From IMG/VR virus record IMGVR_UViG_3300044724_002767, positions 1 through 27,616 of that record: a stretch of 27,616 nucleotides of DNA, one strand, 5' to 3'. Position numbers and translations under genes: made by a program. Every line of letters begins with the position of its first letter. Position 1 is the stretch's first letter. This DNA comes from a virus (lineage: Duplodnaviria > Caudoviricetes). Positions 1-27,616 of the stretch are shown piece after piece. The notes beneath the pieces were generated by a model. That model searched no databases. It was not told the DNA's origin and saw only the letters and a list, made by a program, of their open reading frames with translations.

Positions 1-150
1 TTATAAACCCCTTCGTTTATACTCTCTCTTTAACGCGGTATCTGATATATACTGTAACAAATACTCACCTTGTTTGCGTTTGGATTCAATCTCTGCAAGT
101 TTTAGTCTTTGGACTGCTTCTACGTCAGGGTGTTGTGAAAGGTCAATCAT
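1..150 (-). CDS. Small hypothetical protein (49 aa, MIDLSQHPDVEAVQRL...KRRGL)
   Basis: Read manually; ATG overlaps the TGA of the upstream ORF (ATGA), TAA at 1-3. Confidence 0.6.
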   Translation of the reverse strand: MIDLSQHPDVEAVQRLKLAEIESKRKQGEYLLQYISDTALKREYKRRGL

Positions 151-800
151 ACACTCATTCTCGCGTTAAAACTCATACTTCTTCTCTCTCCCTCACTATA
201 GAATGGATATACGAAATGTTTCAGATAAGACGGAAACACTAACATCATGCCCTCTTTTGGTATATACTTCATCGTATCACTTCTCATATCACAGTTCTCT
301 CCATAGAGAAACTCTATCAATCCGTTAGCTGGATAGTGATCCTTTATCTCTACGTCCAGCTCACTCTGCATTTTAGGTGGTATCTTTAAATAGATGACCG
401 CAGAAAAGTCTCCTGTATGATGATGTGCAGGGTTATACTCTCCTGAGTATTGACTCACTATCCAACTGTCTACAATGTTTATGTTACCTACTGTTGGTCG
501 TTTGTCTCTGCCCGCAATCTTGTACCAGTTATAAGCGCGGTTTTTATCTATGATATGATTCAGATAGTCCACGCAGCCGTTTCTCATAGTGGATAGAACA
601 TATTCTCTGTCTTTCCCTTTTGGAATAGGTATCTGCACCTCTTTGGAAACTTTACCAACTAACTTATGACTCCAATCGTATTGAATCGACTTGGTATCAG
701 ATGAAAGAACGTCATTCCCAACCGCGTTTACGATGTCTAGGAATTGTTCTGATACCATTGTTTCCATAATGGTTGGGCTGAACGGATCAACGAATTTCAT
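147..800 (-). CDS. 2OG-Fe(II) oxygenase-like protein (TIGR02466-like)
   Basis: W..Q..GEYNPAHHH, SAVIYL, FPSYLKHFVYP and ERRSMSFN motifs. Confidence 0.8.
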   Translation of the reverse strand: MKFVDPFSPTIMETMVSEQFLDIVNAVGNDVLSSDTKSIQYDWSHKLVGKVSKEVQIPIPKGKDREYVLSTMRNGCVDYLNHIIDKNRAYNWYKIAGRDKRPTVGNINIVDSWIVSQYSGEYNPAHHHTGDFSAVIYLKIPPKMQSELDVEIKDHYPANGLIEFLYGENCDMRSDTMKYIPKEGMMLVFPSYLKHFVYPFYSEGERRSMSFNARMSV

Positions 801-1576
801 TAATCACCACTCACTTGCATAGTCCTAGGTGTATCAAATAAAATTATATCAAATGCTGATGATACAGTTGTACCTGTAGAAGCGATTGCTCTAATTTCAA
901 TATCTGTTTTTTCTGGTAAAGCAAACGGTACTGTATATGTTCTTTGATGAAGTCCGCCTGGAATGTCCATAATATCTCTTGTTCTAAAAATTAAACCATT
1001 ACCTATTTCTCTTGTATATAATGTTGCTGTAGCTTTGTCGTTATAATCACCGATTCCAACATTCCAATTACATAAGTATCCTGTTTTGCCTGCTGGAATT
1101 GTATATAAAGCTAATTGAGTTTGACCTAAACCAAAGGTAGTACCTGTACCAATTATTCCTATATCAGCAAGAACAGTACCACCTCCACTAGCACCTGTTG
1201 ATACTAACACAACACCTTTATTAGTTTGTAATGTACCTGCTGAATCAACAAAGGCTCTATAAACTCTTAAAAATGATTTGGTTGAAACTGCACCATCCAC
1301 TGTAAGTGTTTCTTCAATTTCGTTATAACTAGCGTCTAAACCTTGAACGGTAACCGTACGAGCACCTGTTCCAGCAACGCTGTCTTGTGCGTCAGCACCT
1401 GATACATAAACTGTTGAAGCAGATGTTAAATAGGTATAAGTTCCACCGTGCATCCAAACTGTTTCTGGAACACCACCTATATTTGGATTTCTACCAAATT
1501 TATGAACAACACTAGCGCCTCTTATAAGCCCTCTTGCTATGTTAATGTTTTGTTCTGTTATGTACCCTATTGCCAT
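800..1576 (-). CDS. Gly/Thr-rich, beta-rich hypothetical protein, possibly virion-associated
   Basis: 258-aa ORF with a TATAAATA late promoter upstream (1605-1612); function not recognised. Confidence 0.6.
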   Translation of the reverse strand: MAIGYITEQNINIARGLIRGASVVHKFGRNPNIGGVPETVWMHGGTYTYLTSASTVYVSGADAQDSVAGTGARTVTVQGLDASYNEIEETLTVDGAVSTKSFLRVYRAFVDSAGTLQTNKGVVLVSTGASGGGTVLADIGIIGTGTTFGLGQTQLALYTIPAGKTGYLCNWNVGIGDYNDKATATLYTREIGNGLIFRTRDIMDIPGGLHQRTYTVPFALPEKTDIEIRAIASTGTTVSSAFDIILFDTPRTMQVSGD

Positions 1577-1577
1577 G

Positions 1578-1612
1578 TATAAATAGTCCTATATTGATTT
1601 AAAATATTTATA
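1578..1612. promoter_or_regulatory. Pair of opposed T4-type late promoters (TATAAATA + at 1578-1585, - at 1605-1612)
   Basis: Exact matches to the gp55 late consensus. Confidence 0.6.
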
Positions 1613-1618
1613 ACGACA

Positions 1619-1672
1619 TATAAAGGTGATATTAAAGAAATAGTGTATCGTTCTTCGTGGGAATTGAAGATG
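1619..1672 (+). pseudogene. Fragment of a gp4-like head completion gene (YKGDIKEIVYRSSWELKM)
   Basis: Aligns by eye to YKGDYSQVIYRSLWERRF of the intact gp4 at 15575; no in-frame ATG upstream; stop at 1685-1687. Confidence 0.7.
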
Positions 1673-1683
1673 ATTTCATTACT

Positions 1684-1920
1684 CTAGAACTTGAACTCCT
1701 GTGAGAGAAAGAGTGCAGAAGATTTGCTCATGTCTCTGTACTTGGACTCGACTCCGAACTTCATTTCCAGTGATGGTTTTTTGATTTTTGCATAGATCGC
1801 AAGTTTATCTTTCGCGTTATCGTCTAAGTCAAAAGTGTATTTGTATCCGATAAATCTTTTTGTTTCAGATAATACGGTCATTGGTGCAATCAACAACGCG
1901 ACACATATGATTAATTTCAT
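1684..1920 (-). CDS. Small exported protein
   Basis: Signal-peptide-like N-terminus, AGGAG RBS, C-terminal Phe. Confidence 0.65.
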   Translation of the reverse strand: MKLIICVALLIAPMTVLSETKRFIGYKYTFDLDDNAKDKLAIYAKIKKPSLEMKFGVESKYRDMSKSSALFLSQEFKF

Positions 1921-1982
1921 TACTGTTTCTCCTTTGGGGTTTAATTGTATATATGACGGAAATGTTACATTTCTGTTACAAT

Positions 1983-2243
1983 TTACCTTCCTCTGATTCC
2001 TTTCCCATAAGAAGGATAGTTTGTTCCCTCAAGAGAAAACGATGCAGACGCAGCTTCCACCGAATCTATATCTGCGTTTCCATTAACTGTATGCATGATC
2101 TCCCATTCTCTTTTATCGACTTTACAATTTGAGATAACCATACCAAGTTTCTCTCTAATTTTCTTGTCGGTTATCTTTGATAGAAGTTCTTCTATTTTTT
2201 CCGCATCGTTGGGTGTGATGTAATGTTCGCCTTGGGTAATCAT
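1983..2243 (-). CDS. Hypothetical protein (start revised to MITQGEHY)
   Basis: ATGA coupling with the upstream 38-aa ORF fits better than the TTG start at 2336. Confidence 0.6.
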   Translation of the reverse strand: MITQGEHYITPNDAEKIEELLSKITDKKIREKLGMVISNCKVDKREWEIMHTVNGNADIDSVEAASASFSLEGTNYPSYGKGIRGR

Positions 2244-2356
2244 GGTATCGCAATCCATATGTCTGATAATGGTGCGTATTGTAGATTTTGATGTGCGATG
2301 TATATGATTATCGCAATCGCAATCATCATACCGCAAAAATAAAGTAGTGTTTTCAT
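2240..2356 (-). CDS. Small membrane protein (38 aa, MKTLLYFCGMMIAIAIIIYIAHQ...)
   Basis: GGAG RBS, ATG, hydrophobic stretch, coupled stop/start. Confidence 0.6.
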   Translation of the reverse strand: MKTLLYFCGMMIAIAIIIYIAHQNLQYAPLSDIWIAIP

Positions 2357-2379
2357 GTGTCGTTCTCCATAATAAAATA

Positions 2380-2408
2380 AATCAGGAAGCCCGAAAGACT
2401 CCCTGATT
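2380..2408 (-). terminator. Rho-independent terminator after the porin gene
   Basis: AATCAGGGAGTC-TTTC-GGCTTCCTGATT stem followed by TATTTT. Confidence 0.7.
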
Positions 2409-2416
2409 GGTCTACA

Positions 2417-3199
2417 CTAGAATGATGTAGATAGTGAAAATACAAATGCCTCACAGTCATTTCCAGAAGAACATACGCCGTCTGTAGTGACATCATTCCA
2501 AGAAACAGCACCAGTAAGTTTTCCAATAGTTTTTGAAGCCCCTACTGAGTAGTGAAAGTAGTTTTTGCCGTCTTCAATGTCTTGATAGCCTGCAACTACG
2601 TTTCCTGTTATACCAGCTGGAAGTGCAAGAGATACACTCTTATAAGAATACACACCCAATCCAGTTTCCCCATAGAAGTCAGGACTAATACTTACCCCTG
2701 CTTGCAATGTTGGTGACAATGGAAGTCCGTTAAATGACTTAGAAACTGAACCATAGATTTCTCCAAAGTTATAGTCGCCACTGCCACTGTCTTCGTTTTG
2801 TTCTGCATAAAGATAATGCAGATATCCTATATCATAACTCAATCCAAATCCTTGTCCTCTATACCCAGCATACACATCAATCTCTGTGCTGGCTGCATCT
2901 GTTTTCGCTGAATTAAATTCCAGACTTGATGCCCAAGTACCTATGTACAACCCCGAAGAATGTGAAATGTCGAATCCACCTTGTATCGCAGGATCTTCAT
3001 TGCTTTGTGTTACTCCTCTCCAAACATACTCTGACGCAATACCAACGTTTGCTGATACTACGAAAGCAGGCTCTGTTTTTGCAACTTCTTCTGATTTAAG
3101 TTCTGTTTCGAGCCTATCAAGCTCATCAGCACTTACAGAAAAAATGCTTCCGAGAGTGAGTGCAAATGCAACTACTCCTGTTTTTAAATAATGGTTCAT
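2417..3199 (-). CDS. TorF-like (TIGR02001) putative outer-membrane porin
   Basis: Signal peptide, SEYVWRGVTQS..PAIQGGFD, EIDVYAGY, amphipathic strands, terminal Phe. Confidence 0.85.
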   Translation of the reverse strand: MNHYLKTGVVAFALTLGSIFSVSADELDRLETELKSEEVAKTEPAFVVSANVGIASEYVWRGVTQSNEDPAIQGGFDISHSSGLYIGTWASSLEFNSAKTDAASTEIDVYAGYRGQGFGLSYDIGYLHYLYAEQNEDSGSGDYNFGEIYGSVSKSFNGLPLSPTLQAGVSISPDFYGETGLGVYSYKSVSLALPAGITGNVVAGYQDIEDGKNYFHYSVGASKTIGKLTGAVSWNDVTTDGVCSSGNDCEAFVFSLSTSF

Positions 3200-3286
3200 T
3201 AATTTCTCCCTTTATATTTAAGTTATCCTGATATTTATGTTAAATGTATCTTCTAAACCATATGTGTGACATAAATACAACACCAT

Positions 3287-4483
3287 TTAATTATCCTCTT
3301 TATATGGTTTCAACACCGTTTCATAGATGTTATCTGCGACATACTTCATACACATAGGCGCAACCATCAATCCGATTCTTGCGAGCTGTTCGTTCAATGT
3401 GCCTGTTAATATGTAATCTTCTGGTAGTGTCATCAATCGTTTACTTTCTTTAGTGGTGTATACTCTATCCTCAGATGCGTGTAAATGCACCGCAAGACTT
3501 GTCTGCAATCCCTGTTCTGATAACGTATGTGATGCTTGATGCCACGGCACTCGTCTTGATTGAAAGAATGAGTTCTTTGGCTCTGGCAGTTCCTTACCCC
3601 ATTTCGCACGATGTTTGATTACCTTATCGTACCAAGGTCTTACTACATCATCTCCTACTGATACCACTTTATCAGGATTCTTGGGTAATCTCTTTAACCA
3701 CTTGTATTTTGCACCCTTCTTCATAATCTCACATAAGTCATGCGCTTCTACCATGTTTTCTTCATCATCACGCAAATCACCTATCGCGTCCTCTATAGTG
3801 GGCTCTTCTTCTATTCTTGGTTCTGGATAGATTGAACTCGCAAGCATCCACGGCATACCAATCTTATCCATCACATCGTTTCGTATGGATATGATGAACA
3901 CTCTTTGTCGTTTCTGTGGTACACCATAATGAATACCATTCAATACTTTGTATACTGTGGTGTATCCATGACTCTCAAAGTCTCGCACCATCTTGGATAG
4001 ATGCTCTCTTGCGTAGTCCATTGTCAGACCTTTTACGTTCTCACATACGATAACTTTTGGTTGCATTTCGCCCGCAATTCGTATCTGTTCCCAAGTCAAG
4101 TCTTCAATGTTCTTTTGTTTCATACCATACGCGGTCTTTTCCTTGTTCCAGCCTTTCTGTTTTGTACCACTTATAGAGAACGGCGGACATGGTGGTGAGC
4201 CGTCTAGTATATCCAGCTCTCCTACCTTCAGTCCTGTCATTTCCATGATTTGTTTACCAGTAACATTTTTAATGTCACCGCAAATATGTGGTGTATTGGG
4301 CCAGTTCTCTAGGTAAGTATCTACCGCGACCTGTTGAAACTCGTTGACAAACTTACAGTCACCGCCCGCAAGTTTGTATCCAGCGGACGAACCACCACCC
4401 CCTGCGAAGAATGATATGTAACTGAATAATTTTCTATCTGATGATTGTTTTAAGTCATCAAGCGTGTATCTATAATATCTCAT
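3287..4483 (-). CDS. DNA (cytosine-5)-methyltransferase
   Basis: Motif I FAGGGG, motif IV GSPPC, motif VI ENV, motif VIII PQKRQRVF, C-terminal motif X region. Confidence 0.93.
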   Translation of the reverse strand: MRYYRYTLDDLKQSSDRKLFSYISFFAGGGGSSAGYKLAGGDCKFVNEFQQVAVDTYLENWPNTPHICGDIKNVTGKQIMEMTGLKVGELDILDGSPPCPPFSISGTKQKGWNKEKTAYGMKQKNIEDLTWEQIRIAGEMQPKVIVCENVKGLTMDYAREHLSKMVRDFESHGYTTVYKVLNGIHYGVPQKRQRVFIISIRNDVMDKIGMPWMLASSIYPEPRIEEEPTIEDAIGDLRDDEENMVEAHDLCEIMKKGAKYKWLKRLPKNPDKVVSVGDDVVRPWYDKVIKHRAKWGKELPEPKNSFFQSRRVPWHQASHTLSEQGLQTSLAVHLHASEDRVYTTKESKRLMTLPEDYILTGTLNEQLARIGLMVAPMCMKYVADNIYETVLKPYKEDN

Positions 4484-6973
4484 TTAAAAAAATCCATCCA
4501 AAGTTCCTTGTGTTCCATAACTATCGTCTATCCACCAATCAATCTTTTCTGATATAAACTTTAGTGGTTCAACAAAAGATTTAGTGAACTGTGTATCATA
4601 ATCTATTCTGTCCATTAAGTCAAGTTCCTTTGGGAAGAAAGTGATGAAAGAAAACGCACTCGCTGTATACACGTTAGGCTGACGCAAATGCACAAACTTA
4701 ATCTTATCTCCCTCTTGAATCAAAGGATACTTGTTCGTTAGTTTCTTAGTCTTCAGTAGGTGGTTGTATAGTATTGCACCCTTACAGTGAATAGGGGCGC
4801 CCTTAGCGAACATACCATTTGATGATGAGAACTTCTCTAACCCATTAACTGAACGTGGGTAGGCAATCTCTTCTGGGTCTAGGCGCATAAAGTCACTCCG
4901 AAAATCCTGTATGAATGTATTTAGCACTTTTGAATCTTCGTTAATAATAATCTTGAGAGCTTCTTTAATCTTGTTCCGACACACTTTTGGAGTAGATGAT
5001 TTGACTGCTTCGATGCCCATGATTTTAAGTTTAGGTTCTTTATATCGCACACCTTCACTGTCGTGGACATTCAGAATGTATCGTTTCTTTGCAGTCCAGA
5101 TACCCTTGTCTGCGATAACTTCTCGCGCCATTTGCATCTTTTGATCGTATGCGTTCGTTACCTTAGCAAGAGCTGTATAACTGTTTTCAATAAATGGTTC
5201 CAGCTTCTCATTTGCAATCTTGTCCAAGAAGTTGACAACCTTTCTAGTCTCCGTTCCTTCTCCAAACAGTTTATCAACCAACCTGTCAAAAGTGATGTAT
5301 ACCGAGTCTGTATCCGAAGCAATAACATAGTCTTCATTATCTGTCTCCAATAGTTTGTTCAAATAAATGTTAAGGGATTTCTCAATCCACCGAATAGATA
5401 ACTGACCCGATGTAGTGATTGCAGATGCAATCATCAAGTCAAAGTATCGAAAGTAGTTGTTACCGATTGCACCATAAGCTGAGTTGAGAGATATCTTTTT
5501 TGCCATCTGAATGTTGTTATACTTGGATATGTCCTTTAACAACTTAGGGTCTTTGGTATTCTCATATTCTTGTGATGCTTGTAACATAAGTTTCTTATAC
5601 TTGGTGCGGTCATTGTACATAGTCTCCATAATCTCTGGAAGAAACCCACGTTTGTCTTTACGAAAGAACGCACCATTTGGTGTCATACAGTGTTCAGTTG
5701 GATTGCTTGCTTTACCTTCGAGCAGCTTGTCTACAAGCCCTGTCACTGGCTTACTTGGAACAAGTGTCTCTGGCGATATGTTGTATTGCATAATTAGATG
5801 GGGATACAGTGAGTTCAAGTCAAATGACATTACCCATTTGTGCATACCCACTATAGGATCTTTGACATACGCACCTTCAAACTTCTCTGCTTTTTCATGT
5901 GCAACCTTTTGTGGTATGACAATGTTCTTTTCACGCAGATAGTTGTAGATGAGAATATCCCAATACTTTACCGAACCCAACACATCAGTATAATTGACTT
6001 TTGCATCATACGCCATAGTAAGACAGAGCTCAATCAGCTTCATCTTGTCTTCTAGTTTGTCAACAATCTCAACGTCCTGTATATTATACTCAATGAATGA
6101 CTGCCAATCTTTCTGATACCATTCACTGAATGTCTCGTAGGGATTGCCGTCTTTTTGTTCACCCAACTCAACAGACGCAATGTGATTAAGAGCATAAGAC
6201 TCTTGAGCTGTATATGTAAACTTGCGATATAGTGCCATGAAGTCTAGAGATGCAACACCTGCTATCTCGTATGTTTGTTGTGTTCTTCCCATTTTATAAA
6301 CTGATCTTTCTCGCACCGAACCCCAAGGCGACAATCGTTTTAATTCATCTTCACCAAACAGATTGATGATACGATTGCATATGTAAGGTATATCAAAAAA
6401 CTCTGTGTTCCAGCCTGTGATAATGTCTGGATAGTGTCGTTCCCAGAACACCATAAACTCTTTAAGTAGATGCACTTCACTTTCACATTTGATATAGGTA
6501 ACATCGTCACGTTCTGCTGTGAAGTCACCGACACCCCACACCACAATTCTTTTGGATTGATGGTTCTTGATGGTGATTGATATTAGTTCTTCTTTTGCTT
6601 CAGTTGGTGAGGGAAACCCATTCTCTGATTTGACTTCAATATCAATTGTTGCCATCATCAGTTGTTCCATATCAAACTCTACACGACCATTATACTTGTC
6701 TGCAATATAACTGTATGTGTGTAAAGTATTACCATAGACTAGTTCTGGTTGTGACTTGTAAGCTTCAATGTGTTCTTTTGCTTCACGCATGTTGTCAAAT
6801 TGAATATTTGTAACGTACTTGCCATCTAGGGTTTTGTATGGTGTTTGTTTTGCTACAGGAGCATATAATGTTGGTGAATACTTTACACGTTTGTTTATGT
6901 TACGTTCGCCATCTTTGACTTCACGCACCAAAAGAAAGTTGCCGTATTGGAGTACATTTGTGTAAAAATTCAT
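4484..6973 (-). CDS. 43: Family B DNA polymerase (T4 gp43-like)
   Basis: Exonuclease motifs DIE, FDIPY, YNIQD; polymerase motifs DLNSLYP, KISLNSAYG, DTDS, KKRY. Confidence 0.98.
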   Translation of the reverse strand: MNFYTNVLQYGNFLLVREVKDGERNINKRVKYSPTLYAPVAKQTPYKTLDGKYVTNIQFDNMREAKEHIEAYKSQPELVYGNTLHTYSYIADKYNGRVEFDMEQLMMATIDIEVKSENGFPSPTEAKEELISITIKNHQSKRIVVWGVGDFTAERDDVTYIKCESEVHLLKEFMVFWERHYPDIITGWNTEFFDIPYICNRIINLFGEDELKRLSPWGSVRERSVYKMGRTQQTYEIAGVASLDFMALYRKFTYTAQESYALNHIASVELGEQKDGNPYETFSEWYQKDWQSFIEYNIQDVEIVDKLEDKMKLIELCLTMAYDAKVNYTDVLGSVKYWDILIYNYLREKNIVIPQKVAHEKAEKFEGAYVKDPIVGMHKWVMSFDLNSLYPHLIMQYNISPETLVPSKPVTGLVDKLLEGKASNPTEHCMTPNGAFFRKDKRGFLPEIMETMYNDRTKYKKLMLQASQEYENTKDPKLLKDISKYNNIQMAKKISLNSAYGAIGNNYFRYFDLMIASAITTSGQLSIRWIEKSLNIYLNKLLETDNEDYVIASDTDSVYITFDRLVDKLFGEGTETRKVVNFLDKIANEKLEPFIENSYTALAKVTNAYDQKMQMAREVIADKGIWTAKKRYILNVHDSEGVRYKEPKLKIMGIEAVKSSTPKVCRNKIKEALKIIINEDSKVLNTFIQDFRSDFMRLDPEEIAYPRSVNGLEKFSSSNGMFAKGAPIHCKGAILYNHLLKTKKLTNKYPLIQEGDKIKFVHLRQPNVYTASAFSFITFFPKELDLMDRIDYDTQFTKSFVEPLKFISEKIDWWIDDSYGTQGTLDGFF

Positions 6974-6979
6974 AGTAGT

Positions 6980-7008
6980 ATAATACCACTTGGTAGGAGA
7001 AAAATCAA
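6980..7008 (-). promoter_or_regulatory. Sigma70-type promoter for the polymerase gene
   Basis: TTGATT-17-TATTAT with TGn extension; ATG lies 6 nt downstream. Confidence 0.6.
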
Positions 7009-7015
7009 GGTACTT

Positions 7016-7963
7016 TTATATAAAATTTTCTAAACTTCCAACTTCATTTTTTGCGAACCTGCCGATAAGTCGTTCAGATTTTCCCATGTTCCCCTGTGTT
7101 GCACAAGACCTATCTGTATAACATACTGTTGTAAATCTTTGGCCAGGCCCATGAATAGGTGTAACGCAATGTAGTGACTTAGAATCTGCAATGCATACTG
7201 CATTATCTGGCAAGTCTATACCTACACCCCAACGCGGAAATGATAGGTAAGCACCTGTGTAAGACCCCTGACGATGACAACTCATCGTTGTATACTCAAC
7301 GTCCTTGCCATCAGAGTGTACGGCCATAGCGGTACTCTGCATTGCGCTGTACCTGTTTGCTGATAGAGTTGTTACCATTCCATGTCTATGTTCTGGTGCA
7401 ATTGCTTCTTCTGCAAACCTACGTTGTCTTCGATATATCTCTGGTGCAGCTTTGTAAAACGCTCTTTCAACATCAACACAAAGCTCTTCTAACTCTTCCC
7501 ACTTAATAGGATTTGATATGTTGATTGCTCCAGTAAACCTTCCACGTTTTGCACCAATCATTACTGAATTAATTTCATTTGCATACGCAATCATACCCCA
7601 CTTACCACTTTTTGTTTTGACGTAGTAAGAGTTGGGCGTTCGTAGTTTGTAATGCTCCCCTTCAATAAGACCTTTCTTTTTCATTTCTTCAGCATCAATA
7701 GGCCCAGCACAGTTTGCTCTCATAACTGAACTTTCTTCAATACTATACAGAATATCTCTCATACGGTTATCTGGAAATGCATTAGTTACCACATACGCAA
7801 TAGGAACACCCTCACCATCTAGTGTAGAGTCTGGGCGATATATTGCTGTATCGTTTGTTACATTAATGATTTGGTCTAAATCAGACTCATCATAGAACTT
7901 TCCATTCCATTTTTCAAAGGTTTCTTTTTCGCCGTAATCATTTTTTGCTGTTATTTTTATCAT
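7016..7963 (-). CDS. TET/JBP-like 2OG-Fe(II) dioxygenase
   Basis: HSDGKD (HxD), G.Y.GAYL.FP, D..SLHCVTPI and RFTTVCY pattern; start at the ATGA overlap 7963. Confidence 0.8.
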   Translation of the reverse strand: MIKITAKNDYGEKETFEKWNGKFYDESDLDQIINVTNDTAIYRPDSTLDGEGVPIAYVVTNAFPDNRMRDILYSIEESSVMRANCAGPIDAEEMKKKGLIEGEHYKLRTPNSYYVKTKSGKWGMIAYANEINSVMIGAKRGRFTGAINISNPIKWEELEELCVDVERAFYKAAPEIYRRQRRFAEEAIAPEHRHGMVTTLSANRYSAMQSTAMAVHSDGKDVEYTTMSCHRQGSYTGAYLSFPRWGVGIDLPDNAVCIADSKSLHCVTPIHGPGQRFTTVCYTDRSCATQGNMGKSERLIGRFAKNEVGSLENFI

Positions 7964-8241
7964 TCGTATTCTTCTATCCAAATCATAGCATCAGTTAATT
8001 TTTTACAGTATTTGTTATCAGTGTGTACTTGGTCATCAAAAACTTTTCTCGTTGCACAGTATTTCATACCCTCACCTTCATTAGACACATTTAGAGCTTC
8101 AGATGGAATAATTGACCCAATTTTAATTTCTGAGCTTAATCCATATTCACTGTCCATATCTAAAATTTGAGTAGCAACAAATGCTGTCCGTACCACATTT
8201 TTCATGTCAGTAAATTTTTTCTGTTTCCACTCAATTTTCAT
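7960..8241 (-). CDS. Hypothetical protein
   Basis: ORF coupled by overlapping stop/start on both sides. Confidence 0.7.
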   Translation of the reverse strand: MKIEWKQKKFTDMKNVVRTAFVATQILDMDSEYGLSSEIKIGSIIPSEALNVSNEGEGMKYCATRKVFDDQVHTDNKYCKKLTDAMIWIEEYE

Positions 8242-8723
8242 TTCACCAAACTTTTCATAAACCCCTTTGCGAGTTTACCTTCCATTCTTACTGCCTGTCG
8301 TTCCCATGGCTGTTTTGACCATGAAGTATGAGTATAGTCAACATAAGAACCATCTTTAGTTTTCCACAATTTGCGAGAACCAAGTTTCACTGGATACACA
8401 CGATCTACCATAAGACCTGTGGCTGTTTGATAAACATGAACCATCTCATGGCATATCGTTTGAATAAATCGTTTTAGACCAGATAAGTTTAGATTACCAT
8501 TCTTAAACTTGTGCATACGTTTATCCACTTCAATTGTAAACTCACGATCACTATTCATCTGCATACAAAAACCATATGCACCTTCATCTAAACACTTAGT
8601 CAATTGAACTTCAATTTCTAGAGTTGAATGTCTAGGCATCAATTCAGAAATACAATACCATACGACATTTTCTGTCAGTTGACGTTGTTTCTTAGTTCCA
8701 CCGATTACGGTTACTTGATTCAA
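8238..8723 (-). CDS. Zincin-like (HExxH) metalloprotein
   Basis: ICHEMVHVYQ plus downstream PWERQA. Confidence 0.7.
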   Translation of the reverse strand: MNQVTVIGGTKKQRQLTENVVWYCISELMPRHSTLEIEVQLTKCLDEGAYGFCMQMNSDREFTIEVDKRMHKFKNGNLNLSGLKRFIQTICHEMVHVYQTATGLMVDRVYPVKLGSRKLWKTKDGSYVDYTHTSWSKQPWERQAVRMEGKLAKGFMKSLVK

Positions 8724-8754
8724 GGATTTTCCTTTGTTTTTTGACTATATGAAT

Positions 8755-8783
8755 AGGATAACATACTCAACACGTTTTGTCAA
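8755..8783 (-). promoter_or_regulatory. Sigma70-type early promoter
   Basis: TTGACA-17-TATCCT. Confidence 0.65.
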
Positions 8784-8828
8784 GGCCCAGTATGGTGTCG
8801 ATCATACAGATTGATATCTAGGAAATCA

Positions 8829-9257
8829 TCATATATTTTTATCACTCTCCACTAAACTCCTGTTCACAATATGTTCATCTTCTATTTCTTCTTTACTTTG
8901 TCCAAAGTAAGCGACCGCATAATGTTCTCGTATCATGAAATCATTAAGCGTCATCTGGGCATCTGTCTTTGCATCGTGTATAAGAAATTCACCCAAAATT
9001 CTTCCGTATTTTCCTTTGCCGTCTTGTCTGGTGCGTAGTGTTTGTGTTGAACCAACTGGCAAATAACTTAACACAACTTCTTTTGCCATTAGGCCATAAA
9101 TTTTTTCTACTTTATCTGAAGTGCGACTTTCTGGTGTATCAATACCATAAAAACGGATTCTTTGTTTCTTTAACCAAACACCAAAGCCCAAGTCGATATC
9201 AACATCAGCAGTGTCTCCATCGATCACCTTTACAATTTTACATTTATATTCATACAC
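8829..9257 (-). CDS. Thermonuclease (SNase-like)
   Basis: VIDGDT, RIRFYGIDTPE, GKYGRILG; GTG start at 9257 with GGAG upstream. Confidence 0.88.
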   Translation of the reverse strand: MYEYKCKIVKVIDGDTADVDIDLGFGVWLKKQRIRFYGIDTPESRTSDKVEKIYGLMAKEVVLSYLPVGSTQTLRTRQDGKGKYGRILGEFLIHDAKTDAQMTLNDFMIREHYAVAYFGQSKEEIEDEHIVNRSLVESDKNI

Positions 9258-9558
9258 CGAAACTTTCTCCACAACCACAAGATGATGTTGCTGATGGATT
9301 TGAAACCTTGAGAAATGAACCAGATAAATCAGTAACATAATCCACTTGACTTCCATCAAGATATGTTTCTGCTTCGGGATCTATTAACAAAAATCCCTCG
9401 ATAGGTTTTATGCATGGTTGCATACGATTATCCTCGCTTGCAATTCCCCACACATATTCAAATCCATTACAACCGCCCGACTTTACGCCAAGCGTAACGT
9501 AGCCTTCATTGGCTGCGCTCTGTAAGTATTCTTTTGCTAATGGTGTTAATGTTACCAT
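9250..9558 (-). CDS. A-type Fe-S carrier (IscA/SufA/HesB family)
   Basis: GGCNGFEY and CGCGESF; late promoter TATAAATA at 9565-9572. Confidence 0.92.
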   Translation of the reverse strand: MVTLTPLAKEYLQSAANEGYVTLGVKSGGCNGFEYVWGIASEDNRMQPCIKPIEGFLLIDPEAETYLDGSQVDYVTDLSGSFLKVSNPSATSSCGCGESFGV

Positions 9559-9567
9559 GTACTATAT

Positions 9568-9828
9568 TTATAATCCTTCTTTGACACATGCCCCCTTGTC
9601 TTCAATTTTTTCTACTCTTTCTATCAAATCAAAGAATAAATCAAACGCTCCGCGTATTTCTTTCTCAGGACTTACTCTGTTGTAAGGAACACACAATGTT
9701 TTTACCTCAGAGTTTTGTTTTTCAACTACCGTTCTAGCTTCCATGCACGATTCCATACTCGGCATTTCAGTTTTGTAATCAAACCCACCATTAGACATTG
9801 CAGTTACAATTAGTAATGCTTTAATCAT
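9568..9828 (-). CDS. Hypothetical protein
   Basis: ORF with GGGAG RBS. Confidence 0.65.
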   Translation of the reverse strand: MIKALLIVTAMSNGGFDYKTEMPSMESCMEARTVVEKQNSEVKTLCVPYNRVSPEKEIRGAFDLFFDLIERVEKIEDKGACVKEGL

Positions 9829-9985
9829 TGTTTACTCCCTGAGCAATTAATTTGGGCATTGACCAAATCATCAGTGCCATTCCGATACTGGCGAATAAAA
9901 AGAATTGGGCAAATCCCATAGTATCTTGTTCTAATCCACCAACACAACCAATGAGTAAATACATACCCACAATAAAACGTATCAT
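9821..9985 (-). CDS. Small two-helix membrane protein (54 aa, MIRFIVGMYLLIGCVGGLEQ...)
   Basis: Read manually; TAATG coupling with the upstream ORF. Confidence 0.65.
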   Translation of the reverse strand: MIRFIVGMYLLIGCVGGLEQDTMGFAQFFLFASIGMALMIWSMPKLIAQGVNND

Positions 9986-10215
9986 TATATTTCCTTTTCT
10001 ATTTTTGTTGGCCGTCTGAAATCACCAAACTTGTAACCCCATTTGGAAGCAAGAAGTTCTACACCTTCTTTACACCCTTCTGCGGCATCATATGCAGTAT
10101 AGTAAATTTCTTCTCCCTCTGCTCCATATAGACCCTTTATGCTATGCCTTCTAGTAGATGGTATCAAACCGTTTACCTCATCACTTGAAGCATACCACAT
10201 AATTTCATCAATCAT
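9985..10215 (-). CDS. Hypothetical early protein
   Basis: ORF, TAATG-coupled. Confidence 0.65.
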   Translation of the reverse strand: MIDEIMWYASSDEVNGLIPSTRRHSIKGLYGAEGEEIYYTAYDAAEGCKEGVELLASKWGYKFGDFRRPTKIEKEI

Positions 10216-10523
10216 TATATTTCCTTCCAGCCCGCATTTTCACAACGGTACTTTTTTTCTTCAATTATAACCACATCTCCGACACTGGTGCTACGACACC
10301 CTGCTCCTTTAAATTGTGGGGTGACTTCTTTGTTTTCCCACCACGCACAATCAATAGAGTTAGTCTTTGTAAATGCTACTTCTAACTTTTCACTATCAGG
10401 TAAGGTTTTATCAACTGAAACATATGCAACAATTTCTATTTTGTCTGTTTCACTATTGTAGTGAAAAACTGCAATATCTTGATTCATATAATGTCTCAAC
10501 AGACTGTCCATTATTTCGTTCAT
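10215..10523 (-). CDS. Hypothetical early protein (RSTSVGD motif)
   Basis: ORF with AAGG RBS directly after a promoter. Confidence 0.7.
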   Translation of the reverse strand: MNEIMDSLLRHYMNQDIAVFHYNSETDKIEIVAYVSVDKTLPDSEKLEVAFTKTNSIDCAWWENKEVTPQFKGAGCRSTSVGDVVIIEEKKYRCENAGWKEI

Positions 10524-10553
10524 ATTACCTTCTTTTTTTTATTTTATGTAATT

Positions 10554-10582
10554 ATAATATCAAATTCAACAGGGTTTGTCAA
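10554..10582 (-). promoter_or_regulatory. Sigma70-type early promoter
   Basis: TTGACA-17-TATTAT. Confidence 0.75.
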
Positions 10583-10589
10583 GTAAATT

Positions 10590-10934
10590 CTAAAGATAAA
10601 CAGGCCCTGTCCAGTTAATTGGAAATCCACCCTCAAGGACATTTCCTCTTGGTTTGTTTCTAGCAGGTTTAGCCCACCCAGCACACTTCAAAAGGTCGCC
10701 CTTCTTGAACAACTTATCATCATCAGTATTGACAACAAATGCCCAAGCACTGGTGCCTGATAAAATTTTGATGTATTTCTTGCCTTTTTTAACAACAAAC
10801 CCATCTGCAAATTCTTTATTCATTTCCTCATTAAAGCGATAAGGTTCGCTAGAGTAGTCATGGATTGCAGCCGCAATCATATTTGCAATACCATCATCAA
10901 TATTGTCGAACTTTTTTTTAACAGAAACAGTCAT
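10590..10934 (-). CDS. Conserved phage hypothetical protein
   Basis: GKKYIKI...AFV...GDLLK.AGW.KPA pattern recalled from myophages. Confidence 0.75.
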   Translation of the reverse strand: MTVSVKKKFDNIDDGIANMIAAAIHDYSSEPYRFNEEMNKEFADGFVVKKGKKYIKILSGTSAWAFVVNTDDDKLFKKGDLLKCAGWAKPARNKPRGNVLEGGFPINWTGPVYL

Positions 10935-11080
10935 TATTTTCTCTCCTCAAAGTTTTTAGTGTTAAGGCGTTCTGTAACCTCGGTCAAATCCCTCATTGCG
11001 TATGTAAGTTCCCGAACATCACTAGCAAGTTGTTCCATCATTAACGTCATATCGTCAATTTGTTCTTTTGTCACACTCAT
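10934..11080 (-). CDS. Small coiled-coil protein (48 aa, MSVTKEQIDDMTLMMEQL...)
   Basis: Read manually; first ORF after a consensus promoter, TAATG-coupled. Confidence 0.65.
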   Translation of the reverse strand: MSVTKEQIDDMTLMMEQLASDVRELTYAMRDLTEVTERLNTKNFEERK

Positions 11081-11111
11081 AACGTAGTCTCTTTTTTCAT
11101 CTTATGTTACC

Positions 11112-11140
11112 ATTATAAGGGTCTGAACAGGGTTTGTCAA
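11112..11140 (-). promoter_or_regulatory. Consensus sigma70 early promoter
   Basis: TTGACA-17-TATAAT exact. Confidence 0.85.
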
Positions 11141-11178
11141 GGCAAATCGCTGTTCGTAAGTTGTTGATTTATAAGGGG

Positions 11179-11514
11179 TTATACAGAAAAAGATGAACCG
11201 CAACCACAGGTAGTCGTTGCATTGGGGTTTTTAATCACAAATTGCGAACTTTCTAGACTCTCACTGTAGTCTATTTCTGCTCCCATGAGGTATTGCACAC
11301 TCATAGGATCTATTAGTAATTTGACCTTTCCATTCATTACGACTGTATCTCCATCACCCTCTTCTTGGTCAAATGTAAACCCATATTGAAAACCAGAACA
11401 CCCACCACCAGAAATAAACACTCTTAACATAAGACTGTCATCACCATCAAATTCGTCATCAATTAGTGTTTGAACTTTATGAGCAGCTGAATCTGTGAGT
11501 ATTAGGTCTTCCAC
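11179..11514 (-). CDS. erpA: Fe-S cluster insertion protein, ErpA-like
   Basis: [43 protein letters not shown]. Confidence 0.92.
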
Positions 11515-11517
11515 AAT

Positions 11518-12225
11518 TTATCGTTTTTTCCTTGCCAGTTCCATTTCAATCCAAGATTTTGCTCTGGTATTTTTAACTTTCTTTTTAAGTAAACCTTGTA
11601 TGCGTTTGAACACTTGTTTAATTATATCCTCATCAGCTTCATTGTTATCTACAATAATTAAATTTTGTTTAAAGTGGTTATTAAATTTACCAATGTTAGC
11701 TTGTACTGATTTCCACGACTTAATCACAACGGATTCTGGTACACTACGAGATCGTTTTGCGTTACGTTCTAACGCAACATCTAGTGAAGTATTGACAAAT
11801 ATTAAATGAGTGTCATATCCTAGTTGACGTAGTTCATTAGACTGATTTGAAATCTTATCGTAGTCTTTACCTGTGCCGTCAATGATAAGTCCAAGGCGAC
11901 CTTCAAGATAGTTTGCTTGTCTTGCTTTAGTTATGTCTTTTGCTTTGTCTCTCACTCCCATATAACGCTTGTATTCTTTATCCTTTTCGGGATCAAAACG
12001 CGACTTACCGCCTGGGCTGGGGGTTGGTATTTTGAGTGACATATTTGCCCTCTTCAGTAGACGCTCAAATGCGTCATCTGAATTAACTACCTTGAGTCCA
12101 GTTCCACCAGTGGTTCTCCTGACAACGTATGATTTACCGCTGCCAGGGCCACCTGCTAAAAAGAATGCCTTAAATATATTGGGGTCGTATACGCCCTCTT
12201 GAAGTTCGTTGAATGTTTTCATCAT
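11518..12225 (-). CDS. P-loop kinase-like protein (AAA_33/zeta-toxin-like fold)
   Basis: Walker A GGPGSGKS, IIDGTG, ALERNAKR lid. Confidence 0.8.
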   Translation of the reverse strand: MMKTFNELQEGVYDPNIFKAFFLAGGPGSGKSYVVRRTTGGTGLKVVNSDDAFERLLKRANMSLKIPTPSPGGKSRFDPEKDKEYKRYMGVRDKAKDITKARQANYLEGRLGLIIDGTGKDYDKISNQSNELRQLGYDTHLIFVNTSLDVALERNAKRSRSVPESVVIKSWKSVQANIGKFNNHFKQNLIIVDNNEADEDIIKQVFKRIQGLLKKKVKNTRAKSWIEMELARKKR

Positions 12226-12364
12226 GCGTTCCTGTTTGCTCTCGTTTTCTATAATTTACTATTTGTTCTATAACGTATTTATCATTTTCTGATATGGGAG
12301 TTACGTTTCTCTCTTGTTTTAGGAATGATTTTTTTCTGAGTAAATTTCTAGTTTTTTGAGCCAT
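12170..12364 (-). CDS. Small basic hypothetical protein
   Basis: GAGG RBS and ATG; overlaps the next gene by 56 nt. Confidence 0.5.
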   Translation of the reverse strand: MAQKTRNLLRKKSFLKQERNVTPISENDKYVIEQIVNYRKREQTGTHDENIQRTSRGRIRPQYI

Positions 12365-12391
12365 TGATTTGTCCTCGTTTCTATTAATAAG

Positions 12392-13885
12392 TTATGTTTC
12401 GTCTGATGTTGTAATCCCCCCGAAAATGCCAGGCGGTACAGTTTTTACTTCTACGCCGTTATAGTCCTCCTTTTGTTTAATTATTTTAATATCTCCTTCT
12501 GCAAATGGTTCATAATTATCCTTCAGTGAATCTAGTGGTTCTTCTATAGAATCTTTAACTAATGATATGATCATTACATGTTTTTGTGGTGACTTATCAA
12601 AATCAAAATCGTGTCGTATGTTTTTTACTAAGAATGGGCCTTTGTAAAATCTATCGTTGATTTCACCGTCTGCAGCTGTAACTGCAGCTGTGTATGGCAA
12701 ATTAAGTATTACCTTCTGACCAGCATTTACATAAGTGTTGCCATGACATATTATGTTAACACTAAGTCCAGTTCTTATTTGTGCCATTTGTGAATTTCTT
12801 CTCTGCAACCATTTTTCTGGCCCGTAGGGTTCGTATGGGTATGTGTTATCTGGGGTTGTATGTTGACCATCACTTCGACTATTTAAAGAGGTAGGTACAA
12901 CATACGTCCTTGCAGAGAAATCTGATACTCTTTCACCTCTTGGATTTAATGCAGCTTGACTTGCTAAAGGGTATTCAGTTCTGCCCTCTGTAACACCGCT
13001 CACAATATGATCTTCGTTTTTAAACTCTCTATGGTAGTTGTATTTTTTTCTTGAAATAGATTTATTGCGAATGTCATGTTTTATAAGTTCTGAACCATAC
13101 ATGCCAGTTCTGTAGTTCATTAACGTGTCATTGTTTGCTACAATCTCATATCCAAGCACATTATTTAAATCTTTAATAACATCAATCACACCATTTTTCC
13201 CAACAAGCGCACCCTTTTCAAACGTAGTGTATTCCATAAATGGTTCTTCATTGTACAAACTTGCAAGCGTTCTAAAGTTGAACCCTTTGAGAGTTTCATA
13301 AAACATATATGTTGGAGAAGATTTGAATGTTGCGATTGCTTGATCGCGAGCAGTATTAACAACGTCTAATGGTCTTATGTTTGGTGCAATATATTTTTTA
13401 ACACCGACAGTTTTTTCTACAAAAATATTTTTCTTAGTTTCTAATTGATTGACTAACATAGATAAAACAATATCAGACCACGGCAAGGTAAAACTTTTTT
13501 TTACTTTAATTCTTTGATTTCTAACCAACTCCATACTGACGAAGCTTAGGTTGTATAACTGAACACCATTACCAACTTTTTCTCTCGCGGTCAGAGAATG
13601 TACTGCAAGTAAATTTTCAGTAAAATCTATAATCCCATCATCATCTTGAACAGATGAAGTTCTAATCTTCATAGACAAAAATTCTTGTCCTATGATTGGG
13701 CCATGAGAAGATAGATTTATTGAATCTTGTATTGTTATTGTACCACTTATGCAACTTTGATTTATATCTTCAAATATTGTTAACTTTACTACATTGGGTA
13801 TAAGATTAACTCTAAGACCAGATGTAGTAATTAAAGATAATTCGTCAACAGTAAAATCGCCAGCGTGTTGTAATCCATCTGCCAC
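12392..13885 (-). CDS. Putative baseplate hub protein (gp27-like)
   Basis: Position after gp53 and size; IFEDI..SGTITIQDS, AGQKVILN and FLVKNIRH patterns resemble hub proteins. Confidence 0.55.
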   Translation of the reverse strand: MADGLQHAGDFTVDELSLITTSGLRVNLIPNVVKLTIFEDINQSCISGTITIQDSINLSSHGPIIGQEFLSMKIRTSSVQDDDGIIDFTENLLAVHSLTAREKVGNGVQLYNLSFVSMELVRNQRIKVKKSFTLPWSDIVLSMLVNQLETKKNIFVEKTVGVKKYIAPNIRPLDVVNTARDQAIATFKSSPTYMFYETLKGFNFRTLASLYNEEPFMEYTTFEKGALVGKNGVIDVIKDLNNVLGYEIVANNDTLMNYRTGMYGSELIKHDIRNKSISRKKYNYHREFKNEDHIVSGVTEGRTEYPLASQAALNPRGERVSDFSARTYVVPTSLNSRSDGQHTTPDNTYPYEPYGPEKWLQRRNSQMAQIRTGLSVNIICHGNTYVNAGQKVILNLPYTAAVTAADGEINDRFYKGPFLVKNIRHDFDFDKSPQKHVMIISLVKDSIEEPLDSLKDNYEPFAEGDIKIIKQKEDYNGVEVKTVPPGIFGGITTSDET

Positions 13886-14409
13886 TATCCAGTGTCCTTC
13901 ATAATTGATTTAAATTCTTCTACAAAATCAGAAACATATTCTGGACTAAGAAGCCTTATTTTTCTTGATGCATCCTGACGTTCTTGTTCATATTCATAGT
14001 TAGTGATTAGAGTTGCTGTTGGGTGATCTGTGTTGTCTGTTCCAATATTAATCTTTATAGTTGTATCGCCCGAAGTTTGACTTATCTCGTAATGATGTGT
14101 TCCACTAATATTAGAATACTTGTCATTAATATGAGAAAGAAATTGATTTTGATTCTTTGGCCACTGATGATACCTGTCAGTAATGTCATTAACCATAAGT
14201 ACTATCCAATGCAGTTCTGGGTCATCATATAACTTGTCTGCAATCATCTCTGGTGTTTCGCCCTCTTTAACATCATAGGTATCAAAAAATAAAGTGTTGA
14301 CTTTTACTTTAGAACGAATTGCAACTCGTTTTAATAAATTAGTTACAAGTTTGTAATTTTCATTTCCAACAGAGTCGTAAATAGTTAAAGGAAATTGTGC
14401 AAAATACAT
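13885..14409 (-). CDS. 53: Baseplate wedge protein gp53
   Basis: MYFAQFP, GETPEMIADKLYDDPELHWIVLMVN, HHYE. Confidence 0.9.
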   Translation of the reverse strand: MYFAQFPLTIYDSVGNENYKLVTNLLKRVAIRSKVKVNTLFFDTYDVKEGETPEMIADKLYDDPELHWIVLMVNDITDRYHQWPKNQNQFLSHINDKYSNISGTHHYEISQTSGDTTIKINIGTDNTDHPTATLITNYEYEQERQDASRKIRLLSPEYVSDFVEEFKSIMKDTG

Positions 14410-14412
14410 TTT

Positions 14413-15543
14413 TTAGAACCCCTGTGCAATTTGGTCTTTGGTGATGATTTCCATTTCTTTAAACTTCAAAGAAATTTTTGTTGTTTGTGGAACTCCACCT
14501 TCATATGCAACAAACCTATCTGCACCATAACTTACGTCCATACTTTCTAAAGCACAAGTTGATATTTTATTGAGGTGTTCGTTCATTCCATTTTTGTACA
14601 TATATCTTATGTTAAAGAAACTTGGTATTTCCATTTCTCTAAAAGTTCCATCTGTGTACTTAGATGCCATATGAAATTTAAATTGCATTACAATTTCTTT
14701 TATTGTTTCAGCTTCTTCCTCACTTTTTGGTATGAAAGTAAACTCATATGAGAACTCTCTTCTTCCAATACCCTCAAACATCAGTTCCATTTTTGGAGTC
14801 CTAACTGCACCTTTTTCTAATGCAACTAACGCAGTAGCGCCAGGGGCTACGGCATCAGCTACTTTAAGTAGTCCAGCTTCCGAACCCTTTCCTAACTCGT
14901 TCAATGCACCTTTTAAAGCAGTGCTTCCATCTGCATCACCTCGACCAGCAAATGCGTCTAATGCGCCTGCAGCTGCACCAGCTAATGCACCAATTTCTTG
15001 TTCTCCAAATTTTGAGTTGTAACTAACAGATATCGAAGCAGGCATATACAACGCAATCATAGTTGATATTCTGGTTGTCGCACCTCTTGACAGTTGGATT
15101 GAATTACTACTGCCACCTGCACCTTCACGTTTTCTACCAGCTACACGAACTCTTTCTTTTTCTTTTTCTAAATTGTCAATTGCTTTTTGTCTTTGTGCAG
15201 CTCCAACATTACCCTTTTCATAGTCTTTGTCAACTTCTTCTTTAAGTTCTGCTATTTTATTTTCGCCCTTTGACGATTTTAATTTTGCTTTGTTTTGTTC
15301 TAAAATTTCAAATATAACATAATGACCTTGTTGGTCATCACCTTCAACACCAGCAGGATACGCAAGATTTTTAGTGCAAAACTTTGATTGTTGTCGTTGT
15401 GCTAATTGAGCAGCTGGGCCAGTGAGGGGGTTTGTACCAAATATATCACCTACAATATTATTTAAACCGTTGACAGCAACTTTGTTTGCTGATCTGGCTA
15501 CGTTTGCAGTAACCGCATTTTTTATACCATCTAATATTGCCAT
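14413..15543 (-). CDS. 48: Baseplate tail-tube cap gp48
   Basis: LYMP, PKMELMFEG..RREFSYEFTFIPKSEEEA, LKFKEMEIITK. Confidence 0.85.
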   Translation of the reverse strand: MAILDGIKNAVTANVARSANKVAVNGLNNIVGDIFGTNPLTGPAAQLAQRQQSKFCTKNLAYPAGVEGDDQQGHYVIFEILEQNKAKLKSSKGENKIAELKEEVDKDYEKGNVGAAQRQKAIDNLEKEKERVRVAGRKREGAGGSSNSIQLSRGATTRISTMIALYMPASISVSYNSKFGEQEIGALAGAAAGALDAFAGRGDADGSTALKGALNELGKGSEAGLLKVADAVAPGATALVALEKGAVRTPKMELMFEGIGRREFSYEFTFIPKSEEEAETIKEIVMQFKFHMASKYTDGTFREMEIPSFFNIRYMYKNGMNEHLNKISTCALESMDVSYGADRFVAYEGGVPQTTKISLKFKEMEIITKDQIAQGF

Positions 15544-15562
15544 AGTTCTTCCTTATATATAC

Positions 15563-15570
15563 TATTTATA
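15563..15570 (-). promoter_or_regulatory. Late promoter for the gp48 operon
   Basis: TATAAATA. Confidence 0.75.
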
Positions 15571-15574
15571 AGTT

Positions 15575-16021
15575 ATGTCATACTCAGGTCGTTATATTCC
15601 AAAAAATCCCAAAAAATATAAAGGGGATTACTCTCAAGTTATTTATCGTTCTCTCTGGGAACGTAGGTTTATGGTCTATTGCGACTCCAGTGATTCTATT
15701 ATTGAATGGGGCAGTGAAGAAATCATTATACCTTATTTATCACCTTGGGACGGAAAAATACACAGATATTTCCCAGATTTTTATATAAAAACAAAACAAC
15801 ATGACGGAAGCATCAAAAAGTTTATTATAGAAGTTAAACCTAAAGCTCAATGCAAACCACCACCATCTCAACCCAAGAGAAAAACTAAACGATGGTTCAA
15901 CGAAGTTAAAACGTGGGGTATAAACGAAGCAAAATGGAAATACGCAAATGAGTGGTGTCTAGACAATAATATGGAATTTAAGATACTGACCGAAGATCAT
16001 CTTAACATTCGTTATAAATAG
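15575..16021 (+). CDS. 4: Head completion nuclease gp4
   Basis: YRSLWE, HRYFPDF, IEVKP, NEAKW. Confidence 0.93.
   Translation: MSYSGRYIPKNPKKYKGDYSQVIYRSLWERRFMVYCDSSDSIIEWGSEEIIIPYLSPWDGKIHRYFPDFYIKTKQHDGSIKKFIIEVKPKAQCKPPPSQPKRKTKRWFNEVKTWGINEAKWKYANEWCLDNNMEFKILTEDHLNIRYK
16013..16020 (+). promoter_or_regulatory. Late promoter for gp2
   Basis: TATAAATA 5 nt before the ATG. Confidence 0.75.
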
Positions 16022-16025
16022 AGTT

Positions 16026-16586
16026 ATGGCAACTAGCAATTTTATACAATCAGTTAAAGATGAAACAAAAGGAGCAGATCGTTCCGTTAGGTGGTATCGT
16101 AATAAAATTAAAGAATTTGGTAAGCCTGTTGCGATGGATTTGATACGAGATGGCAAAAGGAACAAAAGACAATTTTATGGTAAATTGAATATGTTTTTCT
16201 ATGACCCTAAATTTAAAAAAGAATTGCCTTACTACGATACGTTTCCACTGGTGTTACCAATAGAAAGATACTCTGATGGGTTTCTTGGTATTAACTTTCA
16301 TTATCTGCCAATACCATTAAGAGTAAAATTATTGGATAGGCTTATGTCGTTTGCAAATAGTCAAGACCTTGATGAGTCAAGCACCAGAATAGTTGCAGAT
16401 TATAGTAAATTAAAAAAACTTACCATAGTTAAACCAACTTTGCATAAATACCTATACTCAAGAGTAAAATCACAATTTCGTAGGGTTGATGCAGATGAAT
16501 TTAAAATTGCGTGTTTGTTACCAGTACAAAGATTTAAGAAAGCATCTTCAGCTGAAGTATGGAAAGATTCTAGGAGTATGATCTAA
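16026..16586 (+). CDS. 2: DNA end protector gp2
   Basis: YDPK.K..LPYYDTFPL, GINFHYLP. Confidence 0.92.
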   Translation: MATSNFIQSVKDETKGADRSVRWYRNKIKEFGKPVAMDLIRDGKRNKRQFYGKLNMFFYDPKFKKELPYYDTFPLVLPIERYSDGFLGINFHYLPIPLRVKLLDRLMSFANSQDLDESSTRIVADYSKLKKLTIVKPTLHKYLYSRVKSQFRRVDADEFKIACLLPVQRFKKASSAEVWKDSRSMI

Positions 16587-17305
16587 TGGCAGGAAGTCTC
16601 GCACAATTTATAGAAACAGCCGCGTTTGGTGTTCTTAACGATGTATTGTCTGGGTTTCATTCTCAAAACGGTTACGCAGTACCCAACAGATTCGAAGCAG
16701 TAATCATTCCACCAACAGGAATAGGAAGAAATTCTTCTTCAACTTTTCTTCAAAAAATTGGTTTAGATAAAGGCCCAACTACTGCTAGACAAGTATCGTT
16801 GCGTGTAGAGGGAATTACTTTGCCAGGGCGAAACTTAAACACTCTTGACGATACAAACATATATGGGCCAACAAGGTCGATTGTTGATGGAGTAACTTAC
16901 GCAGAAGATATATCAGTATCATTTCAAGCAAGTTCTGATCTTGCTGAAAGAAGGTTCTTTGAGGAATGGCAAAAATTAGCATTTAGTGAAAAGACTTGGA
17001 ACGTAGGATACTACAACGACTACATTGCTCAAATTGATTTGTATTTATTAGACAGACAAGACAAACGAAGATTTGGAGTAAAACTTTGGGAGTGTTTTCC
17101 AAAGACAATTGAGGCAACTGAATTAAATCAAGCTACAAACAATGAAATCATAAAGAATACAGTAAGTTTTACTTTTAGATATTGGACGCAACTTGATATT
17201 AATGCTCAGGCAACAAGTATAACTGATAGAATAGTGAATACGTTTACTGGAACAGTTGAAAGAAAAATAACAGGATCGATACCAAAGATACTGAATAGAT
17301 TATAA
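16586..17305 (+). CDS. Tail-tube-fold baseplate protein (gp54/gp19-like)
   Basis: NRFE, LPGRNL, FFEEWQ, CFPKTI, VSFTFRYW; synteny. Confidence 0.75.
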   Translation: MAGSLAQFIETAAFGVLNDVLSGFHSQNGYAVPNRFEAVIIPPTGIGRNSSSTFLQKIGLDKGPTTARQVSLRVEGITLPGRNLNTLDDTNIYGPTRSIVDGVTYAEDISVSFQASSDLAERRFFEEWQKLAFSEKTWNVGYYNDYIAQIDLYLLDRQDKRRFGVKLWECFPKTIEATELNQATNNEIIKNTVSFTFRYWTQLDINAQATSITDRIVNTFTGTVERKITGSIPKILNRL

Positions 17306-17321
17306 AGCGAGGACTAAAATT

Positions 17322-18026
17322 ATGGGATTACCTAAATTAAATAGTGCAAATTATGAATTGAGTTTACCATCAACAGGAGCAACAATAAAGTATAGACCGT
17401 TTCTTGTAAAAGAACAAAAAGCGTTAATGATTGCTCAAGAATCAGAAGATGACAAGGTGATTGAAAGCACATTTGCTCAAATCATTACTGATTGTGTTGA
17501 AGATAAAGTTGATCCATATAAGATGCCAATGTTTGACATTGAGTATGTGTTTCTAAAGATAAGAAGTAAGTCTGTTGGAGAAATAGCTGAGTTAAGAGTA
17601 ACTTGTCCAGATGATGAAGAGACTAAAGTAAATGTTTCAATTCCTCTGGAAGAAGTTGATGTTCAAATGAAAGAAAATCATACGAATGTCATTACTCTTA
17701 CAGATGATATCAGTGTTATAATGCGGTATCCTTGTCTTGGTGATATGAAAGGTTTTAATGCACTTGGGGAAACAAAGTCGTTGTTTGAAATGGTAAAGAG
17801 ATGCATACATGAAGTTCACGATGGAGAAGAAATATATCGTAGAGTTGATATGTCTGAAAAAGATTTAGAAGATTTTATTGACAGTATGTCATCAAAAAAC
17901 TTTGAATCCGTTGGTGAGTTTTTTTCAAGTATGCCCAAATTATCATATGACCTTGAGGTTGTGAACCCCAAGACAAAAGTTAAAAGTGTAATCCCAATTG
18001 AGGGTTTGCAAAGTTTTTTCGAATAG
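17322..18026 (+). CDS. 26: Baseplate hub assembly protein (gp26-like)
   Basis: LPKL, YRPFLVKEQK, FDIEYVFLKIRSKSVGE, IEGLQSFF. Confidence 0.88.
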   Translation: MGLPKLNSANYELSLPSTGATIKYRPFLVKEQKALMIAQESEDDKVIESTFAQIITDCVEDKVDPYKMPMFDIEYVFLKIRSKSVGEIAELRVTCPDDEETKVNVSIPLEEVDVQMKENHTNVITLTDDISVIMRYPCLGDMKGFNALGETKSLFEMVKRCIHEVHDGEEIYRRVDMSEKDLEDFIDSMSSKNFESVGEFFSSMPKLSYDLEVVNPKTKVKSVIPIEGLQSFFE

Positions 18027-18061
18027 CCCTTTCACATGACTCATTAGAAAACTATTATCAA

Positions 18062-18211
18062 ATGAACTTTGGAATGATGCAACATCACAATTGGAGTTTG
18101 GCAGAGTTAGAAGAAATGATACCTTGGGAAAGGGAGATATACATAGGACTATTAATGAATTACTTGGAAGAGGAAAAGAAAAGACAAGAACAAGAAAATA
18201 GAAGAATGTAA
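18062..18211 (+). CDS. Small gp51-like ORF (MNFGMMQHHNWSLAELEEMIPWEREIY...), possibly expressed by -1 frameshift from gp26
   Basis: Read manually; frame is open back to the T TTT TTC heptamer at 18014-18020. Confidence 0.8.
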   Translation: MNFGMMQHHNWSLAELEEMIPWEREIYIGLLMNYLEEEKKRQEQENRRM

Positions 18212-18223
18212 TAGGGGAAAGTC

Positions 18224-18553
18224 ATGGCAGAAGAAGAAAAAAAAGAATACCACCCAGCAGACTCTAATGGCGATGGAAAGGTATCCAAAGAAGAAGAACA
18301 GATGTATCTAGAGTTCAAACGCAAAGAACTAGAAGATGCAGACGCAATGAGAGATGCACAACGCAACATGGCATGGTTTGCACTTGCAGGCATGTTATTG
18401 TATCCTGTATGTGTTGTTGTTTCGGTTGTATGTGGTATTGATTCAGCCGCAAAGATATTAGGTGACATGGCAGGAGTTTATTTTATTGCGGTTGCTGGTA
18501 TTGTTGCAGCTTTCTTTGGCGCACAAGCACTTTCAAAGACACCTAAGAAATAA
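18224..18553 (+). CDS. Membrane protein with an EF-hand-like loop and two hydrophobic helices
   Basis: DSNGDGKVSKEE loop; two TM-like segments; basic C-terminus. Confidence 0.75.
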   Translation: MAEEEKKEYHPADSNGDGKVSKEEEQMYLEFKRKELEDADAMRDAQRNMAWFALAGMLLYPVCVVVSVVCGIDSAAKILGDMAGVYFIAVAGIVAAFFGAQALSKTPKK

Positions 18554-18564
18554 GGATAAGTCAG

Positions 18565-20373
18565 ATGGCAGATGAAATAGTTTCAGCATTAAATGGTCTT
18601 AGCAAAACCACTCAAAAACTGGTAGACGATAGGCAAGCAGAATCAGATAAAGCTGATAAAGATCGTAAAGAACGAATGTCTGCATTAAATAAACAGATTA
18701 AAGATGGTGATGGTAGAACTAAAGAAATAAAAGAAGCTAAAGCTGAACTGAATCAAATAAAAGTTAATGCAAAAGTAGCGAAATCAATTAATCTAGAAAT
18801 ATCTAGATCAGCTGCGGCCGCACTAGGTATTAGTGAAGAAGAATTGAGAGCAAGAAAAGAACAACTAATATTACAGAAAGATGATAAAGTTGCAACGGAA
18901 CAACTTGCAGAATCAATTAAGTCATCTACTGTTGACCAATTTGCAGAACAAAAAAATCAAGCAGAAATACTGAAAGCTACACTTGAAGCAAATGGTCAAA
19001 TTGCAACAGATAGTAAAGAATTTAATAAATTACAATATGAAATTCAAAAGTCAGAATTAGCAGAAAGATTAAAAAACGCTACAAGTGCGAGCGCACAAAA
19101 AGAAATAAAGGCTGAACAACGAGCATTAGCTGCAAAACAAGAAGGACTTCTTGGTAAGATTGCTGGTGGAATTACCTCTTTAAGAGATGGTGCAAAAGAA
19201 AAATTAAAGTCTGCTGGTAAAGGTGTGATGGCTCTTATAAAAGGGTTTGCAATTGCTGGTTTTGCAATTGCACTTATAGCATTTTTAAAAAGTCCACTAT
19301 GGGAAGACACAAAAAATTATATTGTAGATGTTGCTCTTCCCAAATTAAAAGAATTTTATAATGCGTTCTTTGGTGAAGGTGGCGGTTTTATGAAAGGAAT
19401 TAGCGAATTATTTGGTGACGAATCTGGTATTGGTAGCATAGTTATTGGAATAGGTTCGGTTGTTACTTTCTTAGTTGGAATGAAAATATTTCAAATTGCA
19501 ACAGCAATGGTAAATGGTTTTAAAGCAATAAAAGCTGGGTTCATAACAATGAAAGCTGCTATGTTAGCAACAAAAGCATCTTTAGCCACTACACTTGCAC
19601 CCCTTTTACCAATAATTGCAATCGCAGCTGCGATTGGTGTGGTTGTTTTTGCTCTTAAAACTGCATTTGATGATTTTCAAAAGACTTTGGAAGAAACTGG
19701 TAGTATAGGCGAAGCACTCAAAGTCGGAGGGGCTAAATTTATAGGATTTATTCTTGGATTTATACCTAGTATGATTACTAAACTAGTTGGTTTTGTTGCT
19801 GGTTTATTTGGATTTGAAAGCCTCAAAGAAAAACTAAATGCAATGAATCCTATCCAAACTATTTCAGATGCAGTTAAAAAAGTGTTTGATGGTATCGGCA
19901 ATTTCTTTAGTGGTATCCCCGAAAAAGTTGGAGCTGCTTTAGGTAATATGGCAGATATGGCTAAAGACTTTTTAAAGACCGTTCTCAGATCAGTGTTACC
20001 CAAGCCAGGTGGAAGTATGTTTAGTATATCGGGGATTGCATCAAGAGCTATTCCCAAAGGTGTCTATGAATTTGCTGGTATGAATCCAGAAACAGGAGAA
20101 TTAATTGCTCCAGTTGTTACTAACGCAGTAGCACCCAACCCAGCAATGGCAGGTAATGTTGCTGGTAGACCAAATTTTCAAAGTCTTATGGATACAAGAG
20201 CTAGACAAATGACCGAAGCAAAATTAGATAAGGCAACTGGTGGTTCAACTGTCGTGGTTGATGCAAAATCTACAAATGTTGTTAATAGTAATTCAACTTC
20301 TAGTGCGACCTTTACCAATACAAGTACGAGAAATCCTAACCCAGCAGTAGCTGCATTAAATTACTCTTACTAA
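18565..20373 (+). CDS. Tape-measure-like protein (gp29 analogue)
   Basis: 602 aa, N-terminal coiled coil, Ala/Gly-rich hydrophobic centre, location after gp26/gp51. Confidence 0.65.
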   Translation: MADEIVSALNGLSKTTQKLVDDRQAESDKADKDRKERMSALNKQIKDGDGRTKEIKEAKAELNQIKVNAKVAKSINLEISRSAAAALGISEEELRARKEQLILQKDDKVATEQLAESIKSSTVDQFAEQKNQAEILKATLEANGQIATDSKEFNKLQYEIQKSELAERLKNATSASAQKEIKAEQRALAAKQEGLLGKIAGGITSLRDGAKEKLKSAGKGVMALIKGFAIAGFAIALIAFLKSPLWEDTKNYIVDVALPKLKEFYNAFFGEGGGFMKGISELFGDESGIGSIVIGIGSVVTFLVGMKIFQIATAMVNGFKAIKAGFITMKAAMLATKASLATTLAPLLPIIAIAAAIGVVVFALKTAFDDFQKTLEETGSIGEALKVGGAKFIGFILGFIPSMITKLVGFVAGLFGFESLKEKLNAMNPIQTISDAVKKVFDGIGNFFSGIPEKVGAALGNMADMAKDFLKTVLRSVLPKPGGSMFSISGIASRAIPKGVYEFAGMNPETGELIAPVVTNAVAPNPAMAGNVAGRPNFQSLMDTRARQMTEAKLDKATGGSTVVVDAKSTNVVNSNSTSSATFTNTSTRNPNPAVAALNYSY

Positions 20374-20410
20374 AAGAAAACCCCCTATTGATTTCTCAAT
20401 AGAGGGTTGT
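20372..20410. terminator. Terminator hairpin between convergent genes
   Basis: AACCCCCTATTGA-TTTC-TCAATAGAGGGTT; U-tract on the minus strand. Confidence 0.8.
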
Positions 20411-20424
20411 TCATAGTATCTCTA

Positions 20425-21309
20425 CTAATCGTTTGCAAGTTTCTGAAAATAATCCATAGTATCATCTTCATCATCTTGTGTTACCGATGGAGCAGGAGCA
20501 GGAGCAGTATCAACTACAGGAGCTGCTTTAGGAGCATCTTCCATAATCTCAGCTGCACTTCCAACCTTAGTAGTTCCAGCAAGAACCATATCCAAACGAG
20601 TTTTCAACTCATCATATGACTTGAAGTTTTTTTCAGAAGTAAACTCTGATAGAGCATACTCTTTCTTCCATACTGCTTCAATGTCATCATCGTTATCAAA
20701 CAATGCTGATGGTGCTTCAAACTCTGACTTGTCATAGTTCCAATAACCGTCTACCTTGCGAAGCTTCAACTTGAAGTTTGCACCTTCCCAAAAATCAAAA
20801 GGATTTACTGGTGACTCATCTTCAAATGCAGGTTGCATGGTTTCCATAATCTTGTCAAAGATTTTCTTACCAAAACGATAAAGGAATACTTTACCTTCAT
20901 TCTCAGGATTTGCACCGTCCTTAACAACGTAGATGTTGGAATAATATTGCAACTTACGTTTTTGTCTACGAGCAATTTCCTTGTCAGACTCTACACCAGA
21001 ATTCCAGTAAGATGAATTTAGTTCTGATACAGGGTCATTCTGACCGAGTGTGGTAAGAGAATTCTCGATGTACCACTGACCAGTTGGGCCTTGAAATGCG
21101 TGATTCCAGACCTTTGCCCATGGCATATCCTCACCCTCAACAGCTGGAAGGAAACGAATAACAGCATAACCATTACCTGTTTTATCCATTACTGGTTTCC
21201 AGATTCGTTCGTCCTTATAGGACTTCTTCTCTTGGGGTGCGTTTTCCTCTTTAACTGCACCAAGCAGTTTGTCTAATGAATTAGACTTTTTAAGTGAACT
21301 TAACGACAT
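20425..21309 (-). CDS. 32: Single-stranded DNA-binding protein gp32
   Basis: GNGYAVIRFLP, WYIENS, FGKKIFDKI, GANFKLK, NYDKSEF, acidic tail. Confidence 0.97.
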   Translation of the reverse strand: MSLSSLKKSNSLDKLLGAVKEENAPQEKKSYKDERIWKPVMDKTGNGYAVIRFLPAVEGEDMPWAKVWNHAFQGPTGQWYIENSLTTLGQNDPVSELNSSYWNSGVESDKEIARRQKRKLQYYSNIYVVKDGANPENEGKVFLYRFGKKIFDKIMETMQPAFEDESPVNPFDFWEGANFKLKLRKVDGYWNYDKSEFEAPSALFDNDDDIEAVWKKEYALSEFTSEKNFKSYDELKTRLDMVLAGTTKVGSAAEIMEDAPKAAPVVDTAPAPAPSVTQDDEDDTMDYFQKLAND

Positions 21310-21354
21310 ATTTTTCTCCTTATGTGAATGTATGTTTTCGTATGTTATTTAATA

Positions 21355-21383
21355 ATTATATACAGTTGTGTAAGGAAAGTCAA
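21355..21383 (-). promoter_or_regulatory. Sigma70-type promoter for gp32
   Basis: TTGACT-17-TATAAT. Confidence 0.75.
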
Positions 21384-22009
21384 GTATCTTCTTGAACAAA
21401 CCTTACTCTATATATACTTTTGTCATCTTGTCTAAAATTGACAAGAGCATTCCAAGAAAGTCCAATCCGTTCTTTATCAAGATCATTTGGTGCATGACCA
21501 TGATACAATTGAGATTGAAAGACAATCATAGAATCCTGTGTACAGGGAAAAGACAACTTAGAAGCTGTGTTTGGGTTTCCCTTTTTATAATGTTCCGTAA
21601 GAGATATGAATGGTACACTATCGTATTTTGATCTGTGAAAAACCAGTGGTGGGTGTCCGTCCTCTGACTTTAAATAGTATGTTCCACTAATGATTGAGTT
21701 AGAGTGATTGTGTATTCCTTGTTTGCCACCTTTACCACTAATGTTTAACCAACTCTCCGAAAAGAAAAATTCTTCATACTCTAGGCCAAGTTCGTTGTCT
21801 AGATAATCTTTGGCTTGCATTTCAATCCATGTTGCAATGTCTTTCATTGCTGGGTCAAGTAATATATTTAAATATTTTTCCGTTCTTAATTTCGTTGAAC
21901 CCTTAAATTTTTCGTATGAAAATTGATTTAGATCAATCGTATCAACAAATGGTATTGGACTATTATACTGTTTTATAATACCAGCTGGGAATATAGGAAC
22001 TCCACTCAT
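21380..22009 (-). CDS. 2OG-Fe(II) oxygenase-like protein (TIGR02466-like)
   Basis: SWLN, HNHSNSIISGTYY, FQSQLYH, RIGLSWN. Confidence 0.82.
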   Translation of the reverse strand: MSGVPIFPAGIIKQYNSPIPFVDTIDLNQFSYEKFKGSTKLRTEKYLNILLDPAMKDIATWIEMQAKDYLDNELGLEYEEFFFSESWLNISGKGGKQGIHNHSNSIISGTYYLKSEDGHPPLVFHRSKYDSVPFISLTEHYKKGNPNTASKLSFPCTQDSMIVFQSQLYHGHAPNDLDKERIGLSWNALVNFRQDDKSIYRVRFVQEDT

Positions 22010-22854
22010 GTTATTTTTAATTCCTCACATAATTTGTCTTTATTAATATATTTTACATTTTTTAAATAAAATGCATCTGCTAATGTTCTACCTTCTTCTG
22101 TTGCATCAACCCAATAAAAAGTAGTATCAGAATTTAGAACAAAAATAGATTTTAGCTGTTTGCCCCAATTTACTGCACTAAATCCTTTTGCGTTTGCTGG
22201 AAGATAATTGTCTGTACCCTTGTACATATTATTTAGTGGTTTATCATATGCCGACAAGTCATATCCAATCATATATACCTCATCTGGTTTAACAGGAAAT
22301 CTACCTAGTGTTTCGTGCATAGGTGGGTCACATGCTAAATGTAATGCAGAATTGCCCGCAGACCAACCCCTAATGTATTCTCCAATAGGACAAATTCTTT
22401 CTTCACCAGTAACATAGGTAATCCAAACACCAGAGTCCTTTTCCATTTTCATACGAAGGTCATCTGCATCTAAGTCTGGATTCATGTGCATAGCTGTATC
22501 AATTTTCTCTTGCAGAGTAGCAGGGTCTTTGCCTGAGATAACACATTTACCAGTTAGACCATCTCCACTATAATGAATAAAAGATTCGGGTATGTTGTAT
22601 CCCATAAACATTGTGTCTGCTACAAAATCTGGAACAACAGACCAGTTTGTAAACCAACATTTATTTTCAAGTGGATACTCAGATTTAACAATTTCTTGTT
22701 GTATTGCGTAATCAACTGCAACAAGATTGTCTACTACACCGTCACGATAAATTGCATTGCATCCCCAAGTTTTAACTTCGTCTAAACCAATATTGTTTTT
22801 ACTTGGATTGAACCACGAACGTGATTCTCCATTGCCAATAACTAAAGATTTCAT
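22006..22854 (-). CDS. Maf/MptE(DUF115)/sialyltransferase-fold-like protein
   Basis: VIGNGESR, GCNAIYRD, SAGNSALHLA, VYMIGYD; ATGA-coupled start at 22854. Confidence 0.55.
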   Translation of the reverse strand: MKSLVIGNGESRSWFNPSKNNIGLDEVKTWGCNAIYRDGVVDNLVAVDYAIQQEIVKSEYPLENKCWFTNWSVVPDFVADTMFMGYNIPESFIHYSGDGLTGKCVISGKDPATLQEKIDTAMHMNPDLDADDLRMKMEKDSGVWITYVTGEERICPIGEYIRGWSAGNSALHLACDPPMHETLGRFPVKPDEVYMIGYDLSAYDKPLNNMYKGTDNYLPANAKGFSAVNWGKQLKSIFVLNSDTTFYWVDATEEGRTLADAFYLKNVKYINKDKLCEELKIT

Positions 22855-23549
22855 GTTCTTAAACACTCCCAACTAACAGGAAACATATCCTGTGCAACCT
22901 TGTCAATTTTATTTGTAACCATTCTTGTTTCATATTGTGCATCTGGTTTGCATCTTAGGTTACATACTCTTGCAAATGCATAAAGTGTTCCAGACCAATA
23001 CCATTCTGTAAACATAGACTGAGGCAGAACCATTCGTGCTTGTTCTGGTGCAACACCACCCTCGATTAACATATCATAAGCTTTAACTGCGTGTTCAACA
23101 GCTTTATTGTACACAGTCCCAACTCTTATGTCCTCATCATCAGGATAACTGTCCTTAATCCACTCTACAGTCTTTTCTTCATCAGAACCTTGTTTCTTAT
23201 CTGATGCAGCTGCTCTCCATGTATCAGGACAATAGATTGATGGGTCATCACTAACATATCGTCTAGATACTTCGTTCCACGTTAAACCAATTTGATGTTT
23301 AACTAATTGTCTTGCAACAAACACAGGAGCTTTAATTCTAAACTGCATAGACGCATGACCGAATGGACTCCAGTGATTGTGTTTTGCAAGATACTTTATT
23401 AATTTTTCATCACTGTAATTAAGAAGGCCTTCTAAGTCGTTATCAAATCCTTTCTCCCAATCAGATTCTTTATCAAAAGAAACTCTGGCTGCATTAACAA
23501 CAGTCAAGTCGCTTCCCATGAAGTCTTTAAGTGTTACTTCTATATCCAA
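22851..23549 (-). CDS. thyX: Flavin-dependent thymidylate synthase
   Basis: VVNAARVS, HWSPF, ARQLVKH..WNEVSRRY, EQARMVLP, AQYE; probable TTG start at 23549. Confidence 0.96.
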   Translation of the reverse strand: MDIEVTLKDFMGSDLTVVNAARVSFDKESDWEKGFDNDLEGLLNYSDEKLIKYLAKHNHWSPFGHASMQFRIKAPVFVARQLVKHQIGLTWNEVSRRYVSDDPSIYCPDTWRAAASDKKQGSDEEKTVEWIKDSYPDDEDIRVGTVYNKAVEHAVKAYDMLIEGGVAPEQARMVLPQSMFTEWYWSGTLYAFARVCNLRCKPDAQYETRMVTNKIDKVAQDMFPVSWECLRT

Positions 23550-23812
23550 TTGTATATCCCCCAAATAGATGCACCAAGATAAAATAACTCCATCAACATT
23601 CTTGGAGTATCTTTATCTAACCTTGCAAAATTTGCCCAAAACACACAAGCAACCACAGACAACGACCAACCTATCCATTGAGAAGCAACACTTCCCGATG
23701 CAAGAAAAATGACACTCATGAGTGCAAGTGCAAGTGCAAACCACCGCACATTACTACTAGGTGGTTTTCTATTTGGTGCAATTAATGTGAGTGTTAATAC
23801 TTTAGTTCCCAT
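23540..23812 (-). CDS. Small multi-helix membrane protein
   Basis: Three hydrophobic segments, AAGGA RBS. Confidence 0.7.
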   Translation of the reverse strand: MGTKVLTLTLIAPNRKPPSSNVRWFALALALMSVIFLASGSVASQWIGWSLSVVACVFWANFARLDKDTPRMLMELFYLGASIWGIYNWI

Positions 23813-23831
23813 AATATGTCCTTTTCAAAAT

Positions 23832-23905
23832 TGGTGCTGGTACAAGGAATCGAACCTAGAATTGATGCTTACAAGGCAACTGTTATACCGTTTAACTATA
23901 CCAGC
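23832..23905 (-). tRNA. tRNA-Thr(UGU)
   Basis: GCTGGTA/TACCAGC acceptor stem, loop CTTGTAA, TTCGATT T-loop, encoded CCA. Confidence 0.92.
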
Positions 23906-23913
23906 AGTAAAAG

Positions 23914-23989
23914 TGGTGGAGTTAGAGGGGATCGAACCCACGACCTTCTGGATGCAAACCAGACGCTCTCCCAACTGAGCTATAACCCC
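23914..23989 (-). tRNA. tRNA-Ala(UGC)
   Basis: GGGGTTA/TAACTCC stem with G3:U70, anticodon TGC, encoded CCA. Confidence 0.96.
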
Positions 23990-23998
23990 ACAAATCAT

Positions 23999-24250
23999 TT
24001 ATCGTCTGTCATCTCTCCTGTTATCAGGTCTGCGACCTTGAGGGCGAAACCCCTTTGGCCATGATGGTTGTCGCATTGCAAGTTTTTTAATTCTTTCGCT
24101 CATCTCAGAATTTTTCTTAGAAAGTTCAGCACAATCGTACTCTAATTCTTTCACCCTTGCAATAAGTTTTTTGTTTTCTGACTCAACAATGTCGAGTGTT
24201 TTAATTGCGATTTCTGCTCTTTCAGTGGTCACAATTTCACCTAAATCCAT
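23999..24250 (-). CDS. Coiled-coil hypothetical protein
   Basis: ORF with AAGGAG RBS. Confidence 0.7.
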   Translation of the reverse strand: MDLGEIVTTERAEIAIKTLDIVESENKKLIARVKELEYDCAELSKKNSEMSERIKKLAMRQPSWPKGFRPQGRRPDNRRDDRR

Positions 24251-24255
24251 TATAG

Positions 24256-24834
24256 TTAAACTCCTTCTATTAGATTTAATAATACCATTCTATACTTTTC
24301 CTTGTCCAAAGTCAAGAACCTTTTATAATTATTCATAAGTTTTTTAATGTCTTGCCATATGTAATCCTCAGATAATTTTTTGTTCCACGTTTTACTAAAC
24401 TCAACCAACTCATCAAGTACAATAAGAGTTTCTAATGACACTCTCTTTCCAAGATATTCCTTTAATAATATAGGGTGTTCGTCACTCTCAATATTAAAAA
24501 GGGGATTGAAGTTTTTAACTAAAGGCTTAATCTCTAGTGTAAATTGATTGTAAAAATTAACTCTTTTGTCTTTCCATTCCTCATAGTTTTCATCACTGAA
24601 GTTAGACACATAACCTTTGCCGTCCTTAATAAAATTAGAGACAAAATAATTCTTTATGTTTTCTTCTGTTTTATATTTTCTTGAAATTTTGACAAAGAAA
24701 CCTCTATCCTTTCTCTTGTAGAAAGAATCTCGCTTGATACGAGTTTTGCCATGATAGGTAACAAAGTCATAATCAGTTTTGCCGAAGTGTGCTTTCATTG
24801 CACAATACATCAGGTAGGTATCAATCGCTTCCAT
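24256..24834 (-). CDS. 59: Helicase loader, gp59-like
   Basis: Y..Y.AMKAHF...YDF..Y.GK, F.KRKD..FF, SLET; adjacent to gp33. Confidence 0.8.
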   Translation of the reverse strand: MEAIDTYLMYCAMKAHFGKTDYDFVTYHGKTRIKRDSFYKRKDRGFFVKISRKYKTEENIKNYFVSNFIKDGKGYVSNFSDENYEEWKDKRVNFYNQFTLEIKPLVKNFNPLFNIESDEHPILLKEYLGKRVSLETLIVLDELVEFSKTWNKKLSEDYIWQDIKKLMNNYKRFLTLDKEKYRMVLLNLIEGV

Positions 24835-24847
24835 TGAAAGGCTTTCT

Positions 24848-25066
24848 TTATATAGGCAGTTGAGCTCTTTTAGGTAAAAAGTTCAAGTCTCTTGCATTTG
24901 CTTCAATTTTTTCTTTCAGTCCTTTAGAAATAAGAGAACCAACTGAATCAGGTTCAATGCCTTCTTTGTCGCAATAATATAGAATTGCGTCCATATGTGT
25001 AATATTTAAATCTTTAGCAATATTCTCTATTGCAACTGTAAATGTTTTTGATGTAGTAAACGCCAT
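24848..25066 (-). CDS. 33: Late transcription coactivator gp33
   Basis: MDAILYYC...IEP....LISKGLKEKIEANA..LNFL. Confidence 0.9.
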   Translation of the reverse strand: MAFTTSKTFTVAIENIAKDLNITHMDAILYYCDKEGIEPDSVGSLISKGLKEKIEANARDLNFLPKRAQLPI

Positions 25067-25089
25067 TATTATTTCCTATAGTCATTATA

Positions 25090-25265
25090 AAAGTGGTGAG
25101 TATTCTGTTGATAGGAACTCACCAAAACCCCGAGCAACTATGCGGCTAGCGCATAATCCTCAAGTGCAAAGTTATCTTCGTTTGCATTTATAGTTTTGAC
25201 CGATAACGGAATCACCCGACAATTCTCCACTCATCTACCTCTGCCTGTCGAACCTATTCAGCCCC
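25090..25265 (-). ncRNA. ssrA: tmRNA coding piece of a permuted gene; tag frame ANEDNFALEDYALAA* at 25185-25138
   Basis: 5' GGGGCTGAATAGGTTCGAC, ATAAAT-GCA resume context, tag ending YALAA, terminal GGTGAGT/ACTCACC hairpin; 3' end approximate. Confidence 0.93.
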
Positions 25266-25277
25266 ATCACAAACACA

Positions 25278-25403
25278 CTAGATATTTTTCTTAATCCACT
25301 TATAAGCTGCATAAGTGGCAAGTAAAATAAGTATTGTTCCAATACCATCAAACCAAGATGTTTCATTTATTGCATCTATAAGGTCTGCTGTAATCCAATC
25401 CAT
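25278..25403 (-). CDS. 41-aa single-helix membrane protein inside the tmRNA intervening segment
   Basis: GGAG-6nt-ATG; MDWITADLIDAINETSWFDGIGTILILLATYAAYKWIKKNI*. Confidence 0.75.
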   Translation of the reverse strand: MDWITADLIDAINETSWFDGIGTILILLATYAAYKWIKKNI

Positions 25404-25423
25404 TTTATTCTCCAATGTATTTG

Positions 25424-25486
25424 TGGTGGAGCTGGGGGGATTTGCACCCCCGTCCAGATCAGCTCTCAACTTGCATCAACAAATTG
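25424..25486 (-). ncRNA. ssrA: tmRNA acceptor piece of a permuted gene
   Basis: GAC-GGGGG-TGCAAAT-CCCCC-CAGCTCC-A-CCA; pairs with GGGGCTG at 25265 giving G3:U70; 5' end approximate. Confidence 0.92.
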
Positions 25487-25492
25487 TATCTA

Positions 25493-25524
25493 TATTTATA
25501 CCACAACAGACACTAACTTGTCAA
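25493..25524 (-). promoter_or_regulatory. Composite promoter for tmRNA (TTGACA-18-TATAAA containing late TATAAATA)
   Basis: Seen directly upstream of the acceptor piece. Confidence 0.7.
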
Positions 25525-25529
25525 GTCTC

Positions 25530-26210
25530 TTACGTTTTATTTTGTTCATTCCACTCCGCAATAGTTTCTACTAAAGAATTAAGGTAATCGTGTTTTTCTT
25601 TAACAAACTCTTGAACAGTTCCATCTTCTGTCACGACCAAGATAACCACCTGAGATATTTCTACACCTGTACGTTCACCAAACATTTCAGCATACGCAGA
25701 ACCTTGAATGTAATAACTTTCGTTGTATTCATCTTTACGTTCTTTGGTTGATGTTTTGAAATCTATAATAGACGGCACACCTTTATACTCAGCAATACAA
25801 TCAACTCTGCCTGCTACTTTGTACTTGTCACTGTACAATCCAGCTTCTTGAGCATAGATGTTGTCTATGTAAGTTAACGCATTATCTTTTAATTGTTGAA
25901 AAAGACAATACGGTAAGAAATGTTTTTTGTGTTTCTCCCATTCCATTGGAGAATTAAATTCAACATTGTTTAAATAGTCTTCACACATATGATGAACTTT
26001 AGTACCACGATTTGCAGCTGTTCTTGATATGTGATTAGCAACATCGTTACCTACACGTTTACGCCATTCTGCTATTCCTTTCTTATTACGAACTGATAAA
26101 ACAGTTGTAATTGATGGATACTTATTACCCTCTGGGGTTTTGTATAGACGTACTCCGTCTTGGTTTGTTGCGGTTATAGGTTGCAACTCCACTGGTTTGT
26201 GCTGAAACAT
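25530..26210 (-). CDS. PD-(D/E)XK exonuclease
   Basis: YPSITTVL, RGTKVH, AGRVDCI, IIDFKTS, Q..AY. Confidence 0.9.
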   Translation of the reverse strand: MFQHKPVELQPITATNQDGVRLYKTPEGNKYPSITTVLSVRNKKGIAEWRKRVGNDVANHISRTAANRGTKVHHMCEDYLNNVEFNSPMEWEKHKKHFLPYCLFQQLKDNALTYIDNIYAQEAGLYSDKYKVAGRVDCIAEYKGVPSIIDFKTSTKERKDEYNESYYIQGSAYAEMFGERTGVEISQVVILVVTEDGTVQEFVKEKHDYLNSLVETIAEWNEQNKT

Positions 26211-26213
26211 ACT

Positions 26214-26654
26214 TTATATTGCTCTCATTCTCTCCACTAATCTATTTGCTCGGTTTGTCACTTGTCGATACCATCTGCTGTCTACCATCTCGTCTGCAGC
26301 TGCGTTCCAATCTTTTGCATCAACACCACGTTTCATTCCCTTGAATTTACTTAAACGAGTTCTGCCAAGGTTGAACATCATGTTTGCAATTATCTGTTGA
26401 GCTTCTTCTGGCAAATCATAAAAATCTGGATACAAAATAGTACAGTCTAGTAAAACATTGTCACAATCTTGTTCAAATGCTTCGATAACTCTGGACTCAC
26501 TAATAGAAGTTCCAACTGGAGAGTTATATTCTGGATCAGTTTCTAATACCAAATGACCAACACCAAAAGTAGGATATCCAAGATGGTCGTTGTAAATTTC
26601 GTATTTTACTCCCTCGTCTATTTCTAGTTGAGCTCTAAGTTTTTCTAAATTCAT
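26214..26654 (-). CDS. Lysozyme (GH24, T4 e-like)
   Basis: DEG...Y.DHLGYPTFGVGH catalytic E/D/T, NMMFNLG, SRWYRQ..NRA; ATG at 26654. Confidence 0.92.
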   Translation of the reverse strand: MNLEKLRAQLEIDEGVKYEIYNDHLGYPTFGVGHLVLETDPEYNSPVGTSISESRVIEAFEQDCDNVLLDCTILYPDFYDLPEEAQQIIANMMFNLGRTRLSKFKGMKRGVDAKDWNAAADEMVDSRWYRQVTNRANRLVERMRAI

Positions 26655-26761
26655 TTCTCCCACCTTTCCCTATCTTTCTTTCTAAGAACCTTACACTCGT
26701 AGATAGTCCAACCCCAAATTGCTAATATTATTCCCATCATAACCCAAAAAAATGTACTCAT
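26651..26761 (-). CDS. 36-aa single-helix membrane protein (MSTFFWVMMGIILAIWGWTIYECKVLRKKDRERWEK)
   Basis: Read manually; TAATG- and ATGA-coupled to phoH and lysozyme. Confidence 0.7.
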   Translation of the reverse strand: MSTFFWVMMGIILAIWGWTIYECKVLRKKDRERWEK

Positions 26762-27474
26762 TATTCGTTTCCAAATCCAAGGCGTATTTTATTGATAAGA
26801 TAGTTACGAACAAATCCTGACCGAACAATATCACCAATAGTAAATTCGGTGCAATTAAATTCTTCCATCTCATCTAGTATTCTAAAGAAATCATGTAAAC
26901 CATTTCTCTCATTTTGTTTTTGCAAATCTGTTTGGTCAAAGTCCCCACAGAATACAATCTTTGCGTCTTGTCCAACTCTAGTTGTAATCGTATCAAGTTC
27001 ATGAAAATTCATATTCTGACACTCATCTACTATAATAATTGCATTGTCCATTGTCAACCCCCTTAGAAAAGAAGTTGATAAAAAGTGCAATGAGCCTTGA
27101 CCTTTTAACCTGTCGTATAGATTGTTAAACGATTGCTCGTTAGGTTGTTCGAATATGAACTGCACCATGTTTTGATATGGTATCTGATACAACGCAGACT
27201 TATCGTCTTCATCGCCTGGCAAAAAACCAATCTCTCTTGTTGGTATAAGTGAACGAACCAACACAACCTTCTCGTATGGAGTTTGTAAATTCATTACATC
27301 TTGCATTGCGAGATACAATGCACAGAATGTTTTGCCTGTACCAGCCGCACCATAAAGAAATTGGTTTTGTCCTTTCTTCCAAGACTCAAAAACAATTTTT
27401 TGGTTGTCTGTAATTGGTTTTATTGTTACTAGATTACTTGCGTTTATTTCTTTATTCTTTTTTGTACTTGCCAT
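26761..27474 (-). CDS. phoH: PhoH-family ATPase
   Basis: GAAGTGKT, IGFLPG, FLRGLT, IVDECQN, GD..QTDL, DIVRSG. Confidence 0.96.
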   Translation of the reverse strand: MASTKKNKEINASNLVTIKPITDNQKIVFESWKKGQNQFLYGAAGTGKTFCALYLAMQDVMNLQTPYEKVVLVRSLIPTREIGFLPGDEDDKSALYQIPYQNMVQFIFEQPNEQSFNNLYDRLKGQGSLHFLSTSFLRGLTMDNAIIIVDECQNMNFHELDTITTRVGQDAKIVFCGDFDQTDLQKQNERNGLHDFFRILDEMEEFNCTEFTIGDIVRSGFVRNYLINKIRLGFGNE

Positions 27475-27488
27475 TTTATGTCCTATTT

Positions 27489-27548
27489 AAAAAAAGGTGA
27501 GGGGAGCCAACAGTCAAGGATGTTCGCCTGAGGGTGTCAACTCCCCTC
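27489..27548 (-). terminator. Long hairpin plus U7 upstream of phoH (terminator, attenuator or end of an ncRNA)
   Basis: GAGGGGAGTTGACA/TGTTGGCTCCCCTC 14-bp stem with 3 G:U pairs, followed by ACC-TTTTTTT. Confidence 0.65.
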
Positions 27549-27616
27549 TGGTACATAGGCGGATTGACTTCCAAGCTTCCAAGACGCCGTGCATCTGTGC
27601 TGAAGTGTGATTTCTC

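Follow-up and report, generated by a model that had tools for sequence, protein, structure and literature searches.

Phages are known to encode two-piece tmRNAs, and the tmRNA passages of PMC9004378 place them mostly in marine phages. In the permuted form of the gene an intervening segment (IVS) separates an acceptor piece from the coding piece that follows it, and the parts of PMC11915505 that deal with this form report that tRNA-processing enzymes release the two pieces. The same parts describe a tRNA-Ala gene inside one IVS and a repetitive element inside another, and they place homing endonuclease genes in group I introns of tmRNA; a protein gene in a permuted IVS is not among the cargo that they report. 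The tmRNA of Methylophilales phage Melnitz has the same acceptor piece-IVS-coding piece order as the locus described here, the same alphaproteobacterial type and the same site upstream of the late coactivator gene, and the tmRNA passages and section 8 of PMC9004378 do not mention an ORF in its IVS. Coxiella likewise has an ORF inside a segment that is excised from a stable-RNA precursor, its S23p IVS; the passages of PMC4990558 on this IVS describe a single ORF family that is excised by RNase III, is apparently not made in vivo and is eroding. The phage spacers described below differ from the Coxiella case in holding many ORF families, in showing purifying selection, in belonging to a tRNA-like precursor and in being enriched in viruses. 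Our search of open-access text found no account of protein genes in the IVS of a permuted tmRNA. The presence of a protein gene in the tmRNA spacer of phages appears to be undescribed in the literature searched, and it generalises across marine phages.

The window analysed here is a stretch of viral DNA of 27,616 nt (IMG/VR record IMGVR_UViG_3300044724_002767). A reading of its ORFs identifies it as a segment of a T4-like marine myophage with DNA polymerase, baseplate and ssDNA-binding-type genes, and PHROG labels in the window include PhoH, exonuclease, late coactivator and helicase loader. Its minus strand carries a permuted two-piece tmRNA of alphaproteobacterial type with the tag ANEDNFALEDYALAA* (ARAGORN), matched in Rfam by RF04321 at 105.6 bits and RF01849 at 75.7 bits. 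The acceptor 3' piece with its CCA comes ahead of the 5' piece with the tag frame, the tRNA-Ala-like acceptor stem with G3:U70, the discriminator A and the T arm are all present, and the tag frame closes in a proteolysis signal (..ALAA*) according to ARAGORN. An earlier note made from these letters had proposed that a protein-coding gene fills the IVS, and its minus-strand coordinates all hold for the IVS, GGAG, ATG, 41 codons, TAG and the G at which the coding piece starts (25265). The pieces of the tmRNA and its flanks are as follows.

25530 to 26210, minus strand: upstream neighbour, a phage exonuclease gene (phrog_298 by PHROG match), syntenic in L481
25493 to 25524, minus strand: putative promoter-like site read from the sequence, TTGACA (25524-25519), 18 nt, then TATAAATA (25500-25493)
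25424 to 25487, minus strand: acceptor piece with T arm, acceptor 3' strand, discriminator A25427 and CCA (25426-25424), from ARAGORN and the RF04321 match, which begins at 25487; the start is predicted
25266 to 25423, minus strand: intervening segment and cargo slot, 158 nt, coordinates checked
25092 to 25265, minus strand: coding piece with 5' GGGGCUG (G3:U70 pair), tag reading frame (25185-25138) and 3' hairpin (ARAGORN, Rfam)
24848 to 25066, minus strand: downstream neighbour, a late-promoter transcription coactivator gene (phrog_254 by PHROG match), with the helicase loader next as in Melnitz

The TATAAATA element upstream of the tmRNA is one that we take to be a T4 late-promoter motif. 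The TTGACA...TATAAATA layout also occurs in Melnitz and in L481, and upstream of the cargo loci considered below TATAAATA is found in 41 of 72 and TTGAC in 25 of 72; the site is absent from the output of a sigma-70 scan of the window. On the strand of the tmRNA, some 1.1 kb further downstream, genes for tRNA-Ala(UGC) and tRNA-Thr(UGU) lie 8 nt apart (23832-23989). Elsewhere in the window two separate ORFs (9250-9558 and 11179-11514) have cysteine motifs from which we presume a resemblance to IscA/ErpA-type iron-sulfur carrier proteins.

Two described arrangements were considered for this locus and rejected. A group I intron form of tmRNA with a homing endonuclease does not fit, as there is no Rfam intron match, the T loop is intact and the ORF is without a Pfam match. 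An S23p-type IVS does not fit either, as the locus is a tmRNA and not helix 45 of 23S rRNA and the ORF encodes a 41-residue single helix with no Pfam match. In contrast to the cargo described in the above parts of PMC11915505, the window locus has no intron, splicing or mobility enzyme, and phage cargo is diverse. What distinguishes this locus as a member of RF04321 and RF01849 is that its IVS holds a protein gene; the IVS of Melnitz likewise has an ORF, which is unannotated. The gene in the window has two parts.

25410 to 25413, minus strand: Shine-Dalgarno-like (SD) GGAG, 6 nt ahead of the ATG; GGAG or AGGA precedes 10 of 10 spacer variants of the gene
25278 to 25403, minus strand: 41-codon ORF (ATG at 25403, TAG at 25280-25278) with an acidic N-terminal half, a moderately hydrophobic helix and a basic C-terminus; recognized by homologs and dN/dS, with no assigned function

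Analysis of homologs indicates that this gene is not confined to tmRNAs. A protein search with the 41-codon product gave 21 candidates, all of which match (78-100% identity), and relatives of 68-100% identity occur at 46 viral loci, 15 of them in a permuted-tmRNA spacer and 31 elsewhere. Distinct alleles over all fetched loci number 9 in spacers and 25 free-standing, so that 25 of 34 unique alleles are free. One more locus selected by its MDW prefix, L096, proved unrelated and is left out. For example, Mosig_00134 (QOI69096.1) of Pelagibacter phage Mosig is an annotated free-standing allele with 69% identity to the window peptide over 39 residues; it lies in the tail/baseplate region outside any tmRNA, whereas the window gene lies inside a tmRNA spacer. 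The Mosig gene directly precedes a 655-residue tail-region ORF; at what would be the comparable place in the window (18553-18565), before a 602-residue ORF, there is no ORF, and the 27.6-kb contig has no second copy. Among the free-standing alleles 21 of 25 begin on the stop codon of the preceding ORF, which is the usual sign of translational coupling.

Conservation of the ORF, on which its claimed coding status could stand or fall, speaks in its favour. The SD, ATG, frame and stop are intact in 9 of 9 spacer alleles, whose host tmRNAs are 60-99% identical to the window type and whose flanking arms differ yet still pair. In five alleles of the window clade, 25.3 synonymous sites carry 7 changes and 97.7 non-synonymous sites carry 7 (dN/dS ~0.26, p = 0.014), a small-number count of just 14 changes. 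Given the intact frame, the SD, a dN/dS below 1 and homologs in ordinary operons, the 41-codon ORF looks like a conserved protein-coding gene under purifying selection. The gene tree requires four changes between the spacer and the free-standing state. An AU test with a single origin gave no rejection (p = 0.146; 0.206 in another run; 0.222 without the long branch L479), and since the test is compatible with one origin we regard repeated independent capture of the gene as unestablished. Additionally, two free-standing copies lie near a permuted tmRNA but outside its spacer, one ~950 nt after it (L137) and one ~160 nt before it (L163).

The description of the product as a small membrane protein has moderate support. 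An AlphaFold model gives a single helix over residues 2-40 (pLDDT 79.9, pTM 0.38), as had been expected, but hydrophobicity is moderate, with a Kyte-Doolittle value of 1.25 for the best 19-residue window of the 41-residue peptide. The ORF has no match in Pfam, its sole PHROG match is phrog_9048 (weak, E 0.004), a family without an assigned function, and ESM Atlas returned matches to unnamed clusters only. The product would most likely be an accessory peptide of one helix that associates with the membrane, and because the gene sits in many other gene neighbourhoods its job would be unrelated to ribosome rescue. A longer, 63-codon reading from TTG at 25469 was rejected, as it would translate the tRNA domain and as the free-standing homologs have MDW, the second start, as their first residues; 10 of the 21 database matches are 63-66 residues long, with a start inside the tRNA domain.

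The two ends of the IVS form a helix that includes part of the SD at one end and the stop codon at the other.

25411 to 25425, minus strand: 5' arm of the 15-bp closing helix, holding C75, A76 and three SD bases; pair probabilities 0.87-1.0, register covariation across phages
25268 to 25282, minus strand: 3' arm of this helix, with the TAG stop inside it; from folding and covariation

The 13-bp pairing with 3 G:U that the earlier note described is recovered with pair probabilities of 0.94-1.0, and the helix proves longer by two pairs (G25412-C25281 and A25411-U25282), which brings it to 15 bp and thereby pairs three of the four SD bases. Two of its pairs are formed by C75 and A76 of the tmRNA CCA. 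The predicted folding energy of the region is -60.5 kcal/mol, with z = -7.0 relative to 200 shuffled sequences. Stem covariation, which that note had named as a check, is borne out: across phages the arms covary with numerous compensatory pair types, and pairing at positions +1 to +9, uncorrected for kinship among sequences in all of these percentages, is 95.5% for 64 arm pairs of ORF-bearing spacers as against an arm-swap mean of 68% (maximum 72.7%) and 45-62% in slid registers, while 107 arm pairs of ORF-less spacers reach 91.3% as against 62% on swapping. The median duplex is 15 bp in ORF-bearing spacers, 15 bp in ORF-less ones and 14 bp in bacterial ones. A stem specific to ORF cargo is therefore rejected, as ORF-less spacers have it equally; because duplex length and pairing are alike with or without an ORF, we infer that the closing stem is a general processing feature that was not made for the ORF.

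How general is such cargo? A length-blind sample covering 2 of 64 parts yielded 45 tag-checked permuted viral spacers of 4-159 nt, of which 37 are shorter than 100 nt and one of the 8 longer ones holds an ORF with SD and ATG; most phage spacers are thus short, and those with cargo form a minority. Another scan, ORF-blind and aimed at long spacers, covered 8 of 64 parts and gave at least 120 loci; once duplicates and loci that lacked a 5' piece or a tag-like signal had been removed, at least 87 unique spacers of 100-330 nt were left. Among the matches listed, an SD+ATG ORF fills 41 of 87 long viral spacers, as against a mean of 1.95 and a maximum of 6 in shuffles, so that an arrangement like that of the window (GGAG, ATG, 41 codons and TAG in 158 nt) is expected in only ~2 of 87; the reverse complements of the same 87 spacers gave none. 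Without the tag filter, 47 of 102 listed viral spacers are filled (2.4 when shuffled). Long bacterial spacers are at chance level, with 4 of 100 filled and 3.55 in shuffles. ORFs with SD and ATG fill viral spacers well beyond chance, unlike bacterial ones. The view that this segment is normally a non-coding spacer fits long bacterial IVSs but does not hold for the window IVS with its ORF under purifying selection.

Pooling several scans, including RBS-biased and homolog-directed ones, gives a set of at least 73 cargo spacers in at least 33 BLAST families. One pair from each of nine cargo families gave pS 0.53 and pN 0.11, a ratio of 0.20 that is biased low by filtering of the pairs at 70% or more amino-acid identity. 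Two of 33 cargo representatives match Pfam, both DUF6356, and none of 32 other representatives matches PHROGs at 1e-3. As a strongly hydrophobic window is present in 11 of 33 representatives, the cargo does not consist chiefly of membrane peptides. The SD lies in or beside the 5' arm and is predicted to be mostly paired in 56 of 73 cargo spacers, and its steady position in the arm could be selected regulation instead of packing. The stop codon falls within the spacer in 42 of 73 cargo ORFs, among them that of the window, and in the other 31 (19 of 35 in the ORF-blind subset) it falls inside the coding piece, beyond the RNase P site. A TGA at -4 to -2 before the RNase P site serves as the stop in 12 of 73 cargo ORFs, and 14 of 73 end at +13, in the region of the acceptor 5' strand. 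Spacers end in TGAT in 132 of 156 cases, a figure inflated by design because TGAT is partly built into the scan pattern.

Individual loci extend this description. The annotated ssrA gene of Melnitz (MZ577097.1; L001:3102-3285) contains GGAG, ATG and a 54-codon ORF that is unannotated in GenBank; its IVS is 142 nt long and the ORF stops 42 nt into the coding piece. An IVS of ~499 nt (L183) has two tandem ORFs of 34 and 120 codons and lacks the TGAT ending that is usual for spacers; the 5' piece after it is a normal one of alphaproteobacterial type. One of the four filled bacterial spacers (L538) is on a contig in a Rhodobacteraceae bin and its cargo is homologous to that of viral L293; this contig is probably misbinned phage DNA. 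Two ORF-less long spacers (L088 and L121) have T-arm-like strings, GGTTCGATTCCC and GGTTCAAATCC, that recall the published case of a tRNA in the IVS.

Comparison of closely related tmRNAs establishes that the spacer slot is optional and swappable, with full, empty and swapped alleles. For example, L481 is syntenic with the window and matches the window tmRNA pieces at 98% and 94% identity, and the spacer of L481 is an empty 35 nt with the same stem and a 9-nt loop. The tmRNAs of L171 and L216 are 98% identical and have spacers of 223 nt and 5 nt, respectively. Cargo swapping, which the earlier note had raised, is seen in L295/L322 and in L214/L396, where tmRNAs that are 94% identical carry different cargo. 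L320 has a tmRNA 99% identical to that of L214, whose cargo differs; its own 37-codon ORF has its ATG at +7 in the 5' arm, no SD, and a stop in the terminal TGAT. A specific tie of the protein to tmRNA output, as had been suggested, is not favoured by these data: the stem is equal in ORF-less spacers, a near-identical tmRNA is empty and the gene is free-standing in many operons, which together favour an optional slot over a protein-specific link.

The explanation that we consider probable is that the loop of the spacer-closing stem is an optional slot for small genes, and that the 41-codon gene is translated from the uncut precursor before the stem closes, with the spacer then being excised. 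One transcript would likely be both messenger and tmRNA precursor, with the putative TTGACA...TATAAATA site as its source. The SD would be made ~130 nt ahead of its pairing partner, allowing ribosomes to load on the nascent or a read-through transcript, either before the 3' arm exists or while ribosome traffic keeps the helix open. Passage of the ribosomes beyond the stop codon, which lies in the 3' arm, would let the helix close, burying the SD and completing the tRNA-like substrate; host RNase P and a 3' nuclease would then free the two tmRNA pieces and the spacer would decay, possibly with a part for RNase III acting on the ~23-bp stacked helix. Competition between translation and tmRNA maturation, another suggestion of the earlier note, plausibly follows from this geometry. 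In evolution, insertions into the loop would spare the mature tmRNA and gain its promoter, and accessory genes may collect there for this reason.

Translation might instead be the point of the arrangement, with ribosome traffic opening the helix and the ORF acting, much as a leader peptide does, to set tmRNA maturation while peptide identity is secondary. Any ORF would do in that case, which fits 33 unrelated families; the overlap of SD and stop with the two helix arms in the window, the predicted pairing of most cargo SDs and the crossing of the cleavage site by 31 of 73 ORFs are also in its favour. However, a pure traffic sensor has no need of purifying selection on amino-acid sequence, near-identical tmRNAs exist without an ORF (L481, L216) and ORF-less spacers have the same stem, so we regard this reading as unlikely.

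We hold it to be quite unlikely that maturation frees a stem-protected ~155-nt RNA as the main template of the peptide, as the earlier note had proposed. The 13-bp end-to-end helix would survive cutting, and the L320 ORF, with its early ATG and no SD, would be nearly leaderless once excised. For the window ORF this route is open because the ORF ends inside the spacer, as do the 42 cargo ORFs noted above. As a general mechanism it is not favoured, since excision would turn 31 of 73 ORFs into non-stop messages, and the closed form pairs three of four SD bases in the window. Additionally, the Coxiella 23S IVS, the best-studied analogue, is rapidly degraded and its ORF is apparently not made in vivo, according to the passages of PMC4990558 that concern it. 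ORFs that stop inside the coding piece need uncut RNA to yield their full-length product; taken with the mostly paired SDs, the ORFs that run past the RNase P site favour translation of the uncut precursor over a released mini-mRNA.

The same Coxiella precedent (in those passages of PMC4990558), the occluded SD in the folded model and the mostly free-standing family (25 of 34 unique alleles) would be expected of a recently captured, silent passenger that has lost translation and owes its conservation to free-standing ancestors. This we judge very unlikely, as SD, ATG and stop are intact in all 9 spacer alleles across tmRNAs only 60-99% identical and the synonymous excess is seen inside the spacer-resident clade itself (p = 0.014). 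Least probable by far is a dead tmRNA, in which the insertion disabled maturation and left a promoter and a small gene between relics: a long spacer and ribosome traffic could conceivably hinder folding, but acceptor stem, G3:U70, T arm, CCA and the ALAA-ending tag are all intact and T-stem variants among cargo-bearing alleles still pair.

Beyond translation of the uncut precursor from an optional slot, a more speculative and in our judgement doubtful extension is that these loci are self-limiting cassettes of marine T4-like phages. Ribosomes on the cargo would hold the helix open and delay tmRNA maturation, closure would silence the SD and trigger processing, and ORFs crossing the cut site would give rise to non-stop messages that are cleared by the tmRNA itself, making a feedback loop among ribosome supply, rescue RNA and a swappable accessory protein.

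Annotation can miss such genes beneath a tmRNA call, as in Melnitz, or mis-start them within the tRNA domain. A supposedly disposable spacer is a gene slot in abundant marine phages, with at least 33 families of small proteins. Because filled, empty and exchanged versions of the slot occur in nature, and because Melnitz is in culture together with its host OM43, direct tests can be made of how translation interacts with the processing of stable RNAs and of what phage tmRNA does.
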